Made by a program: the position numbers and the translations under genes
DNA from: Candidatus Eiseniibacteriota bacterium
GTDB lineage: Bacteria > Eisenbacteria > RBG-16-71-46 > DASYSL01
DNA: 64,000 bases
NCBI GenBank assembly: GCA_031431875.1
Contig: JANPEF010000061.1
Span: 15,764 to 79,763 of the forward strand
Direction: 5' to 3'
In this document: piece after piece, positions 1 through 64,000 of the stretch
Layout: each line of letters opens with the position of its first letter
Position numbering within the stretch: position 1 is the stretch's first letter
The notes under the pieces: model-generated
Told to the model about the DNA's origin: nothing
Seen by the model: only the letters and a program-made list of their open reading frames with translations
Database searches by the model: none

Positions 1-222
1 CTCGCCGACCCAGCCAAGGCCCAGCGAAGCGAGCGTGATCCCGAGCTGGCAGGCCGAGAGGTAGGCGTCGAGCTGGCCCACGATCTTCTCGGCCGCCGCG
101 GCGGTCGTGTTTCCCGCCCGCGCAAGCTGGCGCAGGCGGGTGGCCCGCACCTTGACGAGCGCGAACTCGGTGGCGACGAAGAAGCCATTCAACGCGACGA
201 GGAACAGCGCGAGCAGGATCAT
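1..222 (-). CDS. CNNM/DUF21-domain (HlyC/CorC family) membrane protein, N-terminal part; gene continues beyond the window start
   Basis: The reverse-strand translation from the ATG at 222 reads MILLALFLVALNGFFVATEFALVKVRATRLRQLARAGNTTAAAAEKIVGQLDAYLSACQLGITLASLGLGWVGE, a typical DUF21 N-terminus; it lies 4 nt downstream of the pepE stop on the same strand; there is no stop inside the window. Confidence 0.5.
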   Translation of the reverse strand, partial: MILLALFLVALNGFFVATEFALVKVRATRLRQLARAGNTTAAAAEKIVGQLDAYLSACQLGITLASLGLGWVGE

Positions 223-226
223 GGCG

Positions 227-958
227 TCAGGCGACCAGGGAGCGGGTGGGCAGCGCGGTCTCGCGCGCGGTGGGCGCGGTCTCGGCGCCGGACGGGCCGG
301 CGGGCTCGACGCGGTACGCGCCGGCACCCGGACGGAAGCTCACCGCCTCGACGAAGCGCGTGTCCTCGAAGACGACGGCCGCACCATCGTCGGCCGCGTA
401 GCCGGGAGCGAGCGTGCCTTCGGCGACGAACTGGTGGTACAGCGGGCGACGCGTGACCTCGCTGTCGTAGTGAGGGCAGAAGCTGCCCTCGAGAATCCCG
501 AGCAGGTGATGGAGCGGTTTGAGCGCCGTGGGATGGAACGAGTCGGTCACGCCCTCCTCGAACCAGCACAGGCCGCCGGCCGACACACCCGCCATGACCG
601 TGCCCTGCTCCCAGGCGCGGCGCAGCAGCGCGTCGACGCCATGCACCCCCCAGATCGCCGCCAGGTTCGCGGTGTTGCCGCCGGTGACGAAGATCAGGTC
701 CTGGGCGAGCACGAGCGGGGCCAGGTCCTCGTGCTCGCGGTTGAACAGGCGCAGCACCGACGGCACGCAGCGGCGCTCGAGGAACGAGCGGTGAAACGCC
801 TCGATCACCGGCTCGGCATCGCCGCCCGCAGTCGGCACGAGCAGGACGCGCGGATGCTCGCGGCCCGTGCGCGCCAGCAGGAAGTCGTCGAGCGCGTTGC
901 CGGGATCGGTGCGGAAACTGCCGCCGCCGATCGCCACGATGGTGCGGGCGTTCGTCAT
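227..958 (-). CDS. pepE: Peptidase E / S51-family dipeptidase (cyanophycinase-like fold)
   Basis: ORF 227..1057 (-); internal ATG MTNARTIVAIGGGSF... is preceded by GGAGG 7 nt upstream; the GG(N)TANLAAIW and SAGG motifs match S51 peptidases. Confidence 0.7.
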   Translation of the reverse strand: MTNARTIVAIGGGSFRTDPGNALDDFLLARTGREHPRVLLVPTAGGDAEPVIEAFHRSFLERRCVPSVLRLFNREHEDLAPLVLAQDLIFVTGGNTANLAAIWGVHGVDALLRRAWEQGTVMAGVSAGGLCWFEEGVTDSFHPTALKPLHHLLGILEGSFCPHYDSEVTRRPLYHQFVAEGTLAPGYAADDGAAVVFEDTRFVEAVSFRPGAGAYRVEPAGPSGAETAPTARETALPTRSLVA

Positions 959-2304
959 CGCGTCTTCCCTCCATGGAACGAGAGCACGTGGGCGGCCGCG
1001 GCCCTCCCGGAACGGACGGCCGCCTCGATCGTGGCGGGCAGCTCGCTCGCGGTCCAATCGCCCGCGACGACCAGGCCCGGCCGCCCCGTCGTGACCGCGG
1101 GCCGGGCACCGACTGAGACCGCATCATACGACGGCGTGGCCCGCGGTTCCTTGACCACGCGCGCATCGAGCGGCGTGGCCGTCGTGAGATCGTAGGCGGA
1201 CAGCGTCGCCCGTGCGGCCTCGACCACGCGCGCGACCGGCTGGGCGACGAGCGTGCGGGCGGCACTGGCGACCACGGTGATCGCGTGGCGACCGTCGCGG
1301 GCGCCCACGAGCGCGCTGCGGTCGAAGGCCCAGTGGAACCCGGGTCCGCCGCCGGCGGGGGGAGCCACGAGACCGACGACCGGCGCGGTGAGCACCGGCC
1401 GGTCGAACCACAGGGTCACGGTGACGATCGGCGCGGAGGGCACCGCGGCCGCGGCGTCGAGGCTGCGCGCGATGTCGGGCCACGCCGCGGCGACGAGCTC
1501 GCGCGCCTCGGCGGCGGGCACGGCGAGCACGACGTGAGGCACGTCGAACGTGCGACCGTCCTCGAGCGTCACGCGCTGCGCCCCGTCGGCCGCCGGGCCC
1601 ACCGCCGCCACCGCGTGCCCGAGGAACGCCTGCCCGCCGCGCGCGGCCAGCACGGCACCGACGGGGGCAACGAGTTCGCCCAGGCCGACGCTCGCCAGGC
1701 CGAGCGCGGCATCGCTTGCGGTGCCGCGGAATGCGTTGACGACCGTCGAGAAGAGAAGCGCGGCGGGTGCGCGGTCGGGTGTTTCGTTGATCGCCGCCTC
1801 GGTGAGCGGGTGCCAGAAGAAGCGACGCACCGTGGGCCCCGCAGCGGCGCCGAGCGTATCGAGCCAGCGCTCGACGGTCGCACCCGGCGGCGGCGGCGGC
1901 GCACTCACCAGCGCGCGCGCCAGGCCGATGCGCTCGCCGAGCGGAATGCGCGTCCAGCACGCGAGTCCGAGCGCGAGCCCCGCGCGGCCCAGGGCACCCG
2001 GAGCGGTCAGCCGGCTCGTGCGTCCGCCCAGCTCGCGGTACTCGAGATCGAGTCCGTCCTGGAACGCGACCAGCGACGCCGTGCCGAGGCGCGCGAGCAG
2101 TGCGCGCGTTTTCGCGTAGCAGCCGAGGAACACGTGCTGTCCGTTGTCGACCGGATCGCCGAGCCGCGGATCGGGCCACGAGGTCGCGCGGCCTCCCCAC
2201 GTGCGGCGGGCCTCGAGCAGCGTGACGCGCGCGCCGGCGTCGCTCAGCGCGACGGACGCGGCCACGCCCGCCCAGCCGCCACCGATGACGATCGCGTCGT
2301 TCAT
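955..2304 (-). CDS. hpnE: Hydroxysqualene dehydroxylase HpnE (FAD-dependent amine-oxidase/phytoene-desaturase family)
   Basis: Start at MNDAIVIGGGWAGVAAS (Rossmann GxGxxG); the start overlaps the stop of the upstream hpnC/D ORF and the stop overlaps the pepE start by 4 nt; amine-oxidase-like throughout. Confidence 0.75.
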   Translation of the reverse strand: MNDAIVIGGGWAGVAASVALSDAGARVTLLEARRTWGGRATSWPDPRLGDPVDNGQHVFLGCYAKTRALLARLGTASLVAFQDGLDLEYRELGGRTSRLTAPGALGRAGLALGLACWTRIPLGERIGLARALVSAPPPPPGATVERWLDTLGAAAGPTVRRFFWHPLTEAAINETPDRAPAALLFSTVVNAFRGTASDAALGLASVGLGELVAPVGAVLAARGGQAFLGHAVAAVGPAADGAQRVTLEDGRTFDVPHVVLAVPAAEARELVAAAWPDIARSLDAAAAVPSAPIVTVTLWFDRPVLTAPVVGLVAPPAGGGPGFHWAFDRSALVGARDGRHAITVVASAARTLVAQPVARVVEAARATLSAYDLTTATPLDARVVKEPRATPSYDAVSVGARPAVTTGRPGLVVAGDWTASELPATIEAAVRSGRAAAAHVLSFHGGKTR

Positions 2305-3989
2305 CGCCGGTGGCCCAGCACACCGAGCCCGCGCAGTGCCGACTCGAGGCGCGGCAGGCGGACGCGCGTCGTCCACGTCCGTGCCGGATCATCCTCGAGC
2401 CGCGTGAGCACCGCCTCGTAGACGCGCCCCATGCCCAGGGCCGGCGCAAGCGCGCGTTCGGCGCCGGGCGGCACGGCGGTGCGAGCCGCGGCGAACGCGG
2501 CGCGGGCGCGGCCGGCGAGGGCGCGGGCGACCCGGCGAAACGCAGGAGGCATGTGCGCGGCAGCCAGGTCGTCGAGGCCGAGGCCGGTGGGGCCGAGGTC
2601 GTCGGCAGGCACGTAGAGGCGGCCGACGCGCGCATCGGCGGCGACGTCGCGCAGCACGTTCGTGCGCTGGAGGGCGACGCCGAGCGCGATGGCAAAGGCG
2701 CGCGCATCCTCACGTGCGAAGACCGGAAGCGCGGCGAGCCCCGGGCCGCCGCCCACCTGGCGACAGTACTGTTCGAGATCGGCGTCGTTCACGATGGGCG
2801 GGGCGGCGGCGTCGGCGGCGAGCCCGTCGACGAGCCCGGTGAGGCCCTCGTGCAGCAGGCCGTCGAGCGGCGCGCCGAGTGTGGCCCAGGCGCGGGCGAC
2901 ACGGCGGGCCGCGAGCATGCGCGGCGCGCCGGCAGCGAGGGCTGCGACTTCGGCGCGGGCGGCGTCGACCGCGGCGCACGCGATCGCTGCGTCCGGTGCC
3001 TCGTCAACATCGTCGTCGAAGGCGCGGCATAGCGCATGAAGCGCGGCGAGCGCCTCGCGTCGCGGCGCCGGCAGGAGCAGGAACGCCGGGGCGAACGACG
3101 AGCCCGCGGGCCCGCCGGTTGCGCGTGCCCGCACCGCGCGGAGGGCGATGCGCGCGCGATCACCGCCGCCCAGGGAAGGGCGCGTGCGGAAGGCGCGGGG
3201 GCCGAGCGCGCGACTGCGCTCGAGAATCGTGCGGCCTCCGGCGTGCACGGCGGCGAGCCATGGGCCGAGTGCGCGAGGCGCGCTCATCACCAGCGGCGCG
3301 GCATCGTCGAACAAGCGCGCCGTGCGGGCGATCGCATAGGCAAGGGCGCGCTCGTCGCCCCAGCGGCCACGCTCCTCGCGCGGCAAGTAGCAACGCCCGC
3401 GCGGCTCGTCGCGGGAGAGGTCCTGCCAGTGATTGGCGAGCTGGAGCGCGGTGCACAGGCGATCGGAGCGCTCGGAGTTCTCGGGGTCGGTGTCGCCGGC
3501 AGCGGCAAGCACGAGGCGCCCGACCGGCTCGGCCGAGTCGCGGGAATACGACAGCAGATCGTCCCATGTGTCGTACGCGGGCTGGACCAGGTCGCGCTCG
3601 AACGCGTCGAGCAGGCGCGCGAAGAGGCTCGTGTCGAGGCCGAGCCCGGCGCGTGTTGCGGCGAGCGCCGCGAAGATCGCGTCATCGCCGTGCCAGCGGC
3701 CATCGGGACCAGGCGGGAGCGGTGCGGGCGCCTCGAGCCGGGCGCGCAGGGCGGCAAGAGCCGCGCGGCGTGCGGCGAGCGAGCCACCGCCGGGTTCGTC
3801 GGCGACGTCGTCGGCGCGGCGCGCGAATGCATAGAACGCGGCCAGGTGCGGGCGCATGGCGCGGGGGAGCAGCAGCGTGGCGACCGGGAAGTTCTCGGCG
3901 TGTGCGGCCGCACTGCGGCGACAGGCGTCGTAGGCCGCGGCGAGCGCGGCGGACGGCGCGGGGGACGGGACGACGGCATCGGGCGGCAC
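2301..3989 (-). CDS. hpnC/hpnD: Squalene/phytoene-synthase family, two tandem domains in one frame: HpnC-like (ENFPVA..LLP) followed by HpnD-like (FLLLPAPRREAL..CRAFDDDVDE); apparent hpnC-hpnD fusion
   Basis: ORF 2301..4181 (-), 626 aa, with no stop between the two isoprenoid-synthase halves. The proposed start is the GTG at 3989 (V65 of the ORF), chosen so the gene does not overlap the divergent peptidase gene at 4073; the true start is uncertain. A GTG at 3134 could be an internal HpnD restart. Confidence 0.6.
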   Translation of the reverse strand: MPPDAVVPSPAPSAALAAAYDACRRSAAAHAENFPVATLLLPRAMRPHLAAFYAFARRADDVADEPGGGSLAARRAALAALRARLEAPAPLPPGPDGRWHGDDAIFAALAATRAGLGLDTSLFARLLDAFERDLVQPAYDTWDDLLSYSRDSAEPVGRLVLAAAGDTDPENSERSDRLCTALQLANHWQDLSRDEPRGRCYLPREERGRWGDERALAYAIARTARLFDDAAPLVMSAPRALGPWLAAVHAGGRTILERSRALGPRAFRTRPSLGGGDRARIALRAVRARATGGPAGSSFAPAFLLLPAPRREALAALHALCRAFDDDVDEAPDAAIACAAVDAARAEVAALAAGAPRMLAARRVARAWATLGAPLDGLLHEGLTGLVDGLAADAAAPPIVNDADLEQYCRQVGGGPGLAALPVFAREDARAFAIALGVALQRTNVLRDVAADARVGRLYVPADDLGPTGLGLDDLAAAHMPPAFRRVARALAGRARAAFAAARTAVPPGAERALAPALGMGRVYEAVLTRLEDDPARTWTTRVRLPRLESALRGLGVLGHRR

Positions 3990-4072
3990 GGCCGCAGCGT
4001 AGCCGACACCCCCGGCCCCCGCAGCGGAAAATGCGCTGCCCCCGCCGGGAAGCCGTGCTAGCGTCCCGGCCC

Positions 4073-6067
4073 ATGAGCGCCCCCCGAGCCGTCCGCGTCC
4101 TCGCCACCGTCTTCGCTCTCGCCGGCGCCCTTGCCGCGCGGCCGATCCCGTCGTCCGCGGCCGATCCCGCAGCGGGCACACTGCGCGAGGAGGGCACGCG
4201 CGCGCGCCTGCCCCGGCCGCCGGCGCCGATCGTCGCCGCCTTGCCCGCCGGAGCCGACGTCGAGCGCTATCTCAACATCCGCTCGGCGGGGATGCCCGAC
4301 TGGTCCGCCTCGGGACGTCGCCTCGCGTTCCGGACGGCGATCACCGGGCAGAACCAGGTGTGGATGGTGGATCGCGCCGGCGCATGGCCGACGCAGGTCA
4401 CGTTCGGGACCGAACCGGTCGGCGCGTTCGCGTGGTCGCCGGTGGACGACGATCGCCTGATCTTCAGCCGCGACGTCGGTGGCAACGAGCGTCGCCAACT
4501 CTACCTTGCCGACGTGGCGACCGGAGCGGTCCGCCGCCTCACCACGCGCGACGACGTCATCCACAACTGGGGCGGCTGGTCGCGCGACGGCCGCCGCATC
4601 GCCTACACCGCGAACGAGCGCAACCAGGCGTTCTTCGACGTGTACGTGATGGACGTCGAGAGCGGCGTCGCACGGCGCATCCTCGAGCGCGATGGGGCGA
4701 TGTACGGATCGGGATTCACGCCGGACGGCACGCACTACCTCGCCGCCGAGATCCGCTCGAGCCAGGACATGGACCTGTGGCTGCTCGACGCGGACGGGAC
4801 GCCGGCGCCGCGACGTCTCACGCCGGAGGACAACGCCGCGGCCTACGGAGATGCGGCCTGGATGCCGGACGGAAAGAGCCTCCTGTTGATGGGCAACCGC
4901 GATCGCGAGTTCGCCAGCCGGGCCCGGCTCGATGTGGCGACCGGCGGGCTCGCTTACGCCGACTCGCTCGCCTGGGACCTCGAGGAACTCGCGCTGTCGG
5001 ACGACGGCCGGATGCTCGCGACCGTGGTCAACGAGGACGGCCGCGGGCGGCTCGTCGTGCGCGACCTGCGCCTGCGCAGCGCGGACCAGGCGATTCGTCT
5101 GCCCGAACTGCCCGACGGCACCGTGACCGATCCCGTCTGGTCGCGCGACGGCACCCGCCTGGCGTTCGCGCTCAGCGGCCCGCAGCACCCGTCGGATGTG
5201 TGGGTGTTCGATCGCACGGCGAGCACCGTGACGCGCTGGACCGACTCGTGGACCGCGGGCATTCCGCGCGCGACGTTCGCGGCCAGCCGGCTCGTGCACT
5301 TCGACTCGTTCGACGGGACGCGCATCGCCGGCTTCCTCTACCTGCCGCCCGGAACGAGCGGACCGGTGCCGATCGTGTTCAGCGTGCACGGCGGACCCGA
5401 GGAGCAGGCGAAGGCCGTGTTCTCGCCGCTCATCCAGTACTTCGTGCAGCGCGGCTTCGGTGTCTACCAGCCGAACGTGCGCGGATCGACCGGCTACGGG
5501 CGCTCGTTCGCGCGCCTCGACGATGTCGGGAAGCGCCTCGACTCGGTGAAGGACCTGACCGCGGCCGCGCAATGGCTGGTCGCCCAGGGAATCGCCGAGC
5601 CTGGCCGCATCGCGGTCAGCGGGGGATCGTATGGCGGGTACATGACCCTCGCCGCGCTCGCGTTCGATCCCGGGACGTGGGCGTGCGGGGTCGACATCGT
5701 CGGGATCTCGGACCTGCGCACGTTCATCGCCAACACCGGCGCCTGGCGCCGCAACCTGCGCGCCGCCGAGTATGGCGATCCCGACAAGGACGGCGCGGCG
5801 ATGGATGCCGCCTCGCCGATCCATCGCGTGGCCGACATCCGTGCGCCGCTCATGGTGATCCAGGGCGCAAACGATCCGCGCGTGCCGCAGTCCGAGGCCG
5901 ACCAGATGGTCGCGGCGTTGCGCGCCCGTGGCGTGACCGTCGACTACCTGCTCTATCCCGATGAGGGGCACGGCCTGGCCAAGCTCCCCAACCGCATCAC
6001 CGCCTACACGAAGATGGCCGATTTCTTCACCACCCACCTCAAGCCCGCGGTGTCGGCGACGCCCTGA
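4073..6067 (+). CDS. S9-family serine peptidase (prolyl oligopeptidase / acylaminoacyl-peptidase type) with N-terminal beta-propeller and signal peptide
   Basis: In frame within ORF 2879..6067; ATG at 4073 followed by signal peptide MSAPRAVRVLATVFALAGALAARP; WSPDG propeller repeats; C-terminal GGSYGGYM nucleophile elbow and the D and H catalytic residues. Confidence 0.8.
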   Translation: MSAPRAVRVLATVFALAGALAARPIPSSAADPAAGTLREEGTRARLPRPPAPIVAALPAGADVERYLNIRSAGMPDWSASGRRLAFRTAITGQNQVWMVDRAGAWPTQVTFGTEPVGAFAWSPVDDDRLIFSRDVGGNERRQLYLADVATGAVRRLTTRDDVIHNWGGWSRDGRRIAYTANERNQAFFDVYVMDVESGVARRILERDGAMYGSGFTPDGTHYLAAEIRSSQDMDLWLLDADGTPAPRRLTPEDNAAAYGDAAWMPDGKSLLLMGNRDREFASRARLDVATGGLAYADSLAWDLEELALSDDGRMLATVVNEDGRGRLVVRDLRLRSADQAIRLPELPDGTVTDPVWSRDGTRLAFALSGPQHPSDVWVFDRTASTVTRWTDSWTAGIPRATFAASRLVHFDSFDGTRIAGFLYLPPGTSGPVPIVFSVHGGPEEQAKAVFSPLIQYFVQRGFGVYQPNVRGSTGYGRSFARLDDVGKRLDSVKDLTAAAQWLVAQGIAEPGRIAVSGGSYGGYMTLAALAFDPGTWACGVDIVGISDLRTFIANTGAWRRNLRAAEYGDPDKDGAAMDAASPIHRVADIRAPLMVIQGANDPRVPQSEADQMVAALRARGVTVDYLLYPDEGHGLAKLPNRITAYTKMADFFTTHLKPAVSATP

Positions 6068-6134
6068 CGCCGCTGCAGGCCGCGCCATCGTGCAAAGCGC
6101 CTCGTCATCGGGGCCGTTCGGGGCCGCGCCGGGC

Positions 6135-6163
6135 TTGGTCCGGCGAGGCACCCGCGTTACAAT
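6135..6163 (+). promoter_or_regulatory. Sigma70-like promoter TTGGTC-N17-TACAAT upstream of the 6200 gene
   Basis: TTGGTC at 6135-6140 and TACAAT at 6158-6163 with a 17-nt spacer; GGAGG Shine-Dalgarno about 10 nt before the ATG at 6200. Confidence 0.4.
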
Positions 6164-6199
6164 TGCGGACATGGTTCTCCCCGCGGAGGTCGCTCGTCC

Positions 6200-7876
6200 A
6201 TGAAGTCGTTCAGCCGGATCCTCCCGCTCCACGTCCTGCTTGCCGGCGCCATCGCGCCCGCTGCCGGGGCGCAGTGCACGTATCCGCTGATCACCAACGG
6301 CGCGACGGTGACCGCTTCGAGCCAGGTGGCCTCGGTGCGCTTCGCGACGCCGATCACTTCCTTCGTCGCCCTCGGCCTGCGCTCCGACGCCGGCAGCGAT
6401 CATTCCCTCGCCCTGTACGGCGCGACGGGCGGCGCGCCTGCGTGCGGCAGCGGACTTCTCGCCACGTCGAACACGCCGGCAGGCGTCGAGGTGCTCGTCG
6501 GCGACTACCGCCCGGGACACAACCCGACCGGTCCGCGCTTTGCGACGGGAACACGGACCAGCGGCACGGGCGGCATGACGTTCGAACTGGAGACCACCGC
6601 GCGCATCCTGGTCGCCGGCACGCCGCCCGAGTCGTCGCTCGTGGCACCGCCGGTGCTCGACGTCTACCAGACGTTCCTCGAGGCCGGCAGTTCCTACACG
6701 TTCAACCTGGCGAGTGCGGGACCCGATCTCATGGTGCTCGTCTTCCGCAACCCGGGAGCGAATCCGTTCTGGGCCGGTCGCGGCGCCCCGGAGATGCTCG
6801 CCAGCGCGAACGGCCCCACGCTGTTCACTGCACCCGCGTCGGACGACTACGCCCTGGTCGTGGTCAACGATGACGGGGCCGCCGGCACGTACACGCTCTG
6901 GGTCGAGCTGTGCCAGGAGCCCGATACGCTGCTGTCGACTGTGGCGCGCCCGGTGACGTATCCGTATCGCGACAAGCTCGCCATCGAGGACCTCTACTGG
7001 CAAGGCGTCGGCGTTCGCCCCGACGCGGGCTCGGATTGGAACCTCGCGCTCTACGACACGGCGCGCGGGGCACCGGAACCCATCTGCTTCGAGGGCCTGG
7101 TGACGTCGTCTTCGCGCACGAGCGGCGTGGACTTCGTCGTCGGTGACCTGTCGAGCGGACCGCTCAAGCCGTTCTACGTGCGCGAACTGCGCGCCGGGGG
7201 AGACGGTGGCGCCACGGTCGAGTGGGACGCGGGTCCCGACGAGATCGCGGTCGGGGACACGCTGAGCCCGATCGTCCGCACGACCGGCCCCGCGGACGTG
7301 CTCACGGTCTGGGACGCGTACCTGAATCCCGGCACGACCTACACCGTGCTGTTCTCGCCCTCCGGGAGTGCGGAGCTGCGCTGGTTCCTCTTCGCCAACC
7401 CGGCGCAGGGCCCCGGCGGGGAGCGCTGGTTCGCGCGCGACGAGGCGATCCTCACGGCCACGGGGAACGCGCTGGTGACGCCGACCACCCAGGGCTGGCA
7501 CGGACTGGTCGTGGTCAACGAGAACGGCGCGGCCGGTTCGTATTCGCTCGCGATCGCCGGGCTGCCCTACGTCGGTGTCCCGGACGGGGGCGTGCTGCGC
7601 AACGCGCTGGGGGCGATCCAGCCCAACCCGATGCGCACCCGCGCGACGATCGGCTTCACGCTTGCCCGCACCGCTCGCGTCACGATCGAGATCGTCGACG
7701 TGGCGGGGCGCATCGTCGCGCTGGTCGACGGCGGAATGCAGGAGGGGGGACCGGGCGGGCTGGCCTGGGACGGGCGCGATGTGCAGGGCAGCCGGGCCGG
7801 CCCAGGCGTGTACTTCGCGCGCCTGGTGGTCGACGGTGCGGCGATCGGAGCGGCGCGACTCGTCCTCCTCCGCTAG
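6200..7876 (+). CDS. Secreted protein with three PPC-like (pre-peptidase C-terminal) repeat domains and a FlgD-Ig / T9SS-type C-terminal sorting domain; no catalytic domain recognised
   Basis: Signal peptide MKSFSRILPLHVLLAGAIAPAAGA; three repeats ending ...DDYALVVVNDDGAAGTYTLWV or ...VVVNENGAAGSYSL; C-terminus PNPMRTRATIGFTLARTARVTIEIVDVAGRIVALVDGG...GVYFARLVVDGAAIGAARLVLLR matches the FlgD-like/Por-secretion CTD pattern. Confidence 0.7.
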   Translation: MKSFSRILPLHVLLAGAIAPAAGAQCTYPLITNGATVTASSQVASVRFATPITSFVALGLRSDAGSDHSLALYGATGGAPACGSGLLATSNTPAGVEVLVGDYRPGHNPTGPRFATGTRTSGTGGMTFELETTARILVAGTPPESSLVAPPVLDVYQTFLEAGSSYTFNLASAGPDLMVLVFRNPGANPFWAGRGAPEMLASANGPTLFTAPASDDYALVVVNDDGAAGTYTLWVELCQEPDTLLSTVARPVTYPYRDKLAIEDLYWQGVGVRPDAGSDWNLALYDTARGAPEPICFEGLVTSSSRTSGVDFVVGDLSSGPLKPFYVRELRAGGDGGATVEWDAGPDEIAVGDTLSPIVRTTGPADVLTVWDAYLNPGTTYTVLFSPSGSAELRWFLFANPAQGPGGERWFARDEAILTATGNALVTPTTQGWHGLVVVNENGAAGSYSLAIAGLPYVGVPDGGVLRNALGAIQPNPMRTRATIGFTLARTARVTIEIVDVAGRIVALVDGGMQEGGPGGLAWDGRDVQGSRAGPGVYFARLVVDGAAIGAARLVLLR

Positions 7877-7879
7877 ACT
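7874..7879 (+). promoter_or_regulatory. -10-like TAGACT 6 nt upstream of the ATG at 7886 (leaderless-type architecture)
   Basis: TAGACT at 7874-7879, GCGCGG, then ATG 7886; the same TAnnnT-N6/7-start layout recurs at 10590, 13962 (minus strand), 43609 and 51223. Confidence 0.3.
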
Positions 7880-7885
7880 GCGCGG

Positions 7886-8305
7886 ATGGACACGTACCGC
7901 CTCTGGGTTGCGATCACGCCCCGCTTTCGTGACACCGACGCCATGGGCCACGTCAACAACGCGGTCTACCTCACGTATTTCGAGGTCGCGCGCACCGCCT
8001 ACTGGACCGCGCTGACCGGCGATCCCGATTACCAGCGCGTCCCGTTCATCCTCGCCCACACGACGCTCGACTTCCGCTCGCCGGCACTCGTGCGCGAGGC
8101 ACTCGAGGTCGGCATCCGCGTCGAGCGCGTGGGCACCAAGTCCTTCGCCTGCGCCTACCGGATCGAGGAGGCGACGTCGCGGCGCCTGGTCTGCGAGGGC
8201 CGCTCCGTGCAGGTCATCTTCGATTACGCGAAGAACGAGAGCTACCCGGTGCCCCCCGAGCTGCGGGCCAGCCTGCGCGCCTTCGAGGGCTGTCCGGACC
8301 TGTAG
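7886..8305 (+). CDS. Acyl-CoA thioesterase, 4HBT/YbgC-like hotdog fold
   Basis: 139 aa; the RFRDTDAMGHVNNAVYLTYFEVAR motif is typical of YbgC/4HBT thioesterases. Confidence 0.75.
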   Translation: MDTYRLWVAITPRFRDTDAMGHVNNAVYLTYFEVARTAYWTALTGDPDYQRVPFILAHTTLDFRSPALVREALEVGIRVERVGTKSFACAYRIEEATSRRLVCEGRSVQVIFDYAKNESYPVPPELRASLRAFEGCPDL

Positions 8306-8385
8306 ACGCGCCCGCGCCGATCCGGTAGCCTCCCGCGGTCCGGGCCCAGGGCCCGGCCGACCACCATCCAATGGAAGGAACGCCG

Positions 8386-8937
8386 ATGAGCTTCGTTTCC
8401 GAACCCACGATCCTGCACGCGTCGCGGCTGCGGCTCGTCGCCGGCGTGGCGGCGCTGTGCATCGTCACGACGGCGATCGGCTGCGCGTCGTCGGGCGGCT
8501 CCAAGACCCAGGCCGGCACGACCGCGACCGCAACCGCGAAAGCCGGCGGAGAGACCATGACCACGACTCCGGCGAAGGAACCCGATCACATCAAGGTGCA
8601 GCACATCCTGATCGGGGCGAAGGGCACGGTGCCCGGCAAGAGCATCACGCGCAGCCTCGATGAGGCGAAGATTCTCGCCTACCAGCTGGCCGATCGCGCG
8701 CGCAAGGGCGAGGACTTCGGCGCGCTGGTGAGCCAGTACACCGACGACGCGGCACCCGGCATCTACGGGATGTCCAATCGCGGCGTCGCGGCGGGTCAGG
8801 GTGAGTACGGTCGCGAGTCGATGGTACCAGCCTTCGGCAACGTCGGCTTCCCGCTGGCCCTCGGCGCGATCGGTGTCGCGGACTTCGACGCGTCGACGAG
8901 CCCTTACGGCTATCACGTCATCAAGCGCGTCGAATGA
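8386..8937 (+). CDS. Parvulin-type peptidyl-prolyl cis-trans isomerase (PpiC/SurA-like) lipoprotein, paralog 1
   Basis: ORF 8371..8937; GGAAGGAA is 7 nt before the second ATG at 8386; lipobox ...TTAIGC; rotamase core HILIG...GEDFGALVSQYTDD...GYHVIKRVE. Confidence 0.7.
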   Translation: MSFVSEPTILHASRLRLVAGVAALCIVTTAIGCASSGGSKTQAGTTATATAKAGGETMTTTPAKEPDHIKVQHILIGAKGTVPGKSITRSLDEAKILAYQLADRARKGEDFGALVSQYTDDAAPGIYGMSNRGVAAGQGEYGRESMVPAFGNVGFPLALGAIGVADFDASTSPYGYHVIKRVE

Positions 8938-9500
8938 CGCGGGAGGCTCTCGTGAATCCCATGATCCGTCGCGGGCTGCGGCTCGCCTCGCTCGCCCTCG
9001 TCCTCGCCGTGGTCGGCTGCTCGCCGAAGGCGGACGAGGCGGCGAAGACCGCCGTCGATGACGCCGCCGCCGTGGCCAAGGCGGCAGCGGACAGTGTCGC
9101 CAAGCTCGCCGCCAGCACGATGCCCGCCCCCCCGGCGACGGCGCCGGAGCACATCGAGGTGCAGCACGTGCTGATCGGCTTCGAGGGCAAGATCCCGGGC
9201 AAGCCGGTGACGCGTTCGCAGGCCGAGGCCGAGAAGCTCGCGGCCGAGCTGCTCGAGCGCGCCCGCAAGGGCGAGGACTTCGACCAGCTCGTCCAGAAGT
9301 ACACCGACGACCAGTGGCCGGGGATCTACGGCCTGGCCAACACCGGGATCACGCCAGCACAGGGCGAGTTCACGCGTGACGGCATGGTCAAGGGCTTCAG
9401 CGACATCGCCTTCAGCCTGTCGCCCGGCAACATCGACGTCGCCGTCTACGATCCCAAGACGAGCCCGTACGGCTGGCACATCATCAAGCGGTTGAAGTAG
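8934..9500 (+). CDS. Parvulin-type peptidyl-prolyl cis-trans isomerase lipoprotein, paralog 2 (tandem duplicate)
   Basis: Start overlaps the previous stop (ATGA); alternative starts GTG 8952 or ATG 8961 follow a GGGAGG; lipobox LAVVGCS; HVLIG...GEDFDQLVQKYTDD...GWHIIKRLK. Confidence 0.7.
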   Translation: MTREALVNPMIRRGLRLASLALVLAVVGCSPKADEAAKTAVDDAAAVAKAAADSVAKLAASTMPAPPATAPEHIEVQHVLIGFEGKIPGKPVTRSQAEAEKLAAELLERARKGEDFDQLVQKYTDDQWPGIYGLANTGITPAQGEFTRDGMVKGFSDIAFSLSPGNIDVAVYDPKTSPYGWHIIKRLK

Positions 9501-9511
9501 CGCGCGGTCGA

Positions 9512-9556
9512 TTCGATGATTGTGGCCCCCGGGAGATGCCTTCCGGGGGCCGTTTC
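9512..9556 (+). terminator. Intrinsic-terminator-like GC hairpin plus U-rich tail after PPIase paralog 2 (copy 1 of a duplicated hairpin)
   Basis: GGCCCCCGGG-AGATGCCTT-CCGGGGGCC followed by GTTTCATTGTTTC, 12 nt after the stop at 9500. Confidence 0.5.
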
Positions 9557-9635
9557 ATTGTTTCGCCGCCTGCGGGCCGGGGCGTAGACTCATCCCCCCG
9601 CATCCTCAGGGGTTTTCCGACTCGAGAGGTGAACC

Positions 9636-9851
9636 ATGCGCACCGCAGTCCATGCCTTGCTTGCCGCCGCGCTCTGCCTGTCGGCCTCGCCCGCACTGGT
9701 CAAAGCGGCCGACGGCACGTACGACCTGCGCTGGGACAGCTGCACCGGACCGATCGAACGCTGTCCCACGGTGGACGACCAGAACTCGCTGTACGCCTCC
9801 GTGATCGGGCTGGACCAACCGCATCTCGCCTACCAGGTTCAAGTGATCTAA
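9636..9851 (+). CDS. Small secreted Cys-containing protein (71 aa as annotated); ends at a TAA that is in frame with the following ORF
   Basis: ATG with GAGAGG Shine-Dalgarno; signal peptide MRTAVHALLAAALCLSASPALVKA; TAGACT -10-like hexamer at 9585-9590; lower GC and N/T/S/Q-rich composition, unlike the rest of the window. Confidence 0.45.
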   Translation: MRTAVHALLAAALCLSASPALVKAADGTYDLRWDSCTGPIERCPTVDDQNSLYASVIGLDQPHLAYQVQVI

Positions 9852-9917
9852 GGGAACGCGACGACCAACACCGTTCCCGACGCGTGGCGATTCGATGCGC
9901 AGGGGTGCCAGACCGGC

Positions 9918-10592
9918 GTGCCCCTCTTCACGATCGATCACTTCGCGCCTCCGGCGGTGGCGAAGGCGTGCCCGTCCCTCCAGGGCACCGCGCCGAGCAT
10001 CCAGATCAAGGACGTCAGCTTCGTTCCACCATCGATCCTCCTGCCGCAGACACTCCTGCGCATCACGCTGGCGAACGTGTACAACGGCAACCCACAGACC
10101 GGGGACCCCGCGAAGCGCTACTTCCTCGGGCGATTCCAGTTCGATCACGGGTTCTCGGTGATCGGTCCGACGACTCCGGGTGTCGATTGCAGCGGCTTCG
10201 AGGTTCCGCTCCGGTTCGACACGTACTGCACCAGCTACGTCGACACGCAGGGGATGGAATGGAGCTTCGGCCTCGGGGGCACTGGCACCGTGACCTCGAA
10301 GGGGGTGGAAACCTGCCTCCCGGTCCCGGCCGAGACCTCGACCAGCTCGTGCAGTAGTCCACCGACGGCCCCCGGGGGAGACACTCTCCCGGGGGCCGTT
10401 TCGTCATCGCGCGTTCGGGGGAAGATGACTGCGGCCACCAACCCGGGATGGTCTCAGTTACTCGCCCCCGGAACAGGCACTGCGACCATGAGGCGGACAT
10501 GGTCACACTCGCCTCTTCCAAGCAAGGTGACTGCGACCACCTGGGCTCACCCCCCCTCCGGCCCGATCCCGTGCCGCATCCCAATCTGGTAG
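9918..10592 (+). CDS. Hypothetical Cys/Thr/Ser-rich protein in the same frame as 9636..9851; possibly the 3' part of a disrupted gene or pseudogene
   Basis: Frame identical to 9636 (both 0 mod 3); the intervening translation GNATTNTVPDAWRFDAQGCQTG repeats the upstream motif DGTYDLRWDSCTG; atypical composition; the ORF reads through the second hairpin copy. Confidence 0.3.
   Translation: MPLFTIDHFAPPAVAKACPSLQGTAPSIQIKDVSFVPPSILLPQTLLRITLANVYNGNPQTGDPAKRYFLGRFQFDHGFSVIGPTTPGVDCSGFEVPLRFDTYCTSYVDTQGMEWSFGLGGTGTVTSKGVETCLPVPAETSTSSCSSPPTAPGGDTLPGAVSSSRVRGKMTAATNPGWSQLLAPGTGTATMRRTWSHSPLPSKVTATTWAHPPSGPIPCRIPIW
10372..10416 (+). repeat. Second copy of the GGCCCCCGGG...CCCGGGGGCC-GTTTC hairpin element
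   Basis: GGCCCCCGGGGGAGACACTCTCCCGGGGGCCGTTTCGTCATC; about 85% identical in the stem and 3' flank to the copy at 9512. Confidence 0.4.
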
Positions 10593-10601
10593 ATTCCCCT
10601 C

Positions 10602-11201
10602 GTGAAGGATTTCACGAGCCTCGCCCTCCTTTTCGTCGCCCTCCTCTTCCTCGTCGAGATCGCGCTCCTTGCGCGCTTCCTGCGCGCGCGCGGCCCTGCG
10701 CCCGGCCTTCGCTGGATCCTCGCTCCGCTCGTCGTCACGCTCGCATTCGCGCTGCCCGCCGCGTGGATTGCGCGCGCGGGCGGGCTCGCGCCCGGCCTGC
10801 CCGGAGCCGGCATGCCCTGGGAGGACGTGACCGATGCGACGCCGCGGGCGGAGTCCGCCGCCGCCGGTGAGCGCGCGTACCTCAACCGCTGCGCGCCGTG
10901 TCACCTGCCCGAGGGAAGTGGACTGCCGCCGTCGTATCCGCCACTCGTCGGCAGCGCCGTCGTCGCCGGTCCGGTCGACCTGCACGTCCGCTACGCGCTA
11001 TGGGGCAGTCGCGGCATCGCTCGACCACGCGCCGGTGCGGCGCAGATGCCGGGTTTCCATGGCGCGACCAGCGACGCGGAGCTCGCCGCGATCCTGACGT
11101 GGGAACGGAATGCGTGGGGGCATGACGCGGGGATCGTCCGGCCGTCGGACGTCGCGCGCGGGCGTGCCGCCGGCGCGGCCGAAGGGCTCGACCGCCCGTG
11201 A
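10602..11201 (+). CDS. Membrane-anchored monoheme c-type cytochrome (CxxCH = CAPCH)
   Basis: N-terminal transmembrane helices, CAPCH heme-binding motif, and a Met ligand region further downstream; GTG start 6 nt after a TAGATT hexamer; its stop overlaps the ctaA start (GTGA). Confidence 0.65.
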   Translation: MKDFTSLALLFVALLFLVEIALLARFLRARGPAPGLRWILAPLVVTLAFALPAAWIARAGGLAPGLPGAGMPWEDVTDATPRAESAAAGERAYLNRCAPCHLPEGSGLPPSYPPLVGSAVVAGPVDLHVRYALWGSRGIARPRAGAAQMPGFHGATSDAELAAILTWERNAWGHDAGIVRPSDVARGRAAGAAEGLDRP

Positions 11202-12070
11202 ACACGACGGCGCGCCTGGCGCGCGGCACCGTGCTCGCGACGTTCGCCCTGATCGTGCTGGGCGCGATTGTCCGCTCCACCGGGTCCGGCCTCGCCTGCC
11301 CCGACTGGCCGCTGTGCCACGGGCAGCTGATCCCGCCGTTCCAGCCGCAGGTGCTGCTCGAGTGGGGACACCGCGCGGTCGCGCTGATCGTCAGCCTGTT
11401 GACCGCGGCGCTCGCGGGGCGGATCCTGCTGGTTCCGGACGAGCGGCGGGCATTGGGAGGCCTCGTCGGCCTCGCGCTCGCGCTGCTCGCGATGCAGATC
11501 CTCCTCGGCGCGCTCACCGTGTGGAAGCTGCTGCACTTCTCGGTGGTGACGCTCCACCTGGGGAATGCACTGCTGTTCTTCGCGACGCTGATCGCGATCG
11601 CCGAGCGCGCGGGGCGCGGTGCCGAGGCGGCTTTGGACGCGTCGCCTGGCGACGACCGCAGGCTCTGGTGGATCGCCACACTCGCGACGCTCGCCCAGAT
11701 CCTCCTGGGCGGGCTGGTCAGCACCAATCATGCGGGGCTCGCCTGCCCCGATTTTCCGCTCTGCCACGGTGCGTGGTGGCCGGCGGGGGAAGGACCTCTC
11801 GTGCACCTGCAACTGGCGCATCGCTTCGGGGCGTACGCGCTCGCCGCCTTCCTCGCGTTCGCCTGGTGGCGGTCGCGCGGCGAGGCGAATCCGCACGTGC
11901 GAGCGGGTGCCACGGCGGTGCTCGGGCTGGTGCTCATCCAGATCGTGCTCGGCGCGTTCAACGTGCTGCTCGCGGTCCCCGTGTGGCTGACGGCGGCGCA
12001 TCTGGCCACCGCGACGGCGCTGTTCGCGCTGACCGTGCTGACCGCGCTGCGTGCCGGGCGTTCGTCATGA
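11198..12070 (+). CDS. ctaA: Heme A synthase CtaA (COX15 family)
   Basis: Paired CPDWPLCHG and CPDFPLCHG motifs, multiple transmembrane segments, 290 aa. Confidence 0.8.
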   Translation: MNTTARLARGTVLATFALIVLGAIVRSTGSGLACPDWPLCHGQLIPPFQPQVLLEWGHRAVALIVSLLTAALAGRILLVPDERRALGGLVGLALALLAMQILLGALTVWKLLHFSVVTLHLGNALLFFATLIAIAERAGRGAEAALDASPGDDRRLWWIATLATLAQILLGGLVSTNHAGLACPDFPLCHGAWWPAGEGPLVHLQLAHRFGAYALAAFLAFAWWRSRGEANPHVRAGATAVLGLVLIQIVLGAFNVLLAVPVWLTAAHLATATALFALTVLTALRAGRSS

Positions 12071-13362
12071 GCTTCGCCGTGGCGCGCACCGACCTGCGCA
12101 CGATCGCGCTGGCGTACCTCGAGCTGGCCAAGCCGCGGATCGTGCTGCTCGTGCTGCTGACCGGCGTGCCGGCGCTGCTCATGGCGGCGCGCGGGCTGCC
12201 CGAAGCGACGACCGTGATCGGCGCCATCCTCGGCACCGCGTTGGCAGCAGCCTCGGCGGCGGCGTTCAACCACGTGTTCGATCGCGACATCGATGCCCTG
12301 ATGGTGCGTACGAAGCTGCGCCCGCTGCCGACCGGCGTGCTCACGCCGACGCAGGCGACCGTGTTCGCGATCGGGCTCGGCATCGCCGCCTGGCTGGTGC
12401 TCGACCTCATGACGACCCGGCTGGCCGCGATCATCGGGCTGATCTCGATCTTCTATTACGCGGTGGTCTACACCGTGTGGCTCAAGCGCTCGACGCCGCA
12501 GAACATCGTGATCGGCGGCGCGGCGGGGGCGACCGCCCCGCTCATCGCGTGGGCCGCGGTGACCGGGCGCATCGACCTGCCTGCGGTCCTGCTCGCGGCG
12601 ATCGTCTTTTTCTGGACGCCGCCGCACTTCTGGGCGCTCGCGCTCTATCGCCGCGAGGACTACGCGCGGGCGAACATCCCGATGTTGCCGGTGACGCACG
12701 GGGAGGACGAGACGCGGCGGCAGATCCTGCTCTACACGCTGGGGCTGGTGCCGATCACGCTCGCCCCCGTTGGCATTGGCGCGGCCGGGCCGATCTACGG
12801 CGTACCGGCGCTGATGCTCGGCGCCCTGTTCGCGTGGTACGCGCTGCGGCTGTTCCAGACCAAGGCGACCGCGCGCGCGGTGAAGTTGTTCCGCTTCTCG
12901 ATCCTCTACCTGTTCGTGTTGTTCGTCGCGCTGGGCGTCGATGCCGCGGTCGTGGGCGGGCGCAATCGCGCCGCGGCAGAGCGCACGCGAGCGGCGGCGG
13001 CGGCGGCGGTCGCATCGGTCGAGAACCCGGTTGCGGTGCGGGTGACGGCCGGTGCGACCGGGGCGCTGGCGCTCTCGGTGACCGCGCCGCTCGAGGAGGT
13101 CGCGGTGCGTCGGGGCGGGGAGCAGGAGCGCGTGCTGCGGGTCATCAACGGTGGCTCCGACACGTTGCGGGTCTCCGTGAAGCGGAGGGTCCTTCCGGAG
13201 GTGGCGGCGGCCTTCGTGCGCGATGCGGACGGCGGCGCTCCGCGAGTGATGATCGCGCCGGGGGCAACCGTCGACCTGCCGGTGCGCTTCACGATCGATG
13301 CGGCCCTGCCGCTCGACGTGCCAGTCCTGACCGTGATCTACTCGCTCGATGCCTCGCGCTGA
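12067..13362 (+). CDS. ctaB: Protoheme IX farnesyltransferase CtaB/CyoE with a ~130-aa C-terminal extension
   Basis: ATGA overlap with ctaA; UbiA-family motifs NHVFDRDIDALMVRTKLRPLPTG and YYAVVYTVWLKR; the extra C-terminal region (VGGRNRAAAERTRAAAAAAVASVENP...VIYSLDASR) is not part of the canonical ~300-aa CtaB. Confidence 0.8.
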   Translation: MSFAVARTDLRTIALAYLELAKPRIVLLVLLTGVPALLMAARGLPEATTVIGAILGTALAAASAAAFNHVFDRDIDALMVRTKLRPLPTGVLTPTQATVFAIGLGIAAWLVLDLMTTRLAAIIGLISIFYYAVVYTVWLKRSTPQNIVIGGAAGATAPLIAWAAVTGRIDLPAVLLAAIVFFWTPPHFWALALYRREDYARANIPMLPVTHGEDETRRQILLYTLGLVPITLAPVGIGAAGPIYGVPALMLGALFAWYALRLFQTKATARAVKLFRFSILYLFVLFVALGVDAAVVGGRNRAAAERTRAAAAAAVASVENPVAVRVTAGATGALALSVTAPLEEVAVRRGGEQERVLRVINGGSDTLRVSVKRRVLPEVAAAFVRDADGGAPRVMIAPGATVDLPVRFTIDAALPLDVPVLTVIYSLDASR

Positions 13363-13955
13363 GGCGCTTGCAGCGTCCCCTGCACCCACTTGCGCAGCGC
13401 CACGATTCCGTCGTTGTCCTTGGCCGAGGTCGCGATCACGTCGATCTCCTCGCGCCAGGGCAGGAGCTTGCGCAGCTCGGCCAGCTTGCGCGCGGGGGCG
13501 CTGCGGTTCACGCGGTCGCACTTGGTGAACGCGAGCGCGAACGGCACGTCGTCCTCCAGCAGCCACGACAGCATCTCGAGGTCCGAGTCCTGCCACGGCA
13601 CGCTCACGTCGACCAGCTGGAACACCGCGGCGCGGCGCGACGGATCGCCCAGCAGGTCGCGGGCGGCGCGGGTGAACGTGCGGCGTTCCTTCTCGGGTCC
13701 GGCGGCGTAGCCGTAGCCGGGCAGATCGATCAGGTAGAAAGGCGGCGTCTTGTCCGACTCGAGCTCGAAGTAGACGAGCTGGCGCGTGCGGCCCGGCGTC
13801 TTGCTCGTGCGCGCGATCGCCTGGTTGGCGAAGCGATTGACGAGCGACGACTTGCCCACGTTCGAGCGCCCCGTGAAGGCGATTCCCGGACGCTCGTTCG
13901 GGCATGCGGCGGGGTCGAGAAACGAGCCGAGGAACTTCGTGCGGAGGATGCGCAT
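13338..13955 (-). CDS. engB: Ribosome-biogenesis GTPase EngB (YihA/YsxC)
   Basis: [11 protein letters not shown]...[12 protein letters not shown] (G1), DLPGYG (G3), TKCD (G4); 205 aa; TACCTT hexamer 7 nt upstream of the ATG on the coding strand. Confidence 0.8.
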
Positions 13956-14010
13956 GAAGCCCAAGGTAGCATGCCTTGACACCCGGCGACGGCCCGACGA
14001 ACATGCGCCC

Positions 14011-14523
14011 ATGAACGAGCCGCGCCCCGCCGATGCCGCGCCCGCGCCCCGGGTCGGCGTGATCATGGGCAGCCAGAGTGATCTCGAGACGATGGCGCCC
14101 GCCGTCGAGCTCCTGACCGCGCTTGCCGTGCCGCACGAAGTGCGCATCGTCTCGGCGCACCGCACCCCCGACTGGATGTTCGAGTACGCCTCGACGGCCG
14201 AGGCGCGCGGGCTCGCCGTGATCATCGCCGCCGCAGGCGGCGCGGCCCACCTGCCCGGGATGACCGCGGCGAAGACGATCCTGCCGGTGCTCGGCGTGCC
14301 CGTCGCCGCGACCGCGCTCGGCGGCGTCGACGCGTTCCTCTCCATCGTCCAGATGCCGAAGGGCGTGCCAGTCGGTACGCTTGCCATCGGCGCGCCCGGG
14401 GCGGCAAACGCGGCGCTGCTCGCGGCGCGCATCGTCGCCCTCGGCGATCCGGCGCTGCGCGAAAGACTGCGCGCATGGACCGCGGCTCGACGCGACGAGG
14501 TCCTCGGCGACTCGACGCCGTGA
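14011..14523 (+). CDS. purE: N5-carboxyaminoimidazole ribonucleotide mutase PurE
   Basis: [15 protein letters not shown]...HRTPD...[11 protein letters not shown], classic PurE motifs. Confidence 0.8.
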
Positions 14524-15722
14524 GCGCGGTCCTCGGCATCCTGGGCGGGGGACAGCTCGGGCGCATGACCGCGCTTGCCGCCCGCCCGCTCGGCTTCGCC
14601 GTGCACGTGCTCGATCCCGATCCTTCCTGTGCCGCCGCACCCGTCGTCGAGCGCGTGGTCGCCGCGTCGTTCGACGATGCCGCTGCCGCGGAGGAGCTGG
14701 CGCGCGCGTGCAGCGTCGTCACTCTCGAGATCGAGCAGATTGCGCCGGCCTCGCTGGCCGCGGCGGCGCGGCACGCGCCCGTGCGCCCGGCGCCGGCCGT
14801 GCTGCACGTGGTGCAGGATCGCGTGCGCCAGAAGCAGTGGCTCGCGGCGCAGGGCTTCCCGACGGGGCCGTTCCGTGCGGCTGCCGACGAGGCGGAGTTC
14901 GTCGCGGCGGTGCGCGTGTTCGGCGGTCGGGTCTTTGCCAAGTCGAGCTTCGGCGGTTACGACGGTCGTGGCCAGGCCGCGCTCGACGAGGACGACGATC
15001 GCGCCCATGCCGAGGCCGTCGTCGTCGCGCGGGCGGCGAATGCGCCGGCCGCCGACGCGCGGCTCGACGCGGCGGCGCGCACGGCCTGGCGGGCGGTGGG
15101 GGCGGCGCCGTGCGTGGTCGAGGAGGCGCTCGCGCTCGAGGGCGAGTTGTCGGTACTGGTCGCCCGTGGCGTCGACGGCGCGATCGCGGTCTACCCGCCG
15201 GCGCGCAATCACCACGTCGATCGCATTCTCGCCTGGTCTGAGCTGCCGGGCGATCTGTCGCCGACGCTCGCGGCGCGGGCGCAGGAGCTGGCGGCGGCGA
15301 TCGCGCGCGCGCTGGACGTCGTGGGGCTCCTCTGCGTCGAGTTCTTCCACACGCGCGACGGGCGCCTGCTGGTCAACGAGTTGGCGCCCCGGCCGCACAA
15401 CAGCTACCACGGCAGCGACCTCGCCTGCGTCACGGGCCAGTTCGAGCAGCTGGTCCGGGCGGTGACCGGGCTGCCGCTCGGGGCGGTCGACGTGGTCCGC
15501 CCGGCCGCCATCCACAACCTGCTCGGCGACCTGTGGGCCGACGGCGCCGAGCCCGCGTTCGACCGCGCCCTCGCGATCCCCGGCGTCCGGCTCACGCTCT
15601 ACGGCAAGGGGACGCCACGCCCGGGGCGGAAGATGGGGCACCTGACGGCGACGGCTGCCACGCCGGGGGCGGCCCGGGCACTCGTCGAGCAGGGCTTCGC
15701 CAGCTTGCAGCAGGCCACCTAA
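14520..15722 (+). CDS. purK: N5-carboxyaminoimidazole ribonucleotide synthase PurK (ATP-grasp)
   Basis: GTG start overlapping the purE stop (GTGA); [14 protein letters not shown]-terminus; ATP-grasp body. Confidence 0.8.
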
Positions 15723-15834
15723 GCCCTTCCGGGTTTACGATTTACAGGCCAGCCCGGACGTGCTATTCCCTCGGTGATCCGTTCCCCGCATCCCCAATCG
15801 TGGCGGGCGCTGGCGCCCGCGAGGAGCCCGATTC

Positions 15835-17301
15835 ATGTCCCAGTTCCACCTGACCCCCGAAGGCAAGAAGCTCGTCACCTTCATCCCCGGCGACGGCATC
15901 GGCGCCGAGGTCACCGGCGCCACCCGCCGCATCATCGAGGCGACCGGCGCGGCCGTCACCTGGGAGGACTGCGAGGCCGGGGCGAGCGTGTTCAAGAAGG
16001 GCCTGCCGTCGGGTGTGCCGCAGGAGACGATCGACTCGATCAAGAAGACGAAGGTCGCGCTCAAGGGCCCGCTCGAGACGCCAATCGGCTTCGGCGAGAA
16101 GAGCGCCAATGTCACCCTGCGCAAGTTGTTCGAGACCTACGGCAACATCCGCCCGGTGCGCACCCTGCCCGGCGTGCCGACGCCATTCTCGAACAAGGCC
16201 ATCGACCTGGTGGTCGTGCGCGAGAACGTCGAGGACCTCTACGCCGGCATCGAGTACATGCAGACGCCGGGCGTCGCCGAGGCGCTCAAGCTGATCTCGC
16301 GCAAGGGCTGCGAGAAGATCGTGCGCCTGGGCTTCGAGGTCGCGCGCGCCGAGGGCCGCAAGAAGGTCCATTGCGCGACCAAGTCGAACATCATGAAGAT
16401 GACCGAGGGCACGCTCAAGCGCACGTTCGAGGCGATCGCCCCCGAGTACCCCGAGATCGAGTCGACGCACATCATCGTCGACAACTGCGCCCACCAGCTC
16501 GTGCGCTTCCCGGAATGGTTCGACGTCATCATCATGACCAACATGAACGGCGACATCCTGTCGGACATGACGTCCGGCCTGATCGGCGGGCTCGGCTTTG
16601 CACCGTCGGCGAACCTGGGCACCGACTATGCGATCTTCGAGGCCGTGCACGGCTCGGCGCCGAAGTACACGGGCAAGAACGTGATCAACCCGACGGCCGT
16701 GCTGTTCGCGGGCGTGATGATGCTGCGGCGCCTCGAGGAGTTCGCGGCGGCGGCGGCGATCGAGAACTCCGTGATCGCCGTGCTCGAGGACGGGAAGTTC
16801 CGCACGCGCGACGTCGTCGGCGACGCCGGCTCGGTGAGCACGAGCGACTACACCGATGCGATCATCGCCAACCTGGGGCGCAAGCCGTCGAAGGCGTTCG
16901 TGCGCGAGTACCGGCCGATCAAGATGCCCGACGTGCCCGCCGCGCCTGATTTCGTCAAGGTGAAGGAGCGCATGGTCGCCGGTGCCGACGTCTACGTCGA
17001 GTGGACGAGCTCCGTCGAGACGCTCGGAAAGAGCCTCGAGACCGCGCTCGCCGGCTCGCCCTTCCGGCTGCACATGATCGCGAGTCGCGGCACGAAACTC
17101 TACCCCGGGGTGAGCGCCGTGACCGACACGGTCGACGCGTTCACCGCCCGCTGCATGCGCGCCGACGGGGGCGACACGACCGACGCCGAGATCCTCGACC
17201 TGCTCGCCCGCGTGGGTGCCAGGGCGCCCTGGTCCCACGTCGAGAAGCTGAACGTGTTCGACGGCGCGCTCGGCTACACGAAGGCACAGGGCGAGGATTG
17301 A
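15835..17301 (+). CDS. icd: Isocitrate dehydrogenase (isocitrate/isopropylmalate dehydrogenase family) with a C-terminal extra domain, Thermus-type long form of 488 aa
   Basis: GDGIG, NMNGDILSD and GSAPKYTGKN motifs; GAGGAG Shine-Dalgarno 9 nt upstream; ~130-aa C-terminal extension. Confidence 0.85.
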   Translation: MSQFHLTPEGKKLVTFIPGDGIGAEVTGATRRIIEATGAAVTWEDCEAGASVFKKGLPSGVPQETIDSIKKTKVALKGPLETPIGFGEKSANVTLRKLFETYGNIRPVRTLPGVPTPFSNKAIDLVVVRENVEDLYAGIEYMQTPGVAEALKLISRKGCEKIVRLGFEVARAEGRKKVHCATKSNIMKMTEGTLKRTFEAIAPEYPEIESTHIIVDNCAHQLVRFPEWFDVIIMTNMNGDILSDMTSGLIGGLGFAPSANLGTDYAIFEAVHGSAPKYTGKNVINPTAVLFAGVMMLRRLEEFAAAAAIENSVIAVLEDGKFRTRDVVGDAGSVSTSDYTDAIIANLGRKPSKAFVREYRPIKMPDVPAAPDFVKVKERMVAGADVYVEWTSSVETLGKSLETALAGSPFRLHMIASRGTKLYPGVSAVTDTVDAFTARCMRADGGDTTDAEILDLLARVGARAPWSHVEKLNVFDGALGYTKAQGED

Positions 17302-18434
17302 AACTCTCCGTTCCCCGCGAGATCGCCCCGGGCGAGACGCGCGTCGCGCTCGTGCCCGAGACGCTGGCGCGCCTGATCAAGGCCGGCGCAAGCGTGACCG
17401 TCGAGGCCGGCGCGGGGGAACGCGCGGGCTTCCCGGATGCGGCGTACGCCGCGGCGGGGGCACGCATCGAACCGGACGTGCGCGCGCTGTGGCGCGCTGC
17501 CGACCTGGTGCTCAAGGTCCGCGAGCCTCTCGATCATCCCGGCGCCGGCGCGCACGAGCTGGACCTCGCGCGCGAGGGGTCCATCGTCGTCGGCCTGCTG
17601 CGGCCGGTCGAGAACGAGGCGCTCCTGGCGCGCTACACCGCGCGCCGCGTGACCGCGTTCGCGATGGAGAAGGTGCCGCGCACGTCGCGCGCGCAGAAGA
17701 TGGATGCGCTGTCGGCGATGAGCACGATCGCGGGGTACAAGGCCGTGCTGCTGGGCGCGATGCGGCTGCCGCGCTTCTTTCCGCTCATGATGACCGCGGC
17801 CGGGACGATTCCGCCGGCCCGCGTCCTCATCCTGGGCGCCGGTGTGGCGGGGCTGTCGGCGATCGCAACGGCGCGTCGCCTGGGCGCGGTCGTCGAGGCC
17901 TTCGACGTCCGTCCCGCGGTGCGCGAGGAAGTGCAGAGCCTGGGCGCCACGTTCGTCGGCCCGAGCGGGGACGCGGTCGCGTCGTCGGTGGCCGGCGCCG
18001 GCGGCTCGGGTGCGTACGCCGCCGAGCAGAGCACCGATGACGCGCGTCGCCGCCAGGAGATGCTGGTGCCGCACGTCGCGCAGGCCGACGTCGTGATCGC
18101 GACCGCGCTCGTTCCGGGTCGCCCGGCGCCGCGCCTGGTGACTGCGGCGATGGTCGAGTCCATGAAGCCCGGCGCCGTGATCGTCGACCTGGCCGCCGAG
18201 ACCGGGGGCAATTGCGAGCTCACCCGCGCCGGCGAGGACGTCGTTGCGCACGGCGTGACCATCCTCGGGCCGGTCAACCTGACCGCCACGGTGGCCGGGG
18301 ACGCCAGCCGAATGTATTCGCGCACGATCGCCGCGTTCGTGCTCCACCTGGTCAAGGACGGCGCACTCGCGCCCGACTTCGCGGACGACATCGTGCGCGA
18401 GTCGTGCATCGCCCGCCCGGGGGACGCCGCGTGA
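17298..18434 (+). CDS. pntAA: NAD(P) transhydrogenase alpha subunit part 1 (PntAA, dIII/alanine-dehydrogenase-like)
   Basis: TTG start overlapping the icd stop (TTGA); LKLSVPREIAPGETRVALVPE; Rossmann GAGVAGLSA. Confidence 0.8.
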   Translation: MKLSVPREIAPGETRVALVPETLARLIKAGASVTVEAGAGERAGFPDAAYAAAGARIEPDVRALWRAADLVLKVREPLDHPGAGAHELDLAREGSIVVGLLRPVENEALLARYTARRVTAFAMEKVPRTSRAQKMDALSAMSTIAGYKAVLLGAMRLPRFFPLMMTAAGTIPPARVLILGAGVAGLSAIATARRLGAVVEAFDVRPAVREEVQSLGATFVGPSGDAVASSVAGAGGSGAYAAEQSTDDARRRQEMLVPHVAQADVVIATALVPGRPAPRLVTAAMVESMKPGAVIVDLAAETGGNCELTRAGEDVVAHGVTILGPVNLTATVAGDASRMYSRTIAAFVLHLVKDGALAPDFADDIVRESCIARPGDAA

Positions 18435-18733
18435 GCGCAGCCGAAGTCCTCACCGTCCTCACCATCTTCGTGCTCGCCGTCTTCACCGGTTTCGAGGTGA
18501 TCTCGAAGGTGCCGGTCGTCCTGCACACGCCGCTCATGTCGGGCACCAACGCGATCCATGGCATCGTCGTCGTCGGCGGGATCGTCGTGCTGGCGCATGC
18601 CGAGGGGCCGTGGCTCGTGGGGCTCGGCTTCGTCGGCGTCGTCTTCGGCGCGGCCAACCTGGTCGGCGGGCTGGTCGTCACCGACCGCATGCTCGGCATG
18701 TTCAAGAAGAAGCCGAAGGACGCGCCGAAGTGA
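18431..18733 (+). CDS. pntAB: NAD(P) transhydrogenase alpha subunit part 2 (PntAB, small membrane subunit)
   Basis: GTGA overlap; ~100 aa with three transmembrane helices, ...GFEVISKVPVVLHTPLMSGTNAIHGIVVVG. Confidence 0.75.
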   Translation: MSAAEVLTVLTIFVLAVFTGFEVISKVPVVLHTPLMSGTNAIHGIVVVGGIVVLAHAEGPWLVGLGFVGVVFGAANLVGGLVVTDRMLGMFKKKPKDAPK

Positions 18734-20136
18734 GCCCGGCCGTGCTCGATCTCGTGCAGCGCATCCTGTTCCTCGTCTCCATCGTGACGATCATCGTGGG
18801 GCTCAAGCGCCTGAGCTCGCCGGCCACCGCGCGCTCGGGCAACGCGCTCGCGGGCTGGGGCCTGGCGATCGCGGTGCTCGCCACGTTCGTCACCGGCGTG
18901 CCCCAGAACCTGGGGCTCATCGTGCTGGGCCTCGTGGTGGGCTCGGGCCTGGGCTGGTGGGGCGCGCGGGTGGTCCAGATGACCGACATGCCGCAGATGG
19001 TCGCCCTGCTCAACGGGCTGGGCGGCGGCGCGGCGGCGGCGGTGTCGGTGGCCGAGTTCATCGCCTGGCGCTCCGGGCCGGGGGCGGGCGGGCCGGTCCA
19101 CATCGTCAGCATTCTCGCCGGCACGGTGATCGGCGCGGTGTCGTTCGCGGGCTCGCTGCTCGCCTTCGCCAAGCTGCAGGGCATCGGCGAGCGCGCCGTG
19201 ATCCTGCCGGGCGGTCGCCTGCTGCAGGCCGCGGTCGTCGTGGCCGCGCTGGTCACGGGCGGGCTCGCTGCGACCAGCGGCGGCCTTCCCGTGTTCGTCA
19301 CGTTCGTCGTCCTGGCGCTGGCGCTTGGCGTGCTCATGGTCGTGCCGATCGGCGGCGCCGACATGCCGGTCGTGATCTCGATCCTCAACTCATGCACCGG
19401 GCTCGCCGCGGCCGCGGCGGGTCTCGTGCTCGACAACCACGCCCTGCTGGTCAGCGGCACGCTGGTCGGTGCCTCGGGTACGCTGCTCACGCGGCTCATG
19501 TGCAAGGCGATGAACCGCTCGCTGGCCAACGTGCTGTTCGGCGCGCTGGGCGCTGCACCGGCGGCCGGCACGGCCGCAGCGGGGGCGGGCCCCCCAAAGC
19601 GTCCCGTGCGCGACGTGTCGGTCGAGGATGCGGCGGTGCTGCTGGCCAACGTGCAGAGCGTGATCATCGTCCCCGGCTACGGCCTGGCGGTGGCGCAGGC
19701 GCAGCACGTCGTGCGCGAACTGGCGGACCTGCTGGCCAGGCGCGGCGTCGAGGTGAAGTACGCCATCCATCCCGTGGCGGGCCGCATGCCCGGGCACATG
19801 AACGTGCTGCTGGCCGAGGCCAACGTGCCGTACTCGCAGTTGTTCGACCTCGAACAGATCAACGGTGACTTCGAGCGCACCGACGTGGCGCTGGTCATCG
19901 GCGCCAACGACGTGGTGAACCCCGCGGCGCGGCACGACAAGGCGAGCCCGATCTACGGCATGCCGATCCTCGACGCCGACAAGGCGCGTCACGTGGTCTT
20001 GATGAAGCGATCGCTCAACCCCGGCTTCGCGGGCATCGACAACGAGCTCTACTACGATCCGAAGACGACGATGCTGTTCGGCGACGCGAAGCAGGTGCTC
20101 GGCCGACTTGTCGAGGAATTGAAAAGCGAGGCGTAG
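18730..20136 (+). CDS. pntB: NAD(P) transhydrogenase beta subunit PntB
   Basis: GTGA overlap; transmembrane N-half and NADP(H)-binding C-half GYGLAVAQAQH...PVAGRMPGHMNVLLAEA. Confidence 0.85.
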   Translation: MSPAVLDLVQRILFLVSIVTIIVGLKRLSSPATARSGNALAGWGLAIAVLATFVTGVPQNLGLIVLGLVVGSGLGWWGARVVQMTDMPQMVALLNGLGGGAAAAVSVAEFIAWRSGPGAGGPVHIVSILAGTVIGAVSFAGSLLAFAKLQGIGERAVILPGGRLLQAAVVVAALVTGGLAATSGGLPVFVTFVVLALALGVLMVVPIGGADMPVVISILNSCTGLAAAAAGLVLDNHALLVSGTLVGASGTLLTRLMCKAMNRSLANVLFGALGAAPAAGTAAAGAGPPKRPVRDVSVEDAAVLLANVQSVIIVPGYGLAVAQAQHVVRELADLLARRGVEVKYAIHPVAGRMPGHMNVLLAEANVPYSQLFDLEQINGDFERTDVALVIGANDVVNPAARHDKASPIYGMPILDADKARHVVLMKRSLNPGFAGIDNELYYDPKTTMLFGDAKQVLGRLVEELKSEA

Positions 20137-20251
20137 CCCCGGGCGATTTTCATGCTGTGGGCGGGTCGTTCCGCTAGACTGCCTCACCGTTCCCCCGGGG
20201 CCGGATCGCTCCCGACCTCCTCCGCCGTTCCCCCGGTCCTTGCGAGTGCCC

Positions 20252-23200
20252 ATGATGGCCACCCAGGCCCCCCGTCCCGGTCGCGGTTCGTTCGTCGGCT
20301 TTGTTCCGCTTCTGACGCTGCTCCTGTCCACGCCGGTCATCGCGGTTCCCGTCGGCACGGCGCCGCCCCTGGCCCTGCGCGATCGGACGCCGGGCCTGGT
20401 CGCGTTCACCGACGCGCGGCTCGTGATCGCCCCGGGCCGGACGGTCGAGAAGGGGACACTGGTCATCAAGGACGGCATGATCGTCGCCGCCGGTGCGGGG
20501 GTGAAGATCCCCGCCGGCGCAACCGTGCGCAGTCTCGCGTGGGCGACGATCTATCCCGGCTTCCTCGATGCCAGCGTGCCGGTCGGTTTCCCGTCGTCGG
20601 CGACCACCGGCCTGATTCGCGACGGCGCCGACGGTCCCTCGGGCGGGCCGGGCTCCGGCGGCCCGAGCGGCATTGCCGGGCCGGGCGCGTCGAGCTGGAA
20701 CCCGCACGTCACGCCGGGCCGGCGCGTCGAGCTCGACCTGCCGGCCGACAGCCTGGCCGCGAAGCTGCGCTCCACGCTGCGCAGCCAGGGCGTCACGGTG
20801 GCGCTGGTCGCCCCGGCGCGCGGCGTCGTCAGGGGGCAGGGCGCCCTGCTTACCACCGCCGACGGCCCGCTCGGGCGACTGGTGGTCAAGCCGCAGGCGA
20901 GCATGCACCTGGCGCTCAACTCGGGGCTCTCCTTCGACGACCAGGGCTATCCGCAGTCGCCGATGGGCGCGGTCGCGCTGTTGCGCCAGACTTTCGCCGA
21001 CGCCGCCTGGTACACCAGGGCGCAGGCGGCCTGCGCACGCGACCCGAAGCTGCCGCGGCCCGAGACCGAGGAGGGCCTCGCCGCGCTCACCGCGTTCCGC
21101 ACCACGCGCGCGCCATTCGTGATCGACGCCCAGGACGAGCTCTACGTGCTGCGCGCCGACCGTCTCGCCCGCGAGCTCGGATTCGACGCGATCGTGCGCG
21201 GCTCGGGTCGCGAGTACCGCCAGCTCGACGCGATCAGGGCGACGGGGCGCACGATCATCGTTCCGCTGTCGTTCCCGAAAGCGCCGATCGTCGACACGCC
21301 CGAGCAGGCGATGAACGTCTCGCTCGAGGACCTCATGCACTGGGACGTGGCCCCCGAGAACGCGGGCCGGCTGGCGAAGGCAGGCGTGCCGATTGCCTTG
21401 ACCTCGGATCGGCTCGAGGATCGCGGCACGTTCCTGGTCCAGGTGCGGAAGGCCGTCGACCGCGGTCTCACGCCCGCGCAGGCGCTGGCCGCGCTGACCA
21501 CCACGCCGGCGCGCGCGCTCGGGGTGGGTGATCGCCTGGGCACGCTCGAGGCCGGGAAGCAGGCGCACTTCGTCATCACCGACGGGGACCTGTTCGCCGC
21601 CACGACGAAGGTGCGCGAGGTGTGGATCGATGGCGAGGCCTACCCGATCAAGCCCTGGCCCGAGCTCGATCTGCGCGGGCGCTGGCTGGTGACGCTCGAT
21701 CCGCCTGCAGCCGGAGCCGACTCGATCGTGCTCGCGCTCGCCGGGCAGCCCGATTCGCTGGGCGGCACGCTGCGGCTGGGCAAGGACACGATGCTCAAGT
21801 CCGCGCAGCTCCTCGAGCGACAGCTGTTCGTGTCGCTGTCCGGCGACTCGCTGGGAAAGCAGGGCGTCGTGCGCCTCTCCGGCGCGGTCGAGGGCGCAGG
21901 CGCCGAGCCGATCGTACGCGGCACGGGTGTGTGGCCCGACGGGGCGCCGTTTGCGTGGAGCGCCCGCCGCATCGCCGCCTACACGCCGCCGGCCGACACG
22001 GCGGCGAAACCGCCCCCCGTGCGCGCCAGCTACGAGCCGAACTTCCCGTTGGGCGACTGCGGTCGCAACGGCATTCCGGAGCGCCCGGCCGTCGTCGCGT
22101 TCGAAGGCGCGACCGTGTGGACGTCGGGTCCGGCCGGGAGGATCGAGGGCGCGACCGTGCTGGTCGAGAATGGGGTGATCCGCGCGGTCGGCAAGGACGT
22201 GCGCGTGCCGGCGAGCGCAGTCCGCATCGACGCGCGCGGCAAGCACATCACGCCGGGCCTGATCGACGCGCACTCGCACACCGCGACCGACGGTGGGATC
22301 AACGAGGGCGGGCAGAACGTCACCGCCGAGGTGCGCATCGGCGACTTCATCGACCCGAACGACATCGCGCTCTACCGCGAGCTTGCCGGCGGCCTGACCG
22401 CGGCGCACATCCTGCACGGTTCGGCGAACGCAATCGGCGGGCAGAGCCAGATGATCAAGCTGCGCTGGGGAGCACCCGACTCGGCGCTCAAGTTCGCGGG
22501 CTGGCCGGCGACGATCAAGTTCGCGCTGGGCGAGAATCCCAAGCAGTCCAACTGGGGCCTGCAGGACCCGACGCGCTATCCGCAGTCGCGCATGGGCGTC
22601 GAGCAGTTGATCCGCGACCGCTTCGCTGCGGCGCGGGACTACACGGCCGAGCAGAAGCGCGGCACGATGGCGAACGGCCTGCCGGCGCGGCGCGATTACG
22701 AACTCGAGACGATCGCCCAGATTCTCGACGGCACGCGCACCATTCACAGCCACGCGTACCGCCAGGACGAGATCCTGATGCTCATGCGCGTGGCCGAGGA
22801 ATACGGCATCCGGGTCGGCACGTTCCAGCACATCCTCGAGGGCTACAAGGTGGCCGACGTGATGGCCGCGCACGGGGCCGGCGGCTCGACGTTTTCCGAC
22901 TGGTGGGCCTACAAGATGGAAGTCATCGATGCCATCCCGTTCAACGGCGCGCTGATGCATCGCGCCGGCGTGCTCGTGTCGTTCAACTCGGACTCGGACG
23001 AGCTGGCGCGTCGTCTCAACACCGAGGCGGGGAAGGCGGTCAAGTACGGCGGGGTCTCCCCGGAGGAAGCGCTCGAGTTCGTCACCGCAAACCCGGCGAA
23101 GCAGCTCAAGGTCGACGCGAAGGTCGGCTCACTCGAGCCCGGCAAGGATGCCGACCTCGTGGTGTGGAGCGGCCCGCCGTTGTCGCCGCTATCGCTCTGC

Positions 23201-23452
23201 GAGCAGACGTGGATCGACGGCCGGCGCTACTTCGACCGCGCGGAGGATCTCGCGATGCGCGTCGAGCAAGAGAGGATGAAGCAGGTGCTGGCGCAGAAGG
23301 CGCTCGCGGCACCCGGGGGCAGCGGCGGCGGGGGCCCGGGAGGCCGCGGCGTGCCGCGCCACGACTGGGCCGACGAACATGACGAGGGGGATGACGGTGG
23401 CTTCGGCTCGCGGGCCGCCGCGGCGCGTAGCTGCGAAGGAGGTGCGCGATGA
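20252..23452 (+). CDS. Large secreted amidohydrolase-family protein (two metal-dependent hydrolase regions, ~1067 aa)
   Basis: Signal peptide MMATQAPRPGRGSFVGFVPLLTLLLSTPVIA; amidohydrolase motifs PGFLDAS..., GLIDAHSHTATDGGINEG and HSHAYRQDE. Confidence 0.7.
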   Translation: MMATQAPRPGRGSFVGFVPLLTLLLSTPVIAVPVGTAPPLALRDRTPGLVAFTDARLVIAPGRTVEKGTLVIKDGMIVAAGAGVKIPAGATVRSLAWATIYPGFLDASVPVGFPSSATTGLIRDGADGPSGGPGSGGPSGIAGPGASSWNPHVTPGRRVELDLPADSLAAKLRSTLRSQGVTVALVAPARGVVRGQGALLTTADGPLGRLVVKPQASMHLALNSGLSFDDQGYPQSPMGAVALLRQTFADAAWYTRAQAACARDPKLPRPETEEGLAALTAFRTTRAPFVIDAQDELYVLRADRLARELGFDAIVRGSGREYRQLDAIRATGRTIIVPLSFPKAPIVDTPEQAMNVSLEDLMHWDVAPENAGRLAKAGVPIALTSDRLEDRGTFLVQVRKAVDRGLTPAQALAALTTTPARALGVGDRLGTLEAGKQAHFVITDGDLFAATTKVREVWIDGEAYPIKPWPELDLRGRWLVTLDPPAAGADSIVLALAGQPDSLGGTLRLGKDTMLKSAQLLERQLFVSLSGDSLGKQGVVRLSGAVEGAGAEPIVRGTGVWPDGAPFAWSARRIAAYTPPADTAAKPPPVRASYEPNFPLGDCGRNGIPERPAVVAFEGATVWTSGPAGRIEGATVLVENGVIRAVGKDVRVPASAVRIDARGKHITPGLIDAHSHTATDGGINEGGQNVTAEVRIGDFIDPNDIALYRELAGGLTAAHILHGSANAIGGQSQMIKLRWGAPDSALKFAGWPATIKFALGENPKQSNWGLQDPTRYPQSRMGVEQLIRDRFAAARDYTAEQKRGTMANGLPARRDYELETIAQILDGTRTIHSHAYRQDEILMLMRVAEEYGIRVGTFQHILEGYKVADVMAAHGAGGSTFSDWWAYKMEVIDAIPFNGALMHRAGVLVSFNSDSDELARRLNTEAGKAVKYGGVSPEEALEFVTANPAKQLKVDAKVGSLEPGKDADLVVWSGPPLSPLSLCEQTWIDGRRYFDRAEDLAMRVEQERMKQVLAQKALAAPGGSGGGGPGGRGVPRHDWADEHDEGDDGGFGSRAAAARSCEGGAR

Positions 23453-24795
23453 TGCCAGCGAGTGCCGCAGGCGCGAGCTTGGCCTTCGCCCTGGTCTTCA
23501 TGCTCTCGGCCTCTGCCGCTCACTCCGCCGTCCCCATCCCCGGCCCGCCCCAGACCCGTCCGGTCGCGATCGTCGGCGCTGCCCTGTACCCGGTGTCGGG
23601 GCCGCGCATCGCCGACGGCACGATCGTCTTCGCCGAAGGGAAGATCGTCGCCGTGGGGCCCACGGCTAGCATGACGGTTCCAGCCGAGGCCGAGCGGATC
23701 GACGGCCGCGGCAAGCGCGTTTACCCGGGGCTGGTCGATGCGTGGACCCAGCTCGGCCTCAACGAGGTCACCGCGGTGCGAGCCACCGTCGATGCGCGCG
23801 AGGTCGGCCCGATCAATCCGAACGTGCGCGCGCAGGTGTCGTTCAACCCGGAGAGCGAGCTCCTGCCGGTGACGCGCTCCAACGGCGTGCTCGTCGTCGG
23901 GGTTGCGCCGCAGGGCGGCCTGCTCGGCGGCCAGGTCGCCGCCATGACCCTCGATGGCTGGACATGGGAGGAGATGACGCTGCGTGCCCCGGTCGGCATG
24001 CAACTGAGTTGGCCGCCGATGGTGCTCGTGCGCGACGGCGCGCCCGAGGATCGGCAGAAGGAGAATCGCGAGAAGGCGCTGCGCGCCGTGCACGAGGCGT
24101 TCGCCGATGCCCGCGCCTACCGTGTGGCGAAGCTGGGGGCGGGGAGCGCCGGCATCGAGACCGACCTGCGCTGGGAGGCAATGATCCCGGTGCTCGAGCG
24201 GCGCGTTCCGCTGTTCGTCGAGGCCGAGGAGATCCACCAGATCGAGGCGGCCGTCGCCTTCGCCGCGGCCGAGAGCCTGAAGCTGGTGATCGTCGGCGGT
24301 TACGACGCGGCCGCCGCGGGCGAACTGCTGCGACGCAACGACGTGCCGGTGATCGTCGGCGGGATCCTCCGCCTGCCACGCCGTCGCGGCGATGCCTATG
24401 ACGCGCCGTACACGCTGCCGGCTCGATTGCACCGCGCCGGCGTCCGCTTCTGCCTGACCAACGGCAGCCTGTGGAACGAGCGCAACCTGCCGTACGCGGC
24501 CGGCACCGCCGTCGCCTATGGACTGCCGGCGGAGGTCGGCCTGGCGGCGATCACGCTCGAGGCGGCAAGGATTCTCGGCGTCGGCGATCGCGTGGGTTCG
24601 CTCGAGCCGGGAAAGGATGCGACACTGCTGGTCACCAACGGTGATCCCATGGAGGAGCCCACGGCGGTCGAACGCGCGTGGATCGGCGGCCGTGCAGTCG
24701 ACCTCGATGATCGCCACAAGACGTTGAACGCGAAGTACGTGGAAAAATACCGCCGCCTCGGCATCGATCCGGGCGCCGACGGCACACGGCCCTGA
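23449..24795 (+). CDS. Secreted amidohydrolase-family protein
   Basis: ATGA overlap with the upstream amidohydrolase; signal peptide; YPGLVDAWTQLGL and D-x-x-x-G metal-binding regions. Confidence 0.7.
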   Translation: MMPASAAGASLAFALVFMLSASAAHSAVPIPGPPQTRPVAIVGAALYPVSGPRIADGTIVFAEGKIVAVGPTASMTVPAEAERIDGRGKRVYPGLVDAWTQLGLNEVTAVRATVDAREVGPINPNVRAQVSFNPESELLPVTRSNGVLVVGVAPQGGLLGGQVAAMTLDGWTWEEMTLRAPVGMQLSWPPMVLVRDGAPEDRQKENREKALRAVHEAFADARAYRVAKLGAGSAGIETDLRWEAMIPVLERRVPLFVEAEEIHQIEAAVAFAAAESLKLVIVGGYDAAAAGELLRRNDVPVIVGGILRLPRRRGDAYDAPYTLPARLHRAGVRFCLTNGSLWNERNLPYAAGTAVAYGLPAEVGLAAITLEAARILGVGDRVGSLEPGKDATLLVTNGDPMEEPTAVERAWIGGRAVDLDDRHKTLNAKYVEKYRRLGIDPGADGTRP

Positions 24796-24811
24796 CGGGC
24801 GGGAGAGAGTC

Positions 24812-25231
24812 ATGAAGCGGAATGCAGAGAGAACGACGGGCAAGACGGCGACGTGGTGCGGGATCCTCATCTTCGCGGCCGCTCTCGCGGCCGGAGCTGG
24901 CTGCGCGCCTGCGGCCGAGAAGGCCGCCGAGGCGCCCGCGGTCACCACCCCGGCGCCTGCGCCCTCGCCCGGCGTGGTCGAGGTGACGGTCGATGGTTCG
25001 GGCTTCCACCCGGATCGCATCACCGCGCACGCGGGACAGCCGATCACCCTGGCCATCACGCGGACGACCGACGAGACCTGCGGCACCGAGATCGTCATCC
25101 CCACGATGGCGATCGACACGAAACTGCCGCTCAACCAGCGCGTCGAGGTGACCGTGACGCCGGTGGCCACGGGCGAGGTCGCGTTCGCCTGCGCGATGAA
25201 CATGCACAAGGGGACGATCGTCGTCGAGTAG
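24812..25231 (+). CDS. Cupredoxin-like domain lipoprotein
   Basis: GGGAGAGAG Shine-Dalgarno; lipobox AGAGC; small beta-sandwich ending with Cys/His/Met-containing FACAMNMHKG. Confidence 0.5.
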   Translation: MKRNAERTTGKTATWCGILIFAAALAAGAGCAPAAEKAAEAPAVTTPAPAPSPGVVEVTVDGSGFHPDRITAHAGQPITLAITRTTDETCGTEIVIPTMAIDTKLPLNQRVEVTVTPVATGEVAFACAMNMHKGTIVVE

Positions 25232-25265
25232 CTCCGAGTCGAGGCGTCGTCCACGGGAGGTCGGG

Positions 25266-27959
25266 ATGGGAATGACGCATTGCGTTCGTCGTCATCAATC
25301 GTACGTCGCAGTCGCGATCGCCGCGGGTTCGCTCGCGTGGGCCGCGCTCGGCGGGGCGGTCGCAGCGGTGGGCGCACCGGCTGCGGCGCCCGTCGACTCG
25401 GCCGGGACGGTGGGCAGCCGACTGGGCCGCGCTGTCGTGCCGCTGTCGCAGAAGGTCGAACTCCGCCTCGACCCCGCGTCCCCGGACTACAGCGGCTCGA
25501 CCACGATCTCGATCGAGGCAGCCGCGCCGTTCCGTTCGCTGCGCGTGCACGCGAGGGAGCTGTCGGTCGAGACGATCCTGCTCGCGGGCGGCCTCGTGCA
25601 CGTCGCGCCGAAGTGGGCCAGCGAGACGGACGGGACGATCCGTATCACCTTCAGCGAGCCCGTGCCGGCGGGGATCTACCTGCTCACGCTGCGCTTCCGC
25701 AACGACTTCAACACGCAGGCCACGAGCCTGTACCGCCTCAAGGCCGGCGACGACTGGTACTGCTTCACGCAGTTCGAGGCGACCGACGCGCGCGAGGCCT
25801 TCCCGTGCTTCGACGAGCCCGAGTTCAAGATCCCGTGGGACCTCGAGCTGACCATTCCGGGCGGGCACAGCGCGGTCGCGAACACGCCGATCGTCTCGAG
25901 CGCCCCGGCCGGCGACGGTTGGACGAAACACGTGTTCAAGCGCTCGAAGCCCATGCCGACCTACATCCTGGCGATCGCCACCGGGCCGCTCGAGATGACG
26001 CCGATCGAGGGCATGTCGATTCCGGGCAACGTTGTGACGGTGAAGGGGCAGGCGACGCTCACCGCCGAGGCGAGGCGCGTCGCGCCGCCGATCCTCGCCG
26101 CGCTCGAGGCCTACTTCGGGCGCCCGTATCCCTACGAGAAGCTCGACCTGCTCGCGGTGCCCGAGTTCTGGCCCGGCGCCATGGAGAACGCGGGCGCGAT
26201 CACGTTCGCCGATGGCGTGCTGCTGCTCGATGACAAGACGGCGACCGTCTCGATGCGGCGCTCGCTGGCGTCGATCACGGCGCACGAGCTCGCGCACATG
26301 TGGTTCGGTGACCTGGTGACGATGAAGTGGTGGGACGACCTGTGGCTCAACGAGTCGTTCGCCTCGTGGCTGGGCGAGAAGGTGACCCACGGCGTGTACC
26401 CGGAGTTCGGGATCGAGGACCGCCTCGTGCTCGACGCGGACGAAGCGATGCTGGTCGACGGTCGACTGAGCACGCGCGCGGTCCGCCAGCCCGTCAAGAG
26501 CCTCGACAATCTCCTGCAGTCGGCCGATGCCCTTGCATACCAAAAGGGACAGACGGTCCTCGGCATGTTCGAGCAGTGGCTGGGCCCCGACGTGTTCCGG
26601 GCCGGCGTGCGCGACTACATCTCTCGCCATGCGTGGGGGAACGCCGTGGCGGACGACCTGTGGTCGGCGCTGTCGCGCTCGGCGAAGAAGGACGTGGGTG
26701 GCTCGATGGGCACGTTCCTCAACCAGCCCGGGCTCGCGCTCGTCGGGGCCGAGCCGCTGCCGGGCGGCCGGGTGCGCCTCACGCAGTCGCGCTTCCTGCC
26801 GGCCGGAACGGTCGCGCCGACACCCCAGCGCTGGTCGATCCCGGTCACGCTCAAGTATGGCGGGGCGAGCGGGGCGGCGAAGACGAAGAGCGTGCTGCTC
26901 TCCGCGCCGACGCAGGTCGTCACGCTCGAGCCGGGGGTGAAGTGGGTGTACCCGAACGGGCGCGCCTGGGGCTACTACCGCTGGAAGATGCCCGACGCCT
27001 CGATCACCGCGCTGGTCGAGCGGGCCAGCACCTCCCTCGAGTTGCGCGAGCGCATGGAGCTGACCACCAATGCAGCGGCCTTGCTCGACGCCGGTGCGAT
27101 GCCTGGCGACACCTACCTGCGCCTGCTCGAGAAGCTGGCCGCAGACGAGGAGCCCGCCGTGGTCGGCGCGGTGCTCGACGGGATGGAGAAGGTGAAGCAG
27201 ACGTTCATCACGCCCGAGGTCGAGCCCGCCTATGCCGCGTACGTCCAGCGCGCGCTCGCGCCGGCGGTGGATCGCTTCGGCCTGACGAGGCAAGCGGGCG
27301 AGCAGGAGTCGGTGTCGTTCATCCGCGGGCGCCTGCTCGGCATGCTCGCCGACGAGGGTCGCGACCCCCGCGCGCGCGCCTACGCCGACTCGCTGGCGCA
27401 GGCGTACCTGGCCGACGTGACGAGCGTCGATCCGTCGCTTGCGTTCACGTCGCTGCAGGTCGCCGCCATGGACGGGGATCCCGCGCTGTGGGAGACCTAT
27501 CGCACGCGCTTCGAGTCGGCGCCGAACCCCGGCGAGCGGCGCAACTTCCTTGCGGCGCTGGGCTCGTTCCGCTCCCCGCCGCTGCGCCAGAAGTCACTCG
27601 ACTACGCGCTCGCCGGCCCGCTCCGGCCGCAGGAGGTGCTGGCCGTCCCGCGCGCCATGGGCGGCGCCTCCGAGGAGGGCCGGGAAGCGCAGTTCCAGTG
27701 GGCGATGCAGAACTACGATGCGATCATGAAGCGCGTGCCACCCATGTTCGCAGTGTTCATGCCGTTCGTCGGATCCGGCTGTTCCGGCGACCGGCTCACG
27801 GCGACGCAGTCGTTCTTCGCCGATCCGGCGCACGCGCCTCCGGGCACCGAGAAGGAACTGGCAAAGGTGACCGAAACGGTCGAGGACTGCATGAAGCTGC
27901 GGGCGCGCGAAGGTCCGCGCGTGCGCGAGTTCCTGCAGCGAGGTCCGGTTGCGAACTAG
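25266..27959 (+). CDS. pepN: M1-family aminopeptidase N
   Basis: GAMEN exopeptidase motif and HELAHMWFGD-(18)-E zinc site (WLNESFASW); signal peptide; ~897 aa. Confidence 0.85.
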   Translation: MGMTHCVRRHQSYVAVAIAAGSLAWAALGGAVAAVGAPAAAPVDSAGTVGSRLGRAVVPLSQKVELRLDPASPDYSGSTTISIEAAAPFRSLRVHARELSVETILLAGGLVHVAPKWASETDGTIRITFSEPVPAGIYLLTLRFRNDFNTQATSLYRLKAGDDWYCFTQFEATDAREAFPCFDEPEFKIPWDLELTIPGGHSAVANTPIVSSAPAGDGWTKHVFKRSKPMPTYILAIATGPLEMTPIEGMSIPGNVVTVKGQATLTAEARRVAPPILAALEAYFGRPYPYEKLDLLAVPEFWPGAMENAGAITFADGVLLLDDKTATVSMRRSLASITAHELAHMWFGDLVTMKWWDDLWLNESFASWLGEKVTHGVYPEFGIEDRLVLDADEAMLVDGRLSTRAVRQPVKSLDNLLQSADALAYQKGQTVLGMFEQWLGPDVFRAGVRDYISRHAWGNAVADDLWSALSRSAKKDVGGSMGTFLNQPGLALVGAEPLPGGRVRLTQSRFLPAGTVAPTPQRWSIPVTLKYGGASGAAKTKSVLLSAPTQVVTLEPGVKWVYPNGRAWGYYRWKMPDASITALVERASTSLELRERMELTTNAAALLDAGAMPGDTYLRLLEKLAADEEPAVVGAVLDGMEKVKQTFITPEVEPAYAAYVQRALAPAVDRFGLTRQAGEQESVSFIRGRLLGMLADEGRDPRARAYADSLAQAYLADVTSVDPSLAFTSLQVAAMDGDPALWETYRTRFESAPNPGERRNFLAALGSFRSPPLRQKSLDYALAGPLRPQEVLAVPRAMGGASEEGREAQFQWAMQNYDAIMKRVPPMFAVFMPFVGSGCSGDRLTATQSFFADPAHAPPGTEKELAKVTETVEDCMKLRAREGPRVREFLQRGPVAN

Positions 27960-28723
27960 CGGTAGCCAGCCTTGATGCGGCCCCACGTCGCCGGAACGGC
28001 CGGCGTGGGTGTCTCGTAGGTGATGGTGAGCGCGGGGCGGAGTGTGGGATCCGTCGATTCGCGGGAGTCGAACTTCTTGACCGTCTGCGCTATCGCCTCG
28101 TTGCCGCGCAGCAGCCAGCCGTGGTTGCTCGCAGGCTCGTCGAGCCACGCCTGCACGTCGGCGACCAGCCCGGGATTCGACGTCCACACGTAGGTTCCCG
28201 TTGCGTCGACCGCCAGCGTCGCGCTCGCCGCCGCCGCGAAGTCGCCCCCGGCCGCGGCCCAGAGGGATCCCGGGAAGAAGGTGTGCTTCCACGTTGCGTC
28301 GCCGGCCTGTGCCGGCGCGCCGCTGCCACCGGCGATCCCGGCGTCCGAGGCGCCCTCACCCCAGGCGGCGCTCGCGCGGTGCAACCCAACGTTCGCGGCT
28401 CCGGCACTCGTCTGGCTCATGATCAACTCAAGATCGACCGACAGGATCGTCGCGCCGTCGGGAATCGCCGCGGCCACGTTGAACCACAGCAACCCGCGGC
28501 GGATGCTGTTCGTGGCCTGGTTGTTGCGGCCGGCGAAAAAGCTGGTGCCCGCGCCGTTGCTGAGGGATCCAGTAGCGCTCTCGTAGAGCGTATTGTCTTT
28601 CGCCGCGCCGATGACCAGCGTCGTGCCGGCCCGCGCACCCGGAGCGGGAACGAGCAGGGCGACGAGGACGGCGACCAGCCGGGCCGCGGATCGGCCGCCG
28701 CGATGGGCGTGGAACGGGTTCAC
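27956..28723 (-). CDS. Secreted hypothetical protein (beta-rich; possible DNRLRE/choice-of-anchor-like domain, uncertain)
   Basis: GTG start with GAGGAG Shine-Dalgarno 6 nt upstream; signal peptide VNPFHAHRGGRSAARLVAVLVALLVPAPGARA; no catalytic motif recognised. Confidence 0.55.
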   Translation of the reverse strand: MNPFHAHRGGRSAARLVAVLVALLVPAPGARAGTTLVIGAAKDNTLYESATGSLSNGAGTSFFAGRNNQATNSIRRGLLWFNVAAAIPDGATILSVDLELIMSQTSAGAANVGLHRASAAWGEGASDAGIAGGSGAPAQAGDATWKHTFFPGSLWAAAGGDFAAAASATLAVDATGTYVWTSNPGLVADVQAWLDEPASNHGWLLRGNEAIAQTVKKFDSRESTDPTLRPALTITYETPTPAVPATWGRIKAGYR

Positions 28724-28889
28724 GAAATTCTCCTCGAATGGGGTCGCCGGCGACCGATCGGCAGGGGAAGGGCCGACGACGAGTATACAACGCCCCCCCT
28801 TGCGCCCGCACCTGTGGGCGGGGAGAATGCGGCGTCCGGCCGTAGGGCTCGCCGTCCGATCATCCACCCTCCAGCTGTTCTGGGGACCC

Positions 28890-30986
28890 ATGCGCGAAGA
28901 AGACCTGCTCCGCCTCGTCTGGATCACCGATCCGCAGATCGCACCCGCGGGGGATCGCATCGTGTTCGTGCGCGTCATCGTCGACGAGGCGAACGATCGC
29001 TACGCGACCTCCCTGTGGATCGCTGATGCCGCCCTTGGCCGGCCGCGGCCGCTCACCTTCGGGCCCGGCGATGCACAGCCCCGCTGGTCGCCCGACGGCA
29101 CGCGCCTCGCGTTCGTGCGCTCGCCCGAGCCCGGCCAGCCCGCACAGCTGTGGGTGATGCCCATGCGCGGCGGCGGCGAGGCCGTGCGGTTGACCGACCT
29201 GGTGAAGGGCGCGGGATCCCCGGCATGGTCGCCCGACGGCATGCAGATCGCGTTCACCAGCGGCACGAACCCCGAGCTCGACACGCCCGACGCGGAGGCG
29301 AAGAAGCCGAAGAACGCCCCCGGGCGGATCGTCGCGCGGCCCATGGTGAAGCTCGACAACGTGGGTGCGCTCGATCCCGAACACCAGGACCACGTGTGGG
29401 TGGTGGCACTCGCCGTCGACGGCGCCGCCGCTGGAGCGCCGCGCATGCTGACCTGCGGCCGCTTCAACGAGGACGCGCCCGAGTGGTCGCCCGACGGCGC
29501 GGGCGTCTGCTTCGTGAGCGATCGCCGGCTCGCACCGTGGTATGGCCTCGATGATGCGGACGTGTGGTCCGTCGCGGCCGACCGCACGGTCCCGACCGAG
29601 AGCGAGGTCACGCTCGTTGCAGACGTGGCGGGCACCATCGGCCGCTTCACGCTGGGCGCTGACGGTCGCGTGCTCGCGGTGGGGATGCTGACGCAGGAAC
29701 CGCCTCGCTCCTACGACCAGCCCGACGTGTTCGTGTGCGCGCCGCCGTTCCCGCAGCCCACGCCGCACGGGCTCACCCAGGCATACGAGTTCGAGGCGGG
29801 GGACTCGTCGATCTCCTCCGACCAGCACCCGCCCCGGGCGGGCGGCAGCGTTCCGCTGGCGTTCATCGAGGGTGGGGCCGCCGTGCTCACGGTGGTGGGG
29901 CGGCACGGCGCGTGCATCCTGGCGCGCATCGGCGCCGACGGTTCGGTGACCGAGCTCACGCCCGCCGATCGCGAGATCGTCTCGGGCACCGTGTCGGCCG
30001 ACGGGAAGTGCGCCGCGGTGATCGTCGGCTCACCGTCCCGGCCCGGGGTGCTTTGCGCCTGCGACGTGGCGAGCGGCGCGCTGACGCCGTTGTACGACCC
30101 GAACGAGGCACTGTTCACCGAATCGAAGCTGGGGAAGGTCGAGGAGGTCTGGTACCCGTCGTTCGACGGGCAGAAGGTCCAGGGCTGGGTGGTGACGCCG
30201 CCCGGGTTCGATCCCGCGCAGAAGTATCCGCTCGTGCTGCAGATCCACGGCGGTCCGCACGTGGCGTACGGCGTCGGCTTCTTCCACGAATTCCAGGTGC
30301 TCGCCGAGGCCGGCTATGTCGTCCTCTACGTGAACCCGCGTGGCTCGACGACGTACGGGCAGGAGTTCGGCAACGTGATCCAGTTCGAGTATCCAGGCGA
30401 CGACTGGAAGGACCTGATGGCCGGCGTCGACCTGCTGGTCGGCCGCGGCTTCATCGACGCGACGCGGATGGGCGTCACCGGCGGATCGGGCGGGGGGCTC
30501 CTGACCAACTGGACGGTGGTGAACACCGATCGCTTCGCCTGCGCGATCACGCAGCGCTGCGTCGCCGACTGGACGTCGTTCTGGTACGGGGCCGATTTCG
30601 CGCAGTTGACGAACTTCTGGTTCCGCGGCGCGCCCCACGAGGATCCGGCCGACTATGCGCGCCGCTCACCGCTGACGCACGCGGCCCGGGCGAAGACGCC
30701 GCTGCTCGTCGTCCACAGCGAGGACGACTGGCGGACGCCGATCGTTCAGGGGGAGGGGATGTTTCGCGCCATGCTTGCCCAGCGCGTGCCCACGGCGATG
30801 ATCCGCTTCCCGGGCGAGGGCCACGAGCTGTCGCGGAGCGGCGCGCCGTCGCGGCGGGTGCAGAACCAGCGCGTGATGCGCCGCTGGTTCGATCGCTGGC
30901 TCCAGGGCAAGGACGCGCCCGAGTTCGACGATCCGCTGGCCGCGGCACCGGCGCCGCTTCCGGCAGGGGCCCGCGCGAAGGGCTAG
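28890..30986 (+). CDS. S9-family serine peptidase (acylaminoacyl-peptidase-like), second copy, cytoplasmic or unprocessed N-terminus
   Basis: MREEDLLRLVWITDPQIAPAG...; propeller WSPDG repeats; catalytic GGSGGG (Ser), D and H in the C-terminal alpha/beta hydrolase. Confidence 0.8.
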   Translation: MREEDLLRLVWITDPQIAPAGDRIVFVRVIVDEANDRYATSLWIADAALGRPRPLTFGPGDAQPRWSPDGTRLAFVRSPEPGQPAQLWVMPMRGGGEAVRLTDLVKGAGSPAWSPDGMQIAFTSGTNPELDTPDAEAKKPKNAPGRIVARPMVKLDNVGALDPEHQDHVWVVALAVDGAAAGAPRMLTCGRFNEDAPEWSPDGAGVCFVSDRRLAPWYGLDDADVWSVAADRTVPTESEVTLVADVAGTIGRFTLGADGRVLAVGMLTQEPPRSYDQPDVFVCAPPFPQPTPHGLTQAYEFEAGDSSISSDQHPPRAGGSVPLAFIEGGAAVLTVVGRHGACILARIGADGSVTELTPADREIVSGTVSADGKCAAVIVGSPSRPGVLCACDVASGALTPLYDPNEALFTESKLGKVEEVWYPSFDGQKVQGWVVTPPGFDPAQKYPLVLQIHGGPHVAYGVGFFHEFQVLAEAGYVVLYVNPRGSTTYGQEFGNVIQFEYPGDDWKDLMAGVDLLVGRGFIDATRMGVTGGSGGGLLTNWTVVNTDRFACAITQRCVADWTSFWYGADFAQLTNFWFRGAPHEDPADYARRSPLTHAARAKTPLLVVHSEDDWRTPIVQGEGMFRAMLAQRVPTAMIRFPGEGHELSRSGAPSRRVQNQRVMRRWFDRWLQGKDAPEFDDPLAAAPAPLPAGARAKG

Positions 30987-30992
30987 AGGCCG

Positions 30993-31985
30993 CTAGGCAG
31001 CGCGGCGGGCGGGCGTCTCGACGCAGTTGCCGCCGTGCTGCCGCGCATCGCGCAGCACGCGCTCGGTCACCGCCCACAAGGTCTCGAGATCCACGCCGTC
31101 GCCCGGGAACGTGGCGACGCCGAACGTTGCCGACACGGCGCCCGCGGCGTGCGGTGCGAAGGCGTGGGTGGTGAGCGCGCTGCGCATGCGTGCGGCCACT
31201 TCGACCGCACCCTCGCGGCCGGTCTGCGGGAGCACGACCGCCGTCAGGCCGCCCGTGCAGCGGCCGACCAGGTCGATGTCGCGCACGTGCGATCCCAGGA
31301 GTTCCGCGACGTCCGCCAGAGTGCCCGCCGGCCAGGATTCGTCGCCGGCATCCGCCGCCGGATCGACCGCGACGAGGATCAGCGACAACTCCTGCCCGTG
31401 ACGATGGGCTCGCCGGATCTCCTTCTTGAGCGCGGCGCGCAGTGTGCGCTCGCCCACGGCATCCCCGTCGTCGGCCCTGGGTACACGTGCGGCGAGGCGG
31501 CGGCGTTCGAGCGCGGCGCCGAGCCACGCGGCGAGGAGGAGCATCGACTGCATCTCGCCTGCGGTGAAGCGGGCGCGGCCGCGACGGCGATGGACGGCGA
31601 GGTACGAAGGCTCGTGATCGGCCCGCGCGATCGGCACGAACAGCACGGGCCCGGCCTCGACGCCCGGGCAGCCGTCGCCCTCGGCATAGGCCGGTTGTTC
31701 GGACAGGTCGGCGAAGCTGATCGTCCGGGGTTCGGCCGCGAGGGCGCGCAGCGCCTCGCTGCCCTCCGGCGCGAGCGGCAGCACGGCCGGCAGGTCGCCG
31801 CCCGCGTGCAGAACCAGGCGCTCGGTCGGACGGCGCGACGACACGAGGACGACCGCGGCCGCATCGGCGTCGACGAGGGCGCCCGCGGTGCGCAGGGCGC
31901 GCGCGAGCAACTGCCCGCGCGTTCCGGGTGACGCCGGGTTCTCGAGTGCGAGCAGCAGTTCGTGGATCCGGTCGGCCTGGGCCAT
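30993..31985 (-). CDS. GAF-GGDEF diguanylate cyclase family protein (active site looks degenerate)
   Basis: AGGAGG Shine-Dalgarno before ATG 31985; N-terminal GAF-like region, C-terminal GGDEF-fold ...RCTGGLTAVVLPQTG..., but no intact GG(D/E)EF signature is readable by eye. Confidence 0.6.
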   Translation of the reverse strand: MAQADRIHELLLALENPASPGTRGQLLARALRTAGALVDADAAAVVLVSSRRPTERLVLHAGGDLPAVLPLAPEGSEALRALAAEPRTISFADLSEQPAYAEGDGCPGVEAGPVLFVPIARADHEPSYLAVHRRRGRARFTAGEMQSMLLLAAWLGAALERRRLAARVPRADDGDAVGERTLRAALKKEIRRAHRHGQELSLILVAVDPAADAGDESWPAGTLADVAELLGSHVRDIDLVGRCTGGLTAVVLPQTGREGAVEVAARMRSALTTHAFAPHAAGAVSATFGVATFPGDGVDLETLWAVTERVLRDARQHGGNCVETPARRAA

Positions 31986-32324
31986 TGCCCTTCCTCCTTG
32001 GCGACGCCGGACGGTCGGCGTCGAGGCAAGGAAGTGCAACCGCCATGCCAGCGAGGTCAGGTCGGGCACCGAACGCGCAGTGTGTTGTCCCGGTGTGCAT
32101 TGCGCTTGTCGCTTGCGATGTCAGGTGAGCCTGGCGGCTTTGCCACCAGGACAGGTGGCGTCGATTTGGCCACCCGGGGTGGGCGATTGACACCCGGTGC
32201 GGATGCTCCTATGCTCCTTGGGCTCGCCGATTCGAGCCCCCCACGAGCATCGTTCGCAGCACCGGGACTTCGGCCCGGTCCCCTGCCCCAGCCAGCAAAC
32301 TCACGGTTCCGTGGAGGCAGTCCC

Positions 32325-33035
32325 ATGAAGCGCTTGTCATTCCTGTCCGCGTTTGCCCTCTTGGCCGCGCCCGCCCTTGCCTTCGCCGCTCCGAATGCCG
32401 GCACCTACCAGACCACCGACCTCGGCGGCCAGCTCCTCACCGGGCGCGCCTCGTCGCACCGGACGGGGATCAACTCCGGCCTGCCGCATGTCCTGCACTC
32501 GCAGTCGTGGAACGGCTCGACGCTCGGCACGCAGTGGGAGTTGCGCTGCGCGGTCGAGAACGCCGCGTTCGGCATCCAGGACAACCGCGTCAACGGCACC
32601 GGCACCATCGTCTACAGCTCGACCTACACCGGCGGCCAGTTCGAGCTGTACAACACCGGCGGCGCCTGGGGTGACGGCGTGGCCGCGCTCGGAACGACGA
32701 GCATCATCTCGACCGTGCAGTTCGTGAACATCAACAACGTCTCGACGCCGGTCGCGTCGGTCGTCAATGCCAACACCTCGGGTGACTTCGGCGGCGGCTG
32801 CGTCCTCACCTTCGCGATCGCGAATGGCGTCGGCGTGGGCGAGACGACGAGCCTCGACGTTTCGATCCAGAAGCCGGCCGACTACCCGACGTTCCTCGCC
32901 GCCAACTGCGGCCTCGCCTTGCCCAACGAGCAGTTCGGCACGTGGGGCACCATGATCACCGGGACGCTGCGCATCGATTGCTCGGTCGACGCAACGACTT
33001 CGACCTGGGGCGCGGTGAAGAACATCTATCGCTGA
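32325..33035 (+). CDS. Secreted S/T/N/G-rich hypothetical protein, low-GC atypical composition
   Basis: GGAGG Shine-Dalgarno then ATG 32325; signal peptide MKRLSFLSAFALLAAPALAFAAP; ends ...TWGAVKNIYR; followed by a strong terminator. Confidence 0.5.
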   Translation: MKRLSFLSAFALLAAPALAFAAPNAGTYQTTDLGGQLLTGRASSHRTGINSGLPHVLHSQSWNGSTLGTQWELRCAVENAAFGIQDNRVNGTGTIVYSSTYTGGQFELYNTGGAWGDGVAALGTTSIISTVQFVNINNVSTPVASVVNANTSGDFGGGCVLTFAIANGVGVGETTSLDVSIQKPADYPTFLAANCGLALPNEQFGTWGTMITGTLRIDCSVDATTSTWGAVKNIYR

Positions 33036-33068
33036 TATGGCATGACCTCTTGTCAAGCTGGTCCACAC

Positions 33069-33102
33069 GCGACCACCGCTCCGGCGGTGGTCGCTGTGTT
33101 TT
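33069..33102 (+). terminator. Rho-independent terminator
   Basis: GCGACCACCGC-tccg-GCGGTGGTCGC (11-bp stem) followed by TGTGTTTTGG. Confidence 0.5.
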
Positions 33103-33330
33103 GGGGAGATGAGCTTCTGGAAGGACGGACGCGGAAGTCGCCGACGGCGTGTCACTCTGATATCCGCGGGTTGCCTCGAAGGATCGGGGCCGAGCCGCAT
33201 GACCGTAGTTCGTCGGGAGGTACCGCAGTCTAGCATCGTGAGTCGGTGGCTCCGGTGAACCGGAGTCCCGTCGCGTAGCGATATCGCGGGTTATCTCACG
33301 CATCATCCCCTCGTCCGTCCATCCTGAAGC

Positions 33331-34452
33331 TCAGCCTTGGGCCTTCGCGGCTTCCGGCCGGGCCAGTGCGGCCCAGAGGAAGCCGGCGAGCTCGCGAGCA
33401 ATCGCGATGACGATCTTGTTGCGGTGCTTGCCTCGAGCCTCCATCTGCCGGAATCGACGACAGAGCCGCTTCTGGGCCCGATCGGCCAGGGCAATCATGG
33501 CCGGCGGCTGGCCAAGCCGCCGGTTCGCCAGGTCCTTGCTGACCCGAGCCTTGTGGCGGTAGTTCCAGGAGCCTTCGATCAGAGTGCGGCGCACGTGCTG
33601 GTTGCCGGCGCGCGTGATCCCGCCGCGGCGATGATGATCTCCACTGCTGGCTTCCGAGGGCACGAGCCCGAGAAAGGCCATGAGCGAAGGAGCAGACGGA
33701 AACCTCCGAACGTCATGAAGCTCCGACAGCAAGATCATGGCGTTCACCGTGTCGATCCCGCGAAAGCAGCGGAGCCAACCGACTCGTTCGCGCCACGGCT
33801 CTCCCTGGGAGATCGCCAGGAGCTCGACATCGAGCGCGGAGCGCTGGGCCTCACGCTGCTCGACCGTGAGCAGGTAGTCCTCGAAGACGATCCGCTCGGA
33901 AGGGCGTTCGAACACCAGGCTCGTGAGCCAGGTCCGATGGGCCTGAGACCACGAGTGTGCTTGCCCCGTGCCGAAGACCAGCCCGTGCCGCAACAGGAAG
34001 TGCGTGAGGCGGTGACGCGCCCGCGTGAGATCGACGCGCGCATCGTCGCGGCAGCGGCACAGATCCCGTACCGCCTCCTCGTCAACGCTCGGAGGATGGA
34101 CTTCGGTCAGAAGCCCTGCGCGAAACAGCTCGGCCAGCTTGCGCGCATCCCTGCGATCGGTCTTGATGCGATCGCCCGGCCGAAGCGGCGTCAGGGACGG
34201 CGCGATCACCGTGCACTCGCAGCCCTGAGCGATCAGATCACGCTGAAGCACGTAACCGCAGGGTCCTGCTTCGTAACAGCAACGAACCGGTCCCTGCGCC
34301 TGGGCCTTGATGCGCTGGACCAACTTGCGGACTTGGGCCGCCTGGTTCGCGATCTGCCCATTCCACGGCTCCCGATCCTGGGGCTTGAGTACGCAAAACG
34401 AGATCGTGTTGCGATGGACATCCAGACCGACGATGGTGCTAGGCTCTTGCAC
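33331..34452 (-). CDS. IS110-family transposase (RuvC-like DEDD N-domain plus Tnp C-domain)
   Basis: GTG start with GGGAG Shine-Dalgarno; VGLDVHRNTISFCVL N-terminus, ...CCYEAGPCGY..., C-terminal ...GLVPSEASSGDHHRRGGITRAGNQHVRRTLIEGSW typical of IS110/IS1111 transposases. Confidence 0.8.
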   Translation of the reverse strand: MQEPSTIVGLDVHRNTISFCVLKPQDREPWNGQIANQAAQVRKLVQRIKAQAQGPVRCCYEAGPCGYVLQRDLIAQGCECTVIAPSLTPLRPGDRIKTDRRDARKLAELFRAGLLTEVHPPSVDEEAVRDLCRCRDDARVDLTRARHRLTHFLLRHGLVFGTGQAHSWSQAHRTWLTSLVFERPSERIVFEDYLLTVEQREAQRSALDVELLAISQGEPWRERVGWLRCFRGIDTVNAMILLSELHDVRRFPSAPSLMAFLGLVPSEASSGDHHRRGGITRAGNQHVRRTLIEGSWNYRHKARVSKDLANRRLGQPPAMIALADRAQKRLCRRFRQMEARGKHRNKIVIAIARELAGFLWAALARPEAAKAQG

Positions 34453-34600
34453 GGCCGGCTCCCTTCGTATGCGGCTCTGCTGCTTCAAGCAGCAAACCGC
34501 GTCAGAGTGGATCAAACCACCCGGTCGTTCCCGGGGTTCCTGGTTGGGAACGACGGTACGAACCGGGGGCCGGTCATGCCATAGGGTCTAGAGTCGGGGC
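34453..34600 (-). ncRNA. Structured 5' non-coding end of the IS110 element; candidate bridge/seek RNA region
   Basis: Several hairpins lie between the transposase start and the neighbouring gene stop: GCTGCTT-c-AAGCAGC, and GTCGTTCCC...GGGAACGAC (9-bp stem). Confidence 0.3.
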
Positions 34601-35320
34601 CTAGTCCGGCAGCGTCGAGACCTTGAACGGCGTCGGCGGAGACGAGGTGACGACCTTGCCGCCTTCGTCCCGGGCGTCCACGCGGACGAGCAGCGCCTGT
34701 CCCGCAACCGGACGGAAGTCGAGTTCGGAGGCCGGCACGTCGAGCGCCGAGTCGCCGCGCACGCTCCGGTATGCCAGCTCTTCGAGGCGGTCCGAGTAGA
34801 CGCGCACCTCGTAGGTGTCGGCGCCCGGAACCGCGTTCCACGAGACGTGCAATCCGTCGACATCGAGCCCGGCCGAGCGGACGCGCAGCATCGGCGCATT
34901 CGCATCGCTCGATCCGCCGCGCAGGACCTGCGATGGATCGTGCTCCGCATGGCGCGGCCACAGAACGACCCCGCCCACCACGATTGCCGCCACCACGAGC
35001 CCCAGCGCGGGCCGCAGTGCCGGCGCGAACAGCGCGGCCCACCACGAGGTGCGCGGCGTCGCGCGTAACGGCGCGTGGGGTGCAGGGTCGGGTTCGGAAG
35101 GCGCGCCGATCGTCCGCGCCAGGAACGCCGACAGCCGGGCGTCCGCCGCCGCGACGTCCGGCAGCGCGGCGTCGGCGCCGGGATCCATGAACCGGGCGTA
35201 GGCATCGAGCAGCGCGCCGCAGCGCGGGCACTGCGCGACGTGGGCGCGGCGCGGATCCGTCGCCGGCAGCTCGGCGACCGTGGCCAGTTCCTCGACCGGC
35301 ATGCAGGGCGTGACGGTCAC
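34601..35320 (-). CDS. Anti-sigma factor: zinc-finger N-domain, one transmembrane helix, periplasmic FN3-like domain
   Basis: GTG overlapping the sigma stop (GTGA), alternative ATG at 35302; CPRCGALLDAYARF zinc-finger anti-sigma motif; transmembrane segment WWAALFAPALRPALGLVVAAIVVGGVVLW. Confidence 0.6.
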   Translation of the reverse strand: MTVTPCMPVEELATVAELPATDPRRAHVAQCPRCGALLDAYARFMDPGADAALPDVAAADARLSAFLARTIGAPSEPDPAPHAPLRATPRTSWWAALFAPALRPALGLVVAAIVVGGVVLWPRHAEHDPSQVLRGGSSDANAPMLRVRSAGLDVDGLHVSWNAVPGADTYEVRVYSDRLEELAYRSVRGDSALDVPASELDFRPVAGQALLVRVDARDEGGKVVTSSPPTPFKVSTLPD

Positions 35321-35898
35321 GGCGTTCTCCCTGCGAGCGCGGTGCGGAGCTTGCGCCGGGCGCGCTGCAGGAGTGCGCGTGCCCCGGTCGCATTGTCGAG
35401 CCTCATCACGACCGTGATCTCCTCGACGGGCAGTCGCTCGAAGCAGCGCAGCCACAGCGCTTCCCGTTCCTCGGGATCGAGAGTGTCGGCAAGCAGCTGG
35501 CGCAACGCTATCTCATCCTGCAGCTCCCCCAGCATCCGTTCCGGGGTGCCGTCCGTCGCCGGCAGCGTCTCGAGCTCGACGTCGTCGTCGCGCAGCAGGC
35601 CCGGCGCCGCGAGTTCGTTCAGGCAACGATTGCGCGCGATCGCGAAAAGCCACGAGCCGAAGAGCGCCCGGCCCTGGAACGAGCCCAGGGCGCGCCACGC
35701 CCGCAGCAGCACCTCCTGCGCCAGTTCGAGCGCTCGTTCCGGATCCCGCACGTAGCGGTGACACCACACGTACACCCGACGCTGGTAGCGCCCGAGCAAC
35801 GCCGAAGCCGCGGCCCGCCCGCCCGCCCCGTCGGGATCGGCGGCGTGGCGGGCGAGGAACTCGTCGTCGGTCGGCTCGGGGCGCGGGGCCTCGCTCAT
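35317..35898 (-). CDS. ECF (sigma-70 family group 4) RNA polymerase sigma factor
   Basis: Region 2 (YVWCHRYVRDPERALELAQEVLLRAWRAL) and region 4 (LPVEEITVVMRLDNATGARALLQRARRKLR). Confidence 0.8.
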   Translation of the reverse strand: MSEAPRPEPTDDEFLARHAADPDGAGGRAAASALLGRYQRRVYVWCHRYVRDPERALELAQEVLLRAWRALGSFQGRALFGSWLFAIARNRCLNELAAPGLLRDDDVELETLPATDGTPERMLGELQDEIALRQLLADTLDPEEREALWLRCFERLPVEEITVVMRLDNATGARALLQRARRKLRTALAGRTP

Positions 35899-36088
35899 CG
35901 GATAGGAACGGCTCCAGGGCCGGAAATCACAGGCGGCGGGCCGGGACGGGGCAGGCGACCGGTAGCGGACAGCGTAAGCCGTGGCGCCGCAAACGGGAAG
36001 GGGCCCGTCCGGTTTCGCTTGTCGCGCCCGAAAGCGCCCCGTACCGTGCGGGTCGCGCGGCGCATCGTGCCGCCGCAGGGAGGACGCC

Positions 36089-36538
36089 GTGACCAATTCC
36101 GTGAACTGGATGCTCATCATCGTCGGGGCGCTCGCGCTCGTCGCCGAGGTCGTCCTCGGCGTCATCACCGGTTTCGACCTCGCGATCGTCGGCCTGGCGC
36201 TCATGGTCGGCGGCGGAATCGGGCTCGCCTTCGGGTCGGCCGAGGTCGGCCTGTTCGCCGCCGGCGCGTTCGCGTTCCTCTACCTCGCGTTCTTCCGCCG
36301 GCAGGTCAAGGCGCGGCTGGCCGCCGGGCCCGCCCGGCCGACGAACATCGACGTGGTGCTGGGCAAGAGCGGAATGGTGACCGAGCGGATCGGGCCGCAT
36401 GCGCCGGGAATGGTACGGGTCGGCGACGAACTGTGGCGCGCGGCGCTGCTGGACGAGGGCGCGGGCGCGATGGCGAAGGAACCCGGAACGACGGTGCTGG
36501 TGGACTCGGTCGAGGGCGTAACCCTTAAGGTGAGGTGA
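36089..36538 (+). CDS. NfeD-family membrane protein (short form with C-terminal OB-fold)
   Basis: GGGAGG Shine-Dalgarno then GTG; two transmembrane helices then an OB-fold; immediately upstream of and overlapping the SPFH gene, the canonical NfeD-stomatin pairing. Confidence 0.65.
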   Translation: MTNSVNWMLIIVGALALVAEVVLGVITGFDLAIVGLALMVGGGIGLAFGSAEVGLFAAGAFAFLYLAFFRRQVKARLAAGPARPTNIDVVLGKSGMVTERIGPHAPGMVRVGDELWRAALLDEGAGAMAKEPGTTVLVDSVEGVTLKVR

Positions 36539-37554
36539 CGACGATGAACGAAGGCAACAGTTTCTTCCCGGTCCTGCTCGGGATCTTTGCCGTCCTCGGG
36601 CTCATCACGCTGGCGCGCACGGCGCGCATCGTGAACCAGTACGAGAAGGCGCTGGTCATGCGCCTGGGCAAGTACAAGTGCACGGTCGACTCGGGTCTGA
36701 CCTTTCTCGCGCCGTTCATCGAGGACATGATCAAGGTCGACATGCGCGAGAAGGTGATCAACGTCGAGCCGCAGAAGGTCATCACCAAGGACAACGTGAC
36801 CGTCATCGTCGATGCCGTCATCTACTACAAGGTGATCGACCCGGTGAAGACCGAGTTCGAGGTGCAGAACTTCGGCTATGCCTGCACCACGCTGGCGCAG
36901 ACCAACCTGCGCAACCTGATCGGCGACCGCACGCTCGACGAGACGCTGGTCGCCCGCGACATGATCAACACCAACCTCCGCCTCGTCCTCGACGAGGCGA
37001 CGAACCTGTGGGGCGTCAAGGTGACGCGCGTCGAGGTGCAGAAGATCGACCCGCCGGTCGACATCACCGAGGCGATGTCGCGGCAGATGAAGGCCGAGCG
37101 CGACAAGCGCGCCTCGATCCTCGAATCCGAGGGCTTCAAGCAGAGCCAGATCCTGCAGGCCGAGGGCGTCAAGCAGGCCGACATCCTGCGCGCCGAGGGC
37201 GAGGCCCAGGCCCGCGTGACGCGCGCCAACGCCGAGGCCGAGGCGATCAAGCTGGTTTCGACCGCCGCCGAGACGTACTTCAAGGACCGCGCCGAGGTGA
37301 TGCGTCGCCTCGAAGTGCTGAACCACACCCTGTCGGAGAACACGAAGTTCGTGCTGCCGTCGAACGGCGAGTTCGTCAACGTGCTCGGGCTGGGCGATGC
37401 CGGTGGTGGCGGTGGTCGTCGCCGTGGCGGGGATGACGGCGGGAGCGGTGGCGGTGGCAAGGGCGGCTCCGGCGGTTCTTCAGGCCCGAGCGGCGGGATG
37501 GGTGGCGGCTTCGGCGGCGGCGAGATCCCGGTCGTGCCCCTGCGCCGCTCGTGA
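36535..37554 (+). CDS. SPFH/band-7 (stomatin/HflK-C-like) protein with Gly-rich C-terminal tail
   Basis: N-terminal transmembrane helix; SPFH core ARIVNQYEKALVMRLGKY...; coiled-coil EAQARVTRANAEAEAIK; GGGGGRRRGGDDGGSGGGGKGGSGGSSG tail. Confidence 0.8.
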   Translation: MTTMNEGNSFFPVLLGIFAVLGLITLARTARIVNQYEKALVMRLGKYKCTVDSGLTFLAPFIEDMIKVDMREKVINVEPQKVITKDNVTVIVDAVIYYKVIDPVKTEFEVQNFGYACTTLAQTNLRNLIGDRTLDETLVARDMINTNLRLVLDEATNLWGVKVTRVEVQKIDPPVDITEAMSRQMKAERDKRASILESEGFKQSQILQAEGVKQADILRAEGEAQARVTRANAEAEAIKLVSTAAETYFKDRAEVMRRLEVLNHTLSENTKFVLPSNGEFVNVLGLGDAGGGGGRRRGGDDGGSGGGGKGGSGGSSGPSGGMGGGFGGGEIPVVPLRRS

Positions 37555-37904
37555 GCGACGGCGGCGAGCTCTTCGCCTCCGACGTCCGCATCGTGTTCTC
37601 GACGGCGCCCGACACCGAGGCGGCGCTCCGCCTCGGCCGGACGCTGGTCGAGGAGCGCCTGGCCGCGTGCGTCAACGTCGTGCCCGGTGTGCGCTCGATC
37701 TATCGCTGGCGCGAAGCGGTGGAGGAGGCCGAGGAAGTGATGCTTGTCCTCAAGACGACGGCCGCCGCCGCCCCCGCGCTGGCTGCGCGGCTGGCGGCGC
37801 TCCATCCCTACGAGGTTCCCGAGGTGCTTGCGATCGAGCCGGCCGCCGGTGCCGAGGCGTACCTCGGCTGGATCGGCGAGAGCGTGACAACACCGGCGCG
37901 TTAG
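37551..37904 (+). CDS. cutA: Divalent-cation tolerance protein CutA
   Basis: 117 aa, ...ACVNVVPGVRSIYRWREAVEEAEEVMLVLKT...; GTGA overlap with the SPFH stop. Confidence 0.75.
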   Translation: MSDGGELFASDVRIVFSTAPDTEAALRLGRTLVEERLAACVNVVPGVRSIYRWREAVEEAEEVMLVLKTTAAAAPALAARLAALHPYEVPEVLAIEPAAGAEAYLGWIGESVTTPAR

Positions 37905-37911
37905 CGCCGCT

Positions 37912-39306
37912 CTACGGCCCGAGGCCTTCGGGAATCGCCGCCCCGGGAGCCGTCGCGGCGAATACATCCTGCGATTCCGTCGCCACGGCCGTACCCGGCT
38001 TCGGCTTCATGAACGGCAGCAGGACCAGCGGCAACAGCCCCACGACGCAGTCGATCACGAGCGTCTTCGGGTAGCCGAAGCGCACGATCGAGAAGCCCTG
38101 CCACGTCGAGGTGTACGAGATGGCGAAGTTCTGCATCGCCATGTACGCCGTGAACTGCGTCGCCGCCACCGCCGGCGTCGTGATGTCCATGAACAGCGCG
38201 CTGCGGATCCCGTAGTACAACCCCTGGAACACGTTGTAGGAGATGCAGGCAATCCAGAACGCCTGGACGAGCCCGGCCGGCACCGCGGGGCGGTCCGGGG
38301 CGTTCGCCGCGATCGAGTGGATCCAGCCGTACTGTTGCATCTGCCAGGCGAGGTACAGCGTCGGCACCGCGGTCATCGCGATGAAGACGGCCAGCGTGCG
38401 CCGCCGGCCGAAACGGTCGGAGACCCACCCGCCGGTGATGCAGGTCACGGCGAAGATGACCGTCGACCAGAGATTGAGCGTGGCCACCTGGTTGTCGGTG
38501 AAGCCCAGCTCGACGGCCAGAGTCGACTGCAGCGCGAGCGCCAGGGCGTAGGCGCCCAGCGGCAACAGCGCCGAGAACACGCCGACGAGCGCGGCTTGCG
38601 ACCCGATGAACGCCCTATACGCCTGGACGACGAAGGTCTTGAGCTCGAGGCCGACGGCCGCGACCTTCGAGCCGACGACCGGCGCAGCGAGCGGACGCGC
38701 GACCTCGCGCAGCGGCAACACGACGAAGACGGTGACCAGCAGGATCACACCGATGACGAAGAAGTACGTCGACTGGAACGGCATGACGCCGGCGAGGAAC
38801 AGCACCATCGATCCGCCGATCGTCTGTCCCACCGACGCGCCGCCGAACATGAAGCCGTTGGCCACGCCACGCTCCGACTCGGGGAGCACGTTGCAGGCGA
38901 GCGCGTCGATGGCCACGTCCATGATCGCCGCGAACGAGTTGTGGACGGCGATGATGATGGTGAAGAGGGCGAGGTTCTTCACGTAGTCGATCGGCCAGGC
39001 GAGGAGCAGCGTGGCGGCCATGCCCAGCTGCATGAGGAAGATCCACAGCCGGCGGCGGCCGAAGCGGTCGCTCGAGAACGTGTCGACGAACGGCCCGGCG
39101 ATCCACTTGAACGCCCACGGCAGGTAGAGCGAGCCGACGAACGCGCCGATCAGCTCCGGCGACAGGCCCTGGCGGCGCATCTGCGTGCCGATGGCGGTGG
39201 CGGTGAAGCCGAGCGGGATGCCCTCGGTCATGTAGAGCAGGAAGAACGCGGTGAGGCGACCGTTCTTGGTCGCCAGCAGGTCGGGGAGCGGCAGGCGGAA
39301 GCTCAT
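37912..39306 (-). CDS. MFS transporter, PucC/BCD family, paralog A
   Basis: 12 transmembrane segments; LYLPWAFKWIAGPFVDTF and DRFGRRR motifs; the start overlaps the stop of paralog B by 1 nt. Confidence 0.7.
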   Translation of the reverse strand: MSFRLPLPDLLATKNGRLTAFFLLYMTEGIPLGFTATAIGTQMRRQGLSPELIGAFVGSLYLPWAFKWIAGPFVDTFSSDRFGRRRLWIFLMQLGMAATLLLAWPIDYVKNLALFTIIIAVHNSFAAIMDVAIDALACNVLPESERGVANGFMFGGASVGQTIGGSMVLFLAGVMPFQSTYFFVIGVILLVTVFVVLPLREVARPLAAPVVGSKVAAVGLELKTFVVQAYRAFIGSQAALVGVFSALLPLGAYALALALQSTLAVELGFTDNQVATLNLWSTVIFAVTCITGGWVSDRFGRRRTLAVFIAMTAVPTLYLAWQMQQYGWIHSIAANAPDRPAVPAGLVQAFWIACISYNVFQGLYYGIRSALFMDITTPAVAATQFTAYMAMQNFAISYTSTWQGFSIVRFGYPKTLVIDCVVGLLPLVLLPFMKPKPGTAVATESQDVFAATAPGAAIPEGLGP

Positions 39307-40667
39307 CAGTGAACGACTCCTTCCGGAATGGCCGCGCCGGGACCGGGGCCCGACGGCGGAGCGAACCCCGCGGCCGCATGTCTGGCGGACAGCGGAGTGA
39401 CGAACGGCAGGATGAGCAGGCACACCAGGCCGAAGGCCGCGTCGAACCCGAGGGTGAGAGGATACCCGAATCGCTCGATCGAGTGGCCCTGCCACCACGC
39501 GGCCATCGAGGAGGCCAGGTTGCACAGGGCCATGTACGCGGTGAACTGGGTGGCGGCCACGCGCGGCGTCGTGATGTCCATGTAGAGCGCGGTGCCCGCG
39601 CCGTACATGAGGCCCTGCGCGATGTAGTACGAGAGGCAGGCGGTCCAGAACGCGCTGATCGCCGCCGCCCCGATCGCCCCGCCGGCGAGCAAGAGTGCGA
39701 GGCAGACGCCGGGCACGGACATCAGGGCGACGAAGAGCGCGATCGTGCGGCGGCGGCCCAGGCGATCCGACAGCCAGCCGCCGACCACGCAGCCCAGCGC
39801 CCCGCAGAACGACGAAGCCATCGCCAGCGCGCCGATGGCGCCGTCGTCCATGCCCAGCTCGACCGCGAGGTTCGATTGCAGCGCCAGGCCGAGGCCCATG
39901 GCGCCCATCGGCAGGAGCGCCAGCAGCACGCCGAACAGGGCGCCGCGCGAGCCGGTGAAGGCGTGCCACGACGCGACGAGGAACTCGCGCATGCGCGCGC
40001 CCGCCGCCGCCAGCGCCGCCGCAGGGCCGGCGCCGGGGCCGCCCGCGTGCGCCGCCGCCACCGCAGCCGTCTCGCGCAGGCGCAGCGAGACCACGATCCC
40101 GATCAGCGCGACCGCTCCGGCAACGACGAGGAACGTGGCGCGGAACGGCATGGCCGCGGTCAGCATGAGCACGCCGCCGCCGCCCAGTGCGGTGCCCACC
40201 GCTTGTCCCGCGAACATGACGCCGTTCGCCGTCCCACGTTCCTCGACGGGCAGCACGTTGCAGGCGAGCGCGTCGATCGCGACGTCCTGCGTCGCGGCGA
40301 AGGCGTTGTGCAGGATCAGGAGCCCGGTGAAGAGTGCGAGCTGCTGCGCGGGATCGACGGTCATGGCCACCAGCAGCGTGACGACCATGAGGCCCTGCGC
40401 CAGCACGACCCAGAATCGCCGCGGTCCCCAGCGCGCCACGGTCAGCGAGTCGACGATCGGCCCCACCGCCCACTTGAACGCCCACGGCAGGTAGAGCGCA
40501 GCGACGTAGGTCCCGATCTCCGCGGGACCCAGGCCCAGTCGGCGCATCTGTGTGGCCACGGCGACCACCGCGAAGCCCGAGGGCAGGCCCTCACTGACAT
40601 AGAGGAGGAAGAACGAGACGAGGCGGGCGCGACGCGTGCCGAGAGGGTCGGACGGAAGGAGGCGCAT
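39306..40667 (-). CDS. MFS transporter, PucC/BCD family, paralog B
   Basis: ~45% identical to paralog A by eye (LYLPWAFKWAVGPIVDS, DRLGRRRT); AAGGTG Shine-Dalgarno before ATG 40667. Confidence 0.7.
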   Translation of the reverse strand: MRLLPSDPLGTRRARLVSFFLLYVSEGLPSGFAVVAVATQMRRLGLGPAEIGTYVAALYLPWAFKWAVGPIVDSLTVARWGPRRFWVVLAQGLMVVTLLVAMTVDPAQQLALFTGLLILHNAFAATQDVAIDALACNVLPVEERGTANGVMFAGQAVGTALGGGGVLMLTAAMPFRATFLVVAGAVALIGIVVSLRLRETAAVAAAHAGGPGAGPAAALAAAGARMREFLVASWHAFTGSRGALFGVLLALLPMGAMGLGLALQSNLAVELGMDDGAIGALAMASSFCGALGCVVGGWLSDRLGRRRTIALFVALMSVPGVCLALLLAGGAIGAAAISAFWTACLSYYIAQGLMYGAGTALYMDITTPRVAATQFTAYMALCNLASSMAAWWQGHSIERFGYPLTLGFDAAFGLVCLLILPFVTPLSARHAAAGFAPPSGPGPGAAIPEGVVH

Positions 40668-40858
40668 GGGCGCGCACCTTAGCACAGCCGGCGTCCGATT
40701 CTCCCGACGAGCGTCCGGCACTCCCGACAGGGCGGCGGGCACCGCGTGCAGCGCCTCGATCCGGGACTTCCCGCGAACCCACGCGAATTCGCGGGCTGGA
40801 GGGACCGCGACGCGCTGGCATGGCGCGTGCATCCCTCCCCGTGCAGGGGAGGTGGACC

Positions 40859-41641
40859 ATGCACTCGTCCAAGGTCTGTTGGCATCGCTTCATCGCAGTT
40901 GCGCGGCGTCGACGTCGCCTGCTGATCCGCCGGGCAGGCGCGCTCGCGGCGACGTTCACCATCGTGCCGCTCGCCATCGGCGTCGATCCGGTCGATCGCG
41001 ACACGTCGTTCACGACGTTCACGGTCGGCATCGGCGCGGGGTCCTACGCCGACGTGGCGCGCGGCTGCAGCGGAGAGGTGATCTCCGCGCGCAGCCGGCC
41101 GGTCGGCGACGTCGGGTTCGGCGTCGAGCACGAGATGGACAGCGCGGTGCTCGGCGTACGGGCCACGCGGCGAGGGTCCGGCATCGGCGGCGACGACGCC
41201 GTCGAGTCCTGGGTGGCGAATCCCCACGCGTCGTACGAGGGGGATCGGTTCGGGATCGGCGCGGGTATCACGCTTCCGGATCAGGTCTCGGCGGGCAACT
41301 ACACCGACGAGGACTTCGTCCTTCCGTTGACGGGTCACATCCGGACCGGCAATCGCGCTCGCGGCACGGACTTCCGCATCAGTTTCGGCGAGAACGTCCC
41401 GGCATATTCGCCGGGCGGCGGGGCCGAGATGACGCAGGGTTTCCGCATCTCGCGTGTCGTCCGGGGCCGCGTCGGCGTGGCGGGGCCGGTGCCGTTCGAT
41501 CAGGTCGGTCTCATCGTGCGGACGAACGTTCGGGCCACCGACGCGCTCACGATCGAGCTGCGCGGTCGCCTCGGGCAGTCCGAGGGTGTCGGCGAGTCGA
41601 CGATCGGCGTGGGCGTGAGCTACCGGATCGACCACCACTAG
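40859..41641 (+). CDS. Hypothetical protein (Arg-rich N-terminus then hydrophobic segment; Gly/Val-rich beta-strand-like repeats)
   Basis: GGAGG Shine-Dalgarno 7 nt before ATG 40859; no recognisable family. Confidence 0.45.
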   Translation: MHSSKVCWHRFIAVARRRRRLLIRRAGALAATFTIVPLAIGVDPVDRDTSFTTFTVGIGAGSYADVARGCSGEVISARSRPVGDVGFGVEHEMDSAVLGVRATRRGSGIGGDDAVESWVANPHASYEGDRFGIGAGITLPDQVSAGNYTDEDFVLPLTGHIRTGNRARGTDFRISFGENVPAYSPGGGAEMTQGFRISRVVRGRVGVAGPVPFDQVGLIVRTNVRATDALTIELRGRLGQSEGVGESTIGVGVSYRIDHH

Positions 41642-41656
41642 TTCCCGCCACGCGAA

Positions 41657-41684
41657 CGGGCCCGGCGTGCATCCGCCGGGCCCG
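41657..41684. terminator. GC-rich hairpin between convergent genes (possible bidirectional terminator, no U-tract)
   Basis: CGGGCCCGGCG-tgcatc-CGCCGGGCCCG, 11-bp perfect stem. Confidence 0.3.
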
Positions 41685-41741
41685 TCGTGCACCGCGGGCC
41701 GGGGCCCGCGCGGGGGGTGCTCGTCTGCGGTCGCGCGGCGT

Positions 41742-43520
41742 CTACCGCACCATCACCAGCTTGGCGTCGAAGCGCGTCTCGCCCACCTCGCCACGGTAGA
41801 AGTACATGCCGGGCGCCACGCGCGCGCCCGTGTCGTCGGAGCCGTCCCACGCGATCGACGCTTCACCGGCGGGACGCGCCTCGTCGACGAGCGTGCGCAC
41901 CTTCTGGCCGCGCACGTTGAAGATCTCGAAGTGCACGTGGCCCGCGGTCGGCTGCGCGTAGCGGATGCGCGCGCCGCCGGTCGTGCTGGCGAACACGACG
42001 CTCGATGTCCGCGGAGCAATTTCTGCGAGCGGCAGGACGCTGCCGGACTCTGCGGTGACTCCGCCTCTCGGCACCGTCAATCCAGCAGCCGTGGCGTCGA
42101 AGGCTGCTCCTTCATTCGCCCTCGCCGCCTGCGGCGGCGAGATCATGTGATGATCGTGCGCGAAGCCCGAGTGCGATGGCGCGACATACGGGAACGCGCC
42201 CTGGAACGGAAGTTCGTTTGCGTCGACGCCGTCGCCCAGCAGGGAGTTCGGCTCGCCCGCGCCCAGCAGCACGCCCGCGACGGCGCGCAACTCGATGTCG
42301 ACCACGTCGTCGACCAGGCGGCGGCCGTTGGGGAAGCCGTCGAGCTGGCCGGCGAGCACGCCGAGGCGGTTCGGCGACAACGACGGGGCGATCGCGGTGT
42401 TGAGGCGGATCATCTCGGAGGGGACGACGTCGGCGCGCTTGTTGAGGCCGTCGACGCCGGTGAGGAACACCGCGACGAGATCGTTGCGCGGCGCCGGAGG
42501 TACGGTGAGGCCGTACAGCAGGTTGAGCAGCCGCGCCGGCTCGGGGTCGACCACGTACGAGAGGAACTGCCCGTCGTCGGCCGGCTTCGACGCGTTCCAG
42601 CGATCCTTCTGCGACAGCGGCAGCACGATCTCGTTGACCAGCGGCATGCCCAGGCGCGACACCTGCTGCCACGGACCCTTCTCGTCGTCCCACGCCATCT
42701 TCCTGCCGGTGCCGCCGGCCTTGCGGCTCGCCGTCGCCCACACGCCGAGGATCGCGTTCGGATCGGTGGTACCGGTGGGCATCGCGCCGGTCGCGGTCAG
42801 CTTCGCGATCGGCACCTGGATCGCGATCGTCTGGCAGTTGTACCCGCCCAGGCCGTCGACTCCGCCACCGGCGTTACCCGGCGCGCCCGGGCGAATGGTC
42901 AGCAGGTCGAACACCGCACCCAGGTCGACGAAGAACGGATCGTCGCTCTGGCCGGCGTACACCTTGATGTCGCCGTCGAGGGTGCGCACCGCCTGCTGCA
43001 TGAGCACGGGCCAGTTCGGCGTCGACGCCGGGCCGATGTTCGACGGGGTCGTGGACAGGTCGTTGCCGAGCACACGACGCCCGTTCGACTCCTCGCTCGT
43101 GACGTAGAGCTGGTAGGTCTGCGGCCGGTTCCAGTTCGGGTCGGTGAGGCTGTGGATCGGCCCGACGTTGTAGAGGAACGTGTTGGCGTTGCGGGTCGCG
43201 GTCGAGAAGCGGAAGTTGTAGACGATCTCGGCGGCCGGGTCGCCGTCATTGCTGACCTTGACCTGGTAGAGCACCTCATCGCCGAACTTGTAGAAGTTCG
43301 GGCCGCCGCCGGGCTCCTGCACGCCGTTGTAGGTCGCGATCAGCGTGACCGTGCCCGGCGCATCGGGGCTGACGAAGGCATAGACGTCGAGGTTGTCGGC
43401 GACGGGATCTTCGGCGATGGCGGGGGCTTCGCGGTGGCTCGAAGCCAGGGCGATCGACGGCAGCAGGGACACGGCGCTGGCAAGCAGCAGGGCACGGGCA
43501 AACGAAAGCGGACGGGACAT
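41742..43520 (-). CDS. DUF4331-family secreted protein with FlgD-Ig / T9SS-type C-terminal sorting domain
   Basis: GGAGGT Shine-Dalgarno; signal peptide then SSHREAPAIAEDP, which is the DUF4331 signature N-terminus; C-terminus ...HVHFEIFNVRGQKVRTLVDE...GMYFYRGEVGETRFDAKLVMVR. Confidence 0.7.
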   Translation of the reverse strand: MSRPLSFARALLLASAVSLLPSIALASSHREAPAIAEDPVADNLDVYAFVSPDAPGTVTLIATYNGVQEPGGGPNFYKFGDEVLYQVKVSNDGDPAAEIVYNFRFSTATRNANTFLYNVGPIHSLTDPNWNRPQTYQLYVTSEESNGRRVLGNDLSTTPSNIGPASTPNWPVLMQQAVRTLDGDIKVYAGQSDDPFFVDLGAVFDLLTIRPGAPGNAGGGVDGLGGYNCQTIAIQVPIAKLTATGAMPTGTTDPNAILGVWATASRKAGGTGRKMAWDDEKGPWQQVSRLGMPLVNEIVLPLSQKDRWNASKPADDGQFLSYVVDPEPARLLNLLYGLTVPPAPRNDLVAVFLTGVDGLNKRADVVPSEMIRLNTAIAPSLSPNRLGVLAGQLDGFPNGRRLVDDVVDIELRAVAGVLLGAGEPNSLLGDGVDANELPFQGAFPYVAPSHSGFAHDHHMISPPQAARANEGAAFDATAAGLTVPRGGVTAESGSVLPLAEIAPRTSSVVFASTTGGARIRYAQPTAGHVHFEIFNVRGQKVRTLVDEARPAGEASIAWDGSDDTGARVAPGMYFYRGEVGETRFDAKLVMVR

Positions 43521-43620
43521 CGGACGACCTCCGGACTGGGATGGGACACGGGTTCTGGGCCTCACCCGGGATACGGACCCCGCCGGCGATCGGATGACCC
43601 GCGGATGCTAGGATGCGGCC

Positions 43621-44685
43621 ATGTTCGTGCTCGGCATCGAAACCTCCTGCGACGACACGGCCGCCGCCGTGGTCGAACACGGCCCCCGGCCCCCCCGGCT
43701 GGTCTCCAGCATCGTCGCGGTGCAGGACGTGCACCGCGAGTTCGGCGGCGTCGTGCCCGAGCTGGCCTCGCGCGCCCACCTCGAGCTGCTGCCCGGCGCG
43801 GTCGAGCGGGCGCTGGCCGAGGCCGAGCTCGATTTCGACGACATCGACGGCATCGCCGTGACGCGCGCACCGGGGCTCCTCGGCGCGTTGCTCGTCGGCG
43901 TGAGTTACGCCAAGGCGCTGGCCGTCGCGCTGGAGAAGCCGTTCGTCGGCGTCAATCACATCGAGGCCCACCTGCTCGCGCCGCTGCTCGAGGGTGCCGT
44001 GTTCGAGTTTCCGGCGGTCGGCGCGGTCGTCTCGGGCGGACACTCCGAGATCTTCCTCGTGCACGCGCTCGGCGCCTACACGCTGATCGGCACGACGCGC
44101 GACGACGCGATCGGCGAGGCCTTCGACAAGGCCGCGAAGTTGCTGGGGCTGGGCTTTCCGGGCGGCCCCGTCGTCGACCGGCTCGCCGCCGTGGGCGACG
44201 CCGGGCGGCATCCGCTCCCGCGCGGGATGAGCGGCTCGGGCGACCTCGACCTCTCGTACTCCGGGCTCAAGGCGGCGACGCGACGGCTGATCGAGGGCCC
44301 GGCGGGTGCGCTGTTGCGCGCCGCGCCCGAGTCGGACGAGGCGGCGCAGCTGCGCGCCGACATCTGCGCGTCGTTCCAGGTCGCCGCGGTCGATCCGCTC
44401 CTGTCGAAGCTCGAGACCGCCGCGCGCCGCCACGGCGCCCGCTCGCTCGTCGTCGGCGGGGGCGTGGCGTGCAACTCGCGGCTGCGCGAAGGCCTCGCCG
44501 GGATCGGCACGCGGCTGGGCATTCCCGCTTTCCGGCCGAGCCCCGCGCTGTGCGCCGACAACGCGGCGATGATCGCGCTCGTCGGCGGCTTCCGGCTGGC
44601 GCGCGGTGAGCGCGACGGACTCGACCTCGAGCCCGTGCCGAGCCTCGACGAGAGCGGCATGCTCTCCGTGAAGGCCCCCGCGTAA
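43621..44685 (+). CDS. tsaD: tRNA N6-adenosine threonylcarbamoyltransferase TsaD (Kae1/Gcp)
   Basis: MFVLGIETSCDDTAAAVV...HIEAHL...GGGVACN; a TAGGAT hexamer lies 6 nt upstream of the ATG. Confidence 0.85.
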   Translation: MFVLGIETSCDDTAAAVVEHGPRPPRLVSSIVAVQDVHREFGGVVPELASRAHLELLPGAVERALAEAELDFDDIDGIAVTRAPGLLGALLVGVSYAKALAVALEKPFVGVNHIEAHLLAPLLEGAVFEFPAVGAVVSGGHSEIFLVHALGAYTLIGTTRDDAIGEAFDKAAKLLGLGFPGGPVVDRLAAVGDAGRHPLPRGMSGSGDLDLSYSGLKAATRRLIEGPAGALLRAAPESDEAAQLRADICASFQVAAVDPLLSKLETAARRHGARSLVVGGGVACNSRLREGLAGIGTRLGIPAFRPSPALCADNAAMIALVGGFRLARGERDGLDLEPVPSLDESGMLSVKAPA

Positions 44686-45062
44686 CTGCTTGTCCCCGCG
44701 CGCCGGGTGCGTCCGTCCCCGGTCGCAATTCGCTCGCCGGGGCCCGAAATCGTGCCGATCGCACGGGGTGCCGCGGTTTCGGATCGAACCGAGGCGGTCC
44801 GGGCATCGAAAATCCCTCGCCTGCCGCTGGCCAGGGGCCCGTTCCGCAATCTTCACTCAAACGATGCTCTGCCAATCACTTCCAGCGGGGGACCAGGCTC
44901 GGTTGCGCTCCCGGGACACCGCAAGGCGTGCGGCCCTACGGGCCGCAGAGCTGGAACTCCTTGGGCGGCACGGGACTTGCGCCGATATCGCGGCGGGGTC
45001 CCCGGGCCGGCGCGTCGCGCGCCGCGCCAAGGCGGGCGTGACCCCGGGGGAGGGGAGCGCAC

Positions 45063-46088
45063 GTGACGCAGGGGAAGTCTCGCATCCTGGTTGCCGACGA
45101 CGAGCCGAACCTGCGTGAGGCGCTGCGCATCCTCCTCGATCGGAACGACTTCACCGTCCTGCTCGCCGTCGATGGGCAGGAGGCCGTCGAGATCGCACAG
45201 CGCGAGCAGCCGGACCTCGTGCTCCTCGACGTCATGATGCCGCGCATGGACGGCTACGAGGCGTGCCGCACGCTGCGCGCCCACTACCGCACGGGCCATA
45301 TCCCGATCATCATGCTCACGGCGAAGTCGCAGCAGGAGGACGATCGCGTCCAGGGCCTGTCCCAGGGCGCGAACGACTACATCGGCAAGCCGTGGCATGG
45401 CAAGGAACTGGTTCAGCGCATCAAGAACCACCTCGAGTGGGCGAAGACCCAGCGCTCCGTGAGCCCGCTCACCGGGCTGCCGGGCAACCTGTCGATTCTC
45501 GCCGAGCGACAGCGCCGCGTCGACGCGGGCCAGACGTTCGCCCAGATGTTCCTCGACATCGACAGCTTCAAGTCGTTCAACGATCGCTACGGCTTCCCGG
45601 TCGGCGACACCGCGATCACCGCCGTTGCCGACGTGCTCGCGCAGGTCATCGAGACGCAGGGACGGCCCGGCGACTTCGTCGGCCACATCGGCGGCGACGA
45701 CTTCACGGTGGTCACCGAGCCCGACCGCGCGGAGAGCCTCGCCGAGGCCATGAAGAACGCTCTCGAGGAGCGCATGCCGCTGCTCTACGAGGAGGAGGAT
45801 CGGGCCCGTGGCTCGGTGCGCGTCCTCAACCGGCGCCACGAGTACGAAGACTTCCCGCTCATGAGCGTGACGATTGCGCATGCGACGTACGATCCGGCGA
45901 CGGGGATGCACCTGGCGCAGCTCGACGATCAGCTGCGCGAGCTCAAGGAGTACGGAAAGAGCCTGCCTGGCTTCGTCGTCGCCAGCGAGCGCCGGCGCAG
46001 ACGTGTCGACGCCGGGCCCGAGACGGCCTGGGGCAGCCCGCCGAAACTCGAGGCGCCACCGCCCCAGCGGAAGTCGAAGGCGGCGTGA
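45063..46088 (+). CDS. Response regulator with C-terminal GGDEF domain (PleD/WspR-like diguanylate cyclase; the GGDEF reads GGDDF)
   Basis: REC domain ILVADDE...DLVLLDVMMPRMDG...MLTAK; then RYGFPVGD...GHIGGDDFTVV. Confidence 0.8.
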   Translation: MTQGKSRILVADDEPNLREALRILLDRNDFTVLLAVDGQEAVEIAQREQPDLVLLDVMMPRMDGYEACRTLRAHYRTGHIPIIMLTAKSQQEDDRVQGLSQGANDYIGKPWHGKELVQRIKNHLEWAKTQRSVSPLTGLPGNLSILAERQRRVDAGQTFAQMFLDIDSFKSFNDRYGFPVGDTAITAVADVLAQVIETQGRPGDFVGHIGGDDFTVVTEPDRAESLAEAMKNALEERMPLLYEEEDRARGSVRVLNRRHEYEDFPLMSVTIAHATYDPATGMHLAQLDDQLRELKEYGKSLPGFVVASERRRRRVDAGPETAWGSPPKLEAPPPQRKSKAA

Positions 46089-48337
46089 GTCTCCGGCCCG
46101 CCCAGCGAACTCGCGGCGTCGCGGTCGGAACGCTCGCGCCCGCCACGGTGAGCTCGCCGTGCGCGGCCGCGGCATTCGTGCTGACCACCAGCGGCGATGT
46201 CACCGCGCACATCGACGTGTGCGCCGAGGCCGCAAGGGGGGCGGTCGGCGGGACAGCCTGGCGGCTGGATCATCTCGAGGCCGCAAGCGGAACGCTGCAC
46301 GCCCACTCCTTCGACGGCCCGGTCCTCCTGCCCGAGCCCGGCGGCGCGCTCGAATGGCTGCTGCATCACGAGGCGCCACTCGTGCGCGAAGATGCGGCGG
46401 CCGAGGCGTTCGGTCCCGGGGCCACGGGCGCGATTCTCGGCCTGCCCGTGCGCGCGGGCGACATCCTCTTCGGCTTCCTGCGCATCGCCCTGCCGGCCGT
46501 CCCGCTGGCGGGTGTCGCCGCGCCCGGCGTGGCGAACGCGCGCGTCTTCGCCGACCTGTGTGCGCTCGCGCTCGAACGCCACGCCGGTGAGCTTCAACTC
46601 GCCCGCCAGCGCGAGCGCATGGAGGCGCTCGAGCTCAAGGCCAACGCGGGCGAGACGCTGTTCAGCGAGCTGATCGCCGTCGTCGCGCACGAGATCCGCA
46701 CGCCGCTGACCTCGATCAAGGCCTACACCGAGGCGCTGATCGACGCGCCGAGCGACGAGTTCGAGCGCCGCCGTGAGTTCCTGCACGTCATCGACGAGGA
46801 GTGTGATCGCCTGGGCCGTCTGGTCGGCGACGCGCTCGACCTGTCGCGCCTCGAGGCCGGCCTGCGCCTGCTCAAGGTGAAGCCGATGACGGCGACGACG
46901 CTGCTCGAGGACGTGGTGACCACGCTGGAGCCCGATGCGACGAAGCATGGTGTCGCGCTGGTGATCGAGGAGGGCGTGGCCATCGACGACGTCGAGGCCG
47001 ACGGCGACCTGCTCAAGCAACTGCTGTTCAACCTGGTGGGCAACGCGATCAAGTTCTCGCCGGCGGACACGACGGTCACGTTGCGCGCCGAGACCCACGG
47101 TCAAGGCCAGTGGCGCCTGTCGGTCAGCGACCAGGGCGGCGGCATTCCCGAGGACCAGCTCGAGCGGATCTTCGAGCGGTTCCACCGCGTCGAGCTCAAG
47201 AGCGGCCGGCGCGTCCAGGGCACGGGGCTGGGACTGGCCATCGCGCGGCACATCGTCGACCTGCACGGCGGTCGCCTGTGGGTCGAGAATGCGCCGACCG
47301 GCGGCTCGATCTTCTCGGCGCTCCTGCCGCGGCGGCAGCTCGCGCCGGCGCAGGTGCGCTCGGTCGCGGCCGCGCTGGCGCGTCGGGCCGACGTCGCCGA
47401 CCTGCTCGACGCGGCGATGGGCATGATCGCCGAGGTCATGGCGGCGGACATCGTCTCGACGCTGCTGGTCGACGCCGCGGCGGGCGACCTGTGCATCGTG
47501 GCGTCGCGCGGGCTCGATCCGGACGCCCGCTCGCGGCGTATGCACTTCCGCGGCGGCGTTGCCGGTGCGGTGCTGTCGGCCGGACAGCCGGTGCGCGTCG
47601 AGAACATCGAGACCGATCGTCGCTTCGGCAAGAAGAGCCATCCGCAGTATTCGACGAAGTCGCTGCTGTGCGCGCCGCTGGCGGTCGGGGGCGTCGTCGT
47701 CGGCGTGGTCAACGTCACCGACAAGCGCTCGCGCGCCGAGTTCGACGAGTCGGACCTGGAACTGCTCACGTCTCTGGTCGATCGAATCTCGGCGGCGCTG
47801 TCGCGCGCCCACGCCTATCCCGACTCGACGGCGGTGGTCGCCGAGGCGAAGGCCTCGGTGCAGTCCGTGGCACGCGTGCGGCGCGACCTGTGGCTCGGCG
47901 ACTCCGAGCTGTCGCGCCACGCGACGCGTGTCGCCGGACGCGTGGGCGTCGATCTCGCAACGGCGGCGGCGATCGCGCGCCTGACCGCGGGCGACGCGGG
48001 TGACGCGGGCGACGCGGACGGGGTGTGGTCCGCCGACGCGGCGAGCGCCGCGCGCGCGTTGCTGCTGTCGCGTGCCGAGCGCCTCGACGGCAGCGGCCGC
48101 CCCCATGGCCTGCGCGGCGAGGCGATCCCGATGGGCGCCCGCATCCTCGGAGTCATCGACGAGTTCGAGAGCATGACCCATGGGCGATCGTATCGCACCG
48201 CGTTCACCGTTGACGAGGCGCTCGGCGCGTTGCGCGAGGCCGCCGGCACCCGGTTCGACGCGGGGGTGATCGAGGCGCTGGCCGCCTCGCTCGCCGACGA
48301 GGGCTGGATGGGCGACGAACGGGAGGAGGCGGCCTGA
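46085..48337 (+). CDS. Sensor histidine kinase: GAF - HisKA - HATPase_c - GAF - degenerate HD-GYP (cytoplasmic)
   Basis: GTGA overlap with the upstream regulator; H-box VVAHEIRTPLTSI; N and G boxes LVGNAIKFS...GTGLGLAI; a second GAF; C-terminal HATRVAGRVG...RAERLDGSGRPHGL (HD-GYP motif with GYP changed to GRP). Confidence 0.75.
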   Translation: MSLRPAQRTRGVAVGTLAPATVSSPCAAAAFVLTTSGDVTAHIDVCAEAARGAVGGTAWRLDHLEAASGTLHAHSFDGPVLLPEPGGALEWLLHHEAPLVREDAAAEAFGPGATGAILGLPVRAGDILFGFLRIALPAVPLAGVAAPGVANARVFADLCALALERHAGELQLARQRERMEALELKANAGETLFSELIAVVAHEIRTPLTSIKAYTEALIDAPSDEFERRREFLHVIDEECDRLGRLVGDALDLSRLEAGLRLLKVKPMTATTLLEDVVTTLEPDATKHGVALVIEEGVAIDDVEADGDLLKQLLFNLVGNAIKFSPADTTVTLRAETHGQGQWRLSVSDQGGGIPEDQLERIFERFHRVELKSGRRVQGTGLGLAIARHIVDLHGGRLWVENAPTGGSIFSALLPRRQLAPAQVRSVAAALARRADVADLLDAAMGMIAEVMAADIVSTLLVDAAAGDLCIVASRGLDPDARSRRMHFRGGVAGAVLSAGQPVRVENIETDRRFGKKSHPQYSTKSLLCAPLAVGGVVVGVVNVTDKRSRAEFDESDLELLTSLVDRISAALSRAHAYPDSTAVVAEAKASVQSVARVRRDLWLGDSELSRHATRVAGRVGVDLATAAAIARLTAGDAGDAGDADGVWSADAASAARALLLSRAERLDGSGRPHGLRGEAIPMGARILGVIDEFESMTHGRSYRTAFTVDEALGALREAAGTRFDAGVIEALAASLADEGWMGDEREEAA

Positions 48338-50694
48338 TGGGACGCACCGCCCGGCCGCGGGGGATCCGCGGCGGCTCGGTCAAGTCGACGTGGAGCGAGA
48401 TGCAGCAGCTCCGCCAGCGCGTGCGCGATCTCGAGCAGATGCGCGAGCGCCTGTCGCGGCTCTACTTCAGCCAGGTCGAGACCGGCAAGGCGCGCATGGA
48501 GAAGCTCCATCGCATCCTCGAGGTCGTGACGAGGCTCAACTCGAGCCTCGACATCGATTCGCTGCTGGGCCAGATCGTGGGCGCCGTGCAGAAGAGCCTG
48601 GGCTTCCGCATCGTGCTGCTGCGCATCCTCGATCCGCAGTCGAACGCGCTGCGCGCCCGCGCCTTCGCCGGCCTGTCGCCCGTGGCGATCGCGCACCTCG
48701 AGGCCGCGGACGTGCCGGTCGGCGAGTTCCAGTCGTGGTTGACGGACGAATCCCGGGTCAGCCGCTCGTACTTCATCAGCCACAAGAACCAGTTCAGCCG
48801 TCGCCTGCCGGACGGCATCGTCCACGACCTGGGCACGCGCGAGGACTGGGAGTGGCATCCCGAGGACGTGCTGCTCGTGCCGCTGTACACGCGCACGGGC
48901 GAGCTCATGGCGTATCTCTCGGTCGACGATCCGGTCGACCGGCTGGTGCCGTCGCGCGAGACCATCGAGATGCTCGAGATCTTCGGCAACCACGTGGTCG
49001 TGGCGCTCGAAAACTCGCGCCTGGTCCAGTCGCTGGGCGAGCACGGGCGCGAGCTCGAGGTCGTGAACCGTCGCATGGGCGAGCTCAACCAGCTCAAGTC
49101 GGCGTTCCTCTCCGCCGTATCGCACGAACTGCGCACGCCGCTGACCGCGATCCGGGCCTACCTCGACAGCCTGCGCGACGACCTCGACAAGCCCGGCCTC
49201 GAGGCGCCGCTGCGCTTCGTCGGCATCCTCGACGAGGAGAGCCGCCGACTCTCCGACCTGATCGACTCGATCCTGTCGTTCTCGCACCTCGAGCGGGGGA
49301 GCAATCCGCTCGAGTTCCGGTCCCTCGATGTGGCCGGGCCGCTGGAGGCCGCGGCGCTGGCGCTCAAGCCCATGGCGGAGGCCAAGAAGGTTTCCCTTCA
49401 GACCGAGCTGCGGGCTGCCGACATCAGGATCGAGGCGGATCTGGAGCTGCTCAAGCAGCTCATCCTTCACCTGGGCGGCAACGCGATCAAGTTCACCGCG
49501 CCCGGTGGGGCAGTTCGCATCACGGCGGACGCCGACGATCGGGGCCTCGTCCTCACGGTCGAGGACACCGGGATCGGCATTCCCGAGGACCAGCTCGATC
49601 GCATCTTCGAGCGTTTCTACCAGGTCGACCAGAGCCTGGTGCGGCGCTTCGGGGGCACGGGGCTGGGTCTCGCGCTGTGCAAGTCGATCGTCGAGGTGCA
49701 CGGCGGCAGCATCGCGGTGGAGTCGACGATCGGCGAGGGATCGACGTTCACGGCGCGCTTGCCGCGCCAGGCGAAGAATCCCGCGGCACAGGCCGCGCCG
49801 ACGCCGGTGACGGCGCACGGCGACGCGGACGAGGCGCTGCGTCTCAACCTGGCCTGGACGGCGGGAGTCCTCGGACTCGAACGGGTCGCGCTGCTGGCGC
49901 CCGCTCACGGGGGACACGCGGTACGGGCGTCGATCGGGTTGCCGGTACGGGCCGATCGGGGCGGAGACGACGCGCTCGCCACGCTCGGCGAGGGCCCGCG
50001 TCTCGCGGTTCCGGTGGTGCACGAGGGCCGGACGATCGGCTCGCTCGTGACGACCTGGCCCGCGACACACGGTCCGGCGGAGGAGGCGGTGCTCGCCTCG
50101 CTGGCGGAGCGGATCGGTTCGGTGCTGGCGCACGCGAACCGGATGCAGGAAGCGCACGCGGCCATGGCTGGATCGGCCGAGTTGTTGCGCGGGGAAGTGA
50201 CGCGACTGTCGCTCGGTCGCGTAGCCACGTCGGACCGGGTGCGGCGCGCGCGACAACTGGCGCGAACCCTGGGTCTGCCGCCCGACCAGGCGGCGCACGT
50301 GGCGTGGGCGGCGGCGGCCGATGCGGTGGACGCCACGCTGTTCGACGGACGCCTCGGCGATACCGCGAGCGACCGGCCCGAGGCCGTCCGCGAGATCCTC
50401 GCGCATCGCCACGAGCGCGTCGATGGTGCGGGAACGCCGCAGGGGCTGGTGGGCGACGAAATCGCCCTCGGGGCGCGGATCCTCGCGGTGGTGGCCGCCT
50501 TCGAGGAGGCGGTCGAGGGCACCAGCGGGGTCGCGAGTTGTTCGGCGGTGGACGCGATCGAAGACTTGTGGATGCGGGTCGGGCACGAGTTCGACCCGAT
50601 GGTGGTGGAAGCACTCGTCGTACTCGGGGTCGAGGAGGGATGGCTCGACCGGGGATGGGCCCAGGGCTCGTCCGACGCCGCGGAGGCGGCATGA
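48337..50694 (+). CDS. Sensor histidine kinase, paralog of the previous gene (GAF - HisKA - HATPase_c - GAF - degenerate HD-GYP)
   Basis: ATGA overlap; H-box SAVSHELRTPLTAI; GGNAIKFT...GTGLGLAL; C-terminal HRHERVDGAGTPQGL (GYP changed to GTP). Confidence 0.75.
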   Translation: MGRTARPRGIRGGSVKSTWSEMQQLRQRVRDLEQMRERLSRLYFSQVETGKARMEKLHRILEVVTRLNSSLDIDSLLGQIVGAVQKSLGFRIVLLRILDPQSNALRARAFAGLSPVAIAHLEAADVPVGEFQSWLTDESRVSRSYFISHKNQFSRRLPDGIVHDLGTREDWEWHPEDVLLVPLYTRTGELMAYLSVDDPVDRLVPSRETIEMLEIFGNHVVVALENSRLVQSLGEHGRELEVVNRRMGELNQLKSAFLSAVSHELRTPLTAIRAYLDSLRDDLDKPGLEAPLRFVGILDEESRRLSDLIDSILSFSHLERGSNPLEFRSLDVAGPLEAAALALKPMAEAKKVSLQTELRAADIRIEADLELLKQLILHLGGNAIKFTAPGGAVRITADADDRGLVLTVEDTGIGIPEDQLDRIFERFYQVDQSLVRRFGGTGLGLALCKSIVEVHGGSIAVESTIGEGSTFTARLPRQAKNPAAQAAPTPVTAHGDADEALRLNLAWTAGVLGLERVALLAPAHGGHAVRASIGLPVRADRGGDDALATLGEGPRLAVPVVHEGRTIGSLVTTWPATHGPAEEAVLASLAERIGSVLAHANRMQEAHAAMAGSAELLRGEVTRLSLGRVATSDRVRRARQLARTLGLPPDQAAHVAWAAAADAVDATLFDGRLGDTASDRPEAVREILAHRHERVDGAGTPQGLVGDEIALGARILAVVAAFEEAVEGTSGVASCSAVDAIEDLWMRVGHEFDPMVVEALVVLGVEEGWLDRGWAQGSSDAAEAA

Positions 50695-50728
50695 CCGCTC
50701 CATCCAGCCAGACAGGGAGGTGATTCGG

Positions 50729-51136
50729 GTGTCCAAGGGTCGCATTCTGGTGGTCGACGACGAGGTGTACATCGTCCACATTCTCGACTTCTCGCTCGGC
50801 ATGGAGGGTTACGAAGTCGTGACCGCCCTCGACGGCGAGCAGGCGCTCGAACGGGTCGCGCAGCAGAAGCCCGACCTCATCGTGCTCGATATCATGATGC
50901 CGAAGCTCGACGGCTACGAGACCTGCAAGGCGCTCAAGAGCCGCGAGGAGACACGCGACATCCCGGTCATCCTGCTCTCGGCCAAGGGGCGCAACGTCGA
51001 CCAGAAGACCGGCTTCGAGGTCGGCGCCGACGACTACATCACGAAGCCGTTCTCGCCGCGCAAGCTGGTCGAGCGGATCAACGCCATCCTCGGTCACGCC
51101 AACTCGAGCGACGTCCAGGAGCGCCAGGCCTCCTGA
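50729..51136 (+). CDS. Single-domain response regulator (CheY-like receiver)
   Basis: GGGAGG Shine-Dalgarno 8 nt before GTG; ILVVDDE...DLIVLDIMMPKLDG...LLSAKG. Confidence 0.75.
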   Translation: MSKGRILVVDDEVYIVHILDFSLGMEGYEVVTALDGEQALERVAQQKPDLIVLDIMMPKLDGYETCKALKSREETRDIPVILLSAKGRNVDQKTGFEVGADDYITKPFSPRKLVERINAILGHANSSDVQERQAS

Positions 51137-51222
51137 GCGCACCTGGCGCACGGGCCGCCCGCAGCGGCGGCCGTGTCGTGGAAGACGGGGCTGCAGCCGT
51201 GGAAACCGGGGCCGCCGCAGCG

Positions 51223-51228
51223 TAGACT
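51223..51228 (+). promoter_or_regulatory. -10-like TAGACT 6 nt upstream of the priA GTG start (leaderless-type architecture)
   Basis: TAGACT at 51223-51228, CCGCGC, then GTG 51235. Confidence 0.3.
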
Positions 51229-51234
51229 CCGCGC

Positions 51235-53379
51235 GTGAGCTTCGTCCGCGTCGCCTTCCCCGTCCCCGTTCGCCAGACCTTCCTCTATTCCGTTCCACCC
51301 GAGCTCGAGTCGCGGGCGCGACCCGGCGCCGAGGTGCGTTGCCCATTTGGCGCGCGCGAGCGCCGGGGGTTCGTCGTCGAGCCCGCGCGCGAAGCCGATC
51401 GCCACGGGGTGAAGGCGATCCTCGGGGTGGTCGGCGACGACGTCGTCTTCCCGCCCGACCTGCTGCGCCTGTGTTCGTGGATCGCCGACTACTACCTGGC
51501 GCCCATCGGGCGCGTGCTCGCCGCGGCGCTGCCGGGCGGGCTCGAGGGTTTTGGCGGCAGCCGCGCTCGCAAGCAGGCGGGGGCCGGCGGCGGCGCGCAC
51601 ACCGCGCTCGTCGCGCCCGGTGCGATCGCACCCGTCGGCGATCCGGGAGGGACCGGGACGCACAAGCTCACCGCGGCCCAGCACGCCGCCGGCGAGGCGA
51701 TCGCCCGCGCGCTCGACGCACGCGCCTACGCCGCCTTCCTGCTCCACGGCGTCACCGGCAGCGGAAAGACGGAGGTCTACCTCGCCGCGGCGCGTGCCAC
51801 GATTGCGGGCGGCCGCCGCGTGCTCGTGCTCGTGCCCGAGGTCGCGCTCGCCCACCAGATCGTGCACGCCTTCCGCGCCCGCTTCGGCGACCGCGTCGGC
51901 GTGCTCCACTCCTACCTGGCACTCGGCGAGCGCCGCGCCACGTGGGAGCGCGCCCGCCGCGGCGGGCTCGACGTCGTCGTCGGCGCGCGCTCGGCCGTGT
52001 TCGCGCCGCTGCCCGGCCTGGGGCTGGTGCTGGTCGACGAGGAGCACGACTCGACCTACAAGCAGAGCGAGCAGGTTCGCTACCACGGTCGCGACACGGC
52101 GCTGGTGCGCGCGCGGCTGGCCAACGCGGTCGCCGTGCTCGGCTCGGCGACGCCCAGTCTCGAGTCGTTCGCCAACGTCGAGCGCGGCAAGTACCGCCGC
52201 CTCGAATTGCCGGAGCGTGTCGACGGCCGCCCGCTCCCGGTGATCGAGCTGGTCGACCTCAACGAGGTCGCGCGTGAGGCAGCACCGGTGGCGTCCGCGG
52301 TCGCTGCGGCACCTCGTCGTCCCCGTCGCGCGCCCGGGCTGTTCACGCCGCCGCTGCTCGATGCGCTCGCCGCGACGCTCTCGCGCAAGGAACAGGCGCT
52401 CGTGTTCCTCAACCGGCGCGGGCACACGCGCATCGTCGAGTGTGAGGACTGCGGCCACGTCGAGTCCTGCCCGGCGTGCGACGTGGCGCTCACCTACCAT
52501 CGCAGCGACGAGCGGTTCCGCTGCCACTACTGCGCCTTCGAGCGACCGGCGACCGGCGCGTGCCCGAAGTGCGCGAGCCCGTTCTTCCGCCACAAGGGCT
52601 CGGGCACGCAGCGTGCCGAGAAGGAACTCGCCACGCACTTTCCGCAGGCGCGCGTCCTGCGCCTCGACTCGGACAGCGCCCGGCCGCGCGGCGAACAGGC
52701 GCGCATCCTCGGTGCGTTCGGCCGCGGCGAGGCCGAAATTCTGCTGGGCACGCAGATGATCGCCAAGGGCCTCGACTTTCACGGCGTCACGCTGGTCGGT
52801 GTCGTCTCGGCCGACGGCTCGCTGCACATGCCCGACTTCCGCGCCGCCGAGCGCACGTTCCAGACGCTGGTCCAGGTGGCCGGCCGCGCCGGCCGCGGCA
52901 CGCGCCCGGGGCGCGTCGTCGCCCAGACGCGCGCCGCCGATCACTACGCGCTGGTGGCCGCGCAGCAGCACGACTTCGCCGCGTTCGTGGCGCGCGAGAG
53001 CATCCATCGCCGCGACTTCGGCTACCCGCCGTACGGGCGGCTGGTCGCTTTCGGGATCGCCGGCGTCGACGAGGAAAAGGTGGTCGACGCAGCGACGCGC
53101 GTGGCGGCGCGGGCGCGGATCGCGGCGAGCGCCGGAACCGCGACCGGCGCTGCCGGAACCGCGGGCGAGATGCAGGTGCTCGGCCCGGCGCCGGCGCCGC
53201 TGGCGCGCCTGCGCAGCAAGCACCGCTGGCGGGTGACGCTCAAGGCCGCCGACGCGGCGTCGCTCCACGCCGCCGCGCGCGCCACCCTGGACGGGCTCGA
53301 GCACCCGGCGACGGCGGCGGATCGCCTGCCTGCCGGGGTGGCGTTGACCGTGGATGTCGATCCGTACGACCTGCTGTGA
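51235..53379 (+). CDS. priA: Primosomal protein N' (PriA helicase)
   Basis: Walker A GVTGSGKTEVY; DEEHD; C-terminal CxxC zinc fingers (CEDCGHVESCPACDVAL...CHYCAF...CPKCAS). Confidence 0.85.
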   Translation: MSFVRVAFPVPVRQTFLYSVPPELESRARPGAEVRCPFGARERRGFVVEPAREADRHGVKAILGVVGDDVVFPPDLLRLCSWIADYYLAPIGRVLAAALPGGLEGFGGSRARKQAGAGGGAHTALVAPGAIAPVGDPGGTGTHKLTAAQHAAGEAIARALDARAYAAFLLHGVTGSGKTEVYLAAARATIAGGRRVLVLVPEVALAHQIVHAFRARFGDRVGVLHSYLALGERRATWERARRGGLDVVVGARSAVFAPLPGLGLVLVDEEHDSTYKQSEQVRYHGRDTALVRARLANAVAVLGSATPSLESFANVERGKYRRLELPERVDGRPLPVIELVDLNEVAREAAPVASAVAAAPRRPRRAPGLFTPPLLDALAATLSRKEQALVFLNRRGHTRIVECEDCGHVESCPACDVALTYHRSDERFRCHYCAFERPATGACPKCASPFFRHKGSGTQRAEKELATHFPQARVLRLDSDSARPRGEQARILGAFGRGEAEILLGTQMIAKGLDFHGVTLVGVVSADGSLHMPDFRAAERTFQTLVQVAGRAGRGTRPGRVVAQTRAADHYALVAAQQHDFAAFVARESIHRRDFGYPPYGRLVAFGIAGVDEEKVVDAATRVAARARIAASAGTATGAAGTAGEMQVLGPAPAPLARLRSKHRWRVTLKAADAASLHAAARATLDGLEHPATAADRLPAGVALTVDVDPYDLL

Positions 53380-53682
53380 GGGCGCGGGCCCGCCCGACGC
53401 CCGCCCGTCCTGCGGCGATTCCGCCGCAGTCGGCAGCACCCGGGGCCGCGACGAATGCCCCGCGACCGCGCCCCGGGCGGCGGCCATCCGCCTTGACACC
53501 CATTTGTCCCCGCGGCTAGCCTCCTAACCGTAAGCGCTTTCGGAAGTTCCATCCTGCCATGTCGCGGGGGACGCCGCGCCCGATCGCCGCGAGCGAACCC
53601 GCCCTTTTCCGGGCACGTGCTTTGCGCTACACCAAGGGAGTCGCTTCGCTGCGGGCGAGCGCAACGAAAGGAGTGCCTCAAC

Positions 53683-55086
53683 GTGAAGACATCGATGATC
53701 GGAACGGTCCTTGTCGCCTTCGCCGCCACCCTGGTCCTGGCGCCGCAGGCCGGCGCGCGCGACTTCCGCGTGGCCGGCGGCATCCAGTACGTGATCCAGG
53801 GCACCAAGGAGAAGGAAAAGGGCAACCTCGAGGATGCGCAGCGCATCTTCGGCAAGGCCGTCACGAACCTGAAGATGGGCGTCGAGAACGATCCGAAGGA
53901 CAACGAGGCGTGGCTCTACCTGGGCCAGGCGTACGGCGAGCTCGACAGCACGAAGCAGTGTGGCGATGCCTTCGCCGAGGCCGTCCGCCGCCTGCAGGGC
54001 GATCCGAAGCTCCTCAAGCGTGCGACCGACAACCGCGACTACTTCTTCAATGCCGCCTACAACGACGGCCTGAAGAAGTACAAGGACGCGACCGCCATCA
54101 TGGCGGCCGAGGAGATCCCCAACTCGACCGACCCCAAGGCGGCCGAGGCCAAGGCCAAGCTGGCCGAGGCTCAGGTGTCGTTCCAGAAGGCGATCGACAT
54201 CAACGGCACGCGCGCCATCGCCTACGACAACCTGGCGATCATGCTGGCGCTGCAGGGCAAGTTCGACCAGGCCGGCCCGGTCGTCGATGCGGGCCTCGCC
54301 AACTCCGACCCCAAGGACGGCCCCGAGTACGAGCGCCTCAAGAGCCGCAAGGACTCGCTCTACAACAACGCCGTCATCGAGCGCCTGAAGGCCAACGACT
54401 ACGACGGCGCGATCGCGCTGCTCGACGGCATCCTGGTCAAGAACCCGAACGACTTCGGCGTGCTGACGCGCGCGGCACAGACCTCGTTCGAAAAGGCGAA
54501 GAAGCTCGAAGAGGCCAAGGACGAGGCCGGCGCGAAGGCCGCGTACGCGCAGGCGGCGGGTTATTTCGGCCGCGCCGTTCCAGTCGCGCCCGACGAGTCG
54601 AACAAGAAGGACATGATGTACAATCAGGTCGTGGCCAGCCAGGCTGCGGGCGATCCGAAGACCGCGGCCAGGGTCGCCTTCGACCTCGTGCAGATCGACC
54701 CGAAGGACGTCACCTATCACCGGCTGCTGCGCAGCGCCTACGACAAGATGCGCGCGGTGGACAAGGCGGCCGAGGAGGTCTGGGCCATCCTGGGTCTCGG
54801 CGACACCGCAACGCCGGTTGCCGATCTGCCCGCATTCCTCGCCACGGTCACCAAGACCAGCGAGGCCGGCAAGGCCCTGGCCCAGTTCGGCCCGCCCGAT
54901 GAGGTCCGCCAGTTCAACAGCGGGGACATGAAGGTGGACGTCTGGTACTGGTGGACGAAGAAGCGCTGCATCGCGTTCACCGGCGGGCGCAAGGTCGGCG
55001 AAGCAAACTTTGGTGAGTTCGCGGGCGACGTGCCGGCGCCGACGGCGAAGCCGGCGACCAAGGCCGGCGCGACCAAGAAGGGCTGA
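53683..55086 (+). CDS. Secreted TPR-repeat protein, Lys-rich
   Basis: AAGGAG Shine-Dalgarno 9 nt before GTG; signal peptide KTSMIGTVLVAFAATLVLAPQAGA; TPR-like AWLYLGQAYGEL and AIAYDNLAIMLALQGKFDQA. Confidence 0.65.
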   Translation: MKTSMIGTVLVAFAATLVLAPQAGARDFRVAGGIQYVIQGTKEKEKGNLEDAQRIFGKAVTNLKMGVENDPKDNEAWLYLGQAYGELDSTKQCGDAFAEAVRRLQGDPKLLKRATDNRDYFFNAAYNDGLKKYKDATAIMAAEEIPNSTDPKAAEAKAKLAEAQVSFQKAIDINGTRAIAYDNLAIMLALQGKFDQAGPVVDAGLANSDPKDGPEYERLKSRKDSLYNNAVIERLKANDYDGAIALLDGILVKNPNDFGVLTRAAQTSFEKAKKLEEAKDEAGAKAAYAQAAGYFGRAVPVAPDESNKKDMMYNQVVASQAAGDPKTAARVAFDLVQIDPKDVTYHRLLRSAYDKMRAVDKAAEEVWAILGLGDTATPVADLPAFLATVTKTSEAGKALAQFGPPDEVRQFNSGDMKVDVWYWWTKKRCIAFTGGRKVGEANFGEFAGDVPAPTAKPATKAGATKKG

Positions 55087-55088
55087 CC

Positions 55089-56105
55089 TTGATCGACGGG
55101 ACCGTCGCCATCCTCGGCTACGGTCACCAGGGTCGCGCCCAAGCGCTGAACCTGCGCGATCAAGGACTGCGCGTCGTCGTCGGCGCGCGCACGGGCGGGG
55201 CGGGGGCGACGCGAGCGATCGCGGACGGCTTCGCCCCGCTTCCGCTTTCCGCCGCAGCCGCGGCAGCCGCGGCCGGCGCGCCGGGGGGCGCGGGTGTGCT
55301 CGCGCTGCTGCTGCCCGACGACCTGATCCCCACCCTCGTGCGCGACGAGATCGCGCCCGCGATCACCCCCGGCACCACCCTGCTGCTCGCCCACGGCTCG
55401 GCGATCGTCTATGGCGGACTGGTCGCGCCGCCGGGCTGCGACCTGGCACTCGTCGCGCCAGCCGCGCCCGGTGCGGTCGTCCGCTCCGCGTTCGAGGCCG
55501 GCCGTGGCGTTCCCACCTACGTCGCGGTGGCGGCCGGTGCGGCCGACCCGGCGCGGGCGCGCGCGCGGGCGTTCGCCTGGGCGCGGGCGCTCGGAGCGGA
55601 ACTCCCCGGCGGCACGCTGCTCGAGACCGACGTCGAGAGCGAAACCGTCATCGACCTGTTCGGCGAACAGGCGGTGGTCGTCGGCGGCGTCACCGAGCTG
55701 GTCGAGGCCGCGTATCTCACGCTGGTCGAGGCCGGCTACGACGAGCGGGTGGCCTACCTCGAGGTCGTCCACCAGCTCAAGCACCTGGTCGACGTGATTC
55801 ACGCCGAGGGACCCGACGCGCTGCGCGACCGCATCTCGGGGACCGCGCTGTACGGTGCGCTGACCCGCGGGCCGCGGGTGATCAATGCGGTCTCACGCGC
55901 CGCGATGGTCAACCTGCTCGAGGAGATCGAGACCGGCGCGTTTGCCGCCGAGCGGGCGGCCGACCTCGCCGCCGGGAGCCCCAGGCAGGCGGCGCTGCGG
56001 GAGGCGGCCCGGGCCCGGGGGCTGACCGCGGCCCGGGCCCGGGCCCTGGCCGGAGCCGGCGGGCCCGCGGACGGGTCCCCGGGGGCCGACCCCTCGTCGC
56101 GCTAA
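55089..56105 (+). CDS. ilvC: Ketol-acid reductoisomerase IlvC (class I) with Ala/Gly-rich insertion
   Basis: VAILGYGHQGRAQALNLRDQG N-terminus; TTG start; inserted run SAAAAAAAAGAPGGAG. Confidence 0.75.
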   Translation: MIDGTVAILGYGHQGRAQALNLRDQGLRVVVGARTGGAGATRAIADGFAPLPLSAAAAAAAAGAPGGAGVLALLLPDDLIPTLVRDEIAPAITPGTTLLLAHGSAIVYGGLVAPPGCDLALVAPAAPGAVVRSAFEAGRGVPTYVAVAAGAADPARARARAFAWARALGAELPGGTLLETDVESETVIDLFGEQAVVVGGVTELVEAAYLTLVEAGYDERVAYLEVVHQLKHLVDVIHAEGPDALRDRISGTALYGALTRGPRVINAVSRAAMVNLLEEIETGAFAAERAADLAAGSPRQAALREAARARGLTAARARALAGAGGPADGSPGADPSSR

Positions 56106-56123
56106 TCCGTTGCGCAAAAACTG

Positions 56124-56158
56124 ATTGACAGATTTCAGGTAGACCTTACGCTGCCTCA
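56124..56158 (+). promoter_or_regulatory. Sigma70-like promoter TTGACA-N16-TACGCT upstream of the HU/IHF-like gene
   Basis: A perfect -35 TTGACA at 56124-56129 and a TAnnnT -10 16 nt downstream. Confidence 0.45.
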
Positions 56159-56214
56159 CGGCTCCCGGGAGGGGGGCCTTCCCAAGGGAACGACCGGTGG
56201 CGCGGAGGCTCAAG

Positions 56215-56493
56215 ATGACCAAGGCCGACATCGTCGACCAGATCGCCGAACGGACGGGGTTGACCAAGAAGGACGTGGCCGACACCGTGGACGGATTCCT
56301 CGAGGCCGTGAGCCGCGCGCTCGCCAACGGCCATCACATCGAGATCCGGGGTTTCGGCACGTTCAAGGTCAAGGACCGCAAGTCTCGACTGGCCCGGAAC
56401 CCGCGCACGGGTGAGGCTGTCCCGGTGCCGCCGCGCAAGGTGCCCGTCTTCAAGGTGAGCAAGGAATTGAAGGACATGGTCGCGCAGGGCTGA
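56215..56493 (+). CDS. HU/IHF-family DNA-binding protein
   Basis: MTKADIVDQIAERTGLTKKDVADTVDGFLEAV...IRGFGTFKVKDRKSRLARNPRTGEAV, the beta-arm signature R-N-P-R-T-G. Confidence 0.8.
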   Translation: MTKADIVDQIAERTGLTKKDVADTVDGFLEAVSRALANGHHIEIRGFGTFKVKDRKSRLARNPRTGEAVPVPPRKVPVFKVSKELKDMVAQG

Positions 56494-56565
56494 GGCCCGC
56501 GCTGCCGGAGAGATTCGATCGGATTCGCAGTGCGTTCGCAGCAACCTATGCCTGTGTTACGACTT

Positions 56566-56603
56566 GCCCGCGCCCGGACCTCCCTCGAGCGCGGGCATTT
56601 TCC
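56566..56603 (+). terminator. Rho-independent terminator after the HU/IHF-like gene
   Basis: GCCCGCGC-ccggacctccctcga-GCGCGGGC followed by ATTTTCC. Confidence 0.5.
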
Positions 56604-56623
56604 TTCGTCCCGCTGCGCGGGAC

Positions 56624-57307
56624 TCAGTTTCTGGAGTTGCGCAGCAGCACGAGGCGCAGCAGGCCGAGCAGGGCCATCGCCGCCCCGGCGAGGTAGGTGA
56701 GCGCGGCCGCATCGAGCACCTTCTTCGCCATGGCCGCCTCGTCCGGAGTGGCGATCCCGGCCGACGTCAGGTGCGTGTAGGCGCGGGAGCTGGCATTGAA
56801 CTCGACCGGCAGCGTCACGACGTGGAACAGCACCACGCCCGTGAACAGGATGATCCCCAGGTCGATCAGCCACAGCCCGCCGCTGCCCAGGATGATGCCG
56901 ATGAACGCCAGCGGCATCGCCAGCATCGAGCCCAAGTTCGCGGGGCCGAGCAGCGACCAGCGCCAGCGCATCGGCATGTAGCCCTTGGCGTGCTGCAGTG
57001 CGTGGCCGACCTCGTGCGCTGCCACCCCGAGGGCGGCGATCGAGTCCGAGCCGTAGACGTCGTCGGACAGGCGCACGACGCGCTTGGTCGGGTCGTAGTG
57101 GTCGGTCAGTCTGCCTGGCACGTGCTCGACCTGGACGTCTCCCGCGCCGAAGGCGTTGAGCAACGCGCGCGCCGCGTCGTGCCCCGTGCGACCCCCCGAG
57201 GTGCGGACCTGCGCGTACTTCTTGAACGTGGAGGTCACCTTCCACTGGGCGAAGAATGCGAACAGCATGCCGGGGATGAGCAGGAGCATTGTCGGATCGA
57301 AGAACAT
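56624..57307 (-). CDS. Membrane zinc metallopeptidase (YugP/COG2738-like)
   Basis: HEVGHALQH zinc motif flanked by transmembrane helices; 227 aa. Confidence 0.7.
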   Translation of the reverse strand: MFFDPTMLLLIPGMLFAFFAQWKVTSTFKKYAQVRTSGGRTGHDAARALLNAFGAGDVQVEHVPGRLTDHYDPTKRVVRLSDDVYGSDSIAALGVAAHEVGHALQHAKGYMPMRWRWSLLGPANLGSMLAMPLAFIGIILGSGGLWLIDLGIILFTGVVLFHVVTLPVEFNASSRAYTHLTSAGIATPDEAAMAKKVLDAAALTYLAGAAMALLGLLRLVLLRNSRN

Positions 57308-57429
57308 GGCTGACGACCTCGGGGCGCAGAACGTACTGTGACGCGGGCGCGCGTCGTGCGCGCCGACATCCCCTTGGACGCTACCCGCGCCGTCCCTGTG
57401 CGGTCAACCTTGCGCTCCCGGAGCCCGCC

Positions 57430-58500
57430 GTGTCCCCATCCGCCGCTGCCTCGGCCATCGACCTGCGCTCCGACACCGTCACCCGCCCGACCCCGGGGAT
57501 GCGGGCGGCGATCGCCGCGGCGGTCGTGGGCGACGACGTCTACGACGACGATCCGACGATCCACGCGCTGCAGGACCGGGTCGCGGCGCTGGCCGGCAAG
57601 GCCGCCGGGCTGTTCGTTCCCAGCGGCACGATGGGGAACCAGATCGCGGTGCACGTCCAGACGGAGCCCGGCGACGAGGTCCTGCTCGAGCGCGGCAGTC
57701 ACATCTTCAACTACGAGTCGGGCGGCGCCGCCGCGCTCTCGGGCGTGCAGCTTCATCCTCTCGCGGGCGTCCGCGGCGGGCTCGATCCGGTGACCGTGCT
57801 GGCCGCCGTGCGCGACCCCGACGTGCACGCACCGCCGGCCCGCCTGCTCTGCCTCGAGAACACCCACAACCGCGCCGGGGGCGCGATCGTGCCGCTGGCG
57901 GCGCTGGTCGCCACCGCCGAGGCGGCGCGCGCGCGGGGGTTGCGCGTCCACCTCGACGGCGCCCGGCTGTGGAATGCAGTCGCCGCCACCGGCGTGCCAA
58001 TCGCCCGCTGGGCGGCTTCGTTCGACACCGTGATGATGTGCTTCTCGAAGGGACTCGGCGCACCGGTGGGCTCGATCCTGCTGGGCGATGCGGCGACCAT
58101 CGCGCGCGCCCGGCGCGTCCGCAAGCGGCTGGGCGGGGGGATGCGGCAGGCGGGGATGCTCGCCGCGGCCTGCCTGTACGGGCTCGATCATCACGTCGAG
58201 CGCCTGGCCGACGATCACCGCCGGGCGCGTCGGCTGGCCGAGCTGATCGCCGCCACGCCCGGCCTGGCCTGCGATCCCGCCTCGGTCGAGACGAACATCG
58301 TGCTCTTCGAAGTTACGCACCCCGCGTGGAACGGGGCGGCGGTCGTCGCGGCGCTGGCGGCCCGCGGCGTCCTCGTGGCCACCTTCGGCCCGCGGACGGT
58401 CCGGGCGGTGACCCACCTCGATATCGACGACGCGTCCATCGAGCGGGCGGGCGAGGGCTTCGCCCGGCTCGCGGTCGATGGCATCCAAGCCTCAATATGA
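57430..58500 (+). CDS. ltaE: Low-specificity L-threonine aldolase (PLP-dependent)
   Basis: DLRSDTVTRPT...GTMGNQIA...CFSKGLGAPVGS (PLP-Lys region). Confidence 0.8.
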   Translation: MSPSAAASAIDLRSDTVTRPTPGMRAAIAAAVVGDDVYDDDPTIHALQDRVAALAGKAAGLFVPSGTMGNQIAVHVQTEPGDEVLLERGSHIFNYESGGAAALSGVQLHPLAGVRGGLDPVTVLAAVRDPDVHAPPARLLCLENTHNRAGGAIVPLAALVATAEAARARGLRVHLDGARLWNAVAATGVPIARWAASFDTVMMCFSKGLGAPVGSILLGDAATIARARRVRKRLGGGMRQAGMLAAACLYGLDHHVERLADDHRRARRLAELIAATPGLACDPASVETNIVLFEVTHPAWNGAAVVAALAARGVLVATFGPRTVRAVTHLDIDDASIERAGEGFARLAVDGIQASI

Positions 58501-58576
58501 CAATCACTTGCGCGCACGGGGTGGGGGGTGCATGCGGCTTGTGACCCCCCGCCCGGTGTGCTAGTTTCCGGCTCGT

Positions 58577-59374
58577 ATGGATTGGACGGCGTCGGATCCC
58601 ACCGGCGTGTGGGCCCGTTGGCGCACCCGGACGCCGGACCTGCGCGCACAGATTGCAGACCTGCTGCAGCGGGAGCTCACGCTGCGCGGGCAGTCGCGTG
58701 TCGTCCTCGGTCTCTCGGGCGGGCTCGACTCCACGGTTGCCGCCACGCTCTGCGTCGACGCGCTTGGCGCACCAAACGTGCTCGGCGTGCTGCTCCCGCA
58801 CCGATCCTCCGACACGCAGGCACTGTCGTCCGCCCAGGGCATCGTCAACACGCTGGGCATCACCACCCGGCGCGTCAACGTGAGCCCGATGGTCGACGCG
58901 TACTTCGCGAACTTCCCGGATGCCAGCCGCGAGCGGCGGGCCGTACGCCTGGCCTGGGAGCGCCTGGCGATCCTGCACGACTTCGGTGCCCATTACGGCG
59001 GCATGGTGCTGCAGATCGTCAATCGCTCGGACCTGGCGCTCGATTTTGGCCCGGAGCCAAGGCTCCCGGCGCTTGCGGTGCGTCCGTTCGAGGGGGTCTA
59101 CAAGTCGCAGCTCCGCCTGCTCGGGCAGTCGCTCGAGATTTCGCAAATGGTGCTCGATCGCCGGCCGTCGCTCGACTCCTATCCCGGTCAGGCCGACGAG
59201 TCCGAACTGGGCGCCAGCTACGAGACCATCGACCCGGTGCTCGAGTGGCTGCTCGATCACAAGGGGACGCCCGAAAAGGTGGTGAGTCTCGGCTATCCCG
59301 CAGAGGTCGTGGAGCGGGTGCAGGCGCGACTTGACCGGCGTCGCGACAGCCCGCTGCCCGTCGCGCTGGCGTGA
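58577..59374 (+). CDS. nadE: NH3-dependent NAD+ synthetase NadE
   Basis: PP-loop SGGLDS; 265 aa. Confidence 0.8.
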   Translation: MDWTASDPTGVWARWRTRTPDLRAQIADLLQRELTLRGQSRVVLGLSGGLDSTVAATLCVDALGAPNVLGVLLPHRSSDTQALSSAQGIVNTLGITTRRVNVSPMVDAYFANFPDASRERRAVRLAWERLAILHDFGAHYGGMVLQIVNRSDLALDFGPEPRLPALAVRPFEGVYKSQLRLLGQSLEISQMVLDRRPSLDSYPGQADESELGASYETIDPVLEWLLDHKGTPEKVVSLGYPAEVVERVQARLDRRRDSPLPVALA

Positions 59375-59381
59375 GGCGGTG

Positions 59382-60281
59382 GTGAGCGAGGGCCCGCTCG
59401 AACGGGGCGCTCTCTATGTCGTGGCGACGCCGATCGGCAACCTCGGGGACCTGTCCCCGCGGGCGCTCGCGGTGCTGCGCGCCGTCGACTGGATCGCCGC
59501 CGAGGACACGCGGCACAGCGGTGGGTTGCTGACGCGCTTCGCGATCGAGGTGCCGCTGATCTCGGCCCACGCCCACAACGAGCGGGGGCGGGCCGAGGAC
59601 CTGGTGGCGCGGCTGGCAGCCGGATCGATCGGCGCGCTGATCGTCGACGCCGGCAGCCCGGGCATCAGCGATCCGGGCGCACGCATCGTGCGCCGAGTCG
59701 CCGAGGCCGGGTTTCCGGTGCGGGTCGTGCCCGGGCCGAGCGCGGTCATCGCCGCGCTTTCGCTCTCGGGATTCTCTGCCGACGCATTTACCTTCGGCGG
59801 CTTCTTGCCGCCGAAGGATGCAGCGCGGGACACGAAGTTGCGCGCCCTGCTCGCTCGGAGCGAGACGGTGGTCGTCTACGAGGCGCCGCACCGCGTGCGG
59901 GCCACGCTCGAGGCGCTGGCGCGGCTGGCGCCGGGCCGCCCGATGGCGGCGTGCCGCGAGCTGACCAAGCTGCACGAGGAGACGCTTCGCGGCGACGCGG
60001 CCGCGGTGCTCGCGCAGATCTCCCCCGAGCGGGAGCGAGGGGAGTGGGTTCTGGTGATCGCGGGGCCGGGCAAGGATGAGGTGGAACCGGCTGACGCGGC
60101 AGACGCGGACGCTGGTGCGGCTGGCGCCGGTGGCGCCGACATCGGTGGCGCCGATATGGATCCGCGCGCGCGTTATGTCGCGGCGCAGGTGGCCAGCGGC
60201 GCGAGCCCCGACGAGGCGCGGCGTCGCGCCGAGTTCGTGCTCGGCCCGGAGCGGCGCCGCCGCGGGAAGGAGCGCGCATGA
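59382..60281 (+). CDS. rsmI: 16S rRNA (cytidine1402-2'-O)-methyltransferase RsmI
   Basis: LYVVATPIGNLGDLSPRA...AEDTR; tetrapyrrole-methylase fold; Asp/Ala-rich tail. Confidence 0.8.
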   Translation: MSEGPLERGALYVVATPIGNLGDLSPRALAVLRAVDWIAAEDTRHSGGLLTRFAIEVPLISAHAHNERGRAEDLVARLAAGSIGALIVDAGSPGISDPGARIVRRVAEAGFPVRVVPGPSAVIAALSLSGFSADAFTFGGFLPPKDAARDTKLRALLARSETVVVYEAPHRVRATLEALARLAPGRPMAACRELTKLHEETLRGDAAAVLAQISPERERGEWVLVIAGPGKDEVEPADAADADAGAAGAGGADIGGADMDPRARYVAAQVASGASPDEARRRAEFVLGPERRRRGKERA

Positions 60282-60991
60282 ACGCCGGAACCGCGGCGAT
60301 CGATCGGCTGAAGGACGGCGGGCGGCGCGTGGTGCGCGGCCTGCTCGATCCCGTCGTGGCGCTCCTCGCCCGCATCGGTGTCGCGCCCGATCACGTGACG
60401 TGGACCGGCCTGCTCGTGACCTGTGCCGGTGGTGGGTTGTTCGCGGTCGGACGGTTTCGCGCGGGCGCGCTGGTGGCGCTCGTCGGTTGCCTGATGGACA
60501 CGCTCGACGGCGGCCTGGCGCGGGCGAAGAACGGCGTCACCCGCTGGGGCGCGTTCCTTGACTCGACGACGGACCGCATCGCCGATGCGGCGCTGTTCCT
60601 CGGGATCGCGGCGCACTACGCGCAGCACCCGCTGTCGCTTCTGAGCGACGAGGATCGGCTGACCGACCTGCTGCTCGGTCCGCCCCTGGCGACGGCGCTG
60701 GTGCGCGACGGCGCGGCCGAGGCGATGTGCTACGCGCTGCTGGCCCTGCTGGCGATGGTGGCCGCATTGATCGTGTCGTACACCCGCGCCCGCATGGAGG
60801 GCGTGGGAGTGGAGTGCCGGGCCGGCTGGTTCGAGCGGCCCGAGCGCCTGGTGGTCCTGCTCGGAGCCGCCCTGTTCGGTGCGGCGTCCCCGGTGATGCC
60901 GTGGGCGCTCGCGGCTCTGGTCGTGTTGTCTTCAATCACCGTGATCCAGCGCGTCGCGTACGCGCGATCGCGGCTTTCGGGCTCCGCCTGA
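60278..60991 (+). CDS. CDP-alcohol phosphatidyltransferase; probably phosphatidylinositol-phosphate synthase given the adjacent MIPS gene
   Basis: ATGA overlap with rsmI; D-x2-D-G-x2-A-R...G-x3-D-x3-D pattern (DTLDGGLAR...DSTTDRIAD); transmembrane-rich. Confidence 0.75.
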   Translation: MNAGTAAIDRLKDGGRRVVRGLLDPVVALLARIGVAPDHVTWTGLLVTCAGGGLFAVGRFRAGALVALVGCLMDTLDGGLARAKNGVTRWGAFLDSTTDRIADAALFLGIAAHYAQHPLSLLSDEDRLTDLLLGPPLATALVRDGAAEAMCYALLALLAMVAALIVSYTRARMEGVGVECRAGWFERPERLVVLLGAALFGAASPVMPWALAALVVLSSITVIQRVAYARSRLSGSA

Positions 60992-61024
60992 CGCGGAGCC
61001 GGTTCCCCAGGGAGGCTGTCCAAG

Positions 61025-62236
61025 ATGGGTAAGGTTCGGGTTGCGATCATCGGCGTCGGCAACTGCGCATCGTCCTTCGTCCAGGGCGTGCAGTACTACC
61101 AGAACGCCAGGGACGAGGACCGCGTGCCGGGCCTCATGCACGTGAACCTGGGCGGCTACCACATCCGGGACATCGAGTTCTCGGCCGCCATCGACATCGA
61201 CAAGAACAAGGTCGGCAAGGACCTCGCCGAGGCGATCTTCACCAAGCCGAACAACACGCTGAAGTTCTCGCCGGTGCCGAAGACGGGCCTCACCGTCCAG
61301 CGCGGCATGACGCACGACGGCCTCGGCAAGTACCTGTCGAAGATCATCCAGAAAGCGCCGGGCTCGACGGTCGACATCGTCAAGCTGCTCAAGGACTCGA
61401 AGACCGACGTGGTCGTGTCGTACCTGCCGGTCGGCTCGGAAGAGGCGACCAAGTGGTACGTCGAACAGATCCTCGAGGCCGGTTGCGCCTTCGTCAACTG
61501 CATCCCGGTGTTCATCGCCCGCGAGCCTTACTGGCAGCGGCGCTTCGAGGCGAAGGGCCTGCCGGTCATCGGCGACGACATCAAGTCGCAGGTCGGCGCG
61601 ACGATCACGCACCGCGTCCTGACCAGCCTGTTCGTCGATCGCGGCGTCCGCATCGATCGCACGTACCAGCTGAACTTCGGGGGCAACACCGACTTCCTGA
61701 ACATGCTCGAGCGCGAGCGCCTCGAGTCGAAGAAGATCTCGAAGACGAACGCGGTGACGAGCATGATCCCGTACGAGATGGACGAGGCGAACGTGCACGT
61801 CGGTCCGTCGGACTACGTCCCCTGGCTGCTCGATCGCAAGTGGTGCCACATCCGCATGGAGGGCACGACGTTCGGCGACGTGCCGCTCAACCTCGACATG
61901 AAGCTCGAGGTGTGGGACTCGCCCAACTCGGCCGGCGTCGTCATCGACGCGGTGCGCTGCGCCAAGCTGGCGCTCGACCACGGCCTCAAGGGCGCGCTGA
62001 TCGGACCGTCTTCGTACTTCAAGAAGTCGCCGCCGGTGCAGTACCCCGACGACCAGGCGCGCCAGATGGTCGAGGACTTCATCACCAAGTACGGGAAGAA
62101 GGGCGCCCGCAAGATGTCGGCGAAGCCAGCGAAGCCAGCGAAGCCAGCGAAGGCGACGAAGGCCGCGAAAGCCGGCCGTGCCGTGGCTCCGGCGAAGAAG
62201 GCGAAGCCCGTCACGAAGGCGGGGAAGAAGAAATAA
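61025..62236 (+). CDS. ino1: myo-Inositol-1-phosphate synthase with Lys/Ala/Pro-rich C-terminal tail
   Basis: GGGAGG Shine-Dalgarno; [18 protein letters not shown]...[12 protein letters not shown]...[12 protein letters not shown]; tail [38 protein letters not shown]. Confidence 0.85.
62121..62165 (+). repeat. 9-bp tandem repeat (CGAAGCCAG x3 plus two degenerate units) encoding AKPAKPAKP inside ino1
   Basis: cgaagccagcgaagccagcgaagccagcgaaggcgacgaaggccg. Confidence 0.6.
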
Positions 62237-62414
62237 CCCTTCCGCCCCGTTCTGGATGGACTCGACGAGCCCGGGAGCACACCCCGGGCTCGTTCGATCT
62301 CCTGCCGAGCGTCGCCTGTCGCTCACGATGGAGTGGCGCTGGCGTCGGGCGTGGGAGAAGCTTGACCGCAGGCCGGGCGCAGCGGGACCTCGCAAGGGTC
62401 CTCGAGAGGACATC

Positions 62415-63191
62415 ATGCTTCGACATCGCGTTGCGTTCATCACCATGGTCCTGGCCGTGCCCCTCGCCTTCGTGGCGGTGGGATGCGGTGACTCTCCCGC
62501 CGAGCCCCCGCGCGTCGTGTCCCCGCCCGAGCCCGAGGCGCTTCGAGTGTTCTTCGTCGGGAACAGCCTCACGTACGTGAACGATCTTCCGCAGATGGTC
62601 GCGGCGCTCTCCCGCGCGGCGGGGGACGACCCGCCGCTCGAAACCGGGAGCGTGACGTTCGGGGGCTATGCGCTCGAGGATCACCTGGCCGAGGGCAGTG
62701 CCGCGCGCGCCATCGCCGAGGGCGGGTGGGACGTCGTCGTGCTGCAGCAGGGCCCGTCGGCCCTGCCCGAGAGTCGAGTGAATCTCATCGAGTTCTCCGG
62801 CCGCTTCGCCACGCTCATCCGCGCCGCTGGCGCCCGCCCGGCGCTCTACGGCGTGTGGCCTTCGGAGGATCGAAGCTTCGACCTGGATGCCTGCATCGAG
62901 TCGTACCGGCGAGCAGCCATCGCCGTGGATGGACTCTCGCTCCCGGCCGGTGGGGCATGGAAGTCGGCGTGGGCGCACGATCCTGCGCTGCCGCTCTACG
63001 GAGCGGATCGCTTTCACCCCTCGCCGCTCGGCACGTACCTCGCCGCGCTCGTGATCTACTCCGAGTTGCTCGACAAGTCGCCGATCGGACTGCCCAGCGA
63101 GTTCGACGTCGCGGGATCGCCGCTGTCGATCCCGCAGGAGCAGGCGGCGCTCGTCCAGGCGGCCGCCGCAGCGGTGAACGGAACGGAGTAG
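62415..63191 (+). CDS. SGNH/GDSL-like hydrolase lipoprotein
   Basis: GAGAGGA Shine-Dalgarno; lipobox FVAVGCGD; FFVGNSLTY (GDSL block I), GGWDVVVLQQG, DRFHPS (block V DxxH). Confidence 0.65.
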   Translation: MLRHRVAFITMVLAVPLAFVAVGCGDSPAEPPRVVSPPEPEALRVFFVGNSLTYVNDLPQMVAALSRAAGDDPPLETGSVTFGGYALEDHLAEGSAARAIAEGGWDVVVLQQGPSALPESRVNLIEFSGRFATLIRAAGARPALYGVWPSEDRSFDLDACIESYRRAAIAVDGLSLPAGGAWKSAWAHDPALPLYGADRFHPSPLGTYLAALVIYSELLDKSPIGLPSEFDVAGSPLSIPQEQAALVQAAAAAVNGTE

Positions 63192-63233
63192 TCTCCCGGC
63201 TGGCCCTAACGGACTCGGAGGTGGCCCATTTCC

Positions 63234-63884
63234 ATGGCGGCCCGGTTCATCACGTTGGAAGGAGTGGAAGGGTCGGGCAAGAGCACCCAGCTCGCCCGGC
63301 TCGCTGCGAGCCTGCACGAACGCGGACTCTCACCGCTGGTGACGCGGGAGCCCGGCGGCACGCCGCTCGGCCGTGCGCTTCGGGACGCCCTGCTCGCACC
63401 CGGCGCCGACGCGCGCGCCCGCTCGCCGCTGACCGAGGCGTTGCTCATGGTGGCCGATCGACACGAGCACGTGGCGCGCGTGATCGCTCCGGCGCTCGCC
63501 GCAGGGCGCATCGTCCTCTGCGATCGCCATGCCGACTCGACGCTGGCCTACCAGGGAGGCGGTTCGGGCATCGCGCTCGAGACGCTGCGGTCGCTGAATG
63601 CGATCGCGGTCGGAGCGACGCGGCCGGTGCTCACGCTCCTGTTCGACCTGCCCGTCGAGGCGGCGCTCGCCCGCATGGCGGCGCGCGCGGGGCAGGCCGG
63701 CCCCGCTCCCGATCGATTCGAGGCCGAGACCGTCGCGTTTCACGAGCGGGTGCGGCGAGCCTATCTCGATCTCGCGTCCGCCGAGCCCGAACGCATCGTC
63801 GTGATCGATGCGCTGCGACCGGCCGATGACGTCTTCGCCGACGTCCGGAACAGGTTCGACGAGCTCCTGGCGACGACTTCCTGA
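63234..63884 (+). CDS. tmk: Thymidylate kinase
   Basis: FITLEGVEGSGKSTQ P-loop; DRH; 216 aa. Confidence 0.85.
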   Translation: MAARFITLEGVEGSGKSTQLARLAASLHERGLSPLVTREPGGTPLGRALRDALLAPGADARARSPLTEALLMVADRHEHVARVIAPALAAGRIVLCDRHADSTLAYQGGGSGIALETLRSLNAIAVGATRPVLTLLFDLPVEAALARMAARAGQAGPAPDRFEAETVAFHERVRRAYLDLASAEPERIVVIDALRPADDVFADVRNRFDELLATTS

Positions 63885-64000
63885 GCGAAACGCTGTGCTA
63901 TTCTGAGCCGGTCGACCCGCGGCTCGACAGCGCGCCTGCGGACCCCAGTTTCGTCCCGAGGACAACTCCATGCGCCCGCGCCACCTGGGAATCGCCGCCT

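Follow-up and report, generated by a model that had tools for sequence, protein, structure and literature searches.

A putative two-kinase, two-regulator c-di-GMP circuit of Candidatus Eisenbacteria in which both HD-GYP tails appear to have become pseudoenzymes

Introduction

The C-terminal 320 residues of each of the two histidine kinases described in this work (HK1 and HK2) share the GAF domain, stalk and HD-GYP bundle of PmGH from Persephonella marina (PDB 4MCW/4MDZ), and the PmGH motifs HD, H, HHE, GYP, D and RxYR are present in most Eisenbacteria orthologues. Unlike in PmGH, this module lies here behind a complete HisKA/HATPase kinase, and the metal centre is gone in the pair encoded in the window, the 64,000-nucleotide stretch of DNA that we analysed, by deletion of its core in HK1 and by substitution in HK2. 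Furthermore, even the intact Eisenbacteria orthologues read IHDxGM, in contrast to HDxGK. In DvhD from Desulfovibrio vulgaris (PDB 9RBZ/9RC0) the HD pair is replaced by SQ and the HH pair by MN, and this protein is inactive with every metal tested and binds c-di-GMP tightly in metal-free form (PMC13090378). DvhD is thus likewise non-catalytic, its C-terminal half aligns with HK1 at E ~1e-13 with the M, R and Y contacts in common, and its domain sits, as in HK1 and HK2, on a helical stalk, a geometry that could carry a signal. However, DvhD is full-length, has an intact GYP tyrosine, is a dCache-TM-PAS fusion and controls a periplasmic protease, whereas HK1 is without ~30 core residues and the tyrosine, and HK2 is also without the base-binding residues.

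In PA2572 of Pseudomonas, an inactive HD-GYP protein, the HD and HHE motifs are degenerate and the role is regulatory, not catalytic. The same combination is found in HnoD of Shewanella, ECA3548 of Pectobacterium and the N-terminal pseudo-HD-GYP of V-cGAP3 (PDB 5Z7C), and is proposed here as well. The top PDB sequence match of the HK1 tail is 5z7c, and the tail aligns with each of the two HD-GYP repeats in that protein. In contrast to the locus studied here, none of these proteins is known to be fused to a histidine kinase or to have lost core helices. In the kinases SgmT (Myxococcus, degenerate GGDEF), RavS (Xanthomonas) and CckA (Caulobacter), a non-catalytic, c-di-GMP-related site tunes phosphotransfer, but that site is a GGDEF I-site, a PAS domain or a CA domain, whereas here it would be an HD-GYP remnant with a putative c-di-GMP role. 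The PleC/DivJ–DivK/PleD module of Caulobacter has an equal list of parts (two kinases, a single-domain REC and a REC-GGDEF cyclase). The likeness is one of analogy, with no orthology, and the present locus differs in its soluble GAF kinases, its cyclase with one REC and its single operon.

Results

Organization of the cluster

Four co-directional genes on the + strand code for a REC-GGDEF regulator, two paralogous cytoplasmic histidine kinases and a single-domain REC protein:

45063..46088, + strand: P1, REC-GGDEF response regulator, 341 aa, GTG start (Pfam Response_reg 2e-31, GGDEF 1.5e-16)
45222..45242, + strand: LLDVMMP, with the phospho-acceptor Asp of P1
45690..45704, + strand: GGDDF motif of P1, residues 210–214 (sequence, Pfam GGDEF)
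46085..48337, + strand: P2 (HK1), histidine kinase, 750 aa (Pfam; identical protein in a public collection)
46685..46705, + strand: AHEIRTP, with His202 of HK1 (HisKA)
48337..50694, + strand: P3 (HK2), histidine kinase, 785 aa (Pfam; public gene call of equal length)
49120..49140, + strand: SHELRTP, with His263 of HK2 (HisKA)
50729..51136, + strand: P4, stand-alone REC response regulator, 135 aa, GTG start behind AGGGAGGTGA (Pfam Response_reg 4.6e-32; public gene call with the same start base)

Pfam domains and public gene calls, which give the same coordinates on two contigs with the identical protein, bear out the four-gene cluster of the original prediction. Of the coupling by GTGA and ATGA overlaps that it described, the GTGA between P1 and P2 stands, but P2 and P3 overlap by a single nucleotide (TGATG), and P3 and P4 are separated by 34 nt. 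P4 is, as described, a single-REC regulator, REC being its only Pfam domain. We rejected the ATGA at 50691 as the P4 start: it opens a 10-codon frame and its start codon is missing in the related locus L003. The GTG at 50729 is preceded by the conserved sequence listed above, and Shine-Dalgarno and GTG are kept in relatives. The separate GAF-GGDEF gene placed at 30993–31985 is present, on the minus strand.

P1 is probably an active diguanylate cyclase

P1 consists of a REC domain (residues 8–121) followed by a GGDEF domain that reads GGDDF, as originally described. H[IV]GGDDF is found in 77/77 P1 orthologues. The DxD, FK, ND, GD and K..GK residues are invariant, and the substrate-binding residues are intact. 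An AF2 model of residues 121–341 (pLDDT 89.4) shows a complete GGDEF fold; its target-normalised TM-scores against the corresponding domains of GcbC, DgcB and WspR are 0.76–0.77. Because of this motif conservation and the intact substrate-binding residues, P1 is probably active, and the suggestion that the kinases feed a diguanylate cyclase appears reasonable. The Asp kept at the position equivalent to PleD D344 (..VGD..) predicts specificity for GTP. The GGDDF-type Hypr GGDEF enzyme GSU1937 of Geobacter is active in vivo (PMC8835794); like P1 it carries the GGDDF variant, which is compatible with cyclic-dinucleotide synthesis, although for c-di-GMP synthesis by P1 this is an extrapolation from one engineered fusion protein. 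GSU1937 carries the Hypr serine and its product is cGAMP, whereas P1 keeps the Asp and differs also by a beta-hairpin insertion that follows the motif in the model.

HK1 and HK2 are soluble paralogous kinases

The two kinases are paralogous, as predicted, with 31% identity over residues 154–742 of HK1 and 215–770 of HK2, and the H, N, G1 and G2 boxes and the HE-x-x-T phosphatase motif are intact in both. Both lack a hydrophobic segment at the N-terminus, hydropathy peaking inside the GAF domain and the tail, and are therefore cytoplasmic, as had been expected. In HK1, Pfam detects HisKA (194–259), HATPase_c (306–417), GAF (437–572) and HD_5 (661–726), with a degenerate HD-GYP domain at ~600–745. 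In HK2 it detects GAF (72–224), HisKA (254–321), HATPase_c (368–478) and HD_5 (680–756), with a weakly matching, decayed second GAF and a degenerate HD-GYP at ~630–775. The GAF-HisKA-HATPase-GAF-HD architecture assigned to both thus holds for HK2. In HK1 an N-terminal GAF was undetected by Pfam even at E <= 1, profile-profile comparison with the HK2 N-terminal GAF gave a weak match (9% probability), and we describe this domain as an unconfirmed fold.

The HD-GYP tails have lost their metal ligands

The tails were originally described as HD-GYP domains whose signature is changed to GRP in HK1 and GTP in HK2. Both changes are present, ERLDGSGRPHGL being found in HK1 and ERVDGAGTPQGL in HK2, but the degeneracy is larger. 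The HMM domain search and the best structural match, PmGH, confirm that the tails are HD-fold domains, and the alignment of the metal-ligand positions shows loss of ligands in both; neither a different fold nor an intact metal site was found. The HD_5 coverage is partial (profile positions 103–168 in HK1 and 94–170 in HK2, of 170), and the degeneracy therefore goes well beyond the GYP tyrosine. The relevant features are:

47986..48017, + strand: 9-nt tandem repeat in HK1 (CGCGGGCGA x 3.6), encoding AGDAGDAGDAD (Tandem Repeats Finder, translation)
48068..48196, + strand: retained C-terminal half of the HK1 HD-GYP domain, with SRAERLDGSGRPHGL, VIDEFES and GRSYR (motif states)
50308..50538, + strand: HK2 motifs AAAADAVDAT, HRHERVDGAGTPQGL, VVAAFEE and EGTSGVAS

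Most orthologues carry IHDxGM, HPE, HHE(R/W)WDGxGYP, VVDA and RxYR, with metal-ligand roles as given by Galperin and Chou (bioRxiv 10.1101/2021.11.05.467447). In the family alignment, HK1 has a gap of ~30 residues where intact members read IHDxGM...HPE, and the repeat forms an acidic linker in place of the deleted HD...H core. HK1 is without HD, the HP histidine and both HHE histidines (HHE reads RAE, GYP reads GRP), and keeps Asp692 (VIDEFES) and RxYR (GRSYR); no change is seen at E665, G669, G671, P673, D692 and R704 among 12 aligned sequences, which include degenerate as well as intact members. In HK2, HD reads DA, HHE reads RHE with one histidine kept, GYP reads GTP, an R stands at the HP histidine position, the last ligand Asp is Ala, and the guanine-binding motif RxY[K/R] is lost (TSGV). 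The AF2 model of HK1 residues 425–750 has a pLDDT of 89.3, falling below 50 at model residues 216–220 (P2 residues 640–644). Its top Foldseek match in the PDB is PmGH 4mcw (E = 3e-12, 343 columns), and DvhD 9rbz is also among the structural matches. That both tails are non-catalytic and cannot be conventional phosphodiesterases is strongly supported.

Conservation and selection

The gene order tsaD, REC-GGDDF, HK1, HK2, REC, priA recurs in 80 Eisenbacteria species genomes. The scored metal-ligand and GYP motifs are intact in HK1 at 69/82 loci and in HK2 at 43/56, and both tails are degenerate in 9 loci only, which form two sister clades. In a neighbour-joining tree, HK1 and HK2 fall into separate clades with identical sub-clade structure. 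The view of the pair as tandem paralogs that both lost the tyrosine does not hold in the sense of a recent duplication: these are two deep, phylum-wide clades with mostly intact domains, and therefore the duplication is ancient and the losses of ligands are lineage-specific. They are also recurrent, occurring in HK2 of L017, L030 with L034, and L031, and in HK1 of L050 and L033. Approximately 20 loci have lost HK2 and still carry the two regulators, so that HK1, at least, is able to serve the pair, as one kinase can in the PleC/DivJ module.

Against loci L005 and L006, dN/dS is 0.12–0.18 in the HK1 tail, compared with 0.21–0.26 in its own kinase core, and 0.17–0.28 in the HK2 tail; dS is compressed by codon bias at 71% G+C, and the reliable comparison is that between regions of one gene. 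The tails are therefore not decaying neutrally but are under purifying selection. In HK2, the tail and pre-tail (0.14–0.41) evolve several-fold faster than the N-terminal sensor and kinase core (0.01–0.08), a difference that a partly relaxed constraint could produce.

The upstream spacer

Two features of the region upstream of P1 were considered:

44686..45062, + strand: tsaD–P1 intergenic spacer, including a hairpin at 44930–44946
44966..44980, + strand: sigma-54-type -24/-12 element, cGGCAC-N5-TTGC, 96 nt upstream of the P1 start codon

The 377-nt spacer had been regarded as a structured leader, a view that finds no support: its RNA folds at -196.4 kcal/mol against a mean of -195.5 for 100 shuffles (z = -0.14), and a comparison with Rfam at E <= 1 gave no match. 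The hairpin is present, but it is not conserved in L006, the closest relative having the spacer, and the window (71% G+C) contains 1.2 perfect 7-bp hairpins per kb. We found no sigma-70-like promoter or intrinsic terminator in the spacer. The sole well-conserved block of the spacer alignment is the sigma-54-type element, and the cluster is probably transcribed from this candidate promoter, a consensus match. The strict GGCA[CT]N5TTGC occurs in 20/66 orthologous spacers, lying 70–106 nt ahead of the start in every case, whereas its background frequency in the fetched loci is 0.018 per kb; it is missing from the other 46/66 and is unenriched within the window (5 matches, 3.4 expected), which encodes no sigma-54 activator with a GAFTGA motif.

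Discussion

We propose that this region is a two-kinase, two-regulator c-di-GMP circuit of Candidatus Eisenbacteria, held at a fixed site between tsaD and priA, in which both phosphodiesterase tails are now pseudoenzymes kept for a non-catalytic role; we put the probability of this reading at about 0.55. The soluble HisKA-type kinases HK1 and HK2 would phosphorylate and dephosphorylate P1 and P4, their putative partners, in pairings guessed from gene order. In most of the phylum, each kinase carries a complete PmGH-like GAF and HD-GYP phosphodiesterase. In the lineage of the window, both domains have become pseudoenzymes, HK1 by deletion of the core and HK2 by substitution. Since the tails are folded and under purifying selection, they were presumably kept for a non-catalytic role. 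Most likely they give the neighbouring GAF domain its helical stalk-and-bundle output, which would set the kinase/phosphatase balance of the dimer. The tail of HK1, in which M697, R701, Y703 and R704 are kept, might in addition bind c-di-GMP without cleaving it.

What else could the tails do? That both are dedicated c-di-GMP receptors, binding the product of P1 and feeding back on the kinase as in DvhD, SgmT and CckA, we consider rather unlikely. Here DvhD is the precedent of a metal-free degenerate HD-GYP domain that binds c-di-GMP (PMC13090378). The HK1 tail matches its chain 9rbz at E = 9.5e-14, HK1 M697, R701 and Y703 (..SMTHGRSYR) are equivalent to its M646, R650 and Y652, RxYR is found in all degenerate HK1 proteins but that of L007 (RPYQ), and purifying selection on the tails would fit this role. 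However, HK1 lacks the ~30 residues that give the KPG/K582 and L577 contacts in PmGH and in the full-length DvhD, and retains the C-terminal half of the pocket only. The GYP tyrosine that contacts the phosphodiester (DvhD Y621, PmGH Y285) is Arg in HK1 and Thr in HK2 and varies across the degenerate clade (R/W/H/Y/F/L/Q/V), and the M, R and Y positions of HK2 are all lost (AVEGTSGV). The originally expected role of c-di-GMP sensor is thus plausible for HK1 only; nucleotide binding by HK2 is unlikely because RxY[K/R] has been lost as well. It is less probable again that the retained DGxGxP loop docks the GGDEF domain of P1, tethering the cyclase to the kinase in the manner of the Xanthomonas protein RpfG, whose contacts with GGDEF proteins are GYP-dependent. 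The tyrosine of this motif is not conserved here. E665, D668, G669, G671 and P673 show little or no variation when degenerate and intact members are aligned, also where catalysis is lost, but the loop matters for the structure of every HD-GYP domain and its conservation need not mean docking. The translational coupling of P1 and HK1 through the GTGA overlap would suit docking, and inactive RpfG, HnoD and ECA3548 have been reported to act via protein–protein contacts (Galperin and Chou).

We are still more doubtful that the tails are functionless relics, in neutral decay once redundancy had made the phosphodiesterase dispensable. The repeated ligand loss, the slippage-type expansion of the 9-nt repeat within HK1 and the much faster evolution of the C-terminal half of HK2 than of its N-terminal half point in this direction. 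Nevertheless, the tail dN/dS values of 0.12–0.28 are far below 1, frameshifts and truncations are absent from all 9 doubly degenerate loci, the AF2 model is confident, and blocks of conservation persist between members only ~50% identical. Phosphodiesterases with a different set of catalytic residues are the least credible of these readings. HK1 does keep E665 and D692, HK2 one HHE histidine, and some HD-GYP enzymes, e.g. Lysobacter RpfG, tolerate the loss of a single ligand; in these tails, however, at least five of the eight ligand positions have gone, HK1 has lost the central helices on which they sit, and DvhD, with a milder loss, is inactive.

In the intact orthologues, a single polypeptide would turn on c-di-GMP synthesis and degrade its product. 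The four-gene signalling operon itself occurs across the whole of the uncultured phylum Candidatus Eisenbacteria; in the lineage of the window its tails have lost the metal site and yet remain under selection.

RESULTS

Organization of the cassette

The four genes lie between tsaD and priA as follows.

43621-44685: tsaD, flank before P1
45063-46088, + strand: P1, REC-GGDEF regulator, GTG start, 341 aa
46085-48337, + strand: P2, the kinase HK1, GTG start, 750 aa
48337-50694, + strand: P3, the kinase HK2, ATG start, 785 aa
50729-51136, + strand: P4, single-domain REC regulator, GTG start, 135 aa
51235-53379: priA, flank after P4

The G+C content is 69-76% all along the window, and the same four products are found in public gene calls for two contigs that carry an identical HK1 protein. 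The cluster had been described as translationally coupled by GTGA and ATGA overlaps. The GTGA is present between P1 and P2, but the P2/P3 junction reads TGATG and shares a single base. The ATGA at 50691, also taken for a coupling signal, opens a frame of 10 codons whose start codon is missing in the related locus L003, so that we rejected it both as the start of P4 and as a conserved coupling mini-ORF. P4 follows after a 34-nt gap, its start preceded by AGGGAGGTGA, a sequence conserved in relatives. The two kinases have EEAA or AEAA at the C-terminus (48320-48339 and 50676-50694), and their last codons hold a GGAGG Shine-Dalgarno sequence just 5' of the next ATG, which is a real start only after HK1. 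Similar EAA-type C-termini occur in distant HK1 and HK2 orthologues, and may be due to a constraint from translational coupling or be a genuine C-terminal motif. Upstream of tsaD, 41742-43565 (- strand) codes for a secreted-looking protein of 607 aa, whose positional counterpart in L003 has DUF4331 and FlgD_ig domains.

In a scan of one genome per GTDB species, 473 stretches matched. From them we kept the best 80 loci, almost all with the label Eisenbacteria. The order tsaD / REC-GGDEF / HK / HK / REC / priA is seen again on every contig of sufficient length.

A sigma-54-type element precedes P1

The 377-nt spacer before P1 had been proposed to be a structured leader. It folds no better than shuffled sequences (z = -0.14), an Rfam E-value search of 44500-45300 returned no family, and the spacer is poorly conserved outside one promoter block; a riboswitch or structured leader was therefore discarded. 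The predicted hairpin (44930-44946) does exist, but is unremarkable for the composition (1.2 per kb) and not conserved; having no T-run, and being absent as a conserved feature in the related locus L006, it was rejected as a terminator or conserved element. Scanning the spacer for sigma-70-like promoters and terminators gave none.

The sole conserved block of the spacer is cGGCACgggacTTGC (44966-44980), a -24/-12 element of the sigma-54 type. A sigma-54 promoter has GG at -24, GC at -12 and the spacing TGGCAC-N5-TTGC. In 20/66 orthologous spacers the strict pattern GGCA[CT]N5TTGC is present, in each case 70-106 nt ahead of the start codon, against a background of 0.018 per kb. By its agreement with the consensus and its conservation upstream of the cassette, 44966-44980 is a predicted sigma-54 promoter; if it is used, the real 5' UTR would be about 70 nt long. 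A second perfect palindrome, CGGCGCG-TCG-CGCGCCG (45008-45024), lies between this element and the P1 start, within the predicted 5' UTR. No GAFTGA-type activator (bEBP) was found in the six frames of the window.

The other c-di-GMP locus of the window, predicted to code for a GAF-GGDEF protein at 30993-31985, is indeed a gene, on the - strand, but its GGDEF motif is degenerate (TGGLT). An RxxD I-site (RDID) lies five residues upstream of TGGLT, and with this combination the protein is a candidate c-di-GMP receptor, not a cyclase. A textbook sigma-54 consensus, TGGCATggcggTTGCA (32036-32050, - strand), stands about 50 nt before the AAGGAGG-N7-ATG (31985) of this gene; both c-di-GMP loci of the window thus carry sigma-54-type promoters.

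P1 has the features of a working cyclase

Pfam finds REC and GGDEF in P1, the GGDEF profile being matched only at positions 19-110 of 161. The strict active-site motif GG[DE]EF is replaced by GGDDF, as originally predicted, and H[IV]GGDDF is found in 77/77 orthologues. In the family alignment the DxDxFKxxND...GD block and the K..GK pair that follows the last helix are invariant (D45, D47, F49, K50, N53, D54, G61, D62, K175 and K179), and the alignment with the diguanylate cyclase 5euh continues through the motif. By alignment, we take P1 residues to be the equivalents of the metal-binding Asp, of the guanine contacts N335 and D344 of PleD, and of the basic residues that bind phosphate. The AF2 model (pLDDT 89.4) shows the whole GGDEF fold, into which a beta-hairpin is inserted, and its TM-score to the GGDEF domains of GcbC, DgcB and WspR is 0.76-0.77. 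Another GGDDF enzyme, GSU1937, is active in vivo (PMC8835794).

Hypr (cGAMP) specificity was not adopted since the specificity position is Asp and not Ser, so the expected product of P1 is c-di-GMP. Nor did we adopt feedback through an I-site: an RxxD (RPGD) lies five residues before the motif in the window protein, but the Arg is not conserved, the orthologues reading QPGD, VAGD, QEGD or GAGG.

Domains of the kinases and of P4

In P2, Pfam detects HisKA, HATPase_c, GAF (437-572) and HD_5 (661-726, profile positions 103-168 of 170), and in P3, GAF, HisKA, HATPase_c, a weak second GAF and HD_5 (680-756, profile positions 94-170). The architecture proposed for HK1, GAF-HisKA-HATPase-GAF followed by an HD-GYP-like domain, holds apart from the N-terminal GAF, which is doubtful: residues 1-192 of P2 matched no Pfam family, and their likeness to the N-terminal GAF of HK2 is weak (hhalign probability 9%). 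HisKA and HATPase_c score far above the cut-offs in both proteins, and the translations have an H-box with the E-x-x-T phosphatase motif (AHEIRTP in HK1, SHELRTP in HK2) and intact ATP-binding N, G1 and G2 boxes (GNAIKF, DxGxGIP, GTGLGL). Both are thus predicted HisKA-type sensor histidine kinases. They share 31% identity from the dimerisation helix to the C-terminus; neither has a membrane segment, and NCBIfam gave only generic kinase or regulator matches below the cut-off.

P4 contains a REC domain only, as predicted. Response_reg matches over its full profile in P1 (2e-31) and P4 (4.6e-32), and the acidic pocket, phospho-acceptor Asp, T/S and K are readable in the translation (DDE...LDVMMP...T/S...K).

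The GAF of HK1 (437-572, window 47393-47800) is the most conserved part of this kinase (dN/dS 0.11-0.13), and its block ETDRRF..NHPQYxTKSLLC.PL is almost invariant phylum-wide. This suggests a conserved small-molecule ligand, and the structural neighbours of the domain point to no particular one: the PtsP GAF, the cAMP-bound Lcd1 GAF, the haem-binding DosS GAF and free Met-R-sulfoxide reductase.

The tails are degenerate HD-GYP domains

The prediction that the C-terminal tails have an HD fold was borne out by HD_5 matches (2.4e-18 in P2, 5.9e-17 in P3, to the C-terminal part of the profile only) and by modelling. The AF2 model of P2 residues 425-750 (pLDDT 89.3) is confident except in a repeat linker; its best PDB match is PmGH, the GAF-HD-GYP phosphodiesterase of Persephonella marina (4mcw; E = 3e-12, 343 columns), and DvhD, a degenerate HD-GYP c-di-GMP receptor (9rbz, PMC13090378), is also among the matches.

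The HD, H, HH and D metal ligands, the GYP and the guanine-binding RxY[K/R] motif were defined according to Galperin and Chou. In the C-terminal alignment most family members read IHDxGM ... HPE ... HHE(R/W)WDGxGYPRGL ... VVDAxESMTxGRPYR. GYP is altered in both window proteins as foreseen, its G and P being invariant among the aligned HK1-type sequences, and in neither protein is the HD, the HP histidine or the HHE intact.

Table. Motifs of the tails in the family alignment (PmGH numbering); "intact" orthologues have all metal-ligand and GYP motifs.
Motif; intact orthologues; HK1 (P2); HK2 (P3)
HD dyad (H221/D222); HD; core deleted, acidic AGD repeat linker; DA
Third-helix "HP" histidine (H250); H; core deleted, linker; R
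HHE (H276/H277); HHE; RAE; RHE
GYP; GYP; GRP; GTP
Last Asp ligand (D305); D; D692 kept; A
RxY[K/R]; RxYR; RSYR kept; TSGV

The KPG-loop/HP region is shortened in P3 and absent from P2, where about 30 residues with the HD and the HP histidine are gone and AGDAGDAGDAD stands instead. The linker is coded by 3.6 tandem copies of a 9-nt unit, CGCGGGCGA (window 47986-48017); in the closest relative it is one unit shorter (AGDARDAD), so the HK1 linker is still changing by slippage. From their motifs, the tails are predicted to be non-catalytic, as securely as sequence analysis can make it.

The full-length relatives retrieved with P2 belong almost entirely to Candidatus Eisenbacteria. Those with at least 44% identity have no Pfam HD match, and most of those at about 40-43% have both HD and HD_5, a split that the C-terminal alignment accounts for.

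The canonical-site contacts of DvhD are Y523, L577, K582, Y621, M646, R650, Y652 and E668. Of those mapped by alignment to 9rbz, just three (M, R and Y) have equivalents in P2; Y621 corresponds to Arg, and the stretch for L577/K582 is deleted. HK1 retains these three contacts and the RxYR, without the other half of the pocket or the GYP tyrosine. In P3 the M, R and Y are all lost, and none of the base-binding residues is left. Judged by alignment, neither tail would have a full DvhD-like contact set.

Evolution and selection

In an NJ tree built on the kinase core and the tail, HK1 and HK2 form separate clades with parallel internal structure, and the duplication is thus older than the sampled diversity. 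The ligand set is intact in 69/82 HK1 and 43/56 HK2 proteins, and both tails are degenerate in 9 loci, namely the window clade (the window's own locus, L003, L005-L007, L010) and its sister clade (L011, L012, L027). Elsewhere, isolated losses affect HK2 in L017, L030/L034 and L031, and HK1 in L050 and L033.

A group of about 20 species has lost HK2 and still has both regulators. In one Eisenbacteria clade an HK1-type kinase stands alone with REC-GGDDF and the stand-alone REC between tsaD and priA (L035, L040-L042, L046-L049, L053, L054, L059, L067, L069, L071, L074, L079 and others); here HK2 is secondarily lost. Some contigs with this Eisenbacteria-specific cassette (L014, L029, L031, L046, L064, L065, L075-L077, L081, L082) bear other titles: Limnocylindria, Udaeobacter, Saccharimonadaceae, Acidiferrales, Latescibacterota, Binatia, Dormiibacterota, Hyphomicrobiales, Bacteroidota and Omnitrophota. 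Such contigs probably come from mislabelled or chimeric bins.

Table. Pairwise Nei-Gojobori dN/dS, window versus its two closest relatives (L005 and L006).
HK1 kinase core: 0.21-0.26
HK1 repeat linker: 0.27-0.48
HK1 tail: 0.12-0.18
HK2 N-terminal GAF and kinase core: 0.01-0.08
HK2 tail: 0.17-0.28

The tails are under constraint, and in HK2 the constraint on the C-terminal half is clearly weaker than on the front half.

DISCUSSION

What do the tails do once catalysis is lost? We infer that they are structural or regulatory pseudoenzymes coupled to the adjacent GAF and the kinase dimer. This is the reading we favour, given the half pocket of HK1 and the absence of base-binding residues in HK2. 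The HK1 tail may additionally retain nucleotide binding; on the precedent of DvhD, binding of c-di-GMP by its M, R, Y and RxYR is conceivable. That both tails are receptors, as the original prediction would have it, is unlikely, the stripped site of HK2 standing against what HK1 has kept. Docking of a GGDEF domain through the DGxGxP loop could draw on the persistent G and P of that loop, and we consider it more doubtful still. Neutral relics would fit the relaxed C-terminal half of HK2 and the changing linker of HK1; the dN/dS of both tails speaks against them, and they seem improbable. Residual catalysis could appeal to D692 in HK1 and to the one histidine of HHE left in HK2, and with most of the ligands gone it is very improbable indeed.

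The Eisenbacteria cassette may follow a kinase-phosphodiesterase design not described before. In this design, a single enzyme would phosphorylate and thereby activate the GGDDF-type cyclase, and would degrade its product by its own GAF-gated HD-GYP. In the lineage of the window the wiring would then have changed: the HD-GYP of HK1, no longer catalytic, would use its remaining half of the canonical pocket to bind c-di-GMP without metal and so give the kinase feedback from the product, and HK2 would no longer bind nucleotide at all. We give this proposal roughly one chance in five.

In the architecture of its GAF and HD-GYP module the system is closest to PmGH; the closest inactive HD-GYPs are DvhD, HnoD and ECA3548, and the closest c-di-GMP-sensing kinases SgmT, RavS and CckA. 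The PleC/DivJ-DivK/PleD system has a similar parts list, and is an analogy only. The HD-GYP census text of Galperin and Chou mentions HD-GYP fusions to REC, GAF, PAS, GGDEF and periplasmic sensors, and none to kinases. In the literature searched we found neither kinase-HD-GYP fusions nor the c-di-GMP signalling of Eisenbacteria described. A tandem-duplicated kinase joined to a PmGH-like GAF-HD-GYP, fixed between tsaD and priA phylum-wide, is an apparently undescribed signalling architecture. Since each of its domains is familiar and c-di-GMP domains without activity are no rarity, the cassette is a new combination of known parts and not a new kind of system.

The presence of GGDDF in all 77 orthologues, together with all the other catalytic residues, is comparative evidence that it is a working variant and not a dead one. 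Furthermore, HD-GYP domains from fully intact to half-deleted occur across the phylum within one orthologous protein, a natural series that provides a system for asking why a pseudo-phosphodiesterase is kept and how much of the pocket c-di-GMP binding needs.

Follow-up and report, generated by a model that had tools for sequence, protein, structure and literature searches.

What do the two enzymes encoded side by side at this locus make, and why should one of them, a sugar-phosphate cyclase, end in a long polybasic tail? The locus lies in a 64-kb stretch of bacterial DNA (the whole stretch that was analyzed, hereafter the window), and the nearest species representatives of its host are labelled Candidatus Eisenbacteria, an uncultured lineage. 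Among bacteria, lipids containing inositol are regarded as comparatively uncommon (PMC9246714). Taken jointly, the presence of the enzyme pair in a compact unit and of a tail that is gene-specific, conserved in charge, and inherited can be stated with high confidence. The features are collected in Table 1.

Table 1. Features of the rsmI-transferase-ino1 locus in window coordinates.
Feature	Position	Strand	Evidence
rsmI (16S rRNA C1402 2'-O-methyltransferase), upstream operon partner	59331..60281	+	TIGR00096, 224.6 bits vs cutoff 167.9
CDP-alcohol phosphatidyltransferase, inositol-phosphate-accepting type (PIP or archaetidylinositol-phosphate synthase), 237 aa	60278..60991	+	Pfam, NCBIfam, PDB
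CDP-alcohol signature D74-x2-D-G-x2-A-R-x8-G-x3-D-x3-D99	60497..60574	+	Regular-expression match on translation
Insertion of ~36 aa in the transferase (aa 118-153, net acidic)	60629..60736	+	Split HMM/PDB matches
Shine-Dalgarno-like GGGAGG, 9 nt 5' of the ino1 ATG	61010..61015	+	Read from sequence
ino1 catalytic core (aa 1-356), myo-inositol-1-phosphate synthase	61025..62092	+	PDB 1gr0, Pfam PF01658
Polybasic, predicted-disordered C-terminal tail (aa 357-403) and stop codon	62093..62236	+	Composition, AlphaFold2, homologues
In-frame 9-bp tandem repeat GCGAAGCCA, 3.7 perfect copies, coding for (Ala-Lys-Pro)3-Ala-Lys	62120..62152	+	Tandem Repeats Finder, 100 % matches
GC-rich hairpin past the ino1 stop	62262..62297	+	Folding and z-score

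Both open reading frames, the transferase gene and the 403-codon ino1 (61025..62236), are present on the + strand where the first-pass annotation had placed them. The stop codon of the upstream rsmI and the start of the transferase gene overlap in 4 nt (ATGA), and a gap of 33 nt separates the transferase gene from ino1 downstream of it. The overlap recurs in two relatives (L081 and L084), in which the order rsmI-transferase-ino1-tmk is also kept. The 84 nt past the ino1 stop (62237..62320, hairpin included) fold with -40.6 kcal/mol (z-score -3.5 against shuffled sequences). A simple terminator scan did not call the hairpin because a T-run (U-tract) is absent; the transcription unit nevertheless probably ends there. 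Given the 4-nt overlap, the Shine-Dalgarno sites, and the terminal hairpin, the three compact, co-directional genes look like one operon. In at least 10 Eisenbacteria-type loci the transferase gene likewise stands directly 5' of the MIPS gene, and in Zixibacteria, Ignavibacteria, and Chloroflexota the two are linked within a few kb. Downstream in the relatives lies a ctpB-like S41 peptidase, annotated solely by its Pfam PDZ and S41-peptidase domains, which is probably extracytoplasmic.

The ino1 product matched Pfam Inos-1-P_synth (PF01658) with E 3.8e-38 (130.4 bits, cutoff 27) and M. tuberculosis Ino1 (1gr0) with E 5.7e-148, residues 3-353 being colinear with residues 15-365 of the 367-residue chain; the next PDB match, a five-membered-cyclitol-phosphate synthase, followed at E 2.4e-58. 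With 542.4 bits it scored under the cutoff (638) of the NCBIfam equivalog TIGR03450. Judged by these matches, the protein is a MIPS (myo-inositol-1-phosphate synthase) outside that narrow equivalog, which by its model name comprises mycothiol-linked INO1.

The transferase matched Pfam CDP-OH_P_transf (PF01066; E 8.9e-11), and among NCBIfam models it scored best with those for archaetidylinositol-phosphate (AIP) synthase (archin_ph_syn, NF040950; 146 bits, E 1.1e-42) and bacterial phosphatidylinositol phosphate (PIP) synthase (PIPSynth, NF045883; 142.5 bits, E 1.3e-41), as against IPCT/DIPPS (E 9e-9), PgsA (27.5 bits, E 2.8e-6), and PssA (E 4.2e-4). The PDB matches agree: 6h53, 5d91, and 6wm5 were found at E 1e-20 to 1e-23 and PgsA (7drj) at 0.008, the closest solved relatives being the PIP synthases of M. 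tuberculosis and Renibacterium. The earlier proposal of a MIPS paired with an inositol-phosphate-type transferase, which had named PgsA and phosphatidylserine synthase as the families to check against, is thus borne out, and the profiles place the enzyme nearer to PIP/AIP synthases than to PgsA, PssA, or DIPP synthase. Since both scores fall below the equivalog cutoffs (170 for PIPSynth and 180 for the archaeal model), it is labelled here as PIP/AIP-synthase-type and not as a curated equivalog; the bacterial and archaeal lipid-donor types (CDP-diacylglycerol and CDP-archaeol) cannot be separated for it from sequence.

The catalytic features support the assignment. The signature motif, as defined in PMC4634129, spans residues 74-99 (DTLDGGLARAKNGVTRWGAFLDSTTD), and in the alignment to 6h53 the M. 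tuberculosis residues S132, K135, P153, R155, and R195 correspond to S167, R170, P188, R190, and R225 of the transferase, of which R170 is a conservative change. In the M. tuberculosis enzyme R155 and R195 bind the acceptor phosphate, and roles are also described for S132, K135, and P153 (PMC4634129). The alignment spans the solved six-helix fold as two blocks (residues 21-117 and 154-225 in the HMM and PDB matches) with the insertion between them, and a crude Kyte-Doolittle scan placed hydrophobic segments at about 18-36, 40-80 (merged), 149-167, and 205-223. According to the topology in PMC4634129, the insertion should fall into the loop between TM3 and TM4, on the side away from the cytoplasm. 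It is shared by L081 and L084, and the transferases of Zixibacteria, Ignavibacteria, and Chloroflexota lack it. The idea that this acidic insertion docks the basic tail was rejected, both on account of the side of the membrane on which it is expected and because Zixibacteria and Ignavibacteria have tails without the insertion.

Together, the two enzymes would perform the first two steps of the bacterial two-step phosphatidylinositol route. The soluble, NAD-dependent MIPS would convert glucose-6-phosphate to L-myo-inositol-1-phosphate, which the membrane-embedded transferase would then join to a CDP-activated lipid, yielding phosphatidylinositol phosphate. No PIP phosphatase was identified beside the pair or elsewhere in the annotated part of the window.

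The MIPS extends about 47-50 aa (residues 354/357-403) beyond the end of M. tuberculosis Ino1, somewhat longer than the roughly 40 aa first given for the tail, whose quoted sequence agrees with the translation. The 47 residues of the tail comprise 16 K, 2 R, 14 A, and 5 P, with neither D nor E among them (34 % K, 30 % A, and 11 % P), resulting in a net charge of +18. In the AlphaFold2 model, residues 359-403 have a pLDDT below 50 and no secondary structure; that model, built from a 51-sequence alignment, is mediocre (mean pLDDT 64.5) and was used solely for tail disorder. The hydrophobic component of the window's own tail is weak. With a threshold of at least 7 K in 30 aa, the tail is the sole Lys-rich stretch in all six frames of the window, and 33 of the 42 Lys-rich matches in 725 kb of related loci are MIPS tails. 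The basic tail is thus gene-specific, and these scans reject the notion of a proteome-wide habit of the organism. The description of the tail as histone-H1-like did not stand beyond a resemblance in composition: the host protein is a metabolic enzyme, and a Pfam search with the isolated tail (E <=10) detected no similarity to H1, Hc1, or HU tails, the sole match being Bflower at E 1.8, which is noise.

How widespread is the tail? Among the 120 nearest homologues, 119 have a strongly basic tail (net charge of at least +8); tail lengths in this set range from 12 to 105 aa (median 62 aa and +17). Across 81 loci (80 species-representative genomes and the window), 44 have a basic tail, and all 44 fall into one clade of a neighbor-joining tree built from MIPS cores alone. 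This clade includes Eisenbacteria, Zixibacteria, Ignavibacteria, and some other lineages and holds only four non-basic members, apparent secondary losses; all 31 Chloroflexota orthologues are without a basic tail. We are therefore confident that the tail was inherited within one MIPS clade across several uncultured phyla. In a library of representatives at 50 % identity, most of the distant full-length MIPS proteins measure about 350-375 aa, and the long MIPS matches are frameshifted read-throughs, inteins, or domain fusions; that library reduces the tailed clade to very few representatives and is uninformative on tail distribution. A literature search on basic or extended MIPS C-termini, or on inositol lipids in these phyla, returned nothing relevant among the papers covered.

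Neither the sequence, the length, nor the Lys/Arg ratio of the tail is conserved, whereas its net charge is. Strong charge is retained in genomes of 36-74 % GC through the swapping of Lys and Arg: the share K/(K+R) follows GC content (rho -0.58, p 3e-5) and net charge is independent of it (rho 0.06), which indicates that selection acts on the charge of the tail and not on its sequence. The most conserved part is the extreme C-terminus, which in half of the basic tails counted at species level is a semi-conserved basic-hydrophobic-basic motif, K-R-[VIL]-V-[RK]-K-K-K. Such an ending is more typical of membrane-binding tails than of H1-like DNA-binding ones.

The tail is built in part from repeats. 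The perfect 9-bp repeat was first reported at 62121..62147, which marks out its three full units in a shifted phase. It sits in a degenerate six-unit array that reaches to about 62173, and no other array in the window with a score of at least 50 has 100 % matches. CCA is used for proline only 7 times in six neighboring genes, and 3 of these codons fall within the three units; this shared rare codon suggests a recent duplication of one unit. Tandem repeats make up 6.4 % of tail DNA and 0.45 % of core DNA, about 14 times denser in tails, and their units differ between lineages and are of independent origin. From these comparisons, the tail is remodelled continually by short in-frame tandem duplications, of which (AKP)3 is one recent example. 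The relative L081 (96 % identical), the only close one available for comparing repeat numbers, has six units as does the window, but arranged differently, as 27 bp x 2; another part of its tail shows an indel of 18 bp. Slippage as proposed in the first-pass annotation therefore stands in part: the repeat, being in frame and short, is a source of evolutionary length change and not a demonstrated hypervariable hotspot.

What, then, does the charge serve? A disordered electrostatic tether to a polyanionic surface, most plausibly the anionic cytoplasmic face of the membrane, is the reading we tentatively prefer. The four tails of a MIPS tetramer may hold the enzyme beside the PIP synthase and thereby raise the local substrate concentration. 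The acceptor site of PIP synthase lies at the cytosolic membrane boundary, and its inositol-phosphate affinity is reported to be fairly low (PMC4634129). Still, on the sequence evidence at hand we give tethering beside the PIP synthase somewhat less than an even chance. Tail-less Chloroflexota MIPS proteins are also linked to PIP/AIP-type transferases, so that the tail is dispensable for the pathway, and nucleic acids, as stronger polyanions than membranes, would compete for the window's tail in vivo.

Indeed, non-specific binding of DNA, RNA, or polyphosphate, which would localize or sequester MIPS or add a second role, comes out nearly as likely as the membrane tether, even if we would not bet on it. 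Nucleic acids are the densest polyanions of the cell, the composition and predicted disorder of the tail resemble those of DNA-binding PAKKA- and H1-type tails, and the repeated evolution of such tails on unrelated proteins has been argued (PMC3553676). The known examples, however, are found on proteins that already bind DNA, and MIPS has no known nucleic-acid function. The missing profile similarity to H1, Hc1, and HU tails also counts against this reading, as do the hydrophobic pairs in the terminal motif of many clade members, unusual for H1-like tails, and a neighborhood that, save for the unrelated rsmI and tmk, holds no genes of DNA or RNA metabolism.

It is rather improbable that the tail has no specific partner at all and is a tolerated low-complexity extension, whether a solubility-promoting "entropic bristle" or a neutral read-out of slippage, kept by mutational bias. 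Such an origin would fit the variable sequence and length, the enrichment in tandem repeats, the four apparent losses within the tailed clade, and the evidently functional tail-less orthologues. It sits poorly with the strong positive charge retained in nearly all homologues and across GC contents, with the confinement of the tail to one gene, and with the semi-conserved C-terminal motif; in neutral tails, decay or stop codons would be expected.

Basic C-terminal recognition motifs of ClpX, of the MuA type (RRKKAI), exist, and the basic end of the tail (..K-R-V-V-R-K-K-K or ..A-G-K-K-K) could by analogy be a degron for an AAA+ protease or adaptor that sets MIPS turnover. This is very unlikely despite the conservation of the extreme C-terminus, as few residues suffice for a degron, leaving 30-100 aa of conserved charge unexplained, and no protease or adaptor is specifically linked. 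Slightly less probable again is that the 9-bp repeat forms a contingency locus, with fast slippage producing adaptive strain-to-strain variants in tail length. The perfect 3.7-copy array with its rare codon and the reorganized array and indel of L081 speak for it; against it, the repeat is short with few copies, the total unit number is equal in the window and L081, and an in-frame 9-bp unit inside a coding region cannot switch expression on and off. A metagenome scan with the 24-mer just 5' of the repeat recovered no strain-level variants, its five matches all being chance ones in an unrelated 258-aa ORF. Lastly, nothing was found in favor of an assembly artefact, which the first-pass annotation had allowed for if close relatives lacked the tail, or of a frameshift or the fusion of a gene from downstream. 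These readings are refuted by the tails of independent homologues from many assemblies and their clade distribution; a coding-frame GC3 of 0.85 (0.96 in the core) and an ino1-tmk order that is the same in relatives without a separate small basic gene also count against them.

Returning to the membrane tether, its most far-reaching form would make the tail a clade-defining device that recruits the MIPS tetramer to the anionic inner-membrane leaflet, forms a metabolon with PIP synthase, and couples the supply of inositol-1-phosphate to membrane charge; the pathway's own highly anionic products, PIP and PI, might then be among its targets. We consider this extended form possible although doubtful. 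If true, it would amount to a hitherto undescribed way for uncultured phyla of the wider FCB group (Eisenbacteria, Zixibacteria, and Ignavibacteria) to organize the synthesis of inositol lipids. The analysis indicates a complete-looking module of MIPS and PIP synthase in these three phyla and in many Chloroflexota. Moreover, in the tail nature provides a clean case of selection for charge and not for sequence: slippage has built an extension that is disordered and evolves fast, and a single metabolic enzyme has retained it across phyla and over a twofold range in GC content. Should the tail localize MIPS, it would show the coupling of a soluble headgroup-precursor enzyme to its membrane partner; should it bind nucleic acid, the range of H1-like tails would widen beyond DNA-binding proteins and take in an enzyme of core metabolism. 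Neither outcome would overturn current understanding.

Among known systems, the pair is most readily compared to the two-step phosphatidylinositol pathway (Ino1; the PIP synthases M. tuberculosis PgsA1, Renibacterium PIPS, and Bacteroides BT_1523; and the phosphatase BT_1525). The window's MIPS is of the Ino1 type, its transferase shows the signature motif together with the two arginines for the acceptor phosphate, and the two genes lie side by side, like those of the Bacteroides cluster (PMC9246714). In contrast to that pathway, the transferase stays below both equivalog cutoffs and has a 36-aa insertion, no PgpA-like PIP phosphatase was seen adjoining the pair, and the polybasic tail is found in the window's MIPS and not in M. 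tuberculosis Ino1. The archaeal AIP synthase uses the same inositol-1-phosphate acceptor chemistry, and its model gives the best NCBIfam score, albeit under the cutoff and in a near tie with the bacterial model.

The tail itself has two kinds of counterpart. Like the low-complexity PAKKA tails of mycobacterial Hlp/HupB and Ku, of HU from Deinococcus, and of the C-terminal domains of eukaryotic histone H1 (PMC3553676), it is K/A/P-rich, disordered, fast-evolving, and terminal, and contains short tandem peptide repeats. It differs from them in belonging to a sugar-phosphate cyclase instead of a DNA-binding protein, in its tripeptide unit (AKP, not PAKKA), in sharing no detected profile similarity, and in the basic-hydrophobic C-terminal motif that many clade members add. 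Compared with the polybasic or basic-hydrophobic regions that target peripheral proteins of the MARCKS or K-Ras type to membranes (reviewed in PMC10771482), the window's tail lacks a lipid anchor and is poor in aromatic or hydrophobic residues; it resembles them as an unstructured terminal Lys/Arg cluster on a soluble protein, and the product of that protein would be used at the membrane.

Both ORFs of the proposed inositol-phospholipid pair, the CDP-alcohol phosphatidyltransferase and the MIPS encoded by ino1, were confirmed where the first-pass annotation had placed them on the forward strand. Among the NCBIfam models, archaetidylinositol-phosphate synthase (AIPS; 146 bits, E 1.1e-42) and phosphatidylinositol-phosphate (PIP) synthase (PIPS; 142.5 bits, E 1.3e-41) matched the transferase best, whereas PgsA (27.5 bits), PssA (20.5 bits), and the bifunctional IPCT/DIPP synthase (34.7 bits) scored far lower. 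The best-matching solved structures come from three PIP synthases, namely the M. tuberculosis enzyme (6h53, E 2.4e-23), that of Renibacterium (5d91/5d92), and a third crystallised as a fusion protein (6wm5); the PgsA structure 7drj reached an E of 0.008 only. Residues 74-99 hold an intact CDP-alcohol signature. In M. tuberculosis PIPS, R155 and R195 bind the phosphate of inositol phosphate (Clarke et al., PMC4634129), and in the 6h53 alignment they correspond to R190 and R225, with S132, K135, and P153 aligned to S167, R170, and P188. Because the PIP/AIP models and PIPS structures are the best matches and the signature and arginines are kept, the transferase does not group firmly with PgsA or the phosphatidylserine synthases. 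Both best models stay below their curated equivalog cutoffs (142.5 versus 170 bits for PIPS, 146 versus 180 for AIPS), which is probably explained by an insertion that lies between predicted helices 3 and 4, interrupts all HMM and PDB alignments, and among the loci compared is common only to L081 (GCA_031413115.1, a 96 %-identical relative) and the more distant relative L084. Whether the lipid donor is of the bacterial or the archaeal type cannot be told from the sequence here.

For the MIPS, M. tuberculosis Ino1 (1gr0) aligned without gaps over residues 3-353 (E 5.7e-148), and the second-best solved structure, that of a five-membered-cyclitol-phosphate synthase, was weaker by 90 orders of magnitude. 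TIGR03450, going by its name the mycothiol-linked INO1 model, gave 542 bits, under its cutoff of 638. The GC3 of the core (0.96 versus 0.85-0.90 in neighbouring genes) is consistent with strong codon bias. In the species-representative loci (L001-L080), the cores of Chloroflexota, Zixibacteria, and Ignavibacteria are unusually similar to that of this genome (71-85 % amino-acid identity), for which either strong constraint or lateral transfer could be responsible.

Features of the ino1 region and other tandem arrays in the window
Feature	Position	Strand	Description
Imperfect array	37093..37201		33 bp x 3.3, 76 % matches
Imperfect array	40002..40069		12 bp x 5.7, CGCCGCCGCCAG, 74 %
rsmI	59331..60281	+	316 aa; family model stops at residue 250
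RsmI extension	~60080..60278	+	Ala/Asp/Gly-rich, low-complexity; includes small 9-bp repeat, 60088..60108
Transferase ORF	60278..60991	+	237 aa; Pfam CDP-OH_P_transf E 8.9e-11
Transferase insertion	60629..60736 (aa 118-153)	+	36 aa, net-acidic: 6 D/E, 2 K/R
ino1 ORF	61025..62236	+	403 aa; Pfam Inos-1-P_synth E 3.8e-38
Tandem repeat	62120..62152	+	Tandem Repeats Finder: period 9, 3.7 copies, 100 % identity, unit GCGAAGCCA
GC-rich hairpin	62262..62297		3' of ino1 stop, without U-tract
258-aa ORF	62415..63191	+	between ino1 and tmk; lipoprotein-type signal MLRHRVAFITMVLAVPLAFVAVGC, SGNH-like FFVGNSLTY block; faint Pfam DUF4886 match, E 0.0046

The genes appear to be arranged as an operon. The stop codon of rsmI and the start of the transferase gene overlap in an ATGA (60278-60281), 33 nt separate the transferase from ino1, and Shine-Dalgarno-like sequences (AAGGAG and GGGAGG) precede both downstream genes. 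The 84 nt past the ino1 stop, hairpin included, fold to -40.6 kcal/mol (z = -3.5); a simple terminator scan missed the hairpin because it has no U-tract. The order Zn-peptidase, threonine aldolase, (nadE), rsmI, transferase, ino1, and tmk also occurs in L081 and L084, where RsmI has 294 and 252 residues, respectively. The 258-aa ORF looks like a recent insertion and is missing from L081 and from L082-L084, in which tmk directly follows ino1. From Eisenbacteria-type to Zixibacteria-/Ignavibacteria-type genomes, ino1 is followed by tmk and then by the gene of an S41/PDZ (CtpB-like) peptidase (L081 6001-9620, L082 8001-13238, L083 8001-13229, L084 8001-13880). Shortly 3' of the peptidase, L082-L084 encode an MtnX-like HAD-IB phosphatase, which adjoins the peptidase in L084 and is set apart from it by TauE and a small ORF in both L082 and L083; the contig of L081 stops short of this position. 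This protein is a candidate inositol-phosphate or PIP phosphatase, whose counterpart would fall just past the window end. In the Zixibacteria-/Ignavibacteria-type loci L082 (5506-7821) and L083 (1513-7843), a PIP/AIP-type transferase is paired with a PfkB-family sugar kinase, and a divergent TetR regulator lies immediately upstream of ino1. That transferase (207 aa) is without the insertion and clearly nearer to the archaeal model (AIPS 130 versus 91 bits); the arrangement is presumably another organisation of the same pathway.

The Lys/Ala/Pro-rich C-terminal tail of the MIPS (residues 357-403, net charge +18) exists as first described, but it is longer than the ~40 aa then proposed: since the match to 1gr0 (367 aa) ends at residue 353 and AlphaFold2 places the final helix at 342-356, the extension comprises ~47-50 residues. 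In this AlphaFold2 model, which is poor overall, residues 359-403 were predicted as coil with pLDDT <50, so no ordered structure is predicted for them. A Pfam search with the isolated tail gave no match. Among all six frames of the 64-kb window, the tail alone contains at least 7 Lys in 30 residues. Rather than being absent from orthologues, such tails recur among them: each of the 120 nearest database homologues (75-100 % identity) runs on past the Ino1 core, 119 of them with a net charge of at least +8 (median 62 aa, +17). At the species level (the window plus 80 species-representative genomes, 81 loci), basic tails were found at 44 loci, namely in Eisenbacteria (median 32 aa, +14), Zixibacteria (47 aa, +19), Ignavibacteria (46 aa, +16), one genome each of Acidobacteriota and Glassbacteria, and several MAGs without classification. 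The proteins end in a short, neutral stretch (median 13 aa, net 0) in all 31 Chloroflexota orthologues and in one from Dormibacterota. In a neighbour-joining tree of the cores alone, one clade holds all basic-tailed sequences with only four non-basic members, for which one gain and few losses would be the simplest history. The net charge of the tails is independent of genomic GC (rho 0.06) and the Lys share of their basic residues drops as GC rises (rho -0.58, p 3e-5); charge is conserved and sequence is not. The tail is a gene-specific trait: of 42 Lys-rich, acid-poor stretches detected in the surrounding 725 kb of these loci, 33 are MIPS tails, and the remainder are dispersed, most of them resembling non-coding frames.

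The least variable part of the tails in the species set is the extreme C-terminus (K-R-[V/L]-V-[R/K]-K-K-K at positions -8 to -1). This basic-hydrophobic-basic pattern is present in half of the basic tails, and the window tail ends in a weak version of it. Many Eisenbacteria-type tails (MIPS homologues P0013-P0120) also hold recurring short motifs within the basic region, including an often multicopy [S/P]-x-N-G-[R/H/K] (SKNG, PSMNGR), 'DPKGTE..LR', 'P-T-L-K-R-E', and 'GPVQVRVKM'; these are missing in the window's sub-clade. Asn-Gly is a classic deamidation site.

Tandem repeats make up 6.4 % of the DNA of the tails versus 0.45 % of that of the cores, and their units differ by lineage (9, 12, or 15 bp; for example (KKPxA)5 in the species-representative locus L019). 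The 9-bp array starts at a codon boundary, encodes (Ala-Lys-Pro)3-Ala-Lys, and, of all arrays in the window with a score of 50 or more, is the only perfect one. Across six neighbouring genes the proline codon CCA has only 7 uses, 3 of which fall in the perfect units; because these three units share the rare codon, one unit appears to have been recently duplicated. L081 has six units at the same place, arranged as a 27-bp duplication, and an 18-bp insertion near the C-terminus of its tail. Slippage or unequal exchange clearly shapes the tails over evolutionary time. The comparisons do not demonstrate that the potential length-variation hotspot of the first-pass annotation varies rapidly, and a metagenome search for strain variants of the repeat returned chance matches only. 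Being in frame, the repeat cannot serve as an on/off switch.

Judging from known MIPS, the enzyme would display four such disordered +18 tails per tetramer, which should bind polyanions. The partner could, tentatively, be the cytoplasmic face of the membrane. This is favoured because the MIPS product is consumed there by an integral-membrane enzyme, because PIPS has its acceptor pocket where the membrane borders the cytosol and reportedly binds inositol phosphate with relatively low affinity (PMC4634129), and because many clade members end in a basic-hydrophobic motif. Nearly as likely, and itself doubtful, is binding to nucleic acid or polyphosphate, which takes up the histone-like idea of the earlier annotation: the tail agrees in composition with PAKKA-type tails such as those on mycobacterial Hlp and Ku. 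Those tails bind DNA and, according to PMC3553676, 'have evolved repeatedly' on proteins that are unrelated. A pathway-essential role of the tail is disfavoured because Chloroflexota MIPS, which have no tail, show linkage to transferases of the PIP/AIP type as well.

A literature search found no paper describing such a tail on MIPS. The tail would work like known polybasic low-complexity tails, while not demonstrably belonging to any described family. The window pair is a member of the bacterial two-step PI route described in Actinobacteria and in Bacteroides (BT_1523/BT_1526, PMC9246714), which is here predicted from the genes; no PIP phosphatase was seen next to the pair.
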